From an uncultured Spirochaetota bacterium (lineage in GTDB: Bacteria; Spirochaetota; UBA4802; UBA5550), in the NCBI GenBank assembly GCA_963827275.1, contig CAWHAA010000005.1:544001-608000 (forward strand): 64,000 nucleotides of DNA. Reading direction: 5' to 3'. Both the position numbers and the translations under genes were made by a program. The notes beneath the pieces are model-generated. The model was not told the DNA's origin. It was given only the letters and a program-made list of their open reading frames with translations, and searched no databases. Positions 1 through 64,000 of the stretch are shown piece by piece (the first letter of the stretch is position 1; each line of letters opens with the position of its first letter).

Positions 1-776
1 TTCATGCTTGGATACATCGTCATGAAGGGCTACTCCGCCATATCCTGGGAGTTCATCACGGAAATGCCGCCGAACGAAATGACCAACGGCGGCATCTTCC
101 CGGCCATACTCGGCACCTTCTACCTGATGATCGGGTCCGCGCTGGTGTCGATACCGATCGGCATCATCACCGCGATTTACCTGACCGAGTACGCCAGCAG
201 TCCCCGCGCTCGTGAAAGCGATCCGCCTCGGCGTGAGCAACCTGGCCGGGGTGCCCTCGGTGGTCTTCGGCCTCTTCGGCCTGGCCCTGTTCGTCGTCTT
301 TCTCGACTTCGGCACCTCCATCATCGCGGGCTCACTTACGCTCGGCGATGCTCAACCTCCCGGTGATCATCCGCTCCACCGAGGAGGCGCTCATGACGGT
401 GCCGATGACCTACCGCGAGGCGTCTCTCTCGCTGGGCGCGACCCAGCTGCAGACCATATTCAGGATCGTGCTCCCGAACGCGCTGCCCGGCATACTCACC
501 GGCGTCATGCTCTCGCTCGGCCGCGCCGCGGGCGAGACCGCGCCGATCATGTTCACCGCCGCGTCCTACTACGCGCCCGACCTGCCCGCGTCCATCTTCA
601 GCGAGGTCATGGCACTGCCGTACCATATCTACGTCATGGCCACGGCGGGAACGCATATCCAGGAAACACGCCACCTCCAGTACGGCACCGCCATCGTCCT
701 CATACTGCTCGTCCTCGCGCTTAATTCGATCGGGCTCGTGCTGCGCTACCGCTTCAGGAAACGGCTCAAGGGATAA
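1..776 (+). CDS. pstA: Phosphate ABC transporter permease PstA (5'-truncated; apparent frameshifts near 210 and 345)
   Basis: Three overlapping ORF pieces give [10 protein letters not shown]..., [13 protein letters not shown] and [10 protein letters not shown]...GRAAGETAP, all PstA signatures. Confidence 0.9.
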
Positions 777-946
777 ACGTCCCGACGTTATGCAGCAATA
801 TGCCAGTTTTTTTCAGGTTTCATCAGACTGAAAAATTTATTTATGCAAATCATCGACATTAATATTGACTTATTAGGCCATATAAATAAGTATACTCCCG
901 TGATTTTACAGACCCATAATCAGAATAATCACAAGGAGTTCCGCCG

Positions 947-1572
947 ATGGCATTCAAGTTTATTCCCCAGGAAGTCAAATTTTTCGATATGTTTGACCAG
1001 CAGGCGGCAAAGATAAATATCGCCGCGGAAACCTTTAAAGACCTGGCATCGAAGGGAAAATGGGACGATGAAGGCATCACCGTCATGCGCGATCTCGAGC
1101 ATGAATGCGATTCCATCACCCACGACATCATAGACAAGCTGAACAGGACATTCATAACCCCGTTCGACCGCGAGGACATCCACCAGCTGGCCCACGAGCT
1201 GGACAACGTGGTGGACATGCTCTATACCACGTCGAAGCGGCTCCGCCTCTACAAGCTCAAGACCGTCAACCAGGACCTGATCCAGTTTTCCGAGCTCATC
1301 GTGCATTCGGTGAACGCCCTGGGCAAGGGATCAACGCCATGCGAAACCATAAAAACCCGAAGGACGTGTACGACGCCTGCATTGAAGTCAACCAGATCGA
1401 GAACAAGGGCGACCAGCTCAGGGACGCGATCATCCTCAAGCTTTTCGACCACACGAAAGACCCCATAAAGATAATCAAATGGAAGGAGATTTTCGAGAGC
1501 GTCGAAACAGTGCTCGATATCTGCGAGGACATCGCCAACGTGATGGAATCAATCCTCGTTAAACAGGGTTGA
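947..1572 (+). CDS. DUF47 / PhoU-like phosphate transport regulator (apparent frameshift near 1328)
   Basis: MAFKFIP..FFDMF, LEHECDSITHDI, TFITPFDREDI, then ENKGDQ and IIKWKEIFE in the next frame; sits directly upstream of pit. Confidence 0.88.
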
Positions 1573-2575
1573 TGATGGACTATCTATAGTCGTATTCCTG
1601 ATATTCCTCGCGCTGCTGTTCGACTTTCTCAACGGGTTTCACGACGCCGCAAACTCGATAGCGACGGTCGTGTCAACCGGGTGCTTTCGCCCCGCTACGC
1701 GGTCGCGTGGGCCGCGTTTTTCAATTTCATCGCCTTTCTCTTTTTCGGTCTCCACGTGGCGGGCACCATCGGCAAGGGCATCATCGACATCAGCATCATG
1801 GACAAGGACCTGATACATGGCCACCCTGGTCGCCGCCTGCTCGTGGGACGTGATCACCTGGTACTTCGGACTGCCCACCAGCTCCTCACACGCGCTCATG
1901 GGAGGCCTTATCGGCGCGGCGCTGGTGAAGGCGGGCGTAAAGGGACTTATCTGGTCCGGCATACTCAAGACCATAGCGTTCATATTCATATCCCCGATCC
2001 TGGGGCTGCTGCTCGGGCTTGTCCTGGGAACTATCGTATACCGCATATTCAAGAATTTCGCACCGACCCAGGTTGACAAATATTTCCGTAAAGGGCAGCT
2101 CGTATCCGCGGCACTCTACAGCCTGGGCCACGGCGGCAACGACGCCCAGAAAACCATGGGGATCATCGCGGGCCTTCTCGTCAGTACGGGCATCATCACC
2201 ATCGCGCCCGGCCAGTCCCTCCAGGACTCGATCCCGCTCTGGGTGGTACTCTCCTGCCAGGGCGCCATAGCGCTGGGCACCATGAGCGGCGGCTGGCGCA
2301 TCGTGAAGACGATGGGCCAGAAGGTGACAAAACTCCGGCCGGTTGACGGCTTCTGCGCGGAATCGGCCGCGGCCATGACGCTCTACTTCTCGACATTTCT
2401 CGGTGTGCCGGTGAGCACCACCCATACCATCACCGGGTCCATCATGGGCGTCGGCGCCATGAGGCGGTTTAACGCGGTGCGCTGGGGCGTCGCCGGCCAG
2501 ATCGTCTGGGCCTGGGTGCTCACCATACCCTTCTCCGCCGCCATTTCGGCGATCACCTATTTCATCGTTTCCTGA
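1572..2575 (+). CDS. pit: PiT family inorganic phosphate transporter (apparent indels near 1575, 1680 and 1817)
   Basis: FDFLNGFHDAANSIAT at about 1620-1665, GLPTSSSHAL, HGGNDAQKTMG, PVSTTH. Confidence 0.9.
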
Positions 2576-2623
2576 CGGCGCCGCGCCAGGGCGCGCGGCG
2601 TGAAGGCGGGCAACCGGCAGCAA

Positions 2624-4357
2624 TCATGCCTCGATGATGAACTTCGTCCCCGTGGACGAGGAAGACAACCGTATTCTCCACCCGAGTATCTCGGCGGCGT
2701 GCTTGACTATTGACAGCCCGAGGCCGGTGCCGCCGGTGGCGCGGGACCTGCTCTTGTCTACCCGGTAAAAGCGCTCGAAGATGCGGTCCATGGATTCCTC
2801 GGGGATCCCGATGCCCGTATCCACGACGGCGACCGTGACCCGGTCCCCCGACCGCTCCATGTCCACGGAGATGGTCCCCCCCTCGATGTTATAATTGATG
2901 GCGTTGTTGATCAGATTGAAAAATATCTCCTCCGCGAGGAAACGGTTCCCGGGGACCCGGGCGCTCTGGCCATCGGTATTGAACCGTATCGTTATGCTCT
3001 TTTTCTGCGCACCGGGCCCAAGGATGTCTATGCAGGAGCGGATGATCTCCCTGAGGTCGATAAACTCCGTGCCGAATTCCCTCGACGTTTCAAGCCGGTT
3101 TAATTTTAATATGTCGTTGATGAGGGCCCCCTGGCGGTCCACGTTGGCGAGGGCCTTTTGCAGCAGCTCTTTCGTCATGGCCGGGTCGTCCAGGTGCGGC
3201 TCCATCGTTTCAAGATATCCTTTCAGGATCGCGATGGGGGTCTTGAGCTCATGGGACATGTTGCCCACCAGGTCGGTCTTCATCTGCTCGATCCTCTTTT
3301 TCTCCGTGGTGTCATGCAGGACGATGAGGATGCCCCCCAGCGACTGCTCGCCCGCGATCGGGTTTATGAACACGTCGCAGTTCCTGCCGTTCAGAAAATG
3401 CTCTTCAAAGGCGGCCGCCGTCCCGGTCGCATGCGATTGCTCGATCCGCGCGTTCAGGTTCCTGTTCCTGATCGCTTCAAAAAAAAGCCTGCCCACCACG
3501 TCGGTATCGACATCCAGGAGCGCCTTGAAGGCCCTGTTGGCGACCAGTATCCGCCTGTCGCGGCCGACCACCGCGATCCCGTCGTTGATGCTCTCAATCG
3601 TCTTTTCAAGCTTGTTCTGCTCGAACATGAGGGAGTTGATTTTTTCAACAACCGTGTCAGCAAGCCTGTTCAGGGCCTTCTGCAGCGTGCCGATTTCGTC
3701 ATCGCTGTAGTTCGGTATCCTCCGTGAGAAATCGCCGCTTGAAAAATCCCGCGCGAAGCTCATGGTCTCGTTGATGGGCCTGGTGATCCTCCGGGATATG
3801 ACAATGACGACCAGCGACGAGAGCGCCAGCGCCAGCGCGCCGGCGGCCAGGATATAACGCCGGAGCGTCGCGATGCTCTCGTTTACCTCGCGGAGCGGTT
3901 TTGCGAGCCTGATGATCTCTACGTCGGATTTTTTTGCCATGTAGAGCATGTCGGTATTGAGGGTGCCGCTGTAGCGTATGCTCGCGCCCGTGCCGAGGGC
4001 AAGGGCGTCCTTTATCTCGATCCGGTAGCGGTGGTTGTCCATGACATCGATATTCGTATAATCCGAATCCGCTATGACCCTGCCGCTGAAATCGACCAGG
4101 GTGATCCGCTGGCGGACGATGGCGGCAAGCTTACCTATCTGCTCCTCGCGGTCCGCCGTCGCGCCGGCAAGGTAGCGGCGAGGGGCGTTACGGACTTCCA
4201 GCTCGATGAAATTTATCTTTTCAGCCATTTCACGCTTGAGGATCGTGATATGATATTCCCGTATATGGCCAATGATGAGGAACAGGAGCACGACGACGAG
4301 GGCGGCGATGAGGGCGATGTAGGAGAGTATGATCCGGTTGCCGATTTTTTTCAACAT
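2624..4357 (-). CDS. phoR: Phosphate regulon sensor histidine kinase (HAMP, PAS, HisKA, HATPase)
   Basis: SHELKTP H-box, NAINYN, DTGIGI, FYRVDKSRSRATGGTGLGL; follows phoB. Confidence 0.88.
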   Translation of the reverse strand: MLKKIGNRIILSYIALIAALVVVLLFLIIGHIREYHITILKREMAEKINFIELEVRNAPRRYLAGATADREEQIGKLAAIVRQRITLVDFSGRVIADSDYTNIDVMDNHRYRIEIKDALALGTGASIRYSGTLNTDMLYMAKKSDVEIIRLAKPLREVNESIATLRRYILAAGALALALSSLVVIVISRRITRPINETMSFARDFSSGDFSRRIPNYSDDEIGTLQKALNRLADTVVEKINSLMFEQNKLEKTIESINDGIAVVGRDRRILVANRAFKALLDVDTDVVGRLFFEAIRNRNLNARIEQSHATGTAAAFEEHFLNGRNCDVFINPIAGEQSLGGILIVLHDTTEKKRIEQMKTDLVGNMSHELKTPIAILKGYLETMEPHLDDPAMTKELLQKALANVDRQGALINDILKLNRLETSREFGTEFIDLREIIRSCIDILGPGAQKKSITIRFNTDGQSARVPGNRFLAEEIFFNLINNAINYNIEGGTISVDMERSGDRVTVAVVDTGIGIPEESMDRIFERFYRVDKSRSRATGGTGLGLSIVKHAAEILGWRIRLSSSSTGTKFIIEA

Positions 4358-4365
4358 GGCCGCGC

Positions 4366-5055
4366 CTATTTCTTGAAGCCGTAACCGACGCCCGAAAACG
4401 TTTTTATCACGTTCTTGTACGGGCCCAGTTTTTTCCTGAGGTTCATGATATGCACGTCAATGGTGCGGTCGATGACGTACACGTCCTGCCCCTTGATGCT
4501 GTCGATGATATTGTCCCGGGTGAAGATCTTTCCCGGATTGGCGAGGAGGAGGCGGAGTATTTCAAATTCGGTTTTGGTCAGGTCAACGCCGCCCCCGTCC
4601 ACCGTCAGGCTGTAGTGGTCCGGGTTAAGCTCGATCCCCTCATGCACGAGGAGACGCGGCGCCGCCTCGCCGCCTTCCGCGCGCGACATCCGCCGGAACA
4701 TCGCCTTGACCCTGGACTTGAGCTCCTTAACGCTGAACGGCTTGGTCATGTAGTCGTCGCCGCCCATTTCAAGCCCCAGGACCTTGTCGATTTCATCAGA
4801 CCTGGCTGAGAGGAATATTATCGGTATCTTCGCGCAATGCTCCCCCGCGCGGACCCTTCGACAGAACTCGAATCCATCGATACCGGGCATCATGATATCA
4901 AGTATGATAAGGTCGGGCAGGTTCGTTTCCAGGGCCCGGAGGGCCGCTTCCCCCGTCGAAAAACAGAAGATTTCATGGCCCTCGTCACTGAGGTTGATCT
5001 TGATGATATCCTGGATATCTTTTTCATCATCTATGACGAATATTTTTTTTGACAT
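4366..5055 (-). CDS. phoB: OmpR-family response regulator PhoB/PhoP
   Basis: Receiver domain (IDDE, LDIMMPG, KPF) plus winged helix (RTIDVHI, GVGY); lies between phoU and phoR. Confidence 0.88.
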   Translation of the reverse strand: MSKKIFVIDDEKDIQDIIKINLSDEGHEIFCFSTGEAALRALETNLPDLIILDIMMPGIDGFEFCRRVRAGEHCAKIPIIFLSARSDEIDKVLGLEMGGDDYMTKPFSVKELKSRVKAMFRRMSRAEGGEAAPRLLVHEGIELNPDHYSLTVDGGGVDLTKTEFEILRLLLANPGKIFTRDNIIDSIKGQDVYVIDRTIDVHIMNLRKKLGPYKNVIKTFSGVGYGFKK

Positions 5056-5085
5056 GCCGGCTCTTCTATTAATATTTGTAGCATT

Positions 5086-5742
5086 CTACTCGTCCGCGTG
5101 CCGGATGTCAATCCCTTCAATATAATAAATCGCCCGTTCCGCGATATTGGTAACATGGTCGCCGATGCGCTCCAGCGCCTTGGCGACCATGATGAGGCCC
5201 AGGGCCTGGGATATATTGTGGGCATCCTCGGCCATATACGTGAAGAGCTCCCTGTACACCTGCATATTCAGGGTATCGATATCATGATCACGCGCGATCA
5301 CCCCCCGCGCCCGTTCAGCGTCCCGCTCGGTTATGGCGGTAAAAACGTCGCGGAGCATGCCGGTGGCGATCTCCATCATGCGCGGTATGTCCACCAGCGG
5401 CTTCATGGGAGGGCGGCCATGGAGGTTGATGGCCTCGTTCGCTATGTTCGTGGAAAGGTCGCCGATGCGCTCGAGGTCGGTATTGATCTTGAGCATGGCC
5501 AGGACAAACCGGAGGTGTACCGCCGCAGGCTGCCGGGTAACCAGCACTTTTATGCACTCGTTGTCGATCTCCACTTCGAGGCTGTCAAGCAGCGTATCAT
5601 CGCGCAGCACGCTGCGGGCAAGGTCGCTGTTCGAATCCTTCAGGGCCTGGACCGCCCCGGCGACGGACTCGATGGCCAGGTCCGCCATTTCAAACACTTT
5701 CGATTTTATGTTTTCGAGCTCCTGCTCAAGATGGGTCGCCAT
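5086..5742 (-). CDS. phoU: Phosphate signalling protein PhoU
   Basis: QPAA.HLR and two LERIGD motifs. Confidence 0.95.
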   Translation of the reverse strand: MATHLEQELENIKSKVFEMADLAIESVAGAVQALKDSNSDLARSVLRDDTLLDSLEVEIDNECIKVLVTRQPAAVHLRFVLAMLKINTDLERIGDLSTNIANEAINLHGRPPMKPLVDIPRMMEIATGMLRDVFTAITERDAERARGVIARDHDIDTLNMQVYRELFTYMAEDAHNISQALGLIMVAKALERIGDHVTNIAERAIYYIEGIDIRHADE

Positions 5743-5798
5743 TGGCTCCTCCCTGTTGTGAAATCATCGGGCGCGGCCCCATGTCCGCGCCTTCAATC

Positions 5799-6554
5799 TT
5801 ACCCGAACTTGCCGGTAATATAATTCTCCGTCATCTCTATGTCCGGTTTTGTAAATATCTTTTCAGTCGGATTGACCTCAATAAGATCTCCCAGATAAAA
5901 AAATGCCGTTTCGTCGCTCACCCGCGCGGCCTGCTGCATATTGTGGGTCACGATAATGATGGTATAGTTCTTCTTGAGATCCTGTATCAGCTCTTCGATC
6001 TTCTGGGTGGAGATGGGATCGAGCGCGGAGGCCGGCTCGTCCATCAGTATCACCTCCGGCTGGACCGCGATGGTGCGGGCGATGCAGAGCCGCTGCTGCT
6101 GCCCGCCGGACAGGCCCAGCGCCGATTCGTCGAGGCGGTCTTTCACCTCGTCCCACAGGGCCGTGCTCTTCAGCGACTTCTCAACCGTGCTCTCGATCTC
6201 ATATTTGTCCCTGACTCCGTTGATCTTGAGCCCATAGGCGATATTCTCGAAAATCGATTTGGGGAACGGGTTGGACTTCTGGAACACCATCCCCACCCGC
6301 CGGCGCAGGCCTGTCACGTTGAATTTCGGGTGATAGATGGAATCGCCATCGATGCTGATGTCTCCATCGACACGCGTATTCGGGATAATGTCGTTCATGC
6401 GGTTGATGCATCTGAGAAACGTGGACTTGCCGCACCCCGACGGTCCTATCAGGGCAAGCACGGTATTGCTTTTAACCGTCAGGGTGATGTTTTTTATCGC
6501 CGGCGTGCTGCCGTAATAAAAGGTAAGGTTATCGGCCTTGATTTTTTCTGCCAT
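5799..6554 (-). CDS. pstB: Phosphate ABC transporter ATPase PstB (alternative start 6575)
   Basis: [45 protein letters not shown]. Confidence 0.96.
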
Positions 6555-6620
6555 TGGATGAAAGAGTCCTTTCATTTATTCAATTTTCATATCGAATATC
6601 AGTATATTTCTTTAAATTAA

Positions 6621-6648
6621 TATAATAATATTATAAAGATTTTGTTAA
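6621..6648 (-). promoter_or_regulatory. Putative Pho box for the pstB-phoU-phoB-phoR operon
   Basis: Minus-strand hexamers TTAACA, TTTATA, ATTATA spaced exactly 11 bp apart. Confidence 0.6.
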
Positions 6649-6700
6649 GTTGCTCTGACCCCGGCTGATTTTACTCCAACCCGGGCCCTCCGGCCCAAAA

Positions 6701-6739
6701 TTCACATCGAATTAATGAAATCTTTATAAAAACTTTAAT
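6701..6739 (+). promoter_or_regulatory. Putative Pho box upstream of pstS
   Basis: Hexamers TTCACA (6701), TTAATG (6712), TTTATA (6723), TTTAAT (6734) at an 11-bp period. Confidence 0.6.
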
Positions 6740-6791
6740 TTCCGCCTTTATATTAGCGTCAAGAAACGCAACCAAAAACGGAGGATATACC

Positions 6792-7622
6792 ATGTATTCA
6801 AAAATCTTAAAATTTACGGTCTTCGCCCTGGCGGTAGTGCTGATGGCACTGGGGACCCAGGCATGCTCCAAAAGCAAGGGGAACCGGGTGACGGTCAAAG
6901 GTTCCACCACGGTGCTTCCCATAACACAGAAAGCGGCCGAGGCATTTAAAAAAGCGGAAAACATCTCGGTGACCGTCGAGGGGAGCGGGTCGGGAAACGG
7001 CATAAAAGCGCTTGTTGACAGCGGCTGCGACATTGCCAATTCCTCGCGCGAGATGAAGCCCGAAGAGAAAGAATCCGCGAAAAAGAAAGGAATCCAGGTC
7101 AAGGAGATCCTCGTCGCATACGACATGATCGTTCCTATCGTCCACCCTTCAAACCCGGTGAAGAACCTGACCATGGACCAGCTAAAAGCAATCTATGACG
7201 GGTCGATCAAGAACTGGAAGGAACTGGGCGGCACGGATGCGAACATTGTCGTGATATCCCGCGACACCAGCTCCGGCACCTATGAAATCTGGCACGAGAA
7301 GGTGATGAAAAAGGCCGACGTAAGGCCTGACGCGCTGCTCCAGGCTTCCAACGGCGCAATCGTGACCACGGTCGCGGGCAACCAGAAAGCCATCGGGTAT
7401 GTGGGGTTCGGCTATATAAACGAGAGCGTTCACGGCATAACCGTCAACAACGTGGCAGTCACCATTGAAAACGGGAAGACGGGGATGTTCCCGGTATCGA
7501 GGAAACTCTACATGTACATCAACGAAAAGAAGCTGTCGGAACAGGCAAATAAATTCATCGACTACCTTTTAGGTCCCGATGGACAGGCCCTGGTAAAGGA
7601 AGCGGGATACATTCCACTCTAA
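6792..7622 (+). CDS. pstS: Phosphate-binding lipoprotein PstS
   Basis: Lipobox TQAC, GSTTVLP, GSGNGI, SRDTSSGT; GAGGA RBS. Confidence 0.93.
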   Translation: MYSKILKFTVFALAVVLMALGTQACSKSKGNRVTVKGSTTVLPITQKAAEAFKKAENISVTVEGSGSGNGIKALVDSGCDIANSSREMKPEEKESAKKKGIQVKEILVAYDMIVPIVHPSNPVKNLTMDQLKAIYDGSIKNWKELGGTDANIVVISRDTSSGTYEIWHEKVMKKADVRPDALLQASNGAIVTTVAGNQKAIGYVGFGYINESVHGITVNNVAVTIENGKTGMFPVSRKLYMYINEKKLSEQANKFIDYLLGPDGQALVKEAGYIPL

Positions 7623-7646
7623 GCAATCAGCAACATACGATCTTCG

Positions 7647-7680
7647 GCCGGACCGACGGAACGTCAGCCCGGCTTTTTAT
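7647..7680 (+). terminator. Probable rho-independent terminator after pstS
   Basis: Imperfect GC stem GCCGG...CCGGC followed by TTTTT. Confidence 0.55.
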
Positions 7681-7743
7681 TCTTACGCTTCTTATATCAT
7701 ACTGCCTGTTACGTTGTCCCCCCGTTACGTGCGCGGCAATAAA

Positions 7744-7771
7744 TTAACAATATATTTGCACCGCCATAATA
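7744..7771 (+). promoter_or_regulatory. Putative Pho box upstream of the porin gene
   Basis: TTAACA, TTTGCA, ATAATA at 11-bp spacing. Confidence 0.5.
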
Positions 7772-7890
7772 TTTTCTTTATCGATCGATGAGCATACTAC
7801 CAGTGAACTTCATTGCATGCTGAACGCTGCGGCTCGCACCGCAGCACCAATGAATAAATTATTGAGAACACGATTATCAGGAGGTTTTTT

Positions 7891-9291
7891 ATGAAAAACA
7901 AAATGTTGAATCTGCTTGTCGCGGCTGCCGTCTCCCTGAGCAGCGGTGCTGTCCTCGCCCAGGACAAGCAGGAGAAGAAAGACGCGGACAATAAAGCAAA
8001 GATCGAAGATAAAAAAGAGGACAAGTCGATCGAGACGATCAAGGAGATTTACAAGCGCCTCGACGTCGGCGTGAAAATCTACATGGACTGGATCATGCAG
8101 TGGGGGCAGAAGGACGGCGCCTTTGACCGGGTCGTCAAGGGCGGCGACGGCGACAAAACGGCTACGGCCGGCTCGTCCAGGGCGAGGTCGGATTATTCAT
8201 CGAAAAACTCGAATGCCTTCCGGATTAACCGCGCGTACCTGGACTTCAGGTATAAAATCGCCGATTTCCTGAACGCGCGCGTGACGACTGACGTCGACGC
8301 GACGGCAACGCCTGCTGCAGACTCCAACGCGGCGTTCCACCTCTATCTGAAATACGCGTACCTTGAAGCGAAGAAGGACTTCGGGCCGGTAATGCTCTCC
8401 GCGACGGGCGGCATGATCGAAACGCCGGTCCTCGGACTCACCGACAAGATCAGCGACTATCGCTGGATCAGCCCGAATTATCTCGACCAGTCGAAAAACA
8501 TCCTGAACGGTAAAAGCTTTGATTCCTCCGCCGATGTCGGCGTCAAGGCTTCCATCGGACTCTTCAAGTATGTGACCCTGACCGCCGCCTTCACCAACGG
8601 CGGCGGCTACAAGGCCAACGAGGGCAACTCGTACAAGGCGTTCACCTACCTTGCGACGGTAACCCCCATGAAGTCGATTTATATCAGCGGGTTCGGACGC
8701 AACGAGATTACCGGCAAGTATGATTATACCGGCAAAAAGACAAAGAAGGAATATTACGGCTACGGGGTCGCCTATTCCACTGACCTGATCAAGGTCGGGG
8801 TGAATCATATCTTCCCCTACGAAACGACCGTAGGCACGGACTATACCAGCGGCTCCTTCGTAATAAATTATACCCCGGTCCTGAGGCGCGGGTACATGCT
8901 CATCGACGCGTGGCTCAATTTCAACCTGGGTGCGGCGGTCGAAAAAGCGCCCCTTCTCATCACCGGGCGTGTCGTGTACGGCCTCAGCCGCGGGTCTAAC
9001 AGCGTGGGAAGCATCAACATCGCCACGCCGTCGGTGACGCAGTCCACCGAAACCGGCAAGGAGCGTTCCACCCTCCTCTACGCGCTCGGCATCGGCTGGA
9101 AGGTAAACCAGAATTTCAGGATAATGGTCGGCGGTGAGCTGCAGAAATACTTCGTCAAAAAGGACAGGCTCTTACGGTACGCGGAGAGCAGCACGTCAAG
9201 CACTGACTGGTACGCCGGGCCGTTCTATGTCGGGTCACGCAACCCTAACGACACAAAGCGCGTGTATGCGAAGGCAGAGGTGAGTTTCTAG
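7891..9291 (+). CDS. Outer-membrane beta-barrel protein, putative phosphate-regulated porin
   Basis: Signal peptide, FRINRAYLDF and LKYAYLE porin-like motifs, amphipathic strands, C-terminal Phe; strong AGGAGG RBS. Confidence 0.65.
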   Translation: MKNKMLNLLVAAAVSLSSGAVLAQDKQEKKDADNKAKIEDKKEDKSIETIKEIYKRLDVGVKIYMDWIMQWGQKDGAFDRVVKGGDGDKTATAGSSRARSDYSSKNSNAFRINRAYLDFRYKIADFLNARVTTDVDATATPAADSNAAFHLYLKYAYLEAKKDFGPVMLSATGGMIETPVLGLTDKISDYRWISPNYLDQSKNILNGKSFDSSADVGVKASIGLFKYVTLTAAFTNGGGYKANEGNSYKAFTYLATVTPMKSIYISGFGRNEITGKYDYTGKKTKKEYYGYGVAYSTDLIKVGVNHIFPYETTVGTDYTSGSFVINYTPVLRRGYMLIDAWLNFNLGAAVEKAPLLITGRVVYGLSRGSNSVGSINIATPSVTQSTETGKERSTLLYALGIGWKVNQNFRIMVGGELQKYFVKKDRLLRYAESSTSSTDWYAGPFYVGSRNPNDTKRVYAKAEVSF

Positions 9292-9315
9292 CAAAAATCG
9301 ATCATACTGTTCAGG

Positions 9316-9341
9316 AAGGGCCCTTCGGGGCCCTTTTTTTT
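9316..9341 (+). terminator. Rho-independent terminator
   Basis: AAGGGCCC-TTCG-GGGCCC-TTTTTTTT. Confidence 0.9.
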
Positions 9342-9350
9342 CGGAATAGT

Positions 9351-9686
9351 GGGGTCAGAGTAAACGGCCGACCGATAGTTATCGGTATTCCAAGGGGTCA
9401 GAGTAAACGGCCGACCGATAGTTATCGGTATTCCGGGGGTCAGAGTAAACGGCTGACCGATAGTTATCGGTATTCCGGGGGGTCAGAGTAAACGGCCGAC
9501 CGATAGTTATCGGTATTCCGGTGGGTCAGAGTAAACGGCCGACCGATAGTTATCGGTATTCCGGGGGTCAGAGTAAACGGCCGACCGATAGTTATCGGTA
9601 TTCCGGGGGTCAGAGTAAACGGCTGACCGATAGTTATCGGTATTCCGGGGGGTCAGGGTAAACGCCTGACCGATAGTTATCGGTAT
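9351..9686 (+). repeat. Tandem array of 8 REP-like units (42-43 bp)
   Basis: Unit GGGGTCAGAGTAAACGGCYGACCGATAGTTATCGGTATTCC(GG) head-to-tail with no unique spacers; last unit degenerate. Confidence 0.95.
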
Positions 9687-9696
9687 CTGGCTCTGT

Positions 9697-10581
9697 CTAC
9701 CGCTTCCTTAATAGAAAATGAGCATCGCCGATATCCAGGTCGCTCCTGCCGGCGAACTTCCTGTTCATCCTGACCCGCGGGTACTCGTACGAGAGGGTCT
9801 TCTCCCATACAAGTTCAAGGCCGCTCCGGGCGAATATCCCGATATAATCGCCGTACCGCGCCCGGTTGGTATAGGTCACCGCTTCATCGGTGCAAAACCT
9901 GTCCCAGGTGAAATCGGAATATTTGTAAAAAAGAAAGGGATTGCCGAAAAAATGGAACTTGTCCTTGAGATCAACGACATGATACATCATGCCGCCGGCA
10001 TTCAGGAGGGACGACATTTTCTGGATATACTGTTCGAGTTCCCGTATGTGGTGGAGCACCGCGATGGAATATATGAAGTCCACTTTACGGTTGAGAGATA
10101 TGGACCGCAGGTCGCCGGGAATGAAGGTCATGAAATCGCGGTTCAGGTCGCCCGTTGCCTCATCGACGTACGGAAACGCCGTTACGTTGTTCCTGGATTT
10201 AAAAAACTCTATTTCATTTTTTATGTAGGCCTGCTGACGGTCGGTGTCGGCATAGCGGGGAAATTTATCGACCAGAATGACTTCACGCGCACCCGCGTGA
10301 AGGAAATTATAGGCGTTGATATACGAATTCCCCGGTCCAATCTCGAGAACGGTCTTCTGCTTCATGGAAAAACCGTATTTTTCCAGCGCGCCGGAAATCA
10401 GGCGGAAATAGCTGTTGAGCGACGCGTAATTGCTGTGATAGAGCCCCGGAAAAAAATAATCATACAGCCGGTATAAGCGCATCTTGCAGTAGAAAAAACG
10501 AATAATGAAATCGAACCGGTTGACAAGAAATCGCACCAACCGGTTGCCTTTTTTCACCGCGGTCATTCGCAACCTGCCCAT
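9697..10581 (-). CDS. Class I SAM-dependent methyltransferase
   Basis: VLEIGPG motif I, DFIYSIAVLHH. Confidence 0.8.
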   Translation of the reverse strand: MGRLRMTAVKKGNRLVRFLVNRFDFIIRFFYCKMRLYRLYDYFFPGLYHSNYASLNSYFRLISGALEKYGFSMKQKTVLEIGPGNSYINAYNFLHAGAREVILVDKFPRYADTDRQQAYIKNEIEFFKSRNNVTAFPYVDEATGDLNRDFMTFIPGDLRSISLNRKVDFIYSIAVLHHIRELEQYIQKMSSLLNAGGMMYHVVDLKDKFHFFGNPFLFYKYSDFTWDRFCTDEAVTYTNRARYGDYIGIFARSGLELVWEKTLSYEYPRVRMNRKFAGRSDLDIGDAHFLLRKR

Positions 10582-10670
10582 TCACATAAAAACAGAAACT
10601 CACAAACGCCATGGCGCATAATATGTCAACAACATTTACATCCAGGGCCGCGCGGTGTTTTCCCCACGTG

Positions 10671-11876
10671 TCACAGGACAACCTTTTCCCTGAAAAGATC
10701 ATCCACCTCGGCCGGCGTATACCCGAGGCGCTCCTGGAGGATAAAACGGCTGTGCTCACCCAGGCCGGGCGCCGGCATGGTGATCTCCTGTTCGTATTCG
10801 GAAAACCTGAAGGGAAACCCGGGGACGTCGATATCGCCATACTGGGCGTGGGCGACGGTGCGGAACATCCCCCGCTTTTTTAAATTTTCATCTCCGTTCA
10901 CCTGCGCCGTGGTATAGGCAATGCCGCAGGGGATCTTTTTGCTTTCCAGGACCGCGATGATCTCGCGCGAGGTACGCACAGAGGTCCACTCTTCTATAAG
11001 GGCCACTGCCTCGTCATGGTTCTGCACCTGCACTATGACATTGCTGAATTTCGGGTCAGTGGCCATTTCGGGACGGCCGATGATCCCCGTGAGGTCCTTC
11101 CACTGGCGGGGGGTCATGGCGACGACCGCCACCTTCCCGTCCTTCGATTTGAAAAAGCCGTAGAAGGGCATCCGGTCAGGCGAGTTCAGCACATCTTTCG
11201 GGTTGCGGCCCAGCTCTTTCTCCACGAACCCCATGATCGGCTCCAGCGCCTTGTCCATCATGGCACGGTAATTATTGTAGTACATCACGTCCTGCATGGA
11301 GATGTCTATAAACTGGCCCCTGCCGGTCCGCTCGCGCCCCAGCATGGCGATGAGCACCGCAATGGCCGCGTAGGCGCCGGTTACCAGGTCGCCCCAGTAG
11401 TTGTCGGGAAGAAGGAAGGTGTCCTGGTCGTTCCAGTACTGGCCGCCCACGGACTGCGCGACGATATCGAACGCGGACCGCTCCGGTTCCACCCCCGTCG
11501 TTCCAAAGCCGGATATCGCGGCGTAGATGATGTCTTTTTTTAAAGCGCGGATATCGTCATACCCCAGGCCGCCCCGCTCCATCGCGCCGGGGACGAGGTT
11601 GTGGACAAAAATGTCCGCTCCGGACGCGAGCTTTCGCACGATGTCGCGCCCCCGCGGGTCACGCCAGTCCACCGCGATGCCGTACTTGTTCCTGTTCAGT
11701 ACGGAGTAACAGCGCTCCGCGCCGGGCATAAGCTTGAAGATCAGGCGGAGCGTATCGCCCATGGGCGGTTCGATCTTGATCACCTCGGCGCCCAGGTCAG
11801 CGAGTATCTGCGTGCACCGCGAGCCTGATATGAACTGGGTGATATCGATCACCTTGATGCCCTTGAGAACCTGCAT
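10671..11876 (-). CDS. CaiB/BaiF family (class III) CoA-transferase
   Basis: LADLGAEVIKIEP, NRNK, ISGFG, APGLGEH. Confidence 0.92.
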   Translation of the reverse strand: MQVLKGIKVIDITQFISGSRCTQILADLGAEVIKIEPPMGDTLRLIFKLMPGAERCYSVLNRNKYGIAVDWRDPRGRDIVRKLASGADIFVHNLVPGAMERGGLGYDDIRALKKDIIYAAISGFGTTGVEPERSAFDIVAQSVGGQYWNDQDTFLLPDNYWGDLVTGAYAAIAVLIAMLGRERTGRGQFIDISMQDVMYYNNYRAMMDKALEPIMGFVEKELGRNPKDVLNSPDRMPFYGFFKSKDGKVAVVAMTPRQWKDLTGIIGRPEMATDPKFSNVIVQVQNHDEAVALIEEWTSVRTSREIIAVLESKKIPCGIAYTTAQVNGDENLKKRGMFRTVAHAQYGDIDVPGFPFRFSEYEQEITMPAPGLGEHSRFILQERLGYTPAEVDDLFREKVVL

Positions 11877-11994
11877 GGACGCACCCCTCCCCGTTGTAGA
11901 ATCGATATGGATTATTCTCTGAAAAACATCGGTCAGTCAACCGTAAAACTTCTATCGCCGGCGGGTGCGCCCCGTGAAGCAATAAAAAATCCGG

Positions 11995-12960
11995 TTACGC
12001 GGTAAAATGATCATACCCCCGCTTGAGCCCGGCCCTCACCCCGTTCGTCATGAGATAGATGCCCTCTTCTTTTTTCAGAACCTCGCCGACCACGGTGAAA
12101 TCCTTAAATTCATCGCGCAGGCCGGCGCACCGCTCAGGGGCGATGGTGAAGACCAGCTCGAAGTCCTCTCCGCCGTACAGGGCATAGTCGATGGGATCGC
12201 CGGAAACAGCGCGCGCCGCGTCCATGGTCTCCTGCGACAGGGGAATCTTCTCCCCGTCGATGCGCGCGCCGACCCCGCTCTCCCCGCAGAGGTGGGCCAC
12301 CTCGCTCGCGAGCCCGTCGCTCACGTCGATCATGGCGCCGGCGCGGCGCGCGATCGCCGTCCCCTCCCATTGCAGGCGGCAGCGCGGCTCGAGGTAGCCC
12401 CCGAGGTAGCCGTCCTTCTTCCCCGCCATGAGGAGCCGCAGGCCCGCCTCGCTCTTGCCGAGGGTGCCGGTGACGCAGATCAGCTCGCCGGGCCGCGCGC
12501 CGGAGCGGAACCGCACAAAGCGCTTCTCCGCGTCGCCGACCAGCGCAAGGTTCAGGGCGAGCTCGCGTCCCCGCGTGGTGTCGCCGCCGATCAGGGCGAC
12601 GCGGTGCCGCCGCGCCGAATCATACAGGCCGCGATAGAGCTCGTCCATGAATTCGACCTGCGTATCGGCCTTCAGCGCGAGCGAGATGAAAGCCCAGCGC
12701 GGCGTGCCGCCCATCGCGACGATGTCCGACACGTTTACCTCCATGAGCTTCCATCCCACCTGCCAGGGTGAGTGCCATTCGGGGGAAAAATGGGTGTTCT
12801 CCACCATCATGTCCACGGTGACGAGCAGGTACCGGTCCTCAGTGTATTCCAGCACCGCACAGTCATCGCCCACGCCCTTGACGATGGCGGGATCGGCATG
12901 GGCCACGCCGGTGACCCGCTTGATGAAGGCGAATTCCCCGCCGATATCGGACAGCTTCAC
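11995..12960 (-). CDS. thiL: Thiamine-monophosphate kinase
   Basis: GVGDDCAV, VNVSDIVAMGG, IGGDTT, IDVSDGL, GGEDFEL. Confidence 0.95.
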   Translation of the reverse strand: MKLSDIGGEFAFIKRVTGVAHADPAIVKGVGDDCAVLEYTEDRYLLVTVDMMVENTHFSPEWHSPWQVGWKLMEVNVSDIVAMGGTPRWAFISLALKADTQVEFMDELYRGLYDSARRHRVALIGGDTTRGRELALNLALVGDAEKRFVRFRSGARPGELICVTGTLGKSEAGLRLLMAGKKDGYLGGYLEPRCRLQWEGTAIARRAGAMIDVSDGLASEVAHLCGESGVGARIDGEKIPLSQETMDAARAVSGDPIDYALYGGEDFELVFTIAPERCAGLRDEFKDFTVVGEVLKKEEGIYLMTNGVRAGLKRGYDHFTA

Positions 12961-14228
12961 TTATTGTACCGCGTCCTGCATTCCTTGTTTATTTTCGCCG
13001 AGCAGAAGTCCCCGCACATGGTGCACACCTCGGCCTCGTCACGGCCCGTCTCCTTGCGGATGGCGCGCGCCTTCTCCGGGTTCATCGCGTTGCGGTACAT
13101 TCCCTCCCAGTCGAGGTTGCTCCGTGCCCGTGACATTTCGTCGTCGCGGTCGCGCGAGCCGGGGATGCCCCGGGCAATGTCCGCCGCGTGCGCCGCGATC
13201 TTCGAGGCGACCACGCCGTCGATGACGTCCTGAATGTCCGGCAGGCCCAGGTGCTCCTTGGGCGTGAGGTAGCAGAGAAAGTCCGCGCCGTAGAAGGCGG
13301 CGAGCGCGCCGCCGATCGCGCCGGTCAGGTGGTCATAGCCGGGCGAGCAGTCGGTCACGAGCGGCCCCAGCACGTAAAAGGGCGCACCGTCGCAGTATTT
13401 TTTCTGGAGCTCGATATTTTCGCGTATCAGGTGGAGCGGCACGTGGCCGGGCCCCTCGATCATGACCTGCACGTCCTTCGCGCGGGCCCGCGCCGCCAGC
13501 TCGCCCAGGGTCTTCAGCTCTTCGTACTGGGCCGGGTCGCTGGCGTCGGCAAGGCAGCCCGGACGCAGGCCGTCGCCGAGGCTCAGGACCACGTCATGCC
13601 TGCGCGCCATCTCCAGGATCTCGTCGTAGCGGGTGTAGAGCGGGTTCTCTCGGTCATGGTGGAGCATCCACTTGATGAGGAAGCTCCCGCCGCGCGAGAC
13701 CACGCCCATGATGCGCGACCCGAGCAGGGGCACGCACTTCCGGGTAACACCGCAGTGCACGGTGATGAAGTCCACGCCGTCCTCGATGTGCGTCCGGATC
13801 GATTCGAGAAAATCGTCCTCGGAGAGGCCGGCCACGTCCGGGCACCGCACGATCGCCTCGTATACCGGCACCGTGCCCACCGGTATTGTTGACCCGCCGA
13901 TGATCATCCGGCGCATCGCGTGGATGTCCCCGCCGGTGGAAAGGTCCATCACCGTGTCGGCCCCGTACCTGACCGAGGCCGCGAGCTTTTCCATCTCCAT
14001 GTCCGGGTCGTTGTTATAGCCCGAGGTGCCGATGTTGGCATTGATCTTGATCTTCAGGCCCCTGCCGATCCCCACGGGCGCGCAGTCATGGAGCGCGCTC
14101 TTGCAGATGACCGTCCTGCCCGCCGCGATATCGCCGCGTATCGTTTCCGCGTCAAGCGGCTCGCGCCCGGCCACCGCCGCCATCTCGGGGGTGATGGCGC
14201 CCTTCTTCGCCTGTTCCAGTTGCGTCAT
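12957..14228 (-). CDS. thiC: Phosphomethylpyrimidine synthase ThiC
   Basis: KINANIG, MDLSTGG, SLGDGLRPG, EGPGH, CTMCGDFC; start overlaps the thiE stop (ATGA). Confidence 0.96.
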   Translation of the reverse strand: MTQLEQAKKGAITPEMAAVAGREPLDAETIRGDIAAGRTVICKSALHDCAPVGIGRGLKIKINANIGTSGYNNDPDMEMEKLAASVRYGADTVMDLSTGGDIHAMRRMIIGGSTIPVGTVPVYEAIVRCPDVAGLSEDDFLESIRTHIEDGVDFITVHCGVTRKCVPLLGSRIMGVVSRGGSFLIKWMLHHDRENPLYTRYDEILEMARRHDVVLSLGDGLRPGCLADASDPAQYEELKTLGELAARARAKDVQVMIEGPGHVPLHLIRENIELQKKYCDGAPFYVLGPLVTDCSPGYDHLTGAIGGALAAFYGADFLCYLTPKEHLGLPDIQDVIDGVVASKIAAHAADIARGIPGSRDRDDEMSRARSNLDWEGMYRNAMNPEKARAIRKETGRDEAEVCTMCGDFCSAKINKECRTRYNK

Positions 14229-14836
14229 AAGCCGAACTTCCTTTGAAACATTATTATTTCCTCTTTTACCTGTGGCTTCGTCACAACCGCTGATATGGCG
14301 CATACCATGTCGGCGCCCGCGCGTATCACCTCGTCCGTGTTCGACAGGCCGATGCCGCCGATCGCGACAAGCGGTACCCGGCACGCCTTCCGTATCGCGG
14401 CGAGGACCGCGGTGCCGCAGGGAGCGCCCGCGTCCGCCTTGGTGCCGGTCGCGTATATGGGGCTCACCCCCAGGTAATCGGCGCCCATCGCTTCCGCTTC
14501 GCGCGCCTCGTTTACATCATGCACGGTCACGCCGATGACCCGCTCCCTCCCCAGGAGCCGTCGCGCTTCCCGGTAGGGCATGTCGTCGTTCCCTATATGG
14601 ACCCCCCCGGCGCCGACCGCCAGGGCGATGTCGATCCGGTCGTTCACGATGAAGAGCGTGCGGGTACCGGCGCAGATTTCGCCGATGAGCCGCGCCTCGT
14701 CATGGAGCGCCCGCGTTGATGCGGACTTGTTGCGGTACTGGACCGCTGCGACGCCGGCGGCGACGGCGTTCCTTACGTCGCTGATCACGCCCGCGGCGCT
14801 GAGCGTCTCATCCGTGATGAAATAATACCCCTTCAC
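14225..14836 (-). CDS. thiE: Thiamine-phosphate synthase
   Basis: QYRNK, IVNDRID, GVHIGNDD, VAIGGI. Confidence 0.95.
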   Translation of the reverse strand: MKGYYFITDETLSAAGVISDVRNAVAAGVAAVQYRNKSASTRALHDEARLIGEICAGTRTLFIVNDRIDIALAVGAGGVHIGNDDMPYREARRLLGRERVIGVTVHDVNEAREAEAMGADYLGVSPIYATGTKADAGAPCGTAVLAAIRKACRVPLVAIGGIGLSNTDEVIRAGADMVCAISAVVTKPQVKEEIIMFQRKFGL

Positions 14837-14837
14837 G

Positions 14838-15629
14838 TCAGGCCGTCACCTTCTGCATGGCATCCACGTCCTCTTTTGTCAGGCGGAATACGCTGTCGAG
14901 CAGGCGCTCCTTGAACGACGCCGGCCCGGCGCACCCCTTCACCGCCAGCTCCGCCGCTATCTCGTAGCACGAGAGGCCGGCCGCCGCCGCCGCGGTCACG
15001 TCATGGGGCGACGCGCCGGCGAAGGTCCCGATGACCGACGCGGCCATGCAGCCGGTACCGACCACGTGCGCCATCATTTCGTCCCCGTTCCTGACAATGA
15101 ACATAGACCGGGGGTCGGCGACGATGTCTTCCCTGCCGGTAATGACCACGGTACATTCCCTCTCCATGGCAAGGAACCGGGCAATGTCCTGGAGGTCTTC
15201 CCGCACCACGGCAGAGTCAACGCCCCTCGTGCGCACGTCCCTGCCCGCGATCCGCGCCATTTCGGACGCGTTGCCCTTTATGATGTCGATGCGCGCCTCT
15301 TTCAGCAGCTCGAAGCTCTTGTGGTCGCGGAAGGAAGTGGCGCCGGCGCCGCACACGTCAAGCACCACCGGGATGCCCCGGCCGTTCGCGGCGCGCGCGG
15401 CACTCTTCATGCTCTCGATGAATTCAGTCGTAAGGGTGCCGATGTTCAATACGAGCGCGGAAGCCAGGCCCGCCATGGCGGCGGCCTCCTCGGGGGCGTG
15501 CGCCATCACCGGCGACGCGCCGAAGCTCTTCACCACCTGTGCGCAATCGTAGATCGTGACCCAGTTGGTGAGGTGATGCACCAGCGGCTTTTTGTCACGA
15601 ACGGCCTGGAGAAACGAATAGACGTCCAT
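14838..15629 (-). CDS. thiM: Hydroxyethylthiazole kinase
   Basis: PLVHHLTN, GASPVMA, LNIGT, KGNASE, GTGC. Confidence 0.95.
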   Translation of the reverse strand: MDVYSFLQAVRDKKPLVHHLTNWVTIYDCAQVVKSFGASPVMAHAPEEAAAMAGLASALVLNIGTLTTEFIESMKSAARAANGRGIPVVLDVCGAGATSFRDHKSFELLKEARIDIIKGNASEMARIAGRDVRTRGVDSAVVREDLQDIARFLAMERECTVVITGREDIVADPRSMFIVRNGDEMMAHVVGTGCMAASVIGTFAGASPHDVTAAAAAGLSCYEIAAELAVKGCAGPASFKERLLDSVFRLTKEDVDAMQKVTA

Positions 15630-15694
15630 AGTGAATGGTCCTGAAATGCTGTAATAGTACTACGGAATGGTCTTCTTGAGGATTTGTGATTATT

Positions 15695-15780
15695 CGCCTC
15701 GGCTCCCTTCGCTGGCATTATCCAGATCAGGTTCATCGGGTATAATCTCAGGCCCCTTTCGGAACCACCCCATGGCATTA
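15695..15780 (-). ncRNA. TPP riboswitch
   Basis: Minus strand reads GGGG...CTGAGATTATACCC..GAACCTGATCTGGATAATGCCAGCGAAGGGA, the TPP aptamer consensus, upstream of thiM. Confidence 0.93.
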
Positions 15781-15943
15781 CTACAATACTAAAAGCGATA
15801 AATATAGTCAAGCTAAAGTGGGCGGATTTTCCCGGCACCATGAAGGAAGGGCCTGGTGGCCCCGCCTTCATATTAACGCTTGACGAACGCCCCGGCACCG
15901 TACGATACTCGGAGAGCATTTTCCAGGCAGGAGGCTTCACGTA

Positions 15944-17692
15944 ATGACCGGAACAACATCACGCATTGCCATTCTCTCCGCAACGCTCGTCCTTGCGGCC
16001 TGCAGCTGCGCCAGGGACGAAGCCGGTCCCTCTATCGTCCCGGCGGACAGCAAGCTTGCCGCGCACTCGAAAGAATTCGAGAAAAAAATCTACCGGGTCG
16101 CCGACGGCGTCTACTCCGCGGTCGGCTACGGGCTCGCGAATTCCATCATGCTGGTCGGGAAGAACGGGATCGTCGTGGTCGACACCATGGAAAACCGCGC
16201 CCAGGCGCGCGCCGTGCTGAAGGAATTCAGGACAATCACCCGCCTGCCGGTCAGGGCCATCATCTACACCCATTTTCACGCGGACCACATCTTCGGCGCT
16301 GCCGAGTTCGCCGCGCAGCCCTCGCCCGATGTTTACGCGCACGAAACGACCGACGGCCTGGCCGAGCGGTTCGTGAGCGAAACCGCGCCGATCATCGGCG
16401 TACGGAGCATGCGCATGTTCGGGACGTATTTAAGCAGGGAATCACTCGTCAACGCGGGCATCGGGCCGTTCCTCTCCTTCGCCGGCAGCGCGGAGCTGGG
16501 CTACCTCAGGCCGACGAAGACCTACCGGGACCGGCTCGCGGTGACGATTGCCGGCATGGCAATCGAGCTCATACACGCACCCGGCGAGACCGACGACCAG
16601 ACCTACGTGTGGCTCCCGGAAAAAAAGCTCCTCATATCAGCGGACAACCTCTACAAGGCGTTCCCGAACCTCTACACCATCAGGGGGACATGGTTCCGCA
16701 GCCTGAAGAGCTGGTACCGGTCGATCGATATCATCCGCGACCTGCGCCCGCGCCACCTGGTCCCCTGCCACGGGAGGCCGGAATCGGGGGCGGAAAATAT
16801 CTCCCGCATCGCGACCGATTACCGGGACGCGATCCAGTACGTGCACGACCAGTCCCTGCGCGGCATCAACCGGGGGATGACTCCGGACGACCTGGCGGGA
16901 TTTGTCACGCTGCCGCCGCACCTTGCGGCGTCGCCCTATCTCCAGGAGTTCTACGGCAAGGTGTCATGGTCGGCGCGCGCCATGTTCGCGGGGAACATCG
17001 GCTGGTTCAGCGGCGATTCCGCCGACCTCCACCCCCTCATGCCACGGGAGGAGGCGCGGATGATGGCCGCCATCGCGGGCGGCGAAGGGAAGCTCCTCGA
17101 CCACGCGAAGCAATACGCCGAAAAGGGGGAGCACCAGGCGGCGCTCCAGCTCACCGGCCACCTGCTGCGGCTCGATCCGAAGAACGGGGAAGCGCGCGCG
17201 CTCAGGATACGGGCGCTCACCGCGCTGGGCGAGCGCGAAAGCAACCCGAACGCGCGCCACTACTACCTGACCGAGGCGCAGGAGATGCGGGACAGCTTCG
17301 TGGCCGCGCCGAAGGTGAGGCCGGACCGCGCCATGGTGCTCCGCTTCCCCCTGTCGTTTTTCTTCGATTCAATGGCGGTCAACCTTGACGCAGGGGCATG
17401 CCGGGACGTCGACAGGCGGGCGGGATTCAGGTTTACCGACACGGGCGAGTCCTGGACCATCCACCTCCGACGGGGCGTGGCGGAGACCAGGCCGAAGCTG
17501 CTCGATAATCTTGACATTCTCGTGTACGCGGATTCGAAAAAATGGAAGGAGATGCTGGCGAAGCTCAGGAACCCGGCCCTCACCCTTGCCGGCTTCGAGT
17601 ACCGGAAGGGAAACGCGGTCCAGCTTGCGCGGTTCCTGGGCTATTTCGAGCAGCCGAAGATCGGCCTGTCATTCGAGGGAGGGGGAGAATAG
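15944..17692 (+). CDS. Alkyl/aryl-sulfatase (SdsA/BDS1-type MBL fold with dimerisation and SCP2-like domains), probable lipoprotein
   Basis: YTHFHADH, APGETDDQ, FPNLYTIRG, PCHG, FYG. Confidence 0.88.
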   Translation: MTGTTSRIAILSATLVLAACSCARDEAGPSIVPADSKLAAHSKEFEKKIYRVADGVYSAVGYGLANSIMLVGKNGIVVVDTMENRAQARAVLKEFRTITRLPVRAIIYTHFHADHIFGAAEFAAQPSPDVYAHETTDGLAERFVSETAPIIGVRSMRMFGTYLSRESLVNAGIGPFLSFAGSAELGYLRPTKTYRDRLAVTIAGMAIELIHAPGETDDQTYVWLPEKKLLISADNLYKAFPNLYTIRGTWFRSLKSWYRSIDIIRDLRPRHLVPCHGRPESGAENISRIATDYRDAIQYVHDQSLRGINRGMTPDDLAGFVTLPPHLAASPYLQEFYGKVSWSARAMFAGNIGWFSGDSADLHPLMPREEARMMAAIAGGEGKLLDHAKQYAEKGEHQAALQLTGHLLRLDPKNGEARALRIRALTALGERESNPNARHYYLTEAQEMRDSFVAAPKVRPDRAMVLRFPLSFFFDSMAVNLDAGACRDVDRRAGFRFTDTGESWTIHLRRGVAETRPKLLDNLDILVYADSKKWKEMLAKLRNPALTLAGFEYRKGNAVQLARFLGYFEQPKIGLSFEGGGE

Positions 17693-17731
17693 AGGCGGTG
17701 CGCCCCGGCCCGGCCCGCGGAGCCCCGATAA

Positions 17732-18619
17732 CTACCTGGCGCGGTTTTTCAGCGTGTCGAGAATACCCTGCTTCCGCTCCTGCAGCTTGTCCTGGATCGC
17801 CTTTTTGTCCGGGAGCCTGTCCTGGATTTCCTTTTTGTTCAGCAGCTTGTCCTTCAGGTCCCTGGTGCTCTCAAACCCCTTGTCCTTGAGCTCCTGGCGC
17901 AGCTTCAGGATGCGATTGTCGAGCTCTTTTCTCGTATCGAGGTTGAGGTTTTTGAAGTCGGGCAGCTCCTTCAAGGTTGCCGCCTGTTTGACAAAGGAGT
18001 CCTTGACTTCCGCCCGTATGGCGGAAAGGGATATCTTTCTCTTCTTCGTGAGAATGTCGAGCACCGTCGCCTTATCGAGGCTCAGGGACTGGCCTTCCGT
18101 CACCATCTGGGCTATCTGGGTCTGTATCGCGCCGTCGGTCACGGGGTTCACCAGCACACTGCCGGTGAACACGTTGAGCTCCGACCGGGACTCGTCTCCC
18201 GAGACCTGGAAAATCGTCCCCCGCACCGAGGCGATCTGTGTCCGGGTCTTCACCTGGTAGCTGTCCCCCTTGCCGAGCTTTGACATGATGACCAGGACGC
18301 CGCCCTTCTCCATGTCAAGGTCAGGTGCGCCTTTCTTTTCAAGCGACGCGACCGCGACCTTCGTTTGCTCCTGTATCCGCATCATTCCCCTGCCGCCGAG
18401 CGACACATCCGCCATCGAGCTTTTCCCCGTGACGACGGTCTGGGCCCCGGTGAGATACTGCCCCCGCACGGCCGTTTTCGACGTCTTGCCGGTGATGATC
18501 TTTACGTTTCCCAGGACAGTGACGAGGCGGTAGGTGCCCGCCGCATGGACGGGCACATGAGCGGCAGAAAGCATTGTCACGGCGATGAAGGCGATAACCG
18601 CGGTATGGGAAAATTTCAT
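17732..18619 (-). CDS. Exported FecR-domain protein
   Basis: Signal peptide; VVTGKSS, VKTRTQIASVRGTIF; charged C-terminus. Confidence 0.75.
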   Translation of the reverse strand: MKFSHTAVIAFIAVTMLSAAHVPVHAAGTYRLVTVLGNVKIITGKTSKTAVRGQYLTGAQTVVTGKSSMADVSLGGRGMMRIQEQTKVAVASLEKKGAPDLDMEKGGVLVIMSKLGKGDSYQVKTRTQIASVRGTIFQVSGDESRSELNVFTGSVLVNPVTDGAIQTQIAQMVTEGQSLSLDKATVLDILTKKRKISLSAIRAEVKDSFVKQAATLKELPDFKNLNLDTRKELDNRILKLRQELKDKGFESTRDLKDKLLNKKEIQDRLPDKKAIQDKLQERKQGILDTLKNRAR

Positions 18620-18765
18620 AAAAGACCTCCTCCGGAAACAATATACGCCGCCAGCAGGGCGCGGGAAATTCGCACAGGAGTCACTGCTATATCACGATCG
18701 TTGAATTTTCAATAATTTTTTTATTATAATTTTCGGATACCGGCTCCGCGATTGCCGCGGTATAA

Positions 18766-18817
18766 AAAATAAAAGCGCAGATACAGGTACCGGGGTATAA
18801 CATCTGCGCTTTATTTT
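18766..18817 (-). terminator. Inverted repeat / terminator downstream of the AEKK-repeat gene
   Basis: AAAATAAAAGCGCAGAT...ATCTGCGCTTTATTTT near-perfect arms. Confidence 0.55.
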
Positions 18818-18860
18818 GTTATGCGATCGAAACGATCAGCGATAACTGTTGGGCTAAAAA

Positions 18861-19199
18861 CTACTTCTTCTCAGCTTTATTTTCTGCCTTCTTTTCGACT
18901 GCAGCAGCTTTCTTCTCAGCTTTCTTTTCGACTACAGCAGCTTTCTTCTCGGCTTTCTTTTCGGCTACGGCAGCTTTCTTCTCGGCTTTCTTTTCGGCTA
19001 TTTCAGCTTTCTTCTCGGCTTTCTTTTCGGCTACGGCAGCTTTCTTCCCAGCCTTCTTTTCGGCTACAGCAGCTTTCTTCTCGGCTTTTTGCTCGACTTT
19101 CTTGTCAGCTTTGGGATCGGCTTTCTTCGCTTCTTCGGTATAACCGATAACAGCCAGACCGAAAACCATCGCCAGAGCTATAGTAAGAACCTTTTTCAT
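18861..19199 (-). CDS. Small exported Lys/Ala/Glu-rich repeat protein (AEKK repeats)
   Basis: Signal peptide, AGGAGG RBS, repeated AEKKAEKKAAV (33-bp DNA period). Confidence 0.8.
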   Translation of the reverse strand: MKKVLTIALAMVFGLAVIGYTEEAKKADPKADKKVEQKAEKKAAVAEKKAGKKAAVAEKKAEKKAEIAEKKAEKKAAVAEKKAEKKAAVVEKKAEKKAAAVEKKAENKAEKK

Positions 19200-19315
19200 T
19201 TAAGAAGCCTCCTAAAATTTTGTATTATCCCGGAACCAAATTTTATTGCAGTTTTAAATGCAACTGTAATATATGACAGAACCCGGGGCATAACCGGCCA
19301 CTTTTTTTAAAAAAA

Positions 19316-19828
19316 ATGATCCCGAAAGAAAAAATATCGCTCCTGTATAAAGAGCACTCGCCAGAATTATTCCGATACCTGTATAAGCTTACCGGCGATT
19401 CGGACGCATCCGAAGACCTTTTACAGGAGACATTCGAGAAATTCATCGCTTACAGCGCTGAAAAAGAGGTCCAGGAGGGCAAATACCGCGCTTTCCTCTA
19501 TAAAACGGCCCACAACCTGTGTATCAACCACCTCATGAGGCAAAACCGCACCCATCCCGGGGCTATGGACGACATGGAAGAGAGCCTCAAAACAGAGGAC
19601 GGACACCATGACCGCCTTGTCCTGGATGATTTAAATAAAAAGATATACCAGGTCCTTGAATCGATCTCACCCGAATCACGCTCAATTTTCATACTTCACA
19701 AGGAAAACGGCATGGGGTATGACGAGATAGCGGAAAACCTCTCCCTGTCATCGCGCACGGTGCGGCGGAGGGTCAGGGAGGTGATAGACGTTCTCTACGT
19801 GGAATTAAAAAAAGAAGGATTCATCTGA
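19316..19828 (+). CDS. ECF RNA polymerase sigma-70 factor
   Basis: Region 2 (SEDLLQETF, FLYKTAHNLCIN) and region 4 (GYDEIAENL..SSRTV). Confidence 0.9.
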   Translation: MIPKEKISLLYKEHSPELFRYLYKLTGDSDASEDLLQETFEKFIAYSAEKEVQEGKYRAFLYKTAHNLCINHLMRQNRTHPGAMDDMEESLKTEDGHHDRLVLDDLNKKIYQVLESISPESRSIFILHKENGMGYDEIAENLSLSSRTVRRRVREVIDVLYVELKKEGFI

Positions 19829-19942
19829 TGATCTGATCCCGAAGCCCGGATGCCATGAGAAAAGCGCAAATAATATTGTCATTTTAAAATAAGTTTGTCA
19901 AAATTTCTGCCGCCGATTGTTATACTATATGAGAGACTGCTT

Positions 19943-20854
19943 ATGAAAGGACACGTAACGCCCGGAACGCTGGTCAAGCTCCTCCAGGACGATGTAACGG
20001 CCCGGAAGGCGCTCATGGTGCGCGAGCATATTGACGGGTGTCCTTCATGCGCCGCTATGTTCCAGGCCCTCAGTCAGATAACCGCCCCTTCGCCCGGCAG
20101 GACGATCAGGCCCGACCGCCGGGTGCTCGGGAAAATACTTTCCTTTCATGCCTCATATGTTCCCCCTGCGACCATTACGGTCCCCGGGCCCCGGGTACGC
20201 CGCCTGCGTTTTTCCGCCGCCGCGGCATGCGCGGCGCTCGCCGTCATATTCATCTTCGGCGTGTATTCCCGCATGCAATTTGAGCACGCGCCGATCCAGG
20301 CCGCGAAGGTGAAGGGCATTGTAAAGGCGGACAGGTACACGCTGCGGAAAGGCCAGCACCTGTCCCCCGGCACGCTCATCACCACCGGAGAGGACTCGAA
20401 ACTCGCGATTTTCTACGGGACAATCATGAAGCTCGTTGCCGGGCCGCACACGAGCATATCGGTCACGAAATCGCACATAGACCGTAAAACCGGCAAGATC
20501 CATTTCGAGATGGTGATCGACAAGGGTACCATTATCGCGGTATTCGACAGCGGCCGGAAGCTCCAGTACACCCTGATCACGCCGCACGGCAAGGTCTCTT
20601 CGACAGGGTCAAAAATCGCAATGAAAGTAAACCCGACAAAGACCCGGGTCGCGGTGAAGGACGGCGCGGCGAATATCTCCTCCACTCACGGCTACTCCGT
20701 CAACACGGAGGAAGGGAGCGGCTATTCCATCATCAACAATGAAATGACCTCGGCGTTCGATGCCCCTGATAATGACGACACCGACGGCGACACCCTTTAC
20801 AACAACACCCTCCAGGACCTGGCGGACGATGACGACGAGACCGTCGTAGAATAA
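19943..20854 (+). CDS. Anti-sigma factor (zinc-binding HxxxCxxC, TM helix, FecR-like domain)
   Basis: HIDGCPSC, one TM segment, ITTGEDS...ITPHG; follows the ECF sigma gene. Confidence 0.75.
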   Translation: MKGHVTPGTLVKLLQDDVTARKALMVREHIDGCPSCAAMFQALSQITAPSPGRTIRPDRRVLGKILSFHASYVPPATITVPGPRVRRLRFSAAAACAALAVIFIFGVYSRMQFEHAPIQAAKVKGIVKADRYTLRKGQHLSPGTLITTGEDSKLAIFYGTIMKLVAGPHTSISVTKSHIDRKTGKIHFEMVIDKGTIIAVFDSGRKLQYTLITPHGKVSSTGSKIAMKVNPTKTRVAVKDGAANISSTHGYSVNTEEGSGYSIINNEMTSAFDAPDNDDTDGDTLYNNTLQDLADDDDETVVE

Positions 20855-20954
20855 CGCCCCGCTGCCACGGCCTGTATCTGAAAAATAATCGTCCCTCCTT
20901 CATACTGGCCCGAATTATGCGTCAGAAAAATTTTTTTATTTTTTCCCAAAAGTA

Positions 20955-20983
20955 TTGATTATTCGCCCTGCCGTTATTATATT
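20955..20983 (+). promoter_or_regulatory. Sigma70-like promoter
   Basis: TTGATT-17 bp-TATATT. Confidence 0.5.
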
Positions 20984-21118
20984 ATGTCCAGAAGGAATTC
21001 AGCCTGTCACTGTAAGACATAGCACAAGAATTTAAGTGCGGTCTTTAGCTTGTTAAAAGCGGATGTGATAAAAGCTGAAGAATATGTTTTAAGGTACATC
21101 TATGAGTAACGGTTTTTA

Positions 21119-21148
21119 GGAAGCCACCCGGTAAAAGGGGTGGCTTCC
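21119..21148 (+). terminator. GC-rich hairpin, possible terminator
   Basis: GGAAGCCACCC-8 nt-GGGTGGCTTCC perfect 11-bp stem; weak U-tract. Confidence 0.55.
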
Positions 21149-21288
21149 GCTATTAATGGCCTTTTCCCGTCCGCCGCGGTTTACAACCCATCGCATCAAA
21201 TTTCTTGACTAAAATCATTGAACCGTGTACAATTGCAGCCACGTTATATACAAATAGCATACTATCACATGGGGGCGTGCAAATAATC

Positions 21289-22131
21289 ATGAATAATATT
21301 CTGAAACCGCTGGAAGACAACAAGAACCTTCAACCGGGGACCATCATCCGCCGTGTCAGCCCGAGCAAGGACCAGCAGGGCTCATTTCTCAAATTCGACA
21401 AGGACTTCAACATGATCCTTGTCAACATTATCGATATGATGACGGGGTATCTTCTCGCAAACGAAGGTGTCTTGAAGAAGCAGAAAGACGACAAGCTCTA
21501 TTACTATCCATCGACCTTCACGGACAGCCCCGCCTATTCAAAGGCGATGAAAATCATAACCGCGTGGCCGCTCTATGCCGGCAACCCCGTGCTGCAGGAC
21601 AAGATAATCAAGTTCATAAGCATATCCTACGCGCCCGAGCAGATCGTCGAGATGGAGAAGACGGACTCACTCAACCTGCTCTTCGTGCCGGTGCAGCAGA
21701 AATTCCGGCTCGGCAGGTTCCCCGAGCGGCGGAGCCGCGACCGCGTGTGCAATGACGTCTTCATGCTCTGGCTTGAGTCGCTCGCCGACGGCGAACACAT
21801 CTCCTACCTCGCGCACATCGTCATCGTAAAAGACCAGCCTTCCCTGTTCTACTCGGCCGGCGACAAGGCACACGAAAAGACCGCCGCCCAGCTCCGGCAG
21901 GAAATCTACGCGTTCGATCCGACCCACGGCGGCCATATCAGGGCCTCCGGCATGAAGGGCGGCAAGAAGCACTTCATCGTCGATGCAGGCTCGAACTACC
22001 TGGGGCTCGGCGCCAAGACGCCAAAAAGCCACAGCGACTTTGTGTCCAAGGCGCTGAAAAAGATATACCCCGACTTCGAATTTACGTCAGAAGAAGGCCA
22101 CGGCGCACTGGGGGAAAAGAAGAAGCGCTGA
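21289..22131 (+). CDS. Hypothetical protein (280 aa), paralogue 1; C-terminal Janus/PHPT1-like region
   Basis: Colinear with the next gene (PGTIIRRV, KDQQGSFL, PTHGGHI, DAGSNYLG, KKIYPDFEF). Confidence 0.75.
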   Translation: MNNILKPLEDNKNLQPGTIIRRVSPSKDQQGSFLKFDKDFNMILVNIIDMMTGYLLANEGVLKKQKDDKLYYYPSTFTDSPAYSKAMKIITAWPLYAGNPVLQDKIIKFISISYAPEQIVEMEKTDSLNLLFVPVQQKFRLGRFPERRSRDRVCNDVFMLWLESLADGEHISYLAHIVIVKDQPSLFYSAGDKAHEKTAAQLRQEIYAFDPTHGGHIRASGMKGGKKHFIVDAGSNYLGLGAKTPKSHSDFVSKALKKIYPDFEFTSEEGHGALGEKKKR

Positions 22132-22199
22132 TGCGCGGCCGGGCAGCCGCCACCCGGCCGCCGGCCCGCGTACCGCGCCACAGAAGGAGAGGCCGCATC

Positions 22200-23042
22200 A
22201 TGGACGATCTGCTGAAGCCGCTGACCAAAAAGACCAGGCCGGCCCCCGGGACCATCATCCGCCGTGTCGGAAGCGGCAAGGACCAGCAGGGGAGCTTTCT
22301 TGAATTTGACGATGATGGAAACTATATCCTCGTCAATATCATCGACATGACCCAGGGTTCCCTCGCGGCGCTCGAAGGCGTTCTCAAGCCGCAAAAAGAC
22401 GACAGGCTATATTATTACGAAACGGGCTTCACAACCAGTCCCGCGGCCGACAGGGCGCTCACGCTCGTGCGGGAGTGGCCCCTGTATAAAAAAAGCCCCC
22501 GCCTCCGGCAGCAGATCGAGAACTTCGTGACCATCACCTTCGTGCCCGAGCAGATCATCGAGTGGGCGAAGAAGGACATGCTGTCGTTCCTGTTCGTGCC
22601 CATACAGGAGCGCTTCCGCATCGGCCGGTTCACCGAGCGCCGCAACCCGGAGCGGGTATGCAACGAGACCTTCATGCTCTGGCTCCAGTCGCTTTCCGCC
22701 GGCAACCATATCACCTACCTGGCGCTGATACTGCAGCAGAAGCACCACGTCCCCCGGTTCTACTCCATCGGCACCAAGCCGCACGAGGAGACGGCGAAGC
22801 TCCTCATGGACGAGGCCTTCAATTTCGCGCCGACGCACGGAGGCCACATCAAGGCCGCCGGCTTCATTGACGGGAAAAAGCACTTCCTCGTGGACGCCGG
22901 CTCGAACTACCTGGGGCGGGGAGTGAAGACGCCGCTCCACGTGAGCGAAGCGGTGGCCGCAGGCCTGAAAAAGGTGTACCCGGAATTCGAGTTCACTCCC
23001 AAAGAGGGCCGGGGCGCCTTCGGCACGGAGCAGAGCTACTGA
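22200..23042 (+). CDS. Hypothetical protein (280 aa), paralogue 2
   Basis: AGGAGAGG RBS; same motifs and same length as paralogue 1. Confidence 0.8.
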   Translation: MDDLLKPLTKKTRPAPGTIIRRVGSGKDQQGSFLEFDDDGNYILVNIIDMTQGSLAALEGVLKPQKDDRLYYYETGFTTSPAADRALTLVREWPLYKKSPRLRQQIENFVTITFVPEQIIEWAKKDMLSFLFVPIQERFRIGRFTERRNPERVCNETFMLWLQSLSAGNHITYLALILQQKHHVPRFYSIGTKPHEETAKLLMDEAFNFAPTHGGHIKAAGFIDGKKHFLVDAGSNYLGRGVKTPLHVSEAVAAGLKKVYPEFEFTPKEGRGAFGTEQSY

Positions 23043-23067
23043 GGCGGCAGGACCCCGGCGCGCCAGC

Positions 23068-23101
23068 AAAAAAGGGCGGCGGTTGATACCGTCGCCCTTT
23101 T
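23068..23101. terminator. Bidirectional terminator
   Basis: AAAAAAGGGCGGCGG-TTGATA-CCGTCGCCCTTTT between convergent genes. Confidence 0.75.
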
Positions 23102-23135
23102 GTCGTTTTGCTTATCCATCAATGATGCGTACGCA

Positions 23136-25962
23136 TCAATCGAACACGTCCGACCAGAGGTTCTTCAGCGCGCCGTTCGCGGCGTCGATCTGGAGCCAGG
23201 CGGCGGTATACGAGCTTCCCGAGCCTACGAGCTGCGGTACATCGACATCCCCCGCGCCGGTGGAGAGCACCGCGCCCTCCCACGCGCTCCCGTTGAAGGC
23301 GGACCCGTAGGCCATCTGCACGCCGTCGATGCCCCTCTGCCGCCACACAACGCCATACCCGGTCCCGTTGGAAGCGATCGAGTACTCGCCGCTGTTAACC
23401 GCGAGTATGGAGGCCTCAAGGCCCTCGGCGCCGAGCCATGATGAGGTGCCGCCGTCATACACATTGGCATACAGATCATAGGTGGAATAATCATTGACCG
23501 CGAAATACGCCACGGCATACCCGGTCCCGCTGGAAGCGACCCGCGGCTCGTATGAATCCGCGGCTTGCAGGTACTCGTCAAAATAGCTTACGGACAAGGC
23601 GTCGCCCCAGGTTGACCCGTCATAGATACGCGTCAGGACCTCGGAATTGGCCACGTATTCGTACCACGCGAGGCAGAAGCCGCCATTGCCGTCGCCCGCA
23701 ATCGCCGGGTTGTACGCGGTGCTTGGCTGATTCATGTCCTGCACCTCGATCCCGGACCACGATGAACCGTCGTGCACATTGACGTACACGTTTGACGACC
23801 TGGTAAACGCGACCGCGAACTGGTCGCCGCTCGCCGCCATCATGTACCTTTCCAGATTGTACATGTAGCCCGGATCAAGCTCCGCAGGGGACGACCATGC
23901 GCCAGCATAGACCACGCCCTGCGTGCGGGAATCCTGATTATAAATGACGCAATAGTTCGAGTCTCCGGCCAGGACGTTCACATTCTCCGGATTCCCGGTC
24001 CCGGTATCGATCCGGCCTGACGGCGTACCCCATCCGGACGAAGTGTGAAAATTCGAATGGAGGTAATTTGCCGAAACGCCATCATACTGGATCCATGCAA
24101 CGCAAAAGTCATTGGATGACGCGTTGCCCGCAACCCGGGGATTGGATGAAGAATGGTTGTCCACATCATTATCCAGAAGCGCCTCGCTGCCCCATGCGCC
24201 GCCGCCGTAGATCACACCCATGAGCTTGTTGCGATTCTTCGTCTGGTCATACGTGGTCCAGACCACGCACAGGGCAGTGCCGTTTGAGGCGGCGTCATAA
24301 CCGCTGACATAGGTGCCGATACACACCGGAGCGCCCCAGGTTGAGCCGCTTTTCACGCTGGCATAGAGCTTGTATTGGCCATAGTCGGCCTTGTCATACT
24401 GCTCCCACACGGCGATCGTCGCGGATCCCGCGCGATATACAATCGGTGAATTGTACGTATAGCACGCGCCATGCAGGTTTCCGCCCGCCACGTCAACCGC
24501 GCCGCCCCACGCGCCGCTGCGGAAGACATTCGCCATGAGACCGTTTCCCGCCTGCTGATAGTAGCTGTACGAGAACCCGAACCCCCCGGTAAAGGGATAG
24601 GCGTTCAGATAATTGTAGCCATGATACTCGGCGTCGATGAGTGCCATGGACGACCACGCCGCGCCGTCGTACACGCTCGACCCGATACGGCCCTCGCCTG
24701 ACACATATTCAGTCCAGTGGGCCAGATACCCTGTACTGTTTGCGCATATGTAGGGATAATATGAATGCTCGGTATTGAGCGGGTTCAGGAGCTCCGGCCC
24801 CTGCCAGGAGGCAGCATGCCGGTTAGCGTAGATCTTCGTCGATGTGCCGTCAGACTGCTGCCATACAGCACAGTAGCCGGTGCCGCTGGAAGCCACCCTG
24901 GGATACAAGGATTCATATGTCGCGTTGTCGATGGTTTCAGCGGTGCTCCAACCGAGAGTGTTAATATACGTTCTCGCGTAAATTGAATATTTTGAGCCGT
25001 CATACTCGTGCCAGACACAGCAGAGGGTCGTCCCGTTCGAGGCGATGCTCGGTAGCTGGGCCGTGCTGCCGCCGCTTAACAGGGACGCGCCCTCCCAGCC
25101 GGCATTGTATACGTTCGCGTAAACCTGGTGCGATGACACTTCGAACACGATGATATAGCGCGACGCGTTGCCGGCGACGCTGTAATTGTTCGGATATGCA
25201 GCCATTATCCACTGCCGTGCCCGTTGACCAGGACGATCCGGCATACACGCTGGAGAACAGCCGGTTTGGCGCGGCCTGCTCCTGCCAGGTCACGCAGTAG
25301 CCGCTGCCGTTCGATGCAATCTGGTAAGCACTTGGAGAATCACCGGTCGCGTCAAGCTGGGCCGGGTCGCTCCACGATGTTCCGGTAAAAACAGCCGCGT
25401 ACATGTTATAACGGTCGGTATCATACTGATACCATACCGCGCAATATCCGGAGCCGTTTGTGCCAACAATCGGGTCATTGCAGCCAGTGCCGTCCCCGGA
25501 TATTTTTACCACAGCCGCGAACGACCCACCGCTCCACTGCCTGGCGTACACTCTTCCGTTGTTGTTAAATATGACCAAAAACCCCGTACCGTTACTGGCC
25601 GCCCTGAAGCCATTGGCATATTCGATGAATTCCCGGGGCGCGGACCATGCCCCTGTCGCGGGATCATACAGGGCATACACCACATGATTCAGATAACCGG
25701 AATTGGAAGACCAGACCGCCAATCCATATCCCGCATTGTTGAACGCAACACTATACGAGGAATAAGAATTTCGGGCTTCAGTGATGCCATTGAGCACCAC
25801 CGCGGTGGCTGACACTTCGCCGCTACCGGGGACTCCGCTGCCGCCCCCTCCGCCGGGAAGAGGCAGATATGACGTTTTCGATTTTTGCTGGCATGAGACA
25901 ACAGCAAGAGACAGACAGACAACCAGTAATGCGGAAAAGCAGGATTTCGCGAATACTTTCAT
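23136..25962 (-). CDS. Large surface lipoprotein with repeated beta-propeller-like modules (one frameshift near 25205)
   Basis: Lipobox VVSC, Gly linker, many repeats of (I/V)ASNG(T/S)GY..VW.Q...Y.G..W across two overlapping ORFs. Confidence 0.75.
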
Positions 25963-26230
25963 TACAACACCCCATTTTATTTTTCTACGACATATGGAAG
26001 GGACGGCGTGAATGAAATCGAGACAGGACGAGGCCCACTGATTCCATAGCGCCGAGCCATCTGCCGCACGGTTTATTATGTCATATCAGACGTAATTTTG
26101 CAAACAAAATATATTGTAGAGAGCATGCCGCTGAATTTTTTAAAGGATGGGGTCTGTGTTGGATGTTATGCTGATTTCCGACACAAAATTTGATTCTGTC
26201 AGAAGAAAGCGGGGGTTGACGGTGTTGCGC

Positions 26231-26393
26231 ACCGATAACTATCGGGGTGATACCGTTACCCTGATCTGTGTGTTTACTCTGACCCCGTGTGATTACCGAT
26301 AACTATCTGTTAAAAGTTGCTCTGACACTTGGTTTGACCGATAACTATCGGCCAGCCGTTTACTCTGACCCCCGGGAATACCGATAACTATCG
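26231..26393 (-). repeat. REP-like cluster
   Basis: Four CCGATAACTATC(GG) palindrome cores and three (TTA/TG)CTCTGAC(C/A)C copies. Confidence 0.88.
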
Positions 26394-26402
26394 CCACCTA
26401 TC

Positions 26403-27731
26403 TCATTCCGGCGATCTCGGCAGCTCATCCGCAGTCTGGATTCCGGCGACAACCTCCGGAATGATCCCCATTTCCCGGTATATCGGCCGCACGATCTTCC
26501 TGAAAGAGGGGAGCCGCGCCGCAAACACGATGCCCGCCAGGACGCAGATGGCCCCGCCGATGCGCACCGTGTAGGGCGCCCCGATGGCGGAGGAGACGCT
26601 GCCCGCAAGGAGGCTCCCGAGCGGCGCGGTCCCCATGACCGCCATCACGTACAAGCTCATTACCCTGCCCCGCTTGTCCTCATCGACCAGGGTCTGCACC
26701 ATGGTGTTGCACGATGCCATGGCGGCGATCATGCCGAAGCCCACCACCACCAGTATCCCGATGGAAAGAAGCGCCAGGCGTGAGAAGGAAAACGCGAACA
26801 GTCCCGCGCCGAATATCACCAGCGCCGCGCTGATGACGCGCCCCAGGCCGAGCACGTTTTTCCGCATGGCCAGGAAGGCCACACCCGAAAGCGCGCCTGC
26901 CCCGGTCGCGGCGACCAGGAAGCCGTAGGTGTACGATCCGCCGCCGAGTATGCGGCCGGCGAAAATCGGCAGAAGCACCGGGAACGACATCGCGACGAGG
27001 CTGATGGTGGCGACGGTGAAGATCAGGTCGCGTATGGGACGGAAGCCGAAGGCATAGGCAAGCCCTTCCTTCAACTCGGAGAAGATCCCCGGTCCCGGCG
27101 TCCCGGGCCGCCGCGGCGTGATGTTCATCATCATGAGGGCGGCAAGCACCGCCAGATAACTCGCGCCGTTCAGCGCGAAGCAGACCCCCTCGCCTGCCAG
27201 GGCGACCACGACGCCGGCGATTGCCGGGCCGATCAGGCGCGAGCCGTTGAAGATGCCGGAGTTCAGCGCAATTGCGTTGCCGAGGTCGGCCCTGTTTCCG
27301 ATCAGCTGTATGACGAAAGCCTGGCGCGTGGGCATCTCGACGGCGTTGGCTATGCCGAGGATGGCCGCGAGTGCCGCTATATGCCATACCTGGATGGCGC
27401 CGCCCAGGGTCAGCCCGGCCAGCGTGAACGCCTGCGCCATCGCCAGCACCTGCACCGCGATAAGCATCCTTCTGCGCTCAAGCCGGTCCCCCAGGACGCC
27501 GGCGAAGGGCGAGATGATGAGGATGGGAAGCTGCCCGGCGAAGGCGACCAGGCCCAGGACGAGCTCGGACTGGGTCAGGCGAAACACGAGCCAGCTCACG
27601 GCGACCGACTGCATCCAGGTCCCTGAAAGGGAAAGGCCCTGGCCGATGAAAAAGAGGCGGAAGTTCCGATAGCGAAGGGCGCGGAAGGCGCGCATGGGGC
27701 CATGTTGTTTTTCCGGGGTGCCGGCGGGCAT
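26403..27731 (-). CDS. MFS transporter (DUF894/MFS_3-like)
   Basis: RNFRLFF.GQ..S..GTWMQ, GVLGDRLERR, RGRVMS; about 12 TM segments. Confidence 0.9.
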   Translation of the reverse strand: MPAGTPEKQHGPMRAFRALRYRNFRLFFIGQGLSLSGTWMQSVAVSWLVFRLTQSELVLGLVAFAGQLPILIISPFAGVLGDRLERRRMLIAVQVLAMAQAFTLAGLTLGGAIQVWHIAALAAILGIANAVEMPTRQAFVIQLIGNRADLGNAIALNSGIFNGSRLIGPAIAGVVVALAGEGVCFALNGASYLAVLAALMMMNITPRRPGTPGPGIFSELKEGLAYAFGFRPIRDLIFTVATISLVAMSFPVLLPIFAGRILGGGSYTYGFLVAATGAGALSGVAFLAMRKNVLGLGRVISAALVIFGAGLFAFSFSRLALLSIGILVVVGFGMIAAMASCNTMVQTLVDEDKRGRVMSLYVMAVMGTAPLGSLLAGSVSSAIGAPYTVRIGGAICVLAGIVFAARLPSFRKIVRPIYREMGIIPEVVAGIQTADELPRSPE

Positions 27732-27914
27732 TGAATGTTCCCTCACTGTTCCATGATGCGGGTAGCTACCCGAACAATACAGAGACCACACCCGCCGGCA
27801 AGGTCAAGAGTTATTTATGGTGACGCCGCCCGGACCGACCGGTGTCACGCTATAGAAAAAAAATGATTCACAGACCGGAAAAAGCCGTATCCACCTTGAC
27901 GATCGCAGGCCGGG

Positions 27915-28763
27915 ATGATAGGTATATCCTCGCACTATCGTACTGCGGATTGCGCTCTCATCGGCGCTTTTCAAAATAAGGGGACCGGGCAATCGGACAA
28001 CGAGATGGCCGAGGCATACGACAACATATCAGCCCTTCAGTTCAGCATAAAGGCGAACTGGGCGCCGTTTTACATCAACGGCAAGCTGATTGCCGGGCGC
28101 ATCATCCCCCTGCACAGGATGGCCGAGCGCGTATTCAACTCCATCGACGACCGCGGGCAGCAGGCGCTCCAGGAATTTTATTTCAGCAGGTACGGGATCC
28201 ACTGCGAGCCGGAGGACCATCGCCTTGGCGCGGTCGATTTTTTAAAAAAGAACCATTTCGTTTCCCATGCAATGATCATAACGTACGGCACGACCCTGAT
28301 GCTGCTCGGCTACAACATATTCAATTACCGGTTTACCCTCACCAACCCCCGGTCCGGGATCTATATCGATTATTTCGTCTCGCTGCGGCTCAACTACCCG
28401 GGCGATGCGAGGATGCAGTACCTCGGCGGGTATGGCCCGGACGAGACATTTTACCGGGTCAGGGGAGTGGGCCGCGCAACCATCGCCCAGGCGTGCTGCT
28501 ACGCCATCGACATGCACCCGGACGCGAAGCCGGACGAGGTCGCGGTGGACCTCACTGCGCGTACGGACGAAAAGCTGATCAACGATTTTTACCTGAAGGA
28601 ATATGGCTTCGAATTACACAAGGGCAAGCGTGGAAAGGACCACGACATGTTCTTAACCTTCAGGAAGGCGAGGAAATTCTTCGCGGACTATGAAAAAGCC
28701 TACCGGCAGCTGGAACGGCCCGAAGGCAACGGGCTCACCTACAAGGACCCGTTCAAGTACTGA
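27915..28763 (+). CDS. Hypothetical protein with a GNAT-like C-terminal domain
   Basis: RVRGVGR acetyl-CoA-binding-like motif and FY...YGF. Confidence 0.55.
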   Translation: MIGISSHYRTADCALIGAFQNKGTGQSDNEMAEAYDNISALQFSIKANWAPFYINGKLIAGRIIPLHRMAERVFNSIDDRGQQALQEFYFSRYGIHCEPEDHRLGAVDFLKKNHFVSHAMIITYGTTLMLLGYNIFNYRFTLTNPRSGIYIDYFVSLRLNYPGDARMQYLGGYGPDETFYRVRGVGRATIAQACCYAIDMHPDAKPDEVAVDLTARTDEKLINDFYLKEYGFELHKGKRGKDHDMFLTFRKARKFFADYEKAYRQLERPEGNGLTYKDPFKY

Positions 28764-28796
28764 AATCCTGACGGCCATGCACCGTCAACGCCGGGA

Positions 28797-30344
28797 TCAA
28801 TTATTCCCGCCCAGCATCCTGTTCAATTCTTCCGCAGTTTGTACCAGCCCGTTCGCGGAGCCTGACAGCTCCTCCGACCCCGAGGCCAGGTGCTGGGTTG
28901 ACTCATTGATTATCGACAGCGACCTTGTAATTTCGTTGATGGCGATCTTCAGCTCCTCCATGGACATCTTCAGCTCGTTTGACCCGTTGAGGACATGCTC
29001 GGCATTTTGCTGCACACCCCTGTTCAATTCCAGGTCCTTCATTGACAGGGCGTGTACCTCGCCGATAAGGGCGCCGAACCGCTCCACGATATCCGCGATG
29101 CCCTTTGATGTATTCACCACGTTGACAAGCGCATCGCTCGTCACCTTGAGCTCGCCGTTTGTTTCCCCCACGAGCTTCGTGATCTCCTTTGCATTGACCT
29201 GCGTCTTCTCCGCAAGCTTGCCGATCTCCTCGGCAACCACGGCAAACCCCTTGCCATACTCCCCGGCCCGCGCGGCCTCGATCGAGGCGTTGAGGGAAAG
29301 AAGGTTGATCTGGTCGGAAATATCATTAATAAGGCTCGTGGCCTCGAACACCTTCCCGCTTGATGCAAGGGCATTCCCCATCGAATTCCTGCATTTCTCC
29401 ACTTCGTTTTCAGAATCACCGATGCGGACATTGAGCTCGTCCTTGATGCGCATCGCCACGTCCACCTTCCCGGCGCTTTCACTCACCAGGCCGAACATGA
29501 CCTTGAGGTTATCAATGAATTCGCCGGTCCTCTGCTGCTGCTGCTGCGCCATGGCGGATGAAGACTCGGCGCTTGCGGCAATCTCCTCAACGGATGAGGT
29601 GATCTCCTCGATGCTCGAGGCCTGCGACTGTGCGTCGTCGGTAAACGTCGCCGCGCCACCGAAGATGTCCCCTGACACGAACTTCAGCTGGGACGAGACG
29701 CTCGCGCAGGTCGTGACCATGCCGTTTATCCTGTCGAGCTGCTCCCTGATCGCGGTGTTTTTCTTCTCCATTTCATTGATGTTCGCCCTGACGATCGTCA
29801 GAAAAAGAAAGCAGTTGGCGGAGATGAAAAGGGCGACAATGGAAAAATTAATGATTGTCGATCCGTACTTGTCCCCGGGAATGAGGTCACCGGACGTCAG
29901 GACGACTGATGCGCCCGCCGCTATAACGAGGGCGGTGCCGACAAGCAGGGATATCTTGTCGCCGAACAGCGTTATCATGACAATAAACATGACGATATAC
30001 AGGAGATAGATGAATTTCCCCGTGCCCGTCGGCACCCGGAAGGCCTGGAGCACGACAAGCGCGAAAGCGACCCCCACGCCGAAATTCGACGCCAGTTTAT
30101 AGAGCCCCTTTTTCAGTATGAGCAGGGCGAGGAAGAGGGAGACCGCTATAGCTCCCATTGTCAGATTGTACACGAGACCGGCGGCATGGGGCGTCACTAT
30201 ATTCGTTATGGTGGCGGCGATAACGATGAGACAGAGGGCCGAAATTTCAAACCACATGAAAACTTTCGCTTTCTGCTGTGCCAAAAATGAGCTGGCCGAA
30301 TACGCATCAAGAAAATAACTGTTAAACCTACTCCATCTACCCAT
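28797..30344 (-). CDS. Methyl-accepting chemotaxis protein with a multi-TM sensor
   Basis: [30 protein letters not shown]. Confidence 0.92.
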   Translation of the reverse strand: MGRWSRFNSYFLDAYSASSFLAQQKAKVFMWFEISALCLIVIAATITNIVTPHAAGLVYNLTMGAIAVSLFLALLILKKGLYKLASNFGVGVAFALVVLQAFRVPTGTGKFIYLLYIVMFIVMITLFGDKISLLVGTALVIAAGASVVLTSGDLIPGDKYGSTIINFSIVALFISANCFLFLTIVRANINEMEKKNTAIREQLDRINGMVTTCASVSSQLKFVSGDIFGGAATFTDDAQSQASSIEEITSSVEEIAASAESSSAMAQQQQQRTGEFIDNLKVMFGLVSESAGKVDVAMRIKDELNVRIGDSENEVEKCRNSMGNALASSGKVFEATSLINDISDQINLLSLNASIEAARAGEYGKGFAVVAEEIGKLAEKTQVNAKEITKLVGETNGELKVTSDALVNVVNTSKGIADIVERFGALIGEVHALSMKDLELNRGVQQNAEHVLNGSNELKMSMEELKIAINEITRSLSIINESTQHLASGSEELSGSANGLVQTAEELNRMLGGNN

Positions 30345-30692
30345 TGCAATACCTGCCTGTAATAATAATCTACCGGCCAGAAAATCTGTATTACCAGAAT
30401 GAAAGAGCAAACAAGAGAGTATCGCCCGCTCGGGAACCGTTCAGCATATGCATGCAGGCTGTTGAACAGGCGCAGAAATCGGGGCAGGCGCCTGACACAT
30501 ACCATGTGCGTTCCCTTGCTGCTTATAAGATAATCACAGTTATACGGGAATCAAGAAAATTTTATTGCATCGCGCAATATTTCCATCATACCGGCAGATC
30601 ATGCATGGCAATTTTTCGCTGGACTTTTCATTCCGGGCCGTTCTATAACGATTACATGGCCCCTGGCCGAAATGAGCAGTGGAGCGACCGCA

Positions 30693-31169
30693 ATGGAAAA
30701 AATGGCATTTCAAGACTATTACCCTGACATCTTCAGCCACTGCTACGGCTGCGGACGCCTGAATGAACATGGGCTGAAAATAAAGAGCTACCCGGACAAC
30801 GATGAAAGCGTCTGCACCGTGCAGCCGGCGCCCTACCATGAGGGGATGAAGGGCTTTGTCTATGGAGGTTTCATTGCGTCCGTCATAGATTGCCACAGCA
30901 CGGCAACCGCCGCTGCCGCCGCGTTTCGGCGCGAAGGGCGCGGCATGGACACGGCGCCTCCCATCCGGTTCGTGACCGCGTCACTCCACGTGGACTACCT
31001 GAAGCCGACGCCCATCGAGGGGCCTGCCGAGCTTCGCTCCCGCGTGAAGGAGATGCACGGGCGCAAGGCGGTGATCGAGACCGACCTCTCCGTCAACGGC
31101 GTGCTGTGCGCAAAGGGGACCGTCGTGGCGGTAAAGGTCCCCGCATCGATGATGCCGGGGGACGAGTAG
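30693..31169 (+). CDS. PaaI/hotdog-fold thioesterase
   Basis: CYGCG..N..GL, YGGFIASVIDCH, VTASLHVDYLKPTP. Confidence 0.88.
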   Translation: MEKMAFQDYYPDIFSHCYGCGRLNEHGLKIKSYPDNDESVCTVQPAPYHEGMKGFVYGGFIASVIDCHSTATAAAAAFRREGRGMDTAPPIRFVTASLHVDYLKPTPIEGPAELRSRVKEMHGRKAVIETDLSVNGVLCAKGTVVAVKVPASMMPGDE

Positions 31170-31176
31170 CGCAATT

Positions 31177-31539
31177 TCACAGCTCGGTATATTTTTTACT
31201 GCTATTGAAGCTCTTTTCGACCGGGTATTTCTTGTCGTTCACCAGGAGCTTGTCCCGGACCGCACCGGACAGGTCGATGCCGGCGGCCTCTGACAGATAG
31301 AGCAGAAACACGAACACGTCAGCGCACTCTTCCTCTATCCGTTTCCGGTCCTTTTGCGAGGAGAGCATCGCGTCGATCTCGCCGGGCGTCTTCCAGAGAA
31401 AAAGCTCCTGCAGCTCGGCCGCTTCCACCGAAAGGCCCATCGACAGGTTCTTGATGTCATGGAACTGCTTCCAGTTGCGCCGGTCCCTGAATTCGATGAC
31501 GGCATGCATCAGCTGCTCGATGGTTGTGGTGGTATCCAT
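31177..31539 (-). CDS. MazG-like nucleotide pyrophosphohydrolase
   Basis: RNWKQFH..KNL, EAAELQE, EECADV, N.KKYP. Confidence 0.9.
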   Translation of the reverse strand: MDTTTTIEQLMHAVIEFRDRRNWKQFHDIKNLSMGLSVEAAELQELFLWKTPGEIDAMLSSQKDRKRIEEECADVFVFLLYLSEAAGIDLSGAVRDKLLVNDKKYPVEKSFNSSKKYTEL

Positions 31540-31796
31540 ATGCAGTCCCTGCCCTATCATAAAGAATGCCGATTGTATAGAATACTTTACGTCCAATCGT
31601 CAAGACATTAATGCATCTGATGTTATCGATCCATCTCACCCCTGCGGAGGACGGGATGCGCGATAGCGGCTATCGCTATGCTCGCAATAACAAAAAATAT
31701 ACGCCGTGTCTATTGCAACATCCACCCAGAAGGCTTGACATAAATCGATCAATAATGCCATTGTAATCAACAGGCAGATAGCCCCCGGAGGCCCCC

Positions 31797-33155
31797 ATGC
31801 ACAGCACCCCAAAGCGACTCCTGGATGAATTAAAGAAAAAATCAATGACGCCGGAGGAAGCGGCGAAAGCCGTGAAGTCGGGCGACCGGATATTTTACGG
31901 TGAATTCGCCCTTTTCCCGGAAGCGGTTGACAAGGCGCTCGGCGACCGTATCCATGAGCTTGAACGCGTTGACATCCGGAGTGTCAGCTTCACCCGCCTG
32001 CCCAAGCCGGTCGAAAATGACCCGGAGCGGCGGCACGTGATAATGAACGACTGGCACTTCGGCAAGGTGTCGCGCATGCTGCACGAGCGCAACCTCTGCA
32101 ATTACATTCCCATCACCTACCACCAGGGGCCGCGCATATGCCGCAAGTACCTCGACATCGACGTATCGATAATCACCGCCGCGCCGATGGACAAGAACGG
32201 CTACTTCAACTTCGGGCTGGCGAATTCCGTCACCGGGTCGCACCTGTCGAAGTCGAAGACCATCATCGTTGAAACGAATGAGAGCGTCCCCTACTGCCTC
32301 GGCGGGAACTACGAGTCGATCCATATCTCCGAGGTGGACCGGGTGGTGGAGGGCGGGAACAATCCCATGGTGGAGGTGCCGCCCGCCGAGCCGCGCGGCG
32401 CCGACAGGGAGATTGCCGGCCATATCATGCGCGAGATCGAGGACGGGGCCACCCTCCAGCTCGGCATCGGGGGCCTTCCGAACACGATCGGCCGGCTGAT
32501 CGCGGAGAGCGACCTCAAGGACCTGGGCATCCACACGGAGATGCTGGTGGATTCATGCGTCAACCTCTATGAATCGGGGCGCATCACCGGGCGGCACAAG
32601 ATGGTGGACCGGTTCAAGATGACCTACACCTTCGCCCTGGGGACGCGCACGCTGTATGATTTCATGCACCTGAACCCGACCTGCGCGTCATACCCGGTCA
32701 ATTACATCAACGACCCGCGGATCATCGCGTTCAACCCCAAGGTGGTCGCCATCAACAACGCCCTGGAGATCGACCTGTTCAGCCAGGTCTGCTCCGAATC
32801 CGCCGGCACGCGGCAGATATCGGGCACGGGGGGCCAGCTCGATTTCATCTTCGGCGCGTTCCAGTCAAAGGGCGGGAAGGGGATCATATCGCTCAGCTCG
32901 ACGCACACCGACAGCGCCGGCGTCGTCCATTCCCGTATCGTGCCGTTCCTGCGCCCGGGATCGATCGTCACCGTGCCGCGCTCCATCGTCCAGTATGTGG
33001 TCACCGAATACGGCATCGTGCAGCTCAAGGGATGTTCCACCTGGGAGCGGGCCGAAAAGCTGATAAGCATCGCCCACCCCGACTTCAGGGACGGGCTCGT
33101 CAGGCAGGCTGAGGAGATGAAGATATGGGTGAGGTCGAACAGGATCCGGGATTGA
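31797..33155 (+). CDS. Acetyl-CoA hydrolase/transferase family (butyryl-CoA:acetate CoA-transferase-like)
   Basis: [39 protein letters not shown]. Confidence 0.92.
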
Positions 33156-33194
33156 CCGCCCGGCGCGAAGGCCGGGCGGGCGGAGCGGACGCCG

Positions 33195-34145
33195 CTACTT
33201 CTGGAGACGGTGACAGCGGTAGCACCCCTTCGGGCCGGAAGTTTGCCGGTGGCACCCCTGGCACTGCTGGTGATAGGCCGATTTCAGGTTGATCACGGCG
33301 TCCATGTCCTTCCTGGTGTGACAGGCAGAGCACTTTTTCATCGATCCCTTGTGGTGGCAATCGATACATTCGGTGTTGTACTCCTCGATGTGGGCCTTGT
33401 GATTGAACCGGATCTGCGGCAGGCGATGCCCGGTTTTATCGAGCAGAATGACAGCATTCCCTTCCTGGTACCCTGCGTTGACGCCGGCGTGGCACTCCCG
33501 GCATTTCACCGGTCCGCCCTTCTGCTTGTGGCACTCCTTGCAGAAATAATGAAGGATTTTCATCTTTGACTTGCCGACATGGCATTCCGAGCATTGTTTC
33601 GTCGGCGCCTCCTTCCCGGCGTCATGGTGACAGACATTGCATTGTATCTTCTGGTCGGCATGGATCCCGTGCTGTTTTTTATCGAAGGCGAAGGATTTCG
33701 CATACATTTTTTCAATATCTCTGTATTCCTGCTTTTCTGCCTTCTCCATATGGCACTCATTGCACCTTACCGGCCCGTCGTTTTTATTGCGATGGCACCC
33801 GATGCAGAATGTATGGAGATGCTGCGCGCCCTTCAGGCCCTTGTGGCAATACGAGCAGGTCTTGGTCCTTTCATCGTTAGACTTTTTATGATGACAGGTT
33901 ACGCAGGCGACTCCAGCTTTTTCATGCTGTTGGTGGGGCATTGTCACCCGGATGGTCGTCTCCAGGGTCTTTTTCATTCCCCGTGCGGCCTCTTCGCGGG
34001 AGACGAAAGCATTGACTTCTGTTATCGCAACCAGGTCAGTGCTGCTTGCGCTGTTCCTGCATGAACTGAAAACAGACAATGATAGAGACATAAAAAGGAG
34101 AAACAGCGCGGTGAGAATCGTTTTTTTCGGAGAAGCACATTCCAT
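33195..34145 (-). CDS. Dodecaheme class III cytochrome c (three c3-like modules), probable lipoprotein
   Basis: 12 CxxCH motifs in three groups of four; hydrophobic N-terminus ending FSSC. Confidence 0.88.
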   Translation of the reverse strand: MECASPKKTILTALFLLFMSLSLSVFSSCRNSASSTDLVAITEVNAFVSREEAARGMKKTLETTIRVTMPHQQHEKAGVACVTCHHKKSNDERTKTCSYCHKGLKGAQHLHTFCIGCHRNKNDGPVRCNECHMEKAEKQEYRDIEKMYAKSFAFDKKQHGIHADQKIQCNVCHHDAGKEAPTKQCSECHVGKSKMKILHYFCKECHKQKGGPVKCRECHAGVNAGYQEGNAVILLDKTGHRLPQIRFNHKAHIEEYNTECIDCHHKGSMKKCSACHTRKDMDAVINLKSAYHQQCQGCHRQTSGPKGCYRCHRLQK

Positions 34146-34401
34146 GGAAGGCCTGCCAAATCTTTATAATATTTAAAACAAAGCTTCCCGCCCCGATCCC
34201 CTGACAATGATATATGTTATATAAAAAAGATGGGACGTCAATACATTTTTTTACGCCATCAGCGCGGGCAATGGACCGCACCCTGCTTTGCAGGGACAGC
34301 GCCGCGCGTTCCCATATTTAAAAAAACATTTGATTTATTGAAATGTTTATTATCGAAATACTCGAACGTCCCTGTATTCAGGGTCAAGATATAACAGTAC
34401 T

Positions 34402-35520
34402 ATGGCAGAAGCTTCCATACTAATCGCCGGTTATTTCATTCTCGGCTGCGCCGTTATCGCGGGATATAAAGCGATCGAGCAGGTGCTGGTCAGGCCGGCC
34501 GACACGCCGCATTACATGCTGGCGCTGCTCATGCTCTGCCTCTGTTATCTTCAGGCGGCGTTCGGCCTGTTTTTTACCGGTGCAACGGCCGCATTACCGG
34601 CCGGTCTGTTCATCACCGGGCTTATAGTTTTTTCCATCGCGTCCTACCTGGCCGCTCCCCTTGCCTACCTCTACTACCGGGCACTGGTCAACGCGCCGCG
34701 CGGCTACAGGGAATACCTGCATCTCGCACCGGCGGTCGCTGCGGCCCTGGTTGCCGTGCCCTACTGCCTTGCCCTCAGCCCGGCCCGGGCGGACATTATA
34801 CAGACAGACTTCTTTTACACAGACCATGATCCGCTGGTGCATGCCATCTTCACCGGCGCGGTACTGGTGGTCCTTTCATACCTGTTCGCCCTTATGAAAA
34901 TAGAATACTCCGTGCGCGGCAGCGCGTCAATCAGGCCCGTGGTGCGGTCGCTGTTCCTCATCACCGGCGGCCTGCTGGCTGTCCCCGCCGCCCTGTACGG
35001 GGGATTCCTCATTCACCAGATATGGTTAAGCGCGCTGGGCGCGGTGCTTTTCTGTGTAAACATACTCCTGTTCATATTCGCCCATGTCCGGTACCACGAT
35101 TTCTTCCGCTCGATGGGCAGGGAAATCAGGCTGGCACAGTACAGGAAGTCGCTCCTGAAGGGCCTTGACATGGACATCATACGCGAGCGGCTGAACCATC
35201 TGATGGAGCGGGAGCGATACTACCGCAACTTCGAGGTCAGCATGAAATCCGTCGCGGACGAGCTTTCCATCACACCCCACCAGCTGTCGATGTACCTGAA
35301 CAAAAAGCTGCGCATCGATTTCAGGAAATTCATAAACAGGTACCGTGTCGAAGAGGCCAAGGAGCTGCTTTCAGAAAACAACGGCCGGAACGTCCTCACG
35401 ATCGGCTTTCATGTCGGTTTTGGATCCAAGACCTCATTCAATGTCATCTTCAAGGAATTCACCGGCAAGACCCCGACCGAATACCGTGAAGAGCGGTTGA
35501 AACGCCCGCACGATGATTGA
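34402..35520 (+). CDS. AraC-family regulator with an N-terminal multi-TM sensor
   Basis: About 7 TM segments then FINRYRVEEAK, VGFGSKTSFN..FK..TG.TP. Confidence 0.9.
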   Translation: MAEASILIAGYFILGCAVIAGYKAIEQVLVRPADTPHYMLALLMLCLCYLQAAFGLFFTGATAALPAGLFITGLIVFSIASYLAAPLAYLYYRALVNAPRGYREYLHLAPAVAAALVAVPYCLALSPARADIIQTDFFYTDHDPLVHAIFTGAVLVVLSYLFALMKIEYSVRGSASIRPVVRSLFLITGGLLAVPAALYGGFLIHQIWLSALGAVLFCVNILLFIFAHVRYHDFFRSMGREIRLAQYRKSLLKGLDMDIIRERLNHLMERERYYRNFEVSMKSVADELSITPHQLSMYLNKKLRIDFRKFINRYRVEEAKELLSENNGRNVLTIGFHVGFGSKTSFNVIFKEFTGKTPTEYREERLKRPHDD

Positions 35521-35708
35521 CCCGCCGCGACCGACCGGCATCCGCGTCAGACCCGGGGCACCCGCGGGCAGCATCCCGGGAGCTGAATTTTTATGGATCG
35601 CGGGTTTTTTTGGTTCGGAATTATAATCATGAACGACATCCCCCGAAAAAAATGGTACTCATTGCCTATTGCAGCACCGATTTCCATTTAAAAAGGAAGG
35701 AGAAAACA

Positions 35709-36272
35709 ATGAAAGAGATACCGGCCGACACCAGCGTCAGGGACCTGCTGCTGAAGCTAAGTCCCGAAATCGCCAGAGAAGCAATTGTATCCTCGGGAGC
35801 GGACAAAGAACTTGGAGGGACCGAGTTTTCCCTCGTCGTTGACGTTTCGGGTGACAAATACAGCTACCGGGTAAAGAACGGCACCGAGTTCGATATCAGG
35901 CAGGAGGACATCGACTCCCCGATGGTCCGCGTTAAGATCGACAGGGAATCCATCGAGAAGATGATCCAGACCAGCAGCCTGGACATGTTCCTCGGGATCC
36001 AGAGCGACCTCAACAGGAACAAGTACAACGTGCTGAAAAACATGAAGGGCAGTTTCGTCGCCGAGCTGACGAACGACGATGGAAGCATTCTCGCCATCGA
36101 AACCATATTCAACAACGCCACCGAGCCGAAAGCGGCTTTCAAGATGAGGACCGCGGACTCCATCGCCCTGACCAGGAAGGAGACGAACCCCGTTAATCTC
36201 TTCATGTCGGGGGCGATGAAAATAGAGGGGGACATGGCCTTCGCCATGTCGACGCAGCCGCTCTTCACATGA
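35709..36272 (+). CDS. SCP2 sterol/lipid-binding domain protein
   Basis: C-terminal NPVNLFMSGAMKIEGDM; AAGGAG RBS. Confidence 0.8.
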   Translation: MKEIPADTSVRDLLLKLSPEIAREAIVSSGADKELGGTEFSLVVDVSGDKYSYRVKNGTEFDIRQEDIDSPMVRVKIDRESIEKMIQTSSLDMFLGIQSDLNRNKYNVLKNMKGSFVAELTNDDGSILAIETIFNNATEPKAAFKMRTADSIALTRKETNPVNLFMSGAMKIEGDMAFAMSTQPLFT

Positions 36273-36281
36273 TCAAGGGCC

Positions 36282-36508
36282 GGGGTCAGAGTAACCGGCC
36301 TGCCGATAACTATCGGTCATGTGCCTGCTCTGACCCCGGGGACTACCGATAACTATCAGTCGTATGCTTACTCTGACACCGGGGATTACCGATAACTATC
36401 GGGACCCCTCCTCAGGTGTCAGCGCAGCGATATGCCGATAATCGTTAAAAGTTGCTCTGACACCCGAATTTCACCGATAACTATCGGTCAGCCGGTTACT
36501 CTGACCCC
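36282..36508. repeat. REP-like composite cassette bounded by 18-bp perfect inverted repeats
   Basis: GGGGTCAGAGTAACCGGC (36282) and GCCGGTTACTCTGACCCC (36491); internal palindrome and motif copies. Confidence 0.9.
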
Positions 36509-36529
36509 CCGGATTCACATGCGGCATGG

Positions 36530-36724
36530 TCACCCGATGATCTCCCTGACGCGCCCCACCCGCCCGTCCGCCAGCCGGACCTTGATCCCGCGCGGATGCA
36601 CGGCGGAATTGGTGAGCACGTCTTTCACAATCCCCTCGGTAAGGACGCCGGTGCGCTGATCCTGCTTCAGCACAATTTTTACTTTTAGCCCCGGCCTGAT
36701 GGCACCGCGCTGCGTTCCGTCCAT
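36530..36724 (-). CDS. YwbE family protein (DUF2196)
   Basis: IVLKQDQRTG.LTEG.V..LT.S..HPRGIKVRL..G.VGRV. Confidence 0.88.
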   Translation of the reverse strand: MDGTQRGAIRPGLKVKIVLKQDQRTGVLTEGIVKDVLTNSAVHPRGIKVRLADGRVGRVREIIG

Positions 36725-36755
36725 GGCTTCTCCTGGCGAACGGGAAGTCGCCCGC

Positions 36756-38921
36756 TTATCTCACCTGCTTGATAACATCGCTCATCTGGCGGGACTTTTC
36801 CTTCACGACCGCCGTAAGCTCCAGGATGCTGCTGTTCGCGATCGATACTTCCCTGGCCATCTCTGCAAGCCGGCCAATGGTGACGATCGCCGAGCTGATG
36901 GTCCGGCTCTGCCTGTCCGTCGCGCTCTCGATATTCTTTGCAAGATCATCCATGAGCCCCGCCTGCGCGACGATCCGGTTGACCGCGCTGTCCTGGCCGA
37001 GCACGAGGTTCTTCACCTCCTCGGTGCGGTTGGTTATGGTAGTGATGATGCTGAATGACTGCTCGAGCTGTTTCTTGGTGTTGTTCATCAGATCCGTGCC
37101 CTCGGTGATATCACTGATAATCGAGGTAATCTGGCTCGATATCTGCTTTGAATTGTCGGAAGTGGCAAGGGCGAGCTTCCCGATTTCATCCGCGACCACC
37201 GCAAAGCCGCGGCCGTGCTCCCCGGCCCGCGCCGCCTCTATCGCGGCGTTGAGGGAGAGCAGGTTGATCCGGTCGGTTATATCATCGATAATATTCATGA
37301 ATTCATCTATCGATTTTCCTCCCCTGTTGATGAGGGTCATTTTATCGATCAGGTTTTTCAGCGTGACCTCGGTCTCGTTGTTGGATTTCGATATGAGCGA
37401 TATGCTCTCCGCGACCGCCTGGCTCGCCCTGGTGATCGACTCCTGCGACTTCTGGAGCCCGCCGGAAAGCTCGCGGGTCCTGCTCCCCTCGTCGCGCTGG
37501 TTGACAATCGATGACTGGAGGCGCTCGTATTCGCCCTTCAGCAGGTTGAATTCCGACGACATGTCGGCGCTGGTCTTTTCCTGCTCGCCGGACATCTGCG
37601 AAAATTTATCACTGATGGTTGCCAGCTCGCCGCTCACCGCGAGCATCTTGTCCGTCATGTCGCTGACCGTGTTCACCACCTGTTCGAGATCTATGGCCCG
37701 CTCCTTGGCCACCGATTCGCTCTTCTCGAGGTTCTTGTTAAGGGTGACGACCTTGTTGCGCATCACGTTTATGTTTTCCGCAAGCGCTCCGGAGAGAAGG
37801 ATCGCGGTCGCCGTCGACCCGATCTGTATGCTCCAGTTGGTCAGGAAGCTCGGGGGCAGCACGCCGAACGTCTTCAGCGTGTAGAATATAATGCCCGTCA
37901 GCATAAAAAGCCAGCTAAAAAGGAAGAGCCTGGCATCGCGGGAGCCGCGCGCCACGAGGACCGCCGCCATGACGATCATGGTTGTCGATCCGATCAGGGC
38001 AAATGCTGTCGCGCCCTTTATCCCGATCTGGTAGGGCGCAACCAGTGAAACGATGCTCAAAACAATGCCGGGGACAATCATGACACCAATCGCGATCTTG
38101 TCCGAAACAGGATATTTTCTTTTTGTCTGCATAAAGGTACGGACCATCATCCCGCACCCCGCGACGATAAGGGAGATAAAGAAAGGAAGGCACTTGTTTG
38201 CCCACCAGGTCAGCCCGGGCCAGAGGTGCTGAAACGCCAGGCCGTTCAGGGTAAACTGGAAAAGCATCCACGTGGCAATAAAAAATATATAATAGAAATA
38301 ATTCACGTTGCGCGTTAACAACAATATCATCAGGTTATAAACAAGCAGGGCGAACATGATGCCGTAATAAGCCCAGAAGACGGGGAGATCCTGCTTGATT
38401 TTTTCGATGTACGTATTGACCGACAAGGCCGTGAGGGAAAAGTTGATCGAGCTCGTTGTCTGAATGCGCAGGTAGTATATCCCCCGGTCCTCGGGCGGGT
38501 CAATCCTGAACATTATATTCCTGTCATTTACCTCGCGGCCTGAATGCGGCAGGAGGTCCCCGGATCTTTTTTTCGTGTATGAACCGGCCCCGTCGGGAGA
38601 AAAGAGATCCACATAATCGAGCATCGGGTAATCGAGCTCAATGAAAAGAGAGGGGTCTCTGTATCCCTCGTTCTCAATCGCGAAACGGAACCAGTATACG
38701 GATTTCGTGAAGCCGAAATTGACTGATTCAGTCGCCGTTCGCTTCCACGCGGCGGATCCTCGTGCCGCATTAAAAGACAGATCGCCGTTTTTATCTTCGA
38801 GATATTCCGCGTTTTTAAAAACCGGATAACGTTCAAAGTTTTTTATGATGCCGATCGGTTCAAGGCTAAAGACCCTCAAGGGGAGAAATAGAAATACGAG
38901 AGCACAGATGTAGTACCTCAT
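36756..38921 (-). CDS. Methyl-accepting chemotaxis protein with a 7TM-DISM sensor
   Basis: NFGFTKSVYWFRF, LDYPMLDYVDL, 7 TM segments, [28 protein letters not shown]. Confidence 0.9.
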   Translation of the reverse strand: MRYYICALVFLFLPLRVFSLEPIGIIKNFERYPVFKNAEYLEDKNGDLSFNAARGSAAWKRTATESVNFGFTKSVYWFRFAIENEGYRDPSLFIELDYPMLDYVDLFSPDGAGSYTKKRSGDLLPHSGREVNDRNIMFRIDPPEDRGIYYLRIQTTSSINFSLTALSVNTYIEKIKQDLPVFWAYYGIMFALLVYNLMILLLTRNVNYFYYIFFIATWMLFQFTLNGLAFQHLWPGLTWWANKCLPFFISLIVAGCGMMVRTFMQTKRKYPVSDKIAIGVMIVPGIVLSIVSLVAPYQIGIKGATAFALIGSTTMIVMAAVLVARGSRDARLFLFSWLFMLTGIIFYTLKTFGVLPPSFLTNWSIQIGSTATAILLSGALAENINVMRNKVVTLNKNLEKSESVAKERAIDLEQVVNTVSDMTDKMLAVSGELATISDKFSQMSGEQEKTSADMSSEFNLLKGEYERLQSSIVNQRDEGSRTRELSGGLQKSQESITRASQAVAESISLISKSNNETEVTLKNLIDKMTLINRGGKSIDEFMNIIDDITDRINLLSLNAAIEAARAGEHGRGFAVVADEIGKLALATSDNSKQISSQITSIISDITEGTDLMNNTKKQLEQSFSIITTITNRTEEVKNLVLGQDSAVNRIVAQAGLMDDLAKNIESATDRQSRTISSAIVTIGRLAEMAREVSIANSSILELTAVVKEKSRQMSDVIKQVR

Positions 38922-39250
38922 CGGAGTAAACGCTTCCTTGTGATAGTGATTTGCTTATCAGTAGCCCATTAATATTGCATACGTCAAGCGAGTTTTTAAA
39001 AATCAGACAGATAAAGTATACACGTTGAACTTGACATGTGTAAATTATAAATTATTCTGTTATTGTACAGAAATTACGGGTCACGCAATGATATGAAAAT
39101 AAAATTACCCCGCGTGTCTCCTGCAGCAACGACCCCGGAGGTCAGACTGCTCGCAGAGCAGGCATTCTCCAGGGCAGCGTGCGCGGTTCGGCAGGAACTA
39201 TTTTTCATCCCGCCGCGATCATGACGCCGAACGCGCATACCGGCAACCAC

Positions 39251-39697
39251 TCACAGAAAATACTTGATGGCCCGCGCGGCAAAATATGCGCCGGCGATAA
39301 GAAAAAACGGGAGCGAGAGGAAAAACATAAGCAAATCGTAGAGACTGACCACGGAAGGATTGAGAACCTTTTTCCCGAAATAATTATAATGATAGTATTC
39401 GGGCAGCCCTGCCCGGTGTCGCACCCGCGCGAAGATCGAAATCTGGAGAAGGATGATGGCCGTCATCAGGGTCCCGGACATGAGCCAGATGAGCACCGAG
39501 CTGTCGATCTCGTCGATTTTCGCCGGTCTGAAGATACTGATAACGATGCATGTCCCGGCGATGATGACATTGATGACCGTGGTATCGAGGAACCTTCTCA
39601 GGAAGCGCTCCCTGTGCGTCCTGACATAGGCAATGAGGTAGTAGATATGCACCGTGAAAGTAACGGATAACAATAACAGAAGAATTATTATTACCAT
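39251..39697 (-). CDS. Hypothetical membrane protein (about 4 TM)
   Basis: Hydrophobic segments; GGAG RBS. Confidence 0.65.
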   Translation of the reverse strand: MVIIILLLLLSVTFTVHIYYLIAYVRTHRERFLRRFLDTTVINVIIAGTCIVISIFRPAKIDEIDSSVLIWLMSGTLMTAIILLQISIFARVRHRAGLPEYYHYNYFGKKVLNPSVVSLYDLLMFFLSLPFFLIAGAYFAARAIKYFL

Positions 39698-39828
39698 GCC
39701 CATTCTCCCGCATTTCAGCCGCACCCACCGCACTGAAACGATGCACAAGGAAGCGCCGTTTCATCCCTTCTTACCATGTCCGCCGCCATCGTTTTTTGTC
39801 AAGGGTCTTTATTGAAAAAACACGCGCC

Positions 39829-41817
39829 TCATGGCAGCGAGAATTTACGCCGGATGTCCGCCAGCGCGATGAAGAAGCCGCTGTCCGGCGCGCCGGCAAC
39901 GCTGTAATCCGGGACCGGGACCCACCGGTGCCGCTGGTCATCAGGGATCATCACTCCCATGTCATCAACGATGGCATTGTACTCGATGGCCACCCCGCAG
40001 CGGCGGAGGTCTTTTACCGTGCCCGCCGCCCCGCGGGGCCAGTCGACATACTCGTACCGTTCCATGAAGGCGTCAGGCACCGCCTTCCATTCCTTCAGGG
40101 ACTCAAACACCTCCGCGGCCTCCTGCCTGGATAGCGACGTGTATATGAAAATCCTGCTGAAGTGCAGGAGGCAGAATTCGATAAACCCGTACAGGCCGGG
40201 ACGGGGGTGCCTGCCGCCGTAATCGGTCACGAGTGTCCCCTCGATGTCCAGGGTTATCGCCCGCCCCTCGACCGCCGTGATGCCCTCCAGGGCCTCCGCG
40301 GCCGTACGCGCAGAATCAAACCGCTCGGCAGGGTCTCCGGCGAGGCATCGCCTGAAGAAGCCGAGAAACTCGCGCGGGACGATGTTGCCATCGGCGATCT
40401 CCTCATAGGATTGCGCCGGCCGGCCGCAGAGCATCTGCGCGAACACCACGCCGAGTGAATAGATATCGCTCCGCGCCGACGCGGGGCCGCCCCGCAGCAG
40501 CTCCGGCGCGATGTAGCCGGCCGAGCCGACCCGCACGCCGCCGCGCGCCTCATCCCGGTCCCGGACAAAATCCCGTGAAATCCCGAAATCGATGATCCGT
40601 GGATTTCCTCCTGCGTCAAAAAGAATATTGTCCGGCTTGATATCGTTATGCGCGATCCCCTTCCCGTGGATATCATCAAGGATCCGGAGCAGGCTGACCG
40701 CCACCGCCCGTGCCTGGCCCGGCGGCAATACGCCGCGGTCCTCCATGACATCGCCGAGCGAACCCCCGCCGGCGAACTCCTCCTCGTAGACAAGGCCGAG
40801 CCCCTCCTGCGTGATTCGCACGGGCCGGACCACGCCGGGGTGCCCGATATCGCGCGCGTATCTCTCTTCATTGATAAAATGCCAGTAGTTTTCATCAAAG
40901 CCGCCGCCGCGGGACTCATAGGTCTTCAGCACGACGGGGACGCTCTTCCGGCGGTTCCATGCGAGATAGATGTCGGACATGCTCCCCTTCCATATCACGC
41001 CACCGACCGCGTAATCTCCGGCAGTGAAGCCGTCTGCATAGCGCACGCCGGGGTCCCTGATGCCGCCGAGCACCCTGTCTTCCTGCGCGAACGTCCCCGC
41101 GCGCGGCCGGCCTTCAAGGGGCATCTCCTCCGCCGGCGATCCAGGCACGCCGTCTTCCACGTATCGGCCGAGGGCGTTGCGGACAGAACGAAGCACCAGC
41201 AGGCCCCCCATCGGCTGGTCCGGCCTCCTCCGCCACACCATCAGGGGCCGGAGGGAAAGATAATCGCCGGTCATGATGTCCACGAGGAGCGGCGTGCCCT
41301 CAGCCGACCCTCCCACGGCGTCGTCCGACCAGATGAAATATTCCATGCGCGGGCCAAGCAGCACCCGCACGCCCTCGCGTTCAACACAGGCGATCCGGAA
41401 CCGGGTGAGGAACGCCACCGGCTCGAATGAAGCGAGGAGCGAGTCCCTGTCGCCGCGGTCCACGGCGCCGGGATACACGCCCGCATGCTGCAGGAGGCGG
41501 ACCGGGCTCGGCATGCCGGCCAAAGGGCCGAATGCGCCGGGCGCCAATTCAAGCCTGAGATCGCGGACCCCGGGAGGGCCCGGGAGTGCCGTCGGGTCGG
41601 CCGAAAGCCAGAGGGCCTGCCTGAGGGCGGCCACAAACCGCACCGCCGTGCCGGCGCACCATTCAATCTTGTTTCTGATCTCCTCGTCATTGCGGGCGTA
41701 GAGCGCGGATTCATAGGAGCGTGATATCGGTCTCGGCAGCCGGTACCGCGCAGCGAATTGCCGATCGAAAGCAGTTTCTTCAGGTCCCCTTTCCATCATG
41801 CAGATCTCCTGATTCAT
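39829..41817 (-). CDS. Ser/Thr protein kinase fused to a C-terminal HAD (NIF/FCP1-like) domain
   Basis: VLK, HNDIKPDN, DFG, GYIAPE, DIYSLG; then LDIEGTL...RPGL..F...YTS...KDL...IVDD. Confidence 0.82.
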   Translation of the reverse strand: MNQEICMMERGPEETAFDRQFAARYRLPRPISRSYESALYARNDEEIRNKIEWCAGTAVRFVAALRQALWLSADPTALPGPPGVRDLRLELAPGAFGPLAGMPSPVRLLQHAGVYPGAVDRGDRDSLLASFEPVAFLTRFRIACVEREGVRVLLGPRMEYFIWSDDAVGGSAEGTPLLVDIMTGDYLSLRPLMVWRRRPDQPMGGLLVLRSVRNALGRYVEDGVPGSPAEEMPLEGRPRAGTFAQEDRVLGGIRDPGVRYADGFTAGDYAVGGVIWKGSMSDIYLAWNRRKSVPVVLKTYESRGGGFDENYWHFINEERYARDIGHPGVVRPVRITQEGLGLVYEEEFAGGGSLGDVMEDRGVLPPGQARAVAVSLLRILDDIHGKGIAHNDIKPDNILFDAGGNPRIIDFGISRDFVRDRDEARGGVRVGSAGYIAPELLRGGPASARSDIYSLGVVFAQMLCGRPAQSYEEIADGNIVPREFLGFFRRCLAGDPAERFDSARTAAEALEGITAVEGRAITLDIEGTLVTDYGGRHPRPGLYGFIEFCLLHFSRIFIYTSLSRQEAAEVFESLKEWKAVPDAFMERYEYVDWPRGAAGTVKDLRRCGVAIEYNAIVDDMGVMIPDDQRHRWVPVPDYSVAGAPDSGFFIALADIRRKFSLP

Positions 41818-41847
41818 TAGGTCATTTGACGATACCCTGTCAATATA

Positions 41848-41890
41848 TTACTCTGACCCCCTCACTCATGCACTGATTTGCTCTGACCCC
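41848..41890 (-). repeat. Two solo REP-like motifs
   Basis: TTACTCTGACCCC (41848) and TTGCTCTGACCCC (41878). Confidence 0.8.
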
Positions 41891-42175
41891 GATTCTACCA
41901 TCATCCCCCTGAGATTTTCAAAAATAAATATACCAAAATGCATAAATTGTCATATTTTATACCTTGCTATGACAAAAAATTAACATAAATTAAAAAATGA
42001 ACTATCAAATTCAATGATAGGGTTGCATATATTATAATGTTTCCGGTTACTCAGATTTAATGATAAGCAGGGATAGCCGCTTTCTGTGATAATGAATTAT
42101 ATTATAATGAGAGTAAGTATGCATAGGGGCCATGACAATGATGAACAAAAATAAAAAACGATCAGGGAGACAGCT

Positions 42176-44002
42176 ATGATACAATTCACGAAAGAACAGA
42201 TAGACCAGCTTGATAAGTATTTTTACCCCCCCAGAAACCTGGTGGACCTTTTTGAAGGCACTGTCGCGAAATGGGGTGACCGGCCCTCGCTCGGCCAGAA
42301 AGACCCGAAAACCAAGCAGTTCGTATTCCTCACCTACCGTCAACTCGCGGAGCGTATCAATCAGATGCGCGGCGCTCTGAAGAAACTCGGCCTTCAGAAG
42401 GGCGAAACCGTGGGCGTCATACTGAGCAATTCAATAGAATGGTTCGTCCTGGAAAACGCGACGCACGGCCTCGGCGGCCGCTTCATCCCCATGTATGAGA
42501 AAGAGCTCCTCAAGAAATGGAGCTACATGATCAAGGACAGCGAGGTCAAGTTCCTGTTCGTAAGAAACCAGGAGATCCTTGACAAGGTAAAAGGCTTCGC
42601 CGCGGACTGCCCGAAGCTTAAAGAGATATTCCTCGTCTACGGCGAGGGGGAGAGGTCCATGCCGGCGCTTGAGAAGATGGGCGCCGCCAACCCGGTCCCC
42701 TCGTACAAGCCGCACTGGAGCGAGGTAGCGGTGATCATCTACACCTCCGGCACGACCGGCGACCCCAAGGGCGTGGTGCTCACCCACGGAAACCTGACCC
42801 ACTGCTCGCAGGCAGGGTACAAAGTATATCCCGATCTGAATGAGACCTCCGTGGGACTCTCCATACTCCCCTGGGCCCACTCGTATGCCATCAGCGGCGA
42901 GCTGCACAACTTCCTCCAGTTCGGCGGCTCGATCGGCATCATGGAATCCCTGGAAACGCTTTCACAAGACATACAAACGGTGCGTCCAACGCACCTGATC
43001 GCCGTGCCCCGGGTATGGAACAAGATCTACAACGGGATACAGATGGCCATGGAGGAGGCGGGAGGCATCAAGAAGAAGCTCTTCGACGCCGCCTGCGCGG
43101 AGGCAAAGAAGTGCCGCGGGAAGAAGAAGAGCCTGAAGCTCGCAATCCTCGACAAACTGGTGTTTGACAAGGTCCGCGCCCGTTTCGGCGGCCGGATCAT
43201 CGGATCGCTTACCGCCAGCGCGGTCATGAACCTCGACATCGCGCTCTTCTTCGATGACATCGGCGTAAAGATATACGACTGTTACGGCCTGTCCGAGACG
43301 TCGCCGGCCATTACCATGAACGCACCCGCGTGGGGGAACAGGATCGGCAGCGTGGGCAAGCCCCTCATGGACTGGCACATAACAATTGACAGGTCCCGCG
43401 TCAACGCCGATTCGCCCGACGGAGAAATACTCGTCTACGGGCCGCAGGTCATGATGGGCTATCTCAACAAGCCGGAAATGACCGCCGCCATCATGCTTCC
43501 CGACACGTGGAACGGATTTCCGGGGATCAGGACCGGCGACCTGGGCCACTTCGACGAGGAAGGGTTCCTCTATGTGACCGGACGCTTCAAGGACGAGTAC
43601 AAGCTTTCGAACGGCAAGTACGTCCACCCGGAATCCATCGAAATTGACATGAAGCTGGTGCCGCACGTGGCCAACGCCTTCGTGTACGGCAGCGGCAAGG
43701 AATACAACGTAGGGATCATCATCCCCGATTTCGAAACGATCAGGAAGGACAGCCGGACCGCCAAATGGGCGGACATGCCGGCTGCCGAACTCATCAAGGA
43801 CCAGGAATTCAAGGATTTTCTGACCAGGGAAATCAATGACCACCTCAAAAAATCATTTGCCGGCTACGAGATCCCGAGAAAGTACATTATAACCGACCAG
43901 GACTTCACCCTTGAGAACGGCATGCTGACCCAGACCCTCAAGGTCGTCCGGGGCGAAGTGGAAAAAAATTACGGGGAGGTCCTGAACCGGCTCTACGACT
44001 GA
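42176..44002 (+). CDS. Long-chain-fatty-acid--CoA ligase
   Basis: YTSGTTGDPKG, YGLSET, RTGDLG, GRFKD...NGKYV.PE. Confidence 0.92.
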   Translation: MIQFTKEQIDQLDKYFYPPRNLVDLFEGTVAKWGDRPSLGQKDPKTKQFVFLTYRQLAERINQMRGALKKLGLQKGETVGVILSNSIEWFVLENATHGLGGRFIPMYEKELLKKWSYMIKDSEVKFLFVRNQEILDKVKGFAADCPKLKEIFLVYGEGERSMPALEKMGAANPVPSYKPHWSEVAVIIYTSGTTGDPKGVVLTHGNLTHCSQAGYKVYPDLNETSVGLSILPWAHSYAISGELHNFLQFGGSIGIMESLETLSQDIQTVRPTHLIAVPRVWNKIYNGIQMAMEEAGGIKKKLFDAACAEAKKCRGKKKSLKLAILDKLVFDKVRARFGGRIIGSLTASAVMNLDIALFFDDIGVKIYDCYGLSETSPAITMNAPAWGNRIGSVGKPLMDWHITIDRSRVNADSPDGEILVYGPQVMMGYLNKPEMTAAIMLPDTWNGFPGIRTGDLGHFDEEGFLYVTGRFKDEYKLSNGKYVHPESIEIDMKLVPHVANAFVYGSGKEYNVGIIIPDFETIRKDSRTAKWADMPAAELIKDQEFKDFLTREINDHLKKSFAGYEIPRKYIITDQDFTLENGMLTQTLKVVRGEVEKNYGEVLNRLYD

Positions 44003-44095
44003 TACAGCAGCTCCCCCGCGCACGGCATGCCGCGCCCTGCCCCCTGAAAGGTGACCTCTTTAATCTCAGCAGGCGCCGGCATGCCCTCTTGACGC

Positions 44096-44755
44096 TCAGT
44101 TGGATTTCGACCACTCGATCGCGTATTTCACGACGTCGGACACGCTTCTTAAATTAAACTTTTCCTTGATGTGGAACCGGTGGGTATCGATGGTTTTAAC
44201 GCTTACCTGCAATTTTTTCGCTATATCGGAGCCTTTATAGCCTTCGCCCATGAGCATGAATATCTCAAGCTCCCTGTCGCTCAGAATATCGAGCGGCCCC
44301 GTCTTGCCGGGCCGGTTATGCAATACATTCATCAATATCTTTGACTTCATGTTTTCGCTCAGGTAAATGCCGCCCGTCATGATTTGCCGGATTGCGGACA
44401 CGAGCGTTTTGGTCGCTTCTGACTTCATTACATAGCCCACCGCACCGGCCCTGATTGCCCGTTCGGAATAGATTTCCTCGTCGCTCTGGGACAGCACCAG
44501 GCACTTGATACCGGGATACCTGGCGTGTATCGCCCTTGTGAGCTCTATTCCGTTTATGCTTTTCCGCAATCCGATGTCGACAATGGCGACATCCGGCTCC
44601 AATTTCTCAAAGCTCGATATGGCTTCACTGGCATCCTCCGCCACACCGCAGACGGACATGTCCTCTTCGCGGTTCAGCAGGGACTCCAGGCCGTCGAGCA
44701 CAATCCTGTGATCGTCGACGATGAATATCTTAATCATTTTCTGCAAGCCAGACAT
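44096..44755 (-). CDS. NarL/LuxR-family response regulator
   Basis: VDDH receiver domain; LSDRE...IA..L.VS.KT..THR HTH. Confidence 0.93.
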   Translation of the reverse strand: MSGLQKMIKIFIVDDHRIVLDGLESLLNREEDMSVCGVAEDASEAISSFEKLEPDVAIVDIGLRKSINGIELTRAIHARYPGIKCLVLSQSDEEIYSERAIRAGAVGYVMKSEATKTLVSAIRQIMTGGIYLSENMKSKILMNVLHNRPGKTGPLDILSDRELEIFMLMGEGYKGSDIAKKLQVSVKTIDTHRFHIKEKFNLRSVSDVVKYAIEWSKSN

Positions 44756-44795
44756 CCCGTGCCCCCGTCTTTTCAGTATAGTAACGCCCAGCGGC

Positions 44796-47027
44796 TCATG
44801 CAGGTATAACGCACAACACCTCAGTCCCGCCCTCGGACCCTCTCTGCACGCTGATCGATGACCCGATCATCCGCGCGCGGTATTTCATGATCTTCAGCCC
44901 TATGCCCCTGCCGCGGTCCGCCCCGTCCGGGATCCCCACCCCGTCATCCTTGATCAGCAGGTGGATATCATTTCCCGAACGGTGCACCCTGATACGCACG
45001 ATGTTGGCGCCCGAGTGCTTTACGGAATTAATCACGGCCTCCTGCATAATATAGAAAATCTGCGATGAATACTTCCTGTTAACCATGTCAATATCGCAGT
45101 CCACATCAATGCCGAGCGTAACGTTATATCTTCGCTCCATAAGGCTCTTCAATTCATTTAAAAGCGACGCGAATCCGCCGTCTATAAAATCTATCCGCGT
45201 AAGGCTCTTCGCGATATTTCGTATGTACGCGATCGCCTCATTGATCAGTCCCTCTATCTCAAGGGCGGCTTCTTTCTGCCCGCCATTGAGATCGCCCGCC
45301 AGGACGCTGCTCTTCAGCGCTATACCGAACAGCTTTTGCGCCAGGTTGTCATGCAGCTCTATGCCGATCTGGTTTCTTTCATTTTCGGCTATCTTGACCA
45401 GTTCCTGCTCGAACATGATCCGCTCGGTAATATCGATCGAATAGTACACCATGCCGACGCTCCTGCCCGAACCTGCTCCATAGGGATAGAGCGATGTAAT
45501 CATATATCTTCGGCCAATGAGCGGGAATTCCTGCCACTTTTCGAACACCACCCATTCGCCGGAAAGACACGCATCAAGATGCTCCTTTAATGACGCTTCG
45601 TATTCCTCATCGCCGATAATTTCTTTCACCGTCCGGCCGATAACACGTTCCCGTTTTTTGTCGTATGACAGCAGGAGGGCGTTATTGGCCTCTACGAACC
45701 TTCCTCCCGCGTCGATAAACGCCATGTGGTCCCGCGACTCCGATACTATGTACTTGTAAATATTCAGCTTGTCTATGGCGCGGTCTTTTTCATGATTGAT
45801 TTCCACGAGGCTGCTGTTCAGGTTTTCCAGGTCGTTGTGCACCTGCGCGAACCGCGAGGCGAGCACGCTTGCGAAGATGAAGGTCATTATGCAGAATCCC
45901 AGGATTAAAAACGGCACCGTCGTAAACAGGCTCAAAAAGATCGGTATGCTCAGCAGAAACGAGGTCGTGTATACCGACACGCCGAGGAGTATCCTTGTGG
46001 AATAAGGCTGCTTTTCTTTCACGGCCCGGATGCACAGGTACATGCAGAACAACACGACAATAACGACGATCGCCATAAAAAGGTTGTAGAGATATTTTTG
46101 ATAATAATAGATGTTTCCCCGCACCGCCATCTCCAGGACGATGGCCGGTATCAGCGCGAGGTGCATGACGGTCAAAGCATATGAGACGCTCCGTTCCTTT
46201 TGGGATATATTGAAAAAATGCGCGATAAAATTGATATATGACAGCGACGCCACTATCGAACCGACATAGGTCGAGATGACATACGACGTCTGGTTGTCGT
46301 GCAGGAAAAAGATTATACCGTCATACCCGACAATCCATAATCCAAGGGAAAGGGCAAGAAGGGAAAAATAGAAATAATATTTTTCATTCTTCCTGTTCAG
46401 GAAGATAATAAGGAAATATATAAACAGGAATATGTCTATTGACGCGAGGACGCTGTTCCTGATGATAAACAGGTTCCATTTAAGCTGTATCGACTCGAAA
46501 TGACCGAATAAAATCGGGTAGCAATACTCGCCGAAATTATTCAGCCACCCTGTTCTGAGCACCAGGCTGTTCTTCCCTTCCATGATCGATGCTTTCGGGA
46601 CCGGGACAAGCGCCGGCTTCCCCAGGATCTCCGGGGTGGCGCCGTTTTTATCAAACGGCCTGGTCTGGTATATCAATTCTCCATTAAAATAGACCTGCGT
46701 GCCCCTGCTCTGCCGCGGCAAAAGTATTGCGAAGTCGTTCGTAGCCCGCGGCATATAGATCGTCAGGCCATACCATGCGTTGCCCCGATACTCCTTATGA
46801 TCCGGATGATCCGGCCAGTTATCGTTGGGGGAGAACAATTTTCCGGCTTTTTCAATATTTCGTATATTTCTATTCTCAAGATTATCGCTGGTGCTGAAAC
46901 ACCATAGCCTGGGCAATTCATACGCGTCATGCTCGGATTGGATTTTAAAGCTGCAATCAGTCGCGAAAGCAGTGTTGAAGCAGAAAATACACGATATGAA
47001 AATAATGACGCTATAAGGTAAAATCAT
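44796..47027 (-). CDS. Sensor histidine kinase (extracellular domain, 7TM-DISM-like, PAS, HisKA_3)
   Basis: ELHDNLAQ H-box, QEAVINSVKH, DDGVG, GIGL..M.YRA. Confidence 0.9.
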   Translation of the reverse strand: MILPYSVIIFISCIFCFNTAFATDCSFKIQSEHDAYELPRLWCFSTSDNLENRNIRNIEKAGKLFSPNDNWPDHPDHKEYRGNAWYGLTIYMPRATNDFAILLPRQSRGTQVYFNGELIYQTRPFDKNGATPEILGKPALVPVPKASIMEGKNSLVLRTGWLNNFGEYCYPILFGHFESIQLKWNLFIIRNSVLASIDIFLFIYFLIIFLNRKNEKYYFYFSLLALSLGLWIVGYDGIIFFLHDNQTSYVISTYVGSIVASLSYINFIAHFFNISQKERSVSYALTVMHLALIPAIVLEMAVRGNIYYYQKYLYNLFMAIVVIVVLFCMYLCIRAVKEKQPYSTRILLGVSVYTTSFLLSIPIFLSLFTTVPFLILGFCIMTFIFASVLASRFAQVHNDLENLNSSLVEINHEKDRAIDKLNIYKYIVSESRDHMAFIDAGGRFVEANNALLLSYDKKRERVIGRTVKEIIGDEEYEASLKEHLDACLSGEWVVFEKWQEFPLIGRRYMITSLYPYGAGSGRSVGMVYYSIDITERIMFEQELVKIAENERNQIGIELHDNLAQKLFGIALKSSVLAGDLNGGQKEAALEIEGLINEAIAYIRNIAKSLTRIDFIDGGFASLLNELKSLMERRYNVTLGIDVDCDIDMVNRKYSSQIFYIMQEAVINSVKHSGANIVRIRVHRSGNDIHLLIKDDGVGIPDGADRGRGIGLKIMKYRARMIGSSISVQRGSEGGTEVLCVIPA

Positions 47028-47186
47028 ATAATTGGCTAACGGGAATGGTTTTACTCATCATTATTGTATCTCGACATATCGGAGATGCCGCATAACAAAA
47101 TTATTACATCTCCCATAAACAATCCTCAACCATGCCCATGCGGGGGAATGAAGCAAAATATGAAGCGGTGTTACTGAAATTAAAAA

Positions 47187-47231
47187 ATATGGTTATATAA
47201 TAATCACACGTGGATTATTATATAACCATAT
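47187..47231 (-). terminator. 19-bp perfect inverted repeat with a U-tract, after the small peptide gene
   Basis: ATATGGTTATATAATAATC-ACACGTG-GATTATTATATAACCATAT; a T-run follows on the minus strand. Confidence 0.75.
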
Positions 47232-47248
47232 ACAGGTTATCATGAATA

Positions 47249-47458
47249 TTAATATCCGGCCATCAGCGTACTCGCGGAAAAGCCCGATTTAGTATTTTTC
47301 ATGATACTGCCGCACTCCGTGCTGCTCACTGAATATCCTTTACCGTGGAACCAGCTTGACAGTTCCGCCTCTGAAAATTGCTGCAGGCCCTGCTTGAACT
47401 CGTGCGCCAGCGCCTTGTTTTGTGACATGGATTCAATGAAATCAATATACGTAGACAT
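47249..47458 (-). CDS. Small protein (69 aa) resembling a Nif11-type leader / RiPP precursor
   Basis: AGGAGG RBS; MS...FIESMSQNKALAHEF.....ELSSWFHGKGYSVS pattern. Confidence 0.65.
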   Translation of the reverse strand: MSTYIDFIESMSQNKALAHEFKQGLQQFSEAELSSWFHGKGYSVSSTECGSIMKNTKSGFSASTLMAGY

Positions 47459-47649
47459 ACAGGTCCTCCTGAATTAATGAATATATCTACATTATACACT
47501 ATAAAAGCAGGCGTGATAATAGGAGAATTCACCTATAGTGATCTAATACTTTTTGGAAGCAATACATCGGTGATTCCACTGCTGGTCACAGGGGAGCTAT
47601 CAGACGAAAGCCGAGGAGTATCTTTTTTTCTGCCCGGGCTGCTGTTGTA

Positions 47650-48705
47650 TCAATACCTGAGCGAAAACATGCCGCACTGGGTTCCCGATGCGGGAATAAC
47701 GCATATGGCCAGGTTCCCTTTCTTGAAATATCCCTTTTCCCTCGCCCGGCACATGGAAAGCGGCAGGCTGACCGATGCTACATTTCCGTATTCCGGATAA
47801 AAATTTGCTTCGGGATACTTGACGGTTATGGATGAATCCTCCAGTATTGACAGCATCAGGGTATGGGCCAGCTTTCCCACGTCATGGAAGAAAAGGTTAT
47901 CGTAGGCAGTAGCATGGGAATTCGCCTGCTTGAAATGATTTTTCACGCACTCCTTTGTCAGGCCGTACACCTCTTTAAAAAGACCCGGGGTATGCGTGAA
48001 AAGCTTATAGCGCTCACCCAGCGAATAATTGAGCCCGATGGTGCAGAGGTGATACCGGCCATCTGACAGCTGGTACGTAAATTTCATATGGCTCGCGTCC
48101 TCCAGGTACATCGCCTCATCGGTCGCCTCAAGCACTATCGCCCCCGCCCCGTCGCCGATGGTCAGCGAACCGAACTTCCACGCAAGCTCGTCCTTTGTTT
48201 TGCAGACCATGTCGGCCCAGTCGAAGGTCCGTTCTCCCGCAACGATCAACACGCGCCGGTAGCGCCCCGAGCCGATCAGGGCATGCGCGATCTCTATCGA
48301 TTTAATGAAGCTGGTGCAGGCGTCCTGGGTATCGATCACGTTCGCGTTCAGCGCCTGCAATTTATGGCGAATCACATGCGCCGTGGCGGGTTCGACGAAG
48401 GCCTTCGACATGCCGGTAAAAATAATCAGGTCGATATCCCCGGCCCGGATCCCCGCATCATCAAGCGCCGCCAGTGCCGCCCTGTACGCGATATCGGGGC
48501 AATACTCATCCTGTTCGCACCAGTACCTGGTGACATTCCCCGCCTTGGCCAGCTTCTCATTGGCGCTCTCCAGGATTTCATCAAGGTCGCTGCTGTTCAG
48601 ATACGGCTCGCTCTTCCGTTTCAGCATCTGCAGGACATCGTCATTAGAAATTTTTCGCTTGGGGATATAGACCCCGAATCCGGTAACTTTTGAACTGACT
48701 GACAT
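47650..48705 (-). CDS. KAS III / FabH-like condensing enzyme
   Basis: GFGVYIP...SND; catalytic DACTSF; GDGAGA; FFHD; YGNVAS (Cys-His-Asn triad). Confidence 0.88.
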   Translation of the reverse strand: MSVSSKVTGFGVYIPKRKISNDDVLQMLKRKSEPYLNSSDLDEILESANEKLAKAGNVTRYWCEQDEYCPDIAYRAALAALDDAGIRAGDIDLIIFTGMSKAFVEPATAHVIRHKLQALNANVIDTQDACTSFIKSIEIAHALIGSGRYRRVLIVAGERTFDWADMVCKTKDELAWKFGSLTIGDGAGAIVLEATDEAMYLEDASHMKFTYQLSDGRYHLCTIGLNYSLGERYKLFTHTPGLFKEVYGLTKECVKNHFKQANSHATAYDNLFFHDVGKLAHTLMLSILEDSSITVKYPEANFYPEYGNVASVSLPLSMCRAREKGYFKKGNLAICVIPASGTQCGMFSLRY

Positions 48706-48825
48706 GATACGTTACATCCTCTGTTATATTATTTTTACTGAGACATTACGATTCATTTTCCCGGCCTCTTCCATCACGCCATCACCGTTGAGAGCGTCAG
48801 GGGGCCGTGTTTTCTTGCGCGCATA

Positions 48826-51063
48826 TCAATTCATGTCGATATTAAAGTAATCAATCGCCTCTTTCAGTTTTTCCGCAAGGCTTGAAAGGTTGTTCGCGCT
48901 TGCCGACAGCTCTTCGGTCTCTGAAGCATTCGACTGTGACAGCACATTTATCGTCGTTATCGCCTTGACGATCTCCTCATTCGCGTTCTTTTGCTCCGCT
49001 GAGGCGGTCTTGATCTCCTCGGAGCGTTCCCTTATCTCATGTGCGGCGGAATTCACTTCCGTGTTGGTTTCATTCTGGTTGCTCATGAATTCAGCGATAG
49101 TATGCATCATTTTATCAATTGAATTAACGCCGCTGATGATTTCGCTTATGAGATTGATCGTGGTGGTGACATTGGCCATACCCACTTCCACGTCAGACTT
49201 GTTGTTTTTAATCAATCTATCTATATCCCCGATGCTTTTCGAGGTCATATCCGCCAGCTTCGATATTTCATCGGCGACAACGGCGAACCCCTTCCCGGCG
49301 TTACCCGCACGCGCCGCTTCTATGGCCGCATTCAGGGAGAGGAGGTTTATCTGGTCCGATATGCCGTTGATGATGCCCACCACATTGGTCATGAGATTCG
49401 AGCTGGCGATAATATTATTCATGGTGGCCCGCATGTTCAGGAGCGCCTTCTCTCCCCCCTCCGCGCGCCGGGTAATCTTCGATGTTTGATCCAGCGTCTC
49501 TTTCGCCGTTATATTCATATCATCGATTATACCCGAAAGCCGTTCCATTTTATGAATCAATTCATTCAGGTTCATGTGCTGGTATTGCGCGGCGTTTAAT
49601 ATGCTTTCAATGCCGGCGGCAACCTCTTCCACGGTCGCCGTGATCTCCTCTGAATTCGACGCCTGGTTCTGCGCGTTGCTGGAAAATACTGATGTTGAAT
49701 TCGACATCTCTTCCGAGGAGCTCGCAAGGTCCATGGAGGTGAGCTTGATGCTCCGTATGATGTCGCGCAGGATGATGAGCAGCTTGTCTATATTGTAAAC
49801 GATCTCACCGATTTCGTCATAGGTCGATAACACCAGGTTCCGGGAGATCTCCCCGCCGGCCAGTTTCGCGACCGCTTTCTTTACCTCTGACAGGGGGGCG
49901 ATCCTCTGCGCGATAATGAAGTAGGTCACGGCCCCCATCATGGCAATCCCGGCGAAAAGAAAGACGACCATGAAAATCGTGGTGGTGAAAATCTGCTCTT
50001 CAATTTCAGACTCATAGATGCTTGAAAAAACATACAGCTTGTTTTTCACCGATTTATGGACCGCCAGATACCTCCAGTTTTTCCCGTCATCAAATCGAAC
50101 GTGGTACTCGCTCCCGCTTTCGAGGATGTCCTTCCCGTATCTTTCAAAGAATGACGCGTCAAGGTGAAGCTTCACGCCATTCTGGCTGAGGACAGAGAGC
50201 GTCCCGTCAGCGACGGTAATGGTGCCGGTCCCGCCGACCTCGATATTCTTCAGCACCCGCGCATGGAAGAGGTCCGATTGTATCAGCGAACGCAAATCAA
50301 CGTCCTTCCGCTTGATCTCCTTCAATGATTCGCCGAGAAAATCATCCATCTCCTTAATTGCGATCCTGGTGATGAGATCCATTTTATGCAGGTACGACTC
50401 TTTCAATTGATAGTACGACAGGTTATACACGACCGCGACCATGATAATTCCGAGAAACACCATGATGCTGATAACCGAAACAGACAGGTATCTTCCCATC
50501 CTGCTTTTCGCGTCAAAGGTCCCGCTTGTTATCCTCGAAAAAACACCGTATTTCGCGATACGATTCAGCAGATACTCGGGGACAAGATAAAAAATAATAC
50601 CCGAGGCGATTGTATTGACAAACAAAAGGACAAACATGTTGAATCTATCCGTAAAGGACGGGTGGTATATAACGTTAAGCACCACAATGACAAGGCCCAC
50701 CGTTACAAGCCATCGCACGATCGTATCAATCGCATGCAGCTTCGGCAGCTTTTTATACTGGTCATATGCCGCGGCATATTCTTCATCGCTTATCTTTTCA
50801 TTATTAGCCAGTTTTTTGAAATAGTTCAGGATCGGCCTGGCCTTTTTCCTGGACGAGACCAGGGAAGTGACAAACGACAGCGCCATGACAACTGCCGCTA
50901 TAATGAAAAAAAGGGGAAGATCGTCCTGCTGGAGATTTATGACCAGGAGAACAACGATAATCGCGGCCGGAGTCAGCGCAAAAAACGCAATACCTTCCGT
51001 GAATAAATAATAATTTCTGAAAAAAGAGCGTAAATACCGGACCAGTTTTTCCCCATCATCCAT
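48826..51063 (-). CDS. Methyl-accepting chemotaxis protein (multi-TM, HAMP)
   Basis: [30 protein letters not shown]. Confidence 0.92.
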
Positions 51064-51570
51064 TCATATCACCTCTACGGGAAATAGATCAAGGCGACAG
51101 TCACGGCCTGATCGCCTGCCTTCAGCGTCCTTCCAGCCAGCGGTGTTCATCCTGCCGATGCCGCAGCAGATCATCTCGATCGCCATGCACAATGGTCATA
51201 CCTCGTCGCGGGACTGGCTGCTATGGGGTCATCTGCCGGAAAAATCATTTATCACATCCAGGAGCAAAGCCCGTAAAAGACGCTGCACGCAGTCTTCTTT
51301 AAAGCAGGGACGGCGCATCGCCCCGATTTGAACACCTGCTTTATGTTTTATTAATATCATCAAATAAACAAGGAATGTCAATAGGCACAATTACCTATCG
51401 CCCTATAGGAATTTTACTCATACAGACGGTTTTTTCATTTATTATACTGCACGAGCACGCGACACCGCCTGTCCCTGTGTAAATCCCGATTGACAGGCAA
51501 CACGCCCGCGCATATATCCAGAGTGACGGCAGGTGAGCACCAGCCCCTGCCGCCCATGCGAGGTACCGAC

Positions 51571-52548
51571 ATGGCAAAATTCAAGCCCCAGTTCAGCAGG
51601 CTGCTCTTCATCGATAAAAAACTGAGGGCCGGCGGCTACCCCAACACCACGGCCCTTGCCGGCGAGTACGAGGTGAGCCCGCGTACAATACACCGCGACA
51701 TCGAATACATGCGCGACATGCTGGACGCCCCCATCGCGTACGACGCGGTGAAGCGGGGCTATCACTACACGGAGAAAAATTACGCGCTCCCGGGAATAGA
51801 AATAAGGGAGAGCGACCTGTTCGCGATCTGTATCGCGGAGAAGGCGCTCGAGCAGTACGCCAACACTCCGCTCTACGACAAGCTCTCCTCGGTGTTTGAA
51901 AAGATCCGGTCCTACCTGCCTGACAGCGTTACCGTGCGGCCGGGATGGATTGACAACCGCTTCACCTTCCTGCAAGAAAGCTTCACCGCGATCGACCCGG
52001 GGATATGGGAGACCCTGGCGGAAGGCCTCCGCACCGCCAGGCGGGTGGAGATAGCCCACCAGAAGGCGGGCGAAGAAACGGCCACGCGCCGCTCGGTGAG
52101 CCCCTACCACATGGTCAACTACCGCGGCGAGTGGTACCTCGTGGGGCATTGCAGCGTCAGGGACGCCGTGGTGCGCTTTGCGATGTCGCGCATCAGGAGC
52201 GCCCGCCTGACCGACGAGGCCTTTATCGTTCCCGCGGACTTCGATTTCCGGGAGTACCTGGGGTCCCATTTCGGCATCATGACGGAGGAGATGGATTACG
52301 CGGTAAGAATCAAGTTCTCCCGAAGCCAGGCGCCGTACGTCGAGGAACGCACCTGGCATACCGGCCAGACCCTGACACGGAACACCGACGGCTCGGTCAC
52401 GCTCTCCTTTACGACGAACTCGCTCTTCGAGGTGAAACGATGGGTCCTCTCATGGGGTGCGGACGCCAGGGTGATAGAGCCGGAACCGCTCGCACGGCAG
52501 GTCAGGGAGGAACTGGAGGCCGCGCTGGCACAGTACCATGAATGTTGA
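51571..52548 (+). CDS. HTH-WYL-WCX transcriptional regulator
   Basis: EVSPRTIHRDIE HTH, SPYHM...GEWYLVG, FAMSRI, WVLSWG..A.VIEP. Confidence 0.9.
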   Translation: MAKFKPQFSRLLFIDKKLRAGGYPNTTALAGEYEVSPRTIHRDIEYMRDMLDAPIAYDAVKRGYHYTEKNYALPGIEIRESDLFAICIAEKALEQYANTPLYDKLSSVFEKIRSYLPDSVTVRPGWIDNRFTFLQESFTAIDPGIWETLAEGLRTARRVEIAHQKAGEETATRRSVSPYHMVNYRGEWYLVGHCSVRDAVVRFAMSRIRSARLTDEAFIVPADFDFREYLGSHFGIMTEEMDYAVRIKFSRSQAPYVEERTWHTGQTLTRNTDGSVTLSFTTNSLFEVKRWVLSWGADARVIEPEPLARQVREELEAALAQYHEC

Positions 52549-52708
52549 CGGCGGAATGCCGGCCCCGGAAAATTGATTTGACAGTCCCCGCTGACCGGGC
52601 AATCATACTTCATGACGAACGTCACTGATTTCATCCCCGGAGCGGCCGGCGCCATGGCCTTCCAGCGAGAGTCAGGCCCGTTCAATTCCGGCATGGGAGC
52701 GCCCTGTA

Positions 52709-54709
52709 ATGGGAATCGCTGAAGACATCATCATAATCCTTATCGCCGGCCTGATCGCCGCCCTGATCGCGCACAAACTGAAGCTCCCCCCGATGGTCGG
52801 CTACATTATCGCCGGCATCTTCATCGGGCCCTTCACCGGCGGCGTGACCGTGACCAATACCCACCAGATCGAGCTGCTGGCAGAAATCGGCGTGGCCCTG
52901 CTGCTCTTTTCCATCGGCCTGGACCTGTCATTCAAGGAGATTAAGGAGGTCAGGTCCGTCGCGCTGATCGGCACCGTCATTCAGCTCACCCTGTCGATCC
53001 TGTTCGGCTACGGCATCGGGGCTCTCTCCGGCCTGGACTGGGCGCCGTCCCTGCTCCTCGGCGGGATACTCTCCCTGTCAAGCACCATGATCGTGATAAA
53101 GACACTCATGAGCAGGGGGCTGATGGGGACCCTGTCAAGCAAGGTGATGATCGGCATGCTCATCGTCCAGGACCTCGCCGCGGTCCCCATGATGATCATG
53201 ATCCCCCGGATGAACGCGATGACTGAAAGCATGGCCGCGATAGGCCTCACCCTCCTCAAGGGGGCCATCGTCCTCGCGCTGATAATCATCATAGGGACGC
53301 GCCTGATCCCTTTCATATTAAAGCAGGTGTCGAAGCTCAACTCGAGCGAGCTGTTTTTACTGTCGGTGGCGGCCCTCGGGCTCGGCGTGGGGTATGCCAC
53401 CTACGTCGCCGGCCTCTCCTTCGCGCTGGGCGCGTTTGTCACCGGCATGGTCCTGAGCGAATCCGATTACAGCCACAAGGCGCTGAGCGATATAATACCA
53501 TTGCGTGATATTTTCGGTCTGCTGTTTTTCACCTCCATCGGCATGCTGATCGATCCCTCGTTTCTTATCAACAACCTGGCCACGGTGCTGGGACTCGCGG
53601 CCCTTATCATCATCGGAAAATTCACGATATTCGCGGCAGTCACCAGGGCATTCGGCTATATCAATGTCATCCCCCTGGCCGTCGGTCTCGGCCTGTCCCA
53701 GGTAGGAGAGTTTTCGTTTGTCCTCGCGCGCATCGGCGTCAGCCAGGGCATCATGACAAAGGAAACCTATTCCATTATCCTCACCGCCTCGGTCGCGACC
53801 ATGCTCCTGTCGCCGTTCCTGACCATGCTCACCACTCCGCTCTACTCGCTTAAAAACAGGTTTTTCCGGAATGAGAAGATCCAGACGATCAACTTCCCCG
53901 CGGAAGCGCTCCGCGGGCATGTGATCATCGCCGGCGGCGGGCGTGTCGGGCATATCACCGCCTCCATCCTGCATACCCTGGGGCACCCGTTTGTCATCAT
54001 CGAACAGGACTTCTATCAATTTGAAAAATCCAAACGGGACGGGTTCCCGATCATATACGGTGACGCGGTTCAGGAACCGGTCCTGACCGCGGCGCACCTT
54101 GCTACAGCACGTCTGCTGCTGATTACCATCCCTTCAATCATGGTGTCCCGGGAGATCATCGGCATCACCGCCAGGATGAATCCCACGATACGCGTCGTGG
54201 CAAGGGGAAATAATCTCGATGAAGTCAGGGAGCTGCACGCCATGAACGTGCACGAGGTCGTCCAGCCGGAATTCGAGGCCAGCCTCGAAATGATGCGGCA
54301 GGCCATGCTGCACCTTGACATTCCCGCGCCATCGATCCAGAAGTATACCGACGACATACGCCGCCTGAATTATTCGCCCCGGCCGGACGATTCCCGCCAG
54401 CTGCTCGATGACCTGAAACGGGCGCCCTACCTGCTCGAGATGGAATGGTTCAGCATCAAGCCGGACAGCCCCGCGGCGGGGAAATCGATCAGCGAGATGA
54501 AAATCCGGACCGCAACAGGCGCGACCGTCGTGGGCATCTACAGGAAAAACAAGCTGTATCCCAACCCCGATTTCAATTTTATCTTTCAGCCCCTTGACGT
54601 TGTGGGGATCATCGGACAATGCGAAAACAGGCAGCAATTCGAGGAGATGATAGATCCTGGCGCCCAGCATCACGCAAATACATGCGAACAACCCGGAGGT
54701 CCGGCATGA
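52709..54709 (+). CDS. CPA2/Kef-type cation:proton antiporter with TrkA-N and TrkA-C domains
   Basis: AEIGV.LLLF.IGL, SLSST, QD, QVGEFSF, GGGRVG, YGDA. Confidence 0.92.
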   Translation: MGIAEDIIIILIAGLIAALIAHKLKLPPMVGYIIAGIFIGPFTGGVTVTNTHQIELLAEIGVALLLFSIGLDLSFKEIKEVRSVALIGTVIQLTLSILFGYGIGALSGLDWAPSLLLGGILSLSSTMIVIKTLMSRGLMGTLSSKVMIGMLIVQDLAAVPMMIMIPRMNAMTESMAAIGLTLLKGAIVLALIIIIGTRLIPFILKQVSKLNSSELFLLSVAALGLGVGYATYVAGLSFALGAFVTGMVLSESDYSHKALSDIIPLRDIFGLLFFTSIGMLIDPSFLINNLATVLGLAALIIIGKFTIFAAVTRAFGYINVIPLAVGLGLSQVGEFSFVLARIGVSQGIMTKETYSIILTASVATMLLSPFLTMLTTPLYSLKNRFFRNEKIQTINFPAEALRGHVIIAGGGRVGHITASILHTLGHPFVIIEQDFYQFEKSKRDGFPIIYGDAVQEPVLTAAHLATARLLLITIPSIMVSREIIGITARMNPTIRVVARGNNLDEVRELHAMNVHEVVQPEFEASLEMMRQAMLHLDIPAPSIQKYTDDIRRLNYSPRPDDSRQLLDDLKRAPYLLEMEWFSIKPDSPAAGKSISEMKIRTATGATVVGIYRKNKLYPNPDFNFIFQPLDVVGIIGQCENRQQFEEMIDPGAQHHANTCEQPGGPA

Positions 54710-55182
54710 CACGGAGTAAAATGGGATTAATCATGGTTACGGTCATCGCTCTGCTGGCGAGTACCCACCAGAGCGCTTCATCGAAAAACAGGGTGGAGAT
54801 AGTACAGACGCTATACGTTCCGGTATATTCTTCCATCTATCACGGTGACAAGCAGCGCGAATTCAACCTCGCGGTAACGGTAAGCATCAGGAACACCGAC
54901 ATGAAGCGGCCTATCATCATAGACCGCGTGGACTATTACGACACTTCAGGGAAGATCATAAAACGCTACCTGGCCGCAAAACGCACGCTCGGCCCCCTTG
55001 AATCAGTACACTACGTGGTAAAAGAATCCGACGTGGCGGGCGGGATCGGAGCAAATTTTATTATCAGGTGGCGCTCGTCGGTACCGGTAAGCGAGCCGAT
55101 CATCGAATCAGTGATGATAGGCACCGGCGGGCAGCAGGGCATATCATTCACGTCTCGCGGGGTCATTATTAAGGAAAAATAG
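54706..55182 (+). CDS. DUF3124 family protein
   Basis: YVPVYS.IY, SIRNTD, YYDTSG, GG.GANFI..W, GISFTS. Confidence 0.85.
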   Translation: MTRSKMGLIMVTVIALLASTHQSASSKNRVEIVQTLYVPVYSSIYHGDKQREFNLAVTVSIRNTDMKRPIIIDRVDYYDTSGKIIKRYLAAKRTLGPLESVHYVVKESDVAGGIGANFIIRWRSSVPVSEPIIESVMIGTGGQQGISFTSRGVIIKEK

Positions 55183-55211
55183 CGTGAGGACAACAGGCCA
55201 TCGCGCCGCCT

Positions 55212-55964
55212 TCACCTCCCGGCGCGCGCCGACGCCGCATCCCGCCCTTCAGCGTCAGACGGTCCGCCTTTTTTCTTATCCTTCCCTTTGTACATGATGA
55301 AAAGATAGTTGAACCCGCGCAGAAAAAAATTCTGCTCGATGGCCGCGGCGTGCCAGTTCCCCTTTTGCAATTTCGCATTATAACGCTTGACCGCGATGAT
55401 ATCGACCGGTTCGTAATATTCCTGCATGATCGAAAAAAGCCTGAATCCTATCGGGACGAAGGCCCTGCCCTTCTCGAACGAATCCGATACATACAGCGCC
55501 ATGTAACGCTCGGGTCTGAGGATCCGGTACGTTTCCCGTATCGCCTGCTTCATGGCGGTAAAATACTCTTCACCGCGGGCGGATAGCTCGCCGATGCATT
55601 CCGGCAGGCCGGAGTACCTGATATGGTCCGAATAGGGCGGATCGACGAACACAAAGTCAGCCTTCCCGTCCTCGAGGGGCAGTTTTCTCGCATCTGCCCG
55701 GAAGATGTCCTTTCGGACCGGCGCGAGGTCATAGCCGAGCGCGCGTCGTCCCAGCTCGCGGGCAACTTCCAGCGTGGTGCCGCTTCCGCACATGGGGTCC
55801 ACCACAAGGGCCTTCGGCTTTGTATACCGTTGCAGCAGGTTCCAGAGTATATAGGCCGGAGTGGCGCCCTGGTAGTCCTTGTGCGCCTCCATGGCCCTGC
55901 TGTACTGCTGGGAAGGGTAGTCCCAGAGTGTGGTCGTTTGCAATTTTAATGTTGGTTTTGTCAT
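55212..55964 (-). CDS. Orphan amino-methyltransferase (N4/N6 DNA methylase-like)
   Basis: DPMCGSGTT motif I and DPPY motif IV. Confidence 0.8.
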   Translation of the reverse strand: MTKPTLKLQTTTLWDYPSQQYSRAMEAHKDYQGATPAYILWNLLQRYTKPKALVVDPMCGSGTTLEVARELGRRALGYDLAPVRKDIFRADARKLPLEDGKADFVFVDPPYSDHIRYSGLPECIGELSARGEEYFTAMKQAIRETYRILRPERYMALYVSDSFEKGRAFVPIGFRLFSIMQEYYEPVDIIAVKRYNAKLQKGNWHAAAIEQNFFLRGFNYLFIMYKGKDKKKGGPSDAEGRDAASARAGR

Positions 55965-56033
55965 ACGGGGTGCCGCCTGTGGTTATCTGGAAAAAGTTAA
56001 GATCCAGCCGGGGTGGAAGTCAAGAAGAAAGCT

Positions 56034-56125
56034 GGTGTCAGAGTAAAAGGACGCATGATGTGTATAAATGAATCGTTATATTTAATAAATATATCAATAT
56101 TTTTTGGTTTGGGGTCAGAGTAAAA
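56034..56125 (+). repeat. Two solo REP-like motifs
   Basis: GGTGTCAGAGTAAAA (56034) and GGGGTCAGAGTAAAA (56111). Confidence 0.85.
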
Positions 56126-56156
56126 TTAATCGAATAATATAATAATTCACCGTCTC

Positions 56157-56774
56157 CTAGTAGAAATAATTATGGATCGCATGCAAATGTCGGCAGTTCA
56201 CAACAATCTTTTCAACTTCTCGCTTGAATGACTCATCGTATTGTATAGCAATCTCAGGATTATCATGGGTTCGCATAAGATGACGAAGCAGATCCGGTTC
56301 ATGTATTAAAATACTGTAATAATACCAATCTCTTGAAAAAATTGCAGCATAAAGGATTTCATCATCATTAAGAATTTCCCGCGCCCCGCATGAAAACACC
56401 TTCCCCCGATAACTCAGAAAACATTCATGTCGAAAAACGTGGTGTGGGCCTTCCCGATTGAGGAGGCATCCAACAGAACGTCCTTCGTCAACAAAACCCA
56501 CAAAAGGGCATTGAGGACAATCATCGAACAGCGCCGGCAGTGTCAGAGTAAACCCAGCATCATCTTGAACATAATAGGAACCGGTCATATTACTTCGGGA
56601 TGCCACCATCTTTCTAATAAAGTATTTCTCATTATACTCATTTATGACACCAGAACGACGACCAAAAAGTGCTTTAATTTCTTTTAAACTGGCCTTATAA
56701 TTATGGCTGCCACAACACAGTGCACATGATGCGCCATAACCCGGCCTGCAGATGTTAATAATATTATCGTCCAT
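56157..56774 (-). CDS. Cys-rich hypothetical protein (possible metal binding)
   Basis: SCALCCG, CPQCPFVGF, VGCLL; low GC. Confidence 0.65.
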   Translation of the reverse strand: MDDNIINICRPGYGASCALCCGSHNYKASLKEIKALFGRRSGVINEYNEKYFIRKMVASRSNMTGSYYVQDDAGFTLTLPALFDDCPQCPFVGFVDEGRSVGCLLNREGPHHVFRHECFLSYRGKVFSCGAREILNDDEILYAAIFSRDWYYYSILIHEPDLLRHLMRTHDNPEIAIQYDESFKREVEKIVVNCRHLHAIHNYFY

Positions 56775-57011
56775 GTTTTTACATGTATGGAGTCAGAGTA
56801 AACATTACAATAATAAAAAAGCCATCCATTATTGAATATCAATTTTTATTTAAAATGCACAGAACTGATTATTCAAAACAAGTAATAAACATTAGATACC
56901 ATAGCAGCAAAGTATTTAGGATGAGGATAAGAAGAAATGAAACGGCATATCCGCGAAATACAAGCAGTTTATGTATATATTGATCTCAGTATATAAACAG
57001 CTGTGAGTATT

Positions 57012-57611
57012 TCATAAAAATAGACTCTCTGGAAAAATTCGCTTCCTGTACATATTCTCCAAATCCAGCAAAACCCTTTTCCGTTCAGCAAAGATTTTTC
57101 CCAATTGAAGAAAACATTCATGCAAGGTAATTTTAACTGGAGAAATGTAATTATCACTCAAGTAACACAGGATACTACTATAAGGATAATTTCGAGGATC
57201 AACAACTATTTTACTTTTAACCGGATTATAGGCCAGATAAAAGAAAACCGCGAAAAAAGTTGCGACAGGATCATTTGCTAACTCAATTATATTATCTCTA
57301 AATCGTTCATTCCAGAACGGACCAATTCTGTTCATTATACGATTATATCGCCTGGCAAATTGCGCCTTGATATATTGCATAATCCTTGAAATAGTCTCCC
57401 CTTCATTGATTGTCCTGATAAGAAAATGAAAATGGTTATCCATTAACGTATAAAAAATAAGCTCAAATTTATATTTTTCAAGAGCCTTCCTTAATACTTG
57501 TAGCATTAAATCTTTCATTTCATCAGAGCTCATGAGATGTTTCCCCTCTATGCATCGAGACATTGTATGATAGGTTAATTCTGGCATACAAATTCTATTT
57601 TTCCGTGGCAT
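57012..57611 (-). mobile_element. REP-associated tyrosine transposase (RAYT / Y1 HUH, IS200-like)
   Basis: MPR start, YH..SR, MDNHFHFL (HUH), YNR...R.GPFW.ERF, Y...NPVK (catalytic Tyr region), YPYSS; flanked by GTCAGAGTAA motifs at 56789, 57699 and 57925. Confidence 0.88.
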
Positions 57612-57850
57612 GGCTTTGCCTTCTCCTTTACATAAATGGTGAATTCTTATAATCAATGTGTATACGAACGCTAACATTCTTATGTATAAGAAAAATTCGG
57701 GTCAGAGTAAAAAAAACAATCTTTGATCCATCTGTCAACATATGGGCCTGAGTAAATTATTCTAAGATAGTCACAATTATTACAAAATCATGCTAAATGT
57801 TAAGCACATGTAAAATAATCCCGAAATCAATCTCTATTAAATAAACCATA

Positions 57851-57879
57851 TTGACAGTCGATTGGGTGATTACTATTTT
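57851..57879 (+). promoter_or_regulatory. Possible sigma70 promoter of the gat/asp operon
   Basis: TTGACA-17 bp-TATTTT. Confidence 0.4.
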
Positions 57880-57952
57880 AAATGATATTAATCATTTATA
57901 GAGTTTAATATCATTTAAAATATTGGGGTCAGAGTAAGATATTCATTGAGTT

Positions 57953-60844
57953 ATGATTGAATTAAACAGAAAAACATCCAAAGAAATCGTACAATTGGTC
58001 AACAAGCGAGCCATATCGTGTGAGGAATTGATCCGCCATTATCTATATATGATGGAAACGTATGATCCGCTCCTCGGTTGCTTTACATCGACACGCGACA
58101 CAGAGCAACTACTGATCCAGGCTCGTGAAAGCGACACCCGCAGAAGCCGGGGCGAGGAAAAAAGCCCGATTGATGGCATCCCCATAGCCATTAAGGACAA
58201 TATTCACTCGATGGGCATCCCTACTACCTGCGGATCGGCAATCCTTGAAGGATATCTTCCTCCTTACGATGCCACCACTGTGGCCAGATTGAAAGAACGA
58301 GGGGCTATAGTTATCGGTAAGACAAATCTTGACGAATTTGCCATGGGTTCAACATGCGAAAACTCCGCCATAAAAATAACCCGCAACCCCTGGGACACTG
58401 GCCGTGTACCGGGAGGCTCTTCAGGCGGATCAGCTGCCGCGGTATCGGCCGGTTTTGTGCCGTTTGCTCTGGGCAGTGACACCGGCGGCTCAATCCGCCA
58501 GCCAGCGGCATTTTGCGGCGTAACTGGCCTCAAGCCGACCTACGGTCTGGTCTCACGCTACGGGCTCGTCTCCTACGCATCGTCCCTGGACCAGATCGGG
58601 CCGTTGGCCCGCGACGCGTACGGCTGCGCCCTTCTCCTGAACGCAATAAGCGGGTTTGATCCCCATGACTCGACGTCGCTGCCAGGCCCCGCGGTCGACC
58701 ATTCAATGCACCTGTCAGCAGGCATTCAGGGGCTGCGGCTTGCGGTCATCCCGGAGCTTTTTACGGAAGGGATATCACCCCTGGTGCGCGAGCAATTCGA
58801 AGATTCGATACAACTGCTGGGCGGACTCGGGGCGATGATCGGGGAGGCCTCGATGCCGTCCCTTCATTATGCTATAGCAACATATTATTTTATCGCATGC
58901 GCCGAGGCAGCATCAAACCTTTCACGCTACGACGGCGTGAAATACGGATACCGGAGCGGGAGCCAGCGCGATTATCATGAGATGCTGTTCACCTCCCGCT
59001 CGCGCGGCCTTGGGCGCGAGGTTAAAAAGAGGATACTTCTCGGGAACTTCGTGCTTTCATCAGGCTATTACGACGAGTACTACTGTAAGGCGCTGAAGGT
59101 GCGTGCCTTTATACGGGAAGATATCATGAGGATTCTTGAGGCCTTCGATGCCATCGCCATTCCATCAACCCCTGACATCGCGTTTCCACTCGGCGAGAGC
59201 CAGAGCGACCCGATGAAAATTTACCTCTCGGACGTGACCACGGTTATCGCGAACCTTGCCGGGCTCCCCGCTCTTTCCGTGCCCGCGGGCATGGTTCATG
59301 GGATGCCGGTCGGGCTCCAGCTGATCGGGAGGCCCCTTGATGACGGCAGGCTCCTTGGTATCGCTGCGGCGTACGAGCGTGAGCGCACGACCTCGTTTTT
59401 TCCCCCGCTTGATGTGATGTCCGATACCCTGACCCGTACGGGCATGCTGGATACGCAAAAAAATAACGGCATTCCCGCGGAAAAGGCCGTATCGTCCTAC
59501 AGCCCGGAATTTATCGGCGGGATATCCCGTTCCTACATGGCCCGCTCAACAATGGCGCCGGTGCGCGTCCTCTGCAGCATGCTTGCACAGAGCATCAACC
59601 AGCGAGTCACCATCGCCGGATGGATCCACCGGAAAAAGAGCCTCGGCGGCATAGAATTCTACGAGCTCCGCGATAGGACCGGGTTTACCCAGCTCGTGCT
59701 CGAAGGCGGCAGGCTCGATGAAAGGATAAACCTGGAAACTGTAGTGGAAGTAACCGGGACCGCAACAAAGGAAGGCCGCAGTCCCTTTGATAACATCGAA
59801 ATAAAGGTGGAGTCAATTACTATCCTTGGGAGCGCTGATTCAAACCTGCCGTTGTCGCTAAACCGGCCCCTTACGAATGTGACCCTCCCGACAATACTGG
59901 ACAACCGCGTCATCTCGGTCCGGAACCCGGACATCCTCCGGGCCTTTCGCTTGCAGTCTGAGATCGTTCGGCTGTTTTCGGAATATCTCCGCGCGAATGA
60001 TTTTACCGAGATGAAGACCCCGAAGATCATAGCGTCCGGCACCGAGGGAGGCACCAACATCTTCAAGGTAAAATATTTCGGCCGCACCGCCTACCTCGCG
60101 CAGTCCCCGCAGTTCTACAAGCAGATAATGGTGGGAAGCGGCCTCGAGCGCGTATTTGAAGTCGGGCCGGTGTTCCGTGCCGAGCACCACGACACCGTGC
60201 GCCACCTGAACGAATACATCAGCATGGACTTCGAGATGGGGTTCATCACCGACGAGCAGGACATCATCGATATGCAGGAGGGGCTGCTCCGGCACATATT
60301 CGGCGGGCTGGCAGAGCTCCGGCCCGCATTCCTCGAGGCAGATGAGCCGCTGGCGTTCCCGGAGCGCATTCCCCGCGTCCATTACCTCGAGGCGCTCGAT
60401 ATCATCCGTTCCGCCGGCGGCCGCCTCGAGGAAGGCGATATCTCCCCCGAAGGGGAAAAAATACTGTGCAGCCATTTTGAAAGAACAGGCGGATCAGAGT
60501 TCGTATACGTGATCGGCTACCCGGTAAAAAAACGGCCAATGTACACCATGCCTGACGAGCGCGTGCCGGGTTACACGCGAAGCTTCGACCTGCTCTACCG
60601 CGGCATCGAGATAACTACCGGGGGCCAGAGGATCCATGACTACGACATGCTCAAAGACAATATGAAGATGCTCGGTTTCAATCCCGCGGAATTCCGCGAC
60701 TACCTGGAGACCTTCAGGTTCGGCATGCCGCCCCATGGCGGGCTCGGTATGGGGCTCGAACGCCTGACAATGAAGATTCTGAAACTGAAAAATATCCGTG
60801 AAGCTAGCCTATTCCCGAGGGATATCAACAGGATAACGCCGTAA
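57953..60844 (+). CDS. gatA-aspS: Fusion of amidotransferase subunit GatA and archaeal-type non-discriminating aspartyl-tRNA synthetase
   Basis: aa 1-485: KDN, GKTNLDEFAMGS, GGSSGGS, GSDTGGSIRQPA, NLSRYDG; from about aa 534: GWIH..LRDRTG OB-fold, YLAQSPQFYKQ, FRAE, PPHGG.G.GLERL, FPRD. Confidence 0.9.
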   Translation: MIELNRKTSKEIVQLVNKRAISCEELIRHYLYMMETYDPLLGCFTSTRDTEQLLIQARESDTRRSRGEEKSPIDGIPIAIKDNIHSMGIPTTCGSAILEGYLPPYDATTVARLKERGAIVIGKTNLDEFAMGSTCENSAIKITRNPWDTGRVPGGSSGGSAAAVSAGFVPFALGSDTGGSIRQPAAFCGVTGLKPTYGLVSRYGLVSYASSLDQIGPLARDAYGCALLLNAISGFDPHDSTSLPGPAVDHSMHLSAGIQGLRLAVIPELFTEGISPLVREQFEDSIQLLGGLGAMIGEASMPSLHYAIATYYFIACAEAASNLSRYDGVKYGYRSGSQRDYHEMLFTSRSRGLGREVKKRILLGNFVLSSGYYDEYYCKALKVRAFIREDIMRILEAFDAIAIPSTPDIAFPLGESQSDPMKIYLSDVTTVIANLAGLPALSVPAGMVHGMPVGLQLIGRPLDDGRLLGIAAAYERERTTSFFPPLDVMSDTLTRTGMLDTQKNNGIPAEKAVSSYSPEFIGGISRSYMARSTMAPVRVLCSMLAQSINQRVTIAGWIHRKKSLGGIEFYELRDRTGFTQLVLEGGRLDERINLETVVEVTGTATKEGRSPFDNIEIKVESITILGSADSNLPLSLNRPLTNVTLPTILDNRVISVRNPDILRAFRLQSEIVRLFSEYLRANDFTEMKTPKIIASGTEGGTNIFKVKYFGRTAYLAQSPQFYKQIMVGSGLERVFEVGPVFRAEHHDTVRHLNEYISMDFEMGFITDEQDIIDMQEGLLRHIFGGLAELRPAFLEADEPLAFPERIPRVHYLEALDIIRSAGGRLEEGDISPEGEKILCSHFERTGGSEFVYVIGYPVKKRPMYTMPDERVPGYTRSFDLLYRGIEITTGGQRIHDYDMLKDNMKMLGFNPAEFRDYLETFRFGMPPHGGLGMGLERLTMKILKLKNIREASLFPRDINRITP

Positions 60845-60856
60845 AATCAGATTGTT

Positions 60857-61074
60857 GGGGTCAGAGTAAAATCTATTTTTGGGTAATGGTGTCAGAGTAA
60901 CCGTGCTACCGATAACTATCGGTCATGTATGAAGGGGTCAGAGTAAAAGATAAAAAGATAAAGGGGTCAGAGTAAAAGATAATGATTAGAAAACAAATAA
61001 AGTCTACAAACATAAAAAATATGTCAGATATTTCCCGCTCCTGATATCTGGAGCCGGATAAGGGGTCAGAGTAA
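60857..61074 (+). repeat. REP-like cluster between the two gat genes
   Basis: GG(G/T)GTCAGAGTAA at 60857, 60888, 60934, 60963 and 61062; palindrome ACCGATAACTATCGGT at 60908. Confidence 0.9.
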
Positions 61075-61079
61075 CTACC

Positions 61080-62846
61080 ATGACTGATAAAGCCCGGATC
61101 AACATCGACAACCTGATAGAGCTCGGCTCATTTGAAGTGACCGTGGCAGAAAAGGAGCAGCTCCGGGGCGAGCTTGCCGAATTCCTGGAATACGCCCGGG
61201 TGATAAACGGCGCGCCCCAGCACCTGCCCCCGGCCAGCCATGCTGTTGATAAAGAACAACTGCTGCGAGACGACACGTCCGAGCCCCGGGGCGACCGTGC
61301 GCCGCTCCTCGGCAACGCGCCCGCCCTCCAGGGAGAAAGCTACCTGGTGCCGCCCCTCGCGGGAAGCGCCGCCACCGGTGAGGAAAAAAGCGTACCGTCT
61401 TCAGGCGCGGGTTCCGGAGTGTACGAGGTCGTGATCGGGCTCGAGGTGCACGCCCAGCTCAATACAAAGAGCAAGCTCTTCTGCTCCTGTCCGGTCGGGT
61501 TCGGGAGCGCGCCGAACGCCAATACCTGCCCCGTCTGTTCGGGCCAGCCCGGCGCCCTCCCGGTGCTGAACCGCGAGGCGGTCACCATGGCGATCATGGC
61601 GGGCCTGTCAATGGGATGCACCATCAACCGGCGATCACTCTTCGCGCGGAAAAACTATTTCTATCCTGACCTGCCCAAGGGCTACCAGATATCCCAGTTC
61701 GAGGAGCCTATCTGCAGCGGCGGCACCGTGGCTATCGAGCTTGATGGAATGATAAAAAATGTCCGCCTCAACAGGATCCACATGGAGGAGGACGCGGGCA
61801 AGCTCGTCCACGTGGGCGCACCGGGCATCTGGGGCTCCAAGGCGAGCGCGGTCGATTACAACCGGTCAAGCGTGCCCCTGGTCGAGATCGTCACCGAGCC
61901 TGATATCGGGTCGCCCGCCGAAGCGCGCGAGTACATGGTGATGCTCCGCTCCATCCTGGTGTCCCTCGGCATCTGTGACGGCAACATGGAAGAGGGAAAT
62001 CTCCGGTGCGACGCGAACGTGTCCCTGCGCGAGCGCGGCGACGAGGCCCTCGGCGTGAAGGTGGAGATCAAGAACATGAACTCCCTCAAGGCGATCGAGC
62101 GCGCCCTGTCCTACGAGATCGCGCGGCTCGGGACGATGAAAAAGAACAATATCCCCATACGCCAGGAGACCCGGCTCTGGGACGAAAGCGGCCAGAAGAC
62201 CTATTCGATGCGGAGCAAGGAGGAGTCGCACGACTACCGCTACTTCCCCGACCCCGACCTCCTGCCGCTCATGGTTGACGACGACTGGATCGAGCGCGCG
62301 CGGAAAGCGCTGCCGCCCATGCCGCTTGAGCGGAAGGCCCGCTACCAGCGCGAATTTTCCTTCAGCGAGCCTGAAGCGCGCCTCTTCATGATCAACCCCG
62401 CGTACGCGGACTTCTTTGAAAAGGCGCTCGGGTCCTATGACAACCCGCGCAACCTGGCGAACTGGCTCTTTTCCGAGCTGCTCTCCCACGAGGGCGACTT
62501 CGACCGCCTGCATATCACACCCGGGGATTTCGCCGCCTTTTTAAAAAGGGTCGACAGCGGCGAGATCAGCGGCAGGCTCGGCAAGGACATACTGCGCAAG
62601 GCCTTTGCCGGCAAAAAGGGCCTGGTCGAAATAATTGACGAAGAAGGCCTGAAACAGGTCACGGACCGCGGCGCCATAGAAGCCGCGGTGGACGAGGTGA
62701 TACGGGCCAATCCAGGCCAGGCCGCCGAATACCGAAGCGGCAAGACCAGGGTGCTCGGCTGGTTCGTGGGAGAGGTCATGAAGGCCACGAAGGGCAAGGC
62801 CAGCCCGGGGGTGGTGAATGAGGTGCTGAAGGAAAAATTGAAGTAA
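61080..62846 (+). CDS. gatC-gatB: Fusion of amidotransferase subunits GatC and GatB
   Basis: aa 1-93 GatC-like (LRDD...LLGNAP...YLVP); Ser/Gly linker; then YEVVIGLEVHAQL, RKNYFYPDLPKGYQI, HMEED, YRYFPDPDL, GEVMKATKGKA. Confidence 0.9.
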   Translation: MTDKARINIDNLIELGSFEVTVAEKEQLRGELAEFLEYARVINGAPQHLPPASHAVDKEQLLRDDTSEPRGDRAPLLGNAPALQGESYLVPPLAGSAATGEEKSVPSSGAGSGVYEVVIGLEVHAQLNTKSKLFCSCPVGFGSAPNANTCPVCSGQPGALPVLNREAVTMAIMAGLSMGCTINRRSLFARKNYFYPDLPKGYQISQFEEPICSGGTVAIELDGMIKNVRLNRIHMEEDAGKLVHVGAPGIWGSKASAVDYNRSSVPLVEIVTEPDIGSPAEAREYMVMLRSILVSLGICDGNMEEGNLRCDANVSLRERGDEALGVKVEIKNMNSLKAIERALSYEIARLGTMKKNNIPIRQETRLWDESGQKTYSMRSKEESHDYRYFPDPDLLPLMVDDDWIERARKALPPMPLERKARYQREFSFSEPEARLFMINPAYADFFEKALGSYDNPRNLANWLFSELLSHEGDFDRLHITPGDFAAFLKRVDSGEISGRLGKDILRKAFAGKKGLVEIIDEEGLKQVTDRGAIEAAVDEVIRANPGQAAEYRSGKTRVLGWFVGEVMKATKGKASPGVVNEVLKEKLK

Positions 62847-62852
62847 GTGAGA

Positions 62853-64000
62853 CTACTTGAAGCGCCAGAGGGTCATTTGTGGATGATCTTCAAAAAAACA
62901 TGTGTCCACCAGTAAAATCTTACCATGATAATCCAGTATCATGGAGGCTCCAGCTATTGAATTATGAGTCATCTCATATGGAAGATACCCACCAAGCCCA
63001 AAAGAATAATCCAACATGCCATTTTCATAATAACGCCAAATGACAAAACCCTTGTTATAATAGCCTGATACTAGTAATCTATTCTTTGAATCTGAAACAA
63101 TTGTCATGCCCTTCTGAAATTCATAATAATCTTCAGAAATTCTATAACTTCTTACCATTCCGTTTAGTTCCAAAATTCTCATCAAGCTCACCATTTTCAT
63201 CAAAACACCAAACCGCCATCGTTAACAAAGATGTCATTTCGTTTTGACTAGTACCACTAACCAATATTCTATCCTGTGAGTCAATTATTACGCTCATTCC
63301 ATAATCGAGACAACTTGATTGAGCATTAAAAGAAGCATCATCTCCAACAAAAAGGCCACCAACACAAAAATTCAAATCTGGTGTACCATTTTCATGATAC
63401 CTCCATAACGACATACATTTATAACAAATTGGATAATCAAGAAACTCATCATCTTCATATGCAACACTACCACAGGCTACAATTTTATCTTCTTCATCAA
63501 TAATAAAATCATTACATAATGTTTGAATAGCTGGAGCCCGTTCACCTTCAGAAGCATCACTAATTATAACACCTGTCGAATTAAATCCTTCATCTAATAT
63601 TCCATCACAGTTATATCGCCATAGTGCCATATATATTTTAGTATCAGGTGATAACTATCCCTCCACATACAACAATTCTTCCTCTACTATCAATTTTTAT
63701 TTTTTTGCCAATAGTATCTCCACCAAAAGCCGGGTTGTACTCATGAGCGTCAAAAACCGCAAATATAGTAAGCTTGTTAATCTTGGCACGTTCATCATAT
63801 TTCCAGATGATCATATTATAATGACCAGATTTTTCAACAAAACCAGTAATGTAAATTATCCCACTTGAATCTATTGTCATTCCACTCGCCGAACTTAAAC
63901 TATATAACTCTCCTTTCACATCTGCAGTAGAACCTGTGATATAGCCATTCGTACCGAATCCCAAATCCGGTGATCCATCGGGATTAAAACGCCAGAGAGC
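62853..64000 (-). pseudogene. Low-GC delta-60-repeat (beta-propeller) protein, broken by two frameshifts; 5' part lies outside the window
   Basis: Recurrent WRY..NG.LD..FG..G and ID..G.I.V.G units across ORFs 63644-63964, 63142-63630 and 62853-63203. Confidence 0.65.

Follow-up and report, generated by a model that had tools for sequence, protein, structure and literature searches.

The window, a 64,000-nucleotide stretch of contig CAWHAA010000005.1 from an uncultured Spirochaetota bacterium, carries two neighboring fusion genes on the plus strand. The first, gatA::aspS (57953–60844), encodes 963 amino acids with no internal stop. Its product contains the Pfam domains Amidase (residues 25–468), OB (552–625) and tRNA-synt_2 (647–957), qualifies as GatA against TIGR00132 (564.9 bits, cut-off 481.1), and exceeds the cut-off of the aspS_nondisc profile TIGR00458 (417.5 bits, cut-off 368.4). 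The GatA glutaminase domain (residues 1–486; 57953–59410, plus strand) folds over residues 2–486 and matches 2df4_A with a Z-score of 56.7 and a root mean square deviation of 1.9 over 472 aligned positions. Lys81, Ser156 and Ser180 are present at the positions that we take, from familiar motifs, to be those of the GatA triad. This set is complete in 68–70 of the 74 fusion homologues, the remainder being fragments and one dead copy; the triad is lost in the carrier P0070/G121. The Ser-cisSer-Lys triad is understood here as in an excerpt of PMC2330236.

The C-terminal half is an archaeal-type AspRS (59564–60844, plus strand) of 426 residues starting at Arg538. It aligns with few gaps to 1n9w, its best solved match (E 5.5e-103). 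His559 and Pro611 align with the His and Pro of Thermus ND-AspRS2 (1n9w), whereas Trp and Lys occupy these positions in Thermococcus AspRS; both residues presumably carry mutational weight for non-discriminating specificity. With no GAD insertion, the aspS_nondisc match and the anticodon-domain His and Pro, the half has the sequence features of an archaeal-type ND-AspRS, as the preliminary description had read from these two residues. The ND-type His and the ND-type Pro are each found in 65 of the 74 fusion homologues. Motif-2 Arg742 and motif-3 Arg937 are intact, the former in 74/74 homologues, and a family-specific loop of the anticodon domain contains Arg609 in 73/74. The AspRS half of the predicted monomer is modeled poorly (TM 0.55–0.64 to targets, rmsd about 23), and no geometry was therefore taken from the model. 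The whole chain has a pTM of 0.54, so that no fixed domain arrangement is predicted.

The GatA fold limit and the start of the AspRS alignment leave a linker of about 51 residues (487–537; 59411–59563, plus strand), close to the 50 or so first proposed for a complete GatA joined to an archaeal-type AspRS. It consists of a variable, low-confidence segment of about 25 residues (pLDDT <50 at 493–514), followed by a conserved helix (Tyr516–Arg531; 59498–59545, plus strand) delineated from an alignment of 74 sequences and the predicted structure. The helix is predicted at 518–529, with a pLDDT of 83 over 521–530, and is marked by Ile521 (69/74), Ser525 (72/74), Tyr528 (72/74) and Tyr or Phe at 516 (69/74). 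The spacing between positions 477 and 538 is 52–66 residues in 74/74 homologues. By alignment and model, the linker holds a conserved helix and is no plain spacer. Complex prediction with the helix (505–536) as partner of GatA and AspRS gave a score of 0.44, equal to the control (0.44), and was given no weight. Equivalence to the N-terminal helix of eukaryotic AspRS was rejected, the only match being to 4j15 at E=1.0.

A 235-nt intergenic spacer (60845–61079, plus strand), with five copies of the repeat GTCAGAGTAA and no terminator-like site, separates the two genes. In other adjacent pairs the gap ranges from −4 to 631 nt, with start/stop overlap in four. The second gene, gatC::gatB (61080–62846, plus strand), encodes 588 amino acids without an internal stop, in agreement with the GatC–GatB joint initially suggested. 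The GatC domain (residues 1–92; 61080–61355, plus strand), with helices 9–16 and 22–44, matches PF02686 over residues 21–90 just above the cut-off (25.9 bits versus 23) and TIGR00135 below it (24 bits versus 47.1), and is the sole gatC-like region that tblastn finds in the genome. The GatC–GatB linker (residues 93–114; 61356–61421, plus strand) is predicted to be disordered (pLDDT <50 at 87–111). Its Ser/Gly/Ala composition, as originally described, holds for this genome and does not extend to the family, in which the linker spans 20–25 residues in 48 aligned members and is often rich in Lys and Glu.

GatB (residues 115–588; 61422–62846, plus strand) comprises cradle, helical and tail domains and has the features of a bacterial-type GatB, with 533 bits against TIGR00133 (cut-off 314.8). 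The metal/ATP residues His124, Glu237 and Glu269 are invariant in 48/48 aligned members. The 3-10 turn is bacterial as well: Asn302-Met-Glu-Glu aligns gap-free with Lys183-Met-Glu-Glu of Staphylococcus aureus GatB, whose turn reads the U1-A72 pair of the tRNA (PMC2811023, excerpt). The tRNA-Asn of the genome carries U1-A72, and so do both tRNA(Gln), the identity rule being that given in part of PMC9976931. A GatB loop, Gly246–Trp251, is conserved in 17–18 of 18 rows from fused proteins; of 36 free rows, 35 have a gap there. It was rejected as a unique insertion, as the loop of Thermotoga GatB has a similar length.

Both junctions recur widely. Among 120 listed homologues for each protein, at least 74 carry both halves of the first (67 of them full length, at 44–99% identity), and at least 83 cover at least 96% of residues 1–200 of the second. 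They belong to uncultured Spirochaetota and Ca. Uabimicrobium and include a 9.5-Mb contig (P0068, P0202). A missed stop or an assembly error joining ordinary genes at a decaying locus would be conceivable in an assembly with indel errors elsewhere, such as a one-base frameshift in the bacterial aspS and frames of carA, carB and gltB that are short, and some members of the clusters carry the annotation of a lone half. This explanation is refuted by the 74 and 83 independent clusters that span the junctions, the 9.5-Mb contig among them, and its probability is negligible. Also against it, five short members start or end within the linker and resemble partial gene calls, and the gap in G003 is a run of 159 N. 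The proposal that two chains stand in for four proteins, with GatA as the tether of AspRS, is thus borne out by the domains and the junction-spanning homologues.

Within the phylum, 36 of the 401 genomes sampled have the two-fusion layout. Both genes are adjacent on the same strand in 29 genomes; in carriers with no adjacent partner, gatC::gatB lies elsewhere in the genome (5/5 tested). P0484 and P0456 were rejected as GatA::AspRS fusions by blastp and NCBIfam, and L013 proved to be a free AspRS. Each domain of the fused proteins forms one clade; two entries for "free" GatB that fall inside this fused clade match the GatB portion of fused genes exactly or almost exactly. The sister AspRS sits in unfused gatA-gatB-aspS operons of other spirochaetes (96 SH-aLRT). 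This origin would suit a neutral or stoichiometric fusion of same-operon genes, in which the linker fixes only 1:1 stoichiometry and co-inheritance of an ordinary dual-specific GatCAB and an ND-AspRS, with the tRNA in trans and a second gatCAB kept in GlnRS-negative genomes for regulation or dosage rather than specificity. The variable linker segment and the low pTM of the chain are compatible with it, as is the dual specificity in vitro of all bacterial GatCABs studied (PMC2330236, excerpt). However, across 44–99% identity the linker length is constrained and the helix residues hardly vary, and no carrier with complete sequence has lost either junction, including those in which the genes have separated. 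We regard a neutral fusion as unlikely.

The genome also encodes AsnRS, GlnRS, GluRS, a bacterial-type AspRS, an AsnB-family protein and an AsnA-like paralogue. The fused system is therefore not the sole route to Asn-tRNA, and the context implied by the preliminary description, a genome devoid of asnS and dependent on this route, does not apply. AsnRS exceeds the cut-off in 34 of 38 carriers, so that the fused route is not needed for translation. In 6 of the 38, asnA-like and/or asnS directly adjoin the cassette. The AsnA-like gene of this genome (411 aa), located beside asnS, scores 125.9 bits against PRK06462.1-4 (cut-off 309); its product matches PF00152 only, and its best solved matches are 1nnh and 3p8t (E about 1e-10). 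Unfused relatives also have AsnRS and GlnRS, as well as Leu at the His position of the bacterial AspRS in 16/18, and the cassette thus does not simply fill a gap. A discriminating-type bacterial AspRS was discarded as the trait that sets carriers apart (Leu in 13/13 carriers and 16/18 non-carriers). A tRNA-Asp was not found at default settings in this genome, which is 92% complete.

A second AspRS accompanies the cassette in nearly every carrier. It is bacterial-type in 18 of 19 close carriers, and in 15 of 16 carriers of the families f9, f23 and f38 a separate archaeal-type AspRS, with a longer loop and no His, is found. Judging from this distribution, the second enzyme would perform housekeeping synthesis of Asp-tRNA(Asp). 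Its presence would also permit the fused AspRS to specialize for tRNA(Asn), as an Asn counterpart of Helicobacter pylori GluRS2, so that the particle would in effect be an "AsnRS" that depends on glutamine and leaves tRNA(Asp) uncharged; the Arg609 loop and the tether could favor tRNA(Asn). Such specialization seems improbable to us, more so than a neutral fusion, in view of the ordinary ND signature of the anticodon domain and of Thermus and Deinococcus, which keep two AspRSs of which the second is truly non-discriminating (PMC4206432, excerpt).

The distribution of GlnRS bears on the amidotransferase. A second, free gatB is present in 9 of 11 carriers with no detected GlnRS versus 0 of 27 with GlnRS, a count in which kin are non-independent and only two within-family contrasts are available: f9 (G202 versus seven others) and f23 (G092 versus G121 and G137). 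The 19 close carriers each have a single gatB, and GlnRS is present in 18 of them. In 19 further carriers, the nine with GlnRS have one gatB each, and 9 of 10 with no detected GlnRS have the second, free gatB. The exceptions among GlnRS-negative genomes (71–98% complete) are G183, with no second gatB, and G011, with no GlnRS match and one gatB. This pattern suggests that the fused enzyme is dedicated to asparagine and does not serve as Glu-tRNA(Gln) amidotransferase, and it makes a sharp prediction on substrate dedication.

Upstream of the cassette lies a TTAC-N6-GTAA-like palindrome with one mismatch (57798–57815, plus strand), a candidate nitrogen-regulon operator, followed by a sigma70-type promoter-like site, TTGACA-17-TATTTT (57851–57879, plus strand; consensus match only, 10/12). 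ATTGACA and a −10-like hexamer are found upstream in all 16 fusion-bearing members of the genus, and in 15 of them a TGTAA half-site of the box sits 42–43 nt upstream of the −35 hexamer; the sixteenth (G015), on which the matrix was not trained, has a box score of 24.8. The box recurs before gltB, carA, carB, GSIII, amtB and gdh and, less consistently, before asnB and the AsnA-like gene. When a matrix is trained on no sequences other than regions upstream of the cassette, with this genome and the closest one left out, asnB ranks 2nd, the cassette 6th, gltB 10th, carA 12th and asnA-like 55th among 5067 ORFs. In relatives, the box precedes gltB in 4/4 and carA in 6/9, at −115/−116; 10 of 11 asnB genes and 5 of 9 asnA-like genes have a weak box or none. 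Among control upstream regions, 1 of 29 for aspS and 1 of 20 for unfused gatA reach a score of 11.2. All 13 scanned cassettes of f9, f23 and f38 score below 11. Genome-wide, sites of the strict palindrome are not in excess (19, versus 9–17 for other spacers), and an assignment as purF-like of the gene that follows one such strict site lacked confirmation at E 1e-12. No Asn-rich leader peptide or T-box was seen by eye among the cassette upstream regions listed. The candidate box suggests that in this uncultured spirochaete genus the cassette is co-regulated with nitrogen-assimilation genes as part of a nitrogen regulon. It would also fit a neutral fusion, as such control alone could explain why the cassette provides no constitutive supply of Gln-tRNA.

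One genome encodes ND-AspRS, GatA, GatB and GatC together with a tRNA(Asn) bearing U1-A72, and all catalytic modules are complete by sequence. We consider it probable that the cassette specifies an Asn transamidosome that is pre-assembled independently of tRNA, fueled by glutamine and placed within a nitrogen regulon; assembly of the particle, its activity and channeling of Asp-tRNA(Asn) are what we infer for it. By analogy with the known chemistry of GatCAB and class IIb enzymes, chain 1 would bind GatC::GatB through its GatA half, as in an ordinary GatCAB. Dimerization of the AspRS halves would then yield a 2+2 particle of about 340 kDa, as estimated from chain length, that exists before the tRNA binds. 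The AspRS would load Asp on tRNA(Asn) (U1-A72, G73), the 3′ end would swing to GatB, which would phosphorylate the Asp, and GatA would supply ammonia from glutamine, so that Asp-tRNA(Asn) would not be released. In this genus, a glutamine-fueled route of asparagine biosynthesis would thereby stand beside the direct route of AsnRS and a putative ammonia-dependent AsnA-like enzyme.

An extended form of this reading, which we hold only tentatively, is that the two-chain amidotransferase has turned tRNA(Asn)-specific, because the AspRS is bolted on and partnering with GluRS is impossible. It would then act as a nitrogen-regulated, glutamine-fueled asparagine synthetase, and a switch with the ammonia-dependent AsnA-like/AsnRS route would operate through an undescribed global nitrogen regulator acting at TTAC-N6-GTAA. 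If true, this would break the working rule that bacterial GatCAB is dual-specific, and also the rule, given in part of PMC2330236, that genomes with AsnA form Asn-tRNA without GatCAB. The same source treats the retention of indirect amide pathways beside direct ones as an open question of the field. Since a natural tether can be cut, the value of channeling is directly measurable here, and a stable two-chain particle would be a convenient object for structure determination with tRNA.

A comparison with the Thermus thermophilus Asn-transamidosome (3KFU, 1N9W) reveals the same components and the same His/Pro signature, and that host likewise possesses AsnRS and GlnRS together with a second AspRS (PMC4206432, excerpt). 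By contrast, the Thermus complex consists of four separate proteins and needs tRNA(Asn) to form, in a host with neither AsnA nor AsnB (both from an excerpt of PMC2330236), whereas two chains are present here, alongside an AsnB-family protein and an AsnA-like paralogue. An Asn-transamidosome is defined by separate subunits that assemble non-covalently on tRNA(Asn), which is not the case here; by sequence, the fused system should work like a transamidosome but is built differently. A Mycobacterium smegmatis GatC–GatA fusion also places two Gat subunits in one chain; it is a laboratory mutant that raises mistranslation, and no natural gatC-gatA fusion is reported among about 500 genes (both from part of PMC7541841), whereas the GatC–GatB fusion with its 20–25-residue linker is natural.

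The arrangement was initially described as unfamiliar, and indeed no paper on the GatA::AspRS plus GatC::GatB layout was found in a literature search. It is nevertheless no singular case: it recurs in the genomes counted above, and the Uabimicrobium copy is labeled "Multifunctional fusion protein" in UniRef. In Clostridium acetobutylicum, the extra AspRS and extra GatCAB are unfused and reportedly under T-box control, whereas here they are fused and the candidate control is a DNA palindrome. Other AspRS–Gat fusions exist in databases. The bifunctional AspRS-GatC of NF009460/PRK12820 is likewise a natural covalent link between AspRS and an amidotransferase subunit, in which GatC is C-terminal to AspRS; here the archaeal-type AspRS lies behind GatA and ends the chain at residue 963, and GatC opens the next gene. 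Together, the two layouts suggest repeated, independent hard-wiring of the same complex. NF009460 is absent among the 25 best families for the first protein, and matched the bacterial-type AspRS of the genome below its cut-off.

The window covers C5:544001–608000 of the host assembly G000 (4.13 Mb, 11 contigs, 92% complete). The cassette comprises two genes in the same direction on its forward strand. The gatA::aspS gene (57953–60844, +) encodes protein 1, of 963 aa with Amidase, OB and class II synthetase domains, and the gatC::gatB gene (61080–62846, +) encodes protein 2, of 588 aa. Domain and profile matches bear out the two fused ORFs of the preliminary description: protein 1 exceeds the cut-offs of gatA and aspS_nondisc alike, the GatB part of protein 2 is full, and its GatC part is weak, lying above the Pfam cut-off and below that of TIGRFAM. 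The assembly has no further gatA, gatB or gatC, and two additional amidases match at 27–30%. In protein 1 (AlphaFold model: pLDDT 73.8, pTM 0.54), GatA corresponds to residues 2–486 and AspRS begins at R538. The model of protein 2 has pLDDT 79.1 and pTM 0.73. Both linkers are modeled with low confidence, save for a helix at residues 518–529 of protein 1. Downstream of the cassette, three short AT-rich frames with DUF5122 repeats (62853–64000, −) are probably one frameshifted gene.

The two-fusion arrangement is real and conserved. Homologues across each junction, sought following the preliminary description, are present: among 120 listed for protein 1 from the top 8000 scored candidates, 74 contain both halves (67 full length, 44–99% identity), and the GatC–GatB junction is spanned by 83 of the 120 listed with residues 1–200 of protein 2 as query. 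The protein 1 matches listed come from Spirochaetes/Spirochaetota MAGs, Ca. Uabimicrobium amorphum and one partial 'Chrysiogenales' entry. The GatA–AspRS spacer measures 52–66 aa in all 74 rows and ends in a conserved helix, with S525 and Y528 each found in 72. Because the best 150 matches of an unindexed HMM search over 1.84 billion representatives included one full-length cluster and fragments, no second, distant GatA::AspRS family is seen among them. Within 41 related genomes, GatA::AspRS occurs in 19 (16 of the 17 of the host genus and 3/3 of family f5), free gatA in 20, and neither in two; GatC::GatB is complete in 17 of these 19 close carriers and broken by an N gap or contig end in the other two. 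Across the phylum, the junction query matched 40 of 401 genomes, 36 with fusion-type genes (three broken by contig ends) and four with free AspRS. The two genes are neighbours in 29 handle genomes, four of which have them overlapping by 4 nt; in 5/5 other genomes tested they are separated, yet each is still fused. At least half of the words of the window occur in 12 public runs (7 studies) from bioreactor, manure, wastewater, freshwater and sediment.

The catalytic residues are largely retained. The GatA triad is present in most fusion rows (K81 in 68/74, S156 and S180 in 70/74); the exceptions are fragments and one copy, P0070 (G121:C30:131430–134204), in which the Lys and the nucleophile Ser are replaced (K to A, S to N), and whose genome retains free gatA and gatB. 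Active-site residues of AspRS and GatB hardly vary among fusion members. The non-discriminating His and Pro noticed earlier in the anticodon domain hold up on alignment: H559 and P611 are the same residues as in Thermus ND-AspRS2, whereas Thermococcus AspRS, a discriminating enzyme, has W and K. Among the 74 rows, Tyr replaces His in nine and Pro is missing in nine. The tRNA-Asn(GUU) of the host carries U1-A72 and G73, and U1-A72 also occurs in both tRNA-Gln. A tRNA-Sec was found at G000:C8:213595–213686; with default settings, no tRNA-Asp was found in the 92% complete assembly.

Judged by its components, the system would work like the Thermus transamidosome, but it departs from the latter's non-covalent, tRNA-assembled character. 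A literature search, with most subscription papers outside its reach, returned no description of either fusion, and in databases the proteins carry the labels GatA/GatB or 'Multifunctional fusion protein'; the system is apparently unstudied so far. Its chemistry is already known, and similar fusions exist. With the fused system, channelling and pathway redundancy become open to direct testing.

Absence of asnS, raised as a possibility in the preliminary description, is not the case: G000 encodes AsnRS, GlnRS, GluRS, a bacterial AspRS and an AsnB-family protein, all above cut-off. Judged from gene content, the cassette would be dispensable for translation in this host. AsnRS exceeds the cut-off in 17/19 close and 17/19 further carriers. 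A second AspRS occurs in 18/19 close carriers; in 15 of the 16 carriers of families f9, f23 and f38 it forms a separate archaeal-type clade, with a longer loop and with Gln, Asn or Ser in place of the His. The bacterial aspS of G000 is frameshifted by one extra base near codon 12 (L002:4159, contig C6), which is missing from the contigs of 4/4 runs (4 studies) and is therefore either an error or peculiar to this strain. Shortened frames are likewise seen for carA, carB and gltB, so that indel errors in the assembly are probable. Directly before asnS lies a gene for a 411-aa AsnA-like class II paralogue, annotated as hypothetical (L001:4042–5277, contig C6) and strongly conserved (best 120 matches 65–100% identical, nearly all 411 aa). 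Its usual neighbour is asnS or the cassette, and it is present in 21/38 carriers versus 3/22 non-carriers. It or asnS directly adjoins the cassette in G028, G034, G039, G306, G372 and G081; loci L010 and L011 were kept out of handle counts to prevent double counting. The 20 unfused relatives (within G017–G040) retain free gatA, even though AsnRS and GlnRS are present in nearly all of them; in most, the bacterial AspRS carries Leu at its His position, and most gave no AsnA-like or AsnB match.

GlnRS and a second gatB show opposite distributions. Nine of the 19 further carriers have GlnRS, each with the fused gatB only, while nine of the ten without detected GlnRS keep a second, free gatB; free gatA is present in 3/3 such genomes searched. 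The exception is G183, an assembly of 490 contigs with 86% completeness. Close carriers have GlnRS in 18/19 and a second gatB in 0/19, so that over all carriers a second gatB is found in 9/11 GlnRS-negative versus 0/27 GlnRS-positive genomes. Fisher's test on the further carriers gives p = 1e-4, overstated because the carriers are kin; the contrast is visible inside two families. The pattern suggests a fused enzyme dedicated to asparagine. On the simplest reading, it takes no part in supplying Gln-tRNA(Gln), whether owing to its specificity, to regulation or to GluRS being sterically excluded. The bacterial GatCABs studied have dual specificity in vitro (PMC2330236).

In quick trees from subsets of matches, a single clade, Uabimicrobium included, was recovered for each of fused GatA (33 rows), fused AspRS (34 rows) and fused GatB (SH-aLRT 99, 99 and 100), which supports a single origin of the fusions. 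The same order's free gatA/gatB fall in a clade of their own, and the AU test (p = 9e-87) rejects a tree that unites the family's fused and unfused members. GatA alone clusters with the free copies of the order at 83, but the concatenate does not. As the origin of the Gat subunits, the data accommodate either transfer with replacement or ancient paralogy followed by differential loss. The fused AspRS has its sister (SH-aLRT 96) in the free AspRS that other spirochaetes encode in gatA-gatB-aspS operons. Upstream of this sister AspRS, Spirochaetaceae GatB is fused to an asparaginase-fold domain (L059:3584–6001, L070:3614–6001).

Upstream of the cassette, a sigma70-like site is conserved across the host genus, preceded at 42–43 nt by a conserved palindromic box; related boxes precede the cassettes of f5 and g23, and none was seen before the 13 distant cassettes scanned. 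A matrix trained on cassette upstream regions alone, with own and closest genome left out, ranked asnB 2nd, the cassette 6th, gltB 10th, carA 12th and the asnA-like gene 55th among 5067 ORF upstream regions. Strict TTAC-N6-GTAA has 19 sites in G000, no commoner than with other spacers, and five of them precede asnB, carA, carB, gltB and the asnA-like gene. Near-matches precede GSIII, two of four amtB-like genes, gdh and glmS (gene names confirmed by Pfam). The box form of this candidate nitrogen regulon in G000 is TTAC-N6-GT(A/T)A. In relatives, the box precedes gltB in 4/4 and carA in 6/9, at one position, the asnA-like gene in 4/9 and asnB in 1/11, with controls at 1/29 and 1/20. A relaxed form lies upstream of 84/5069 ORFs in G000, with a copy also upstream of glnS. 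A perfect 18-bp inverted repeat (window 57874–57922) overlaps the −10 hexamer; none was noticed in those upstream regions of relatives inspected.

The cassette is adjoined by a Y1/IS200-like (RAYT-type) transposase gene (window 57012–57677, −); G009 alone has a homologous transposase in this position. Near both lie 11 copies of the repeat GTCAGAGTAA (window 56035–61075), and exact GGGGTCAGAGT copies number about 70 across G000.
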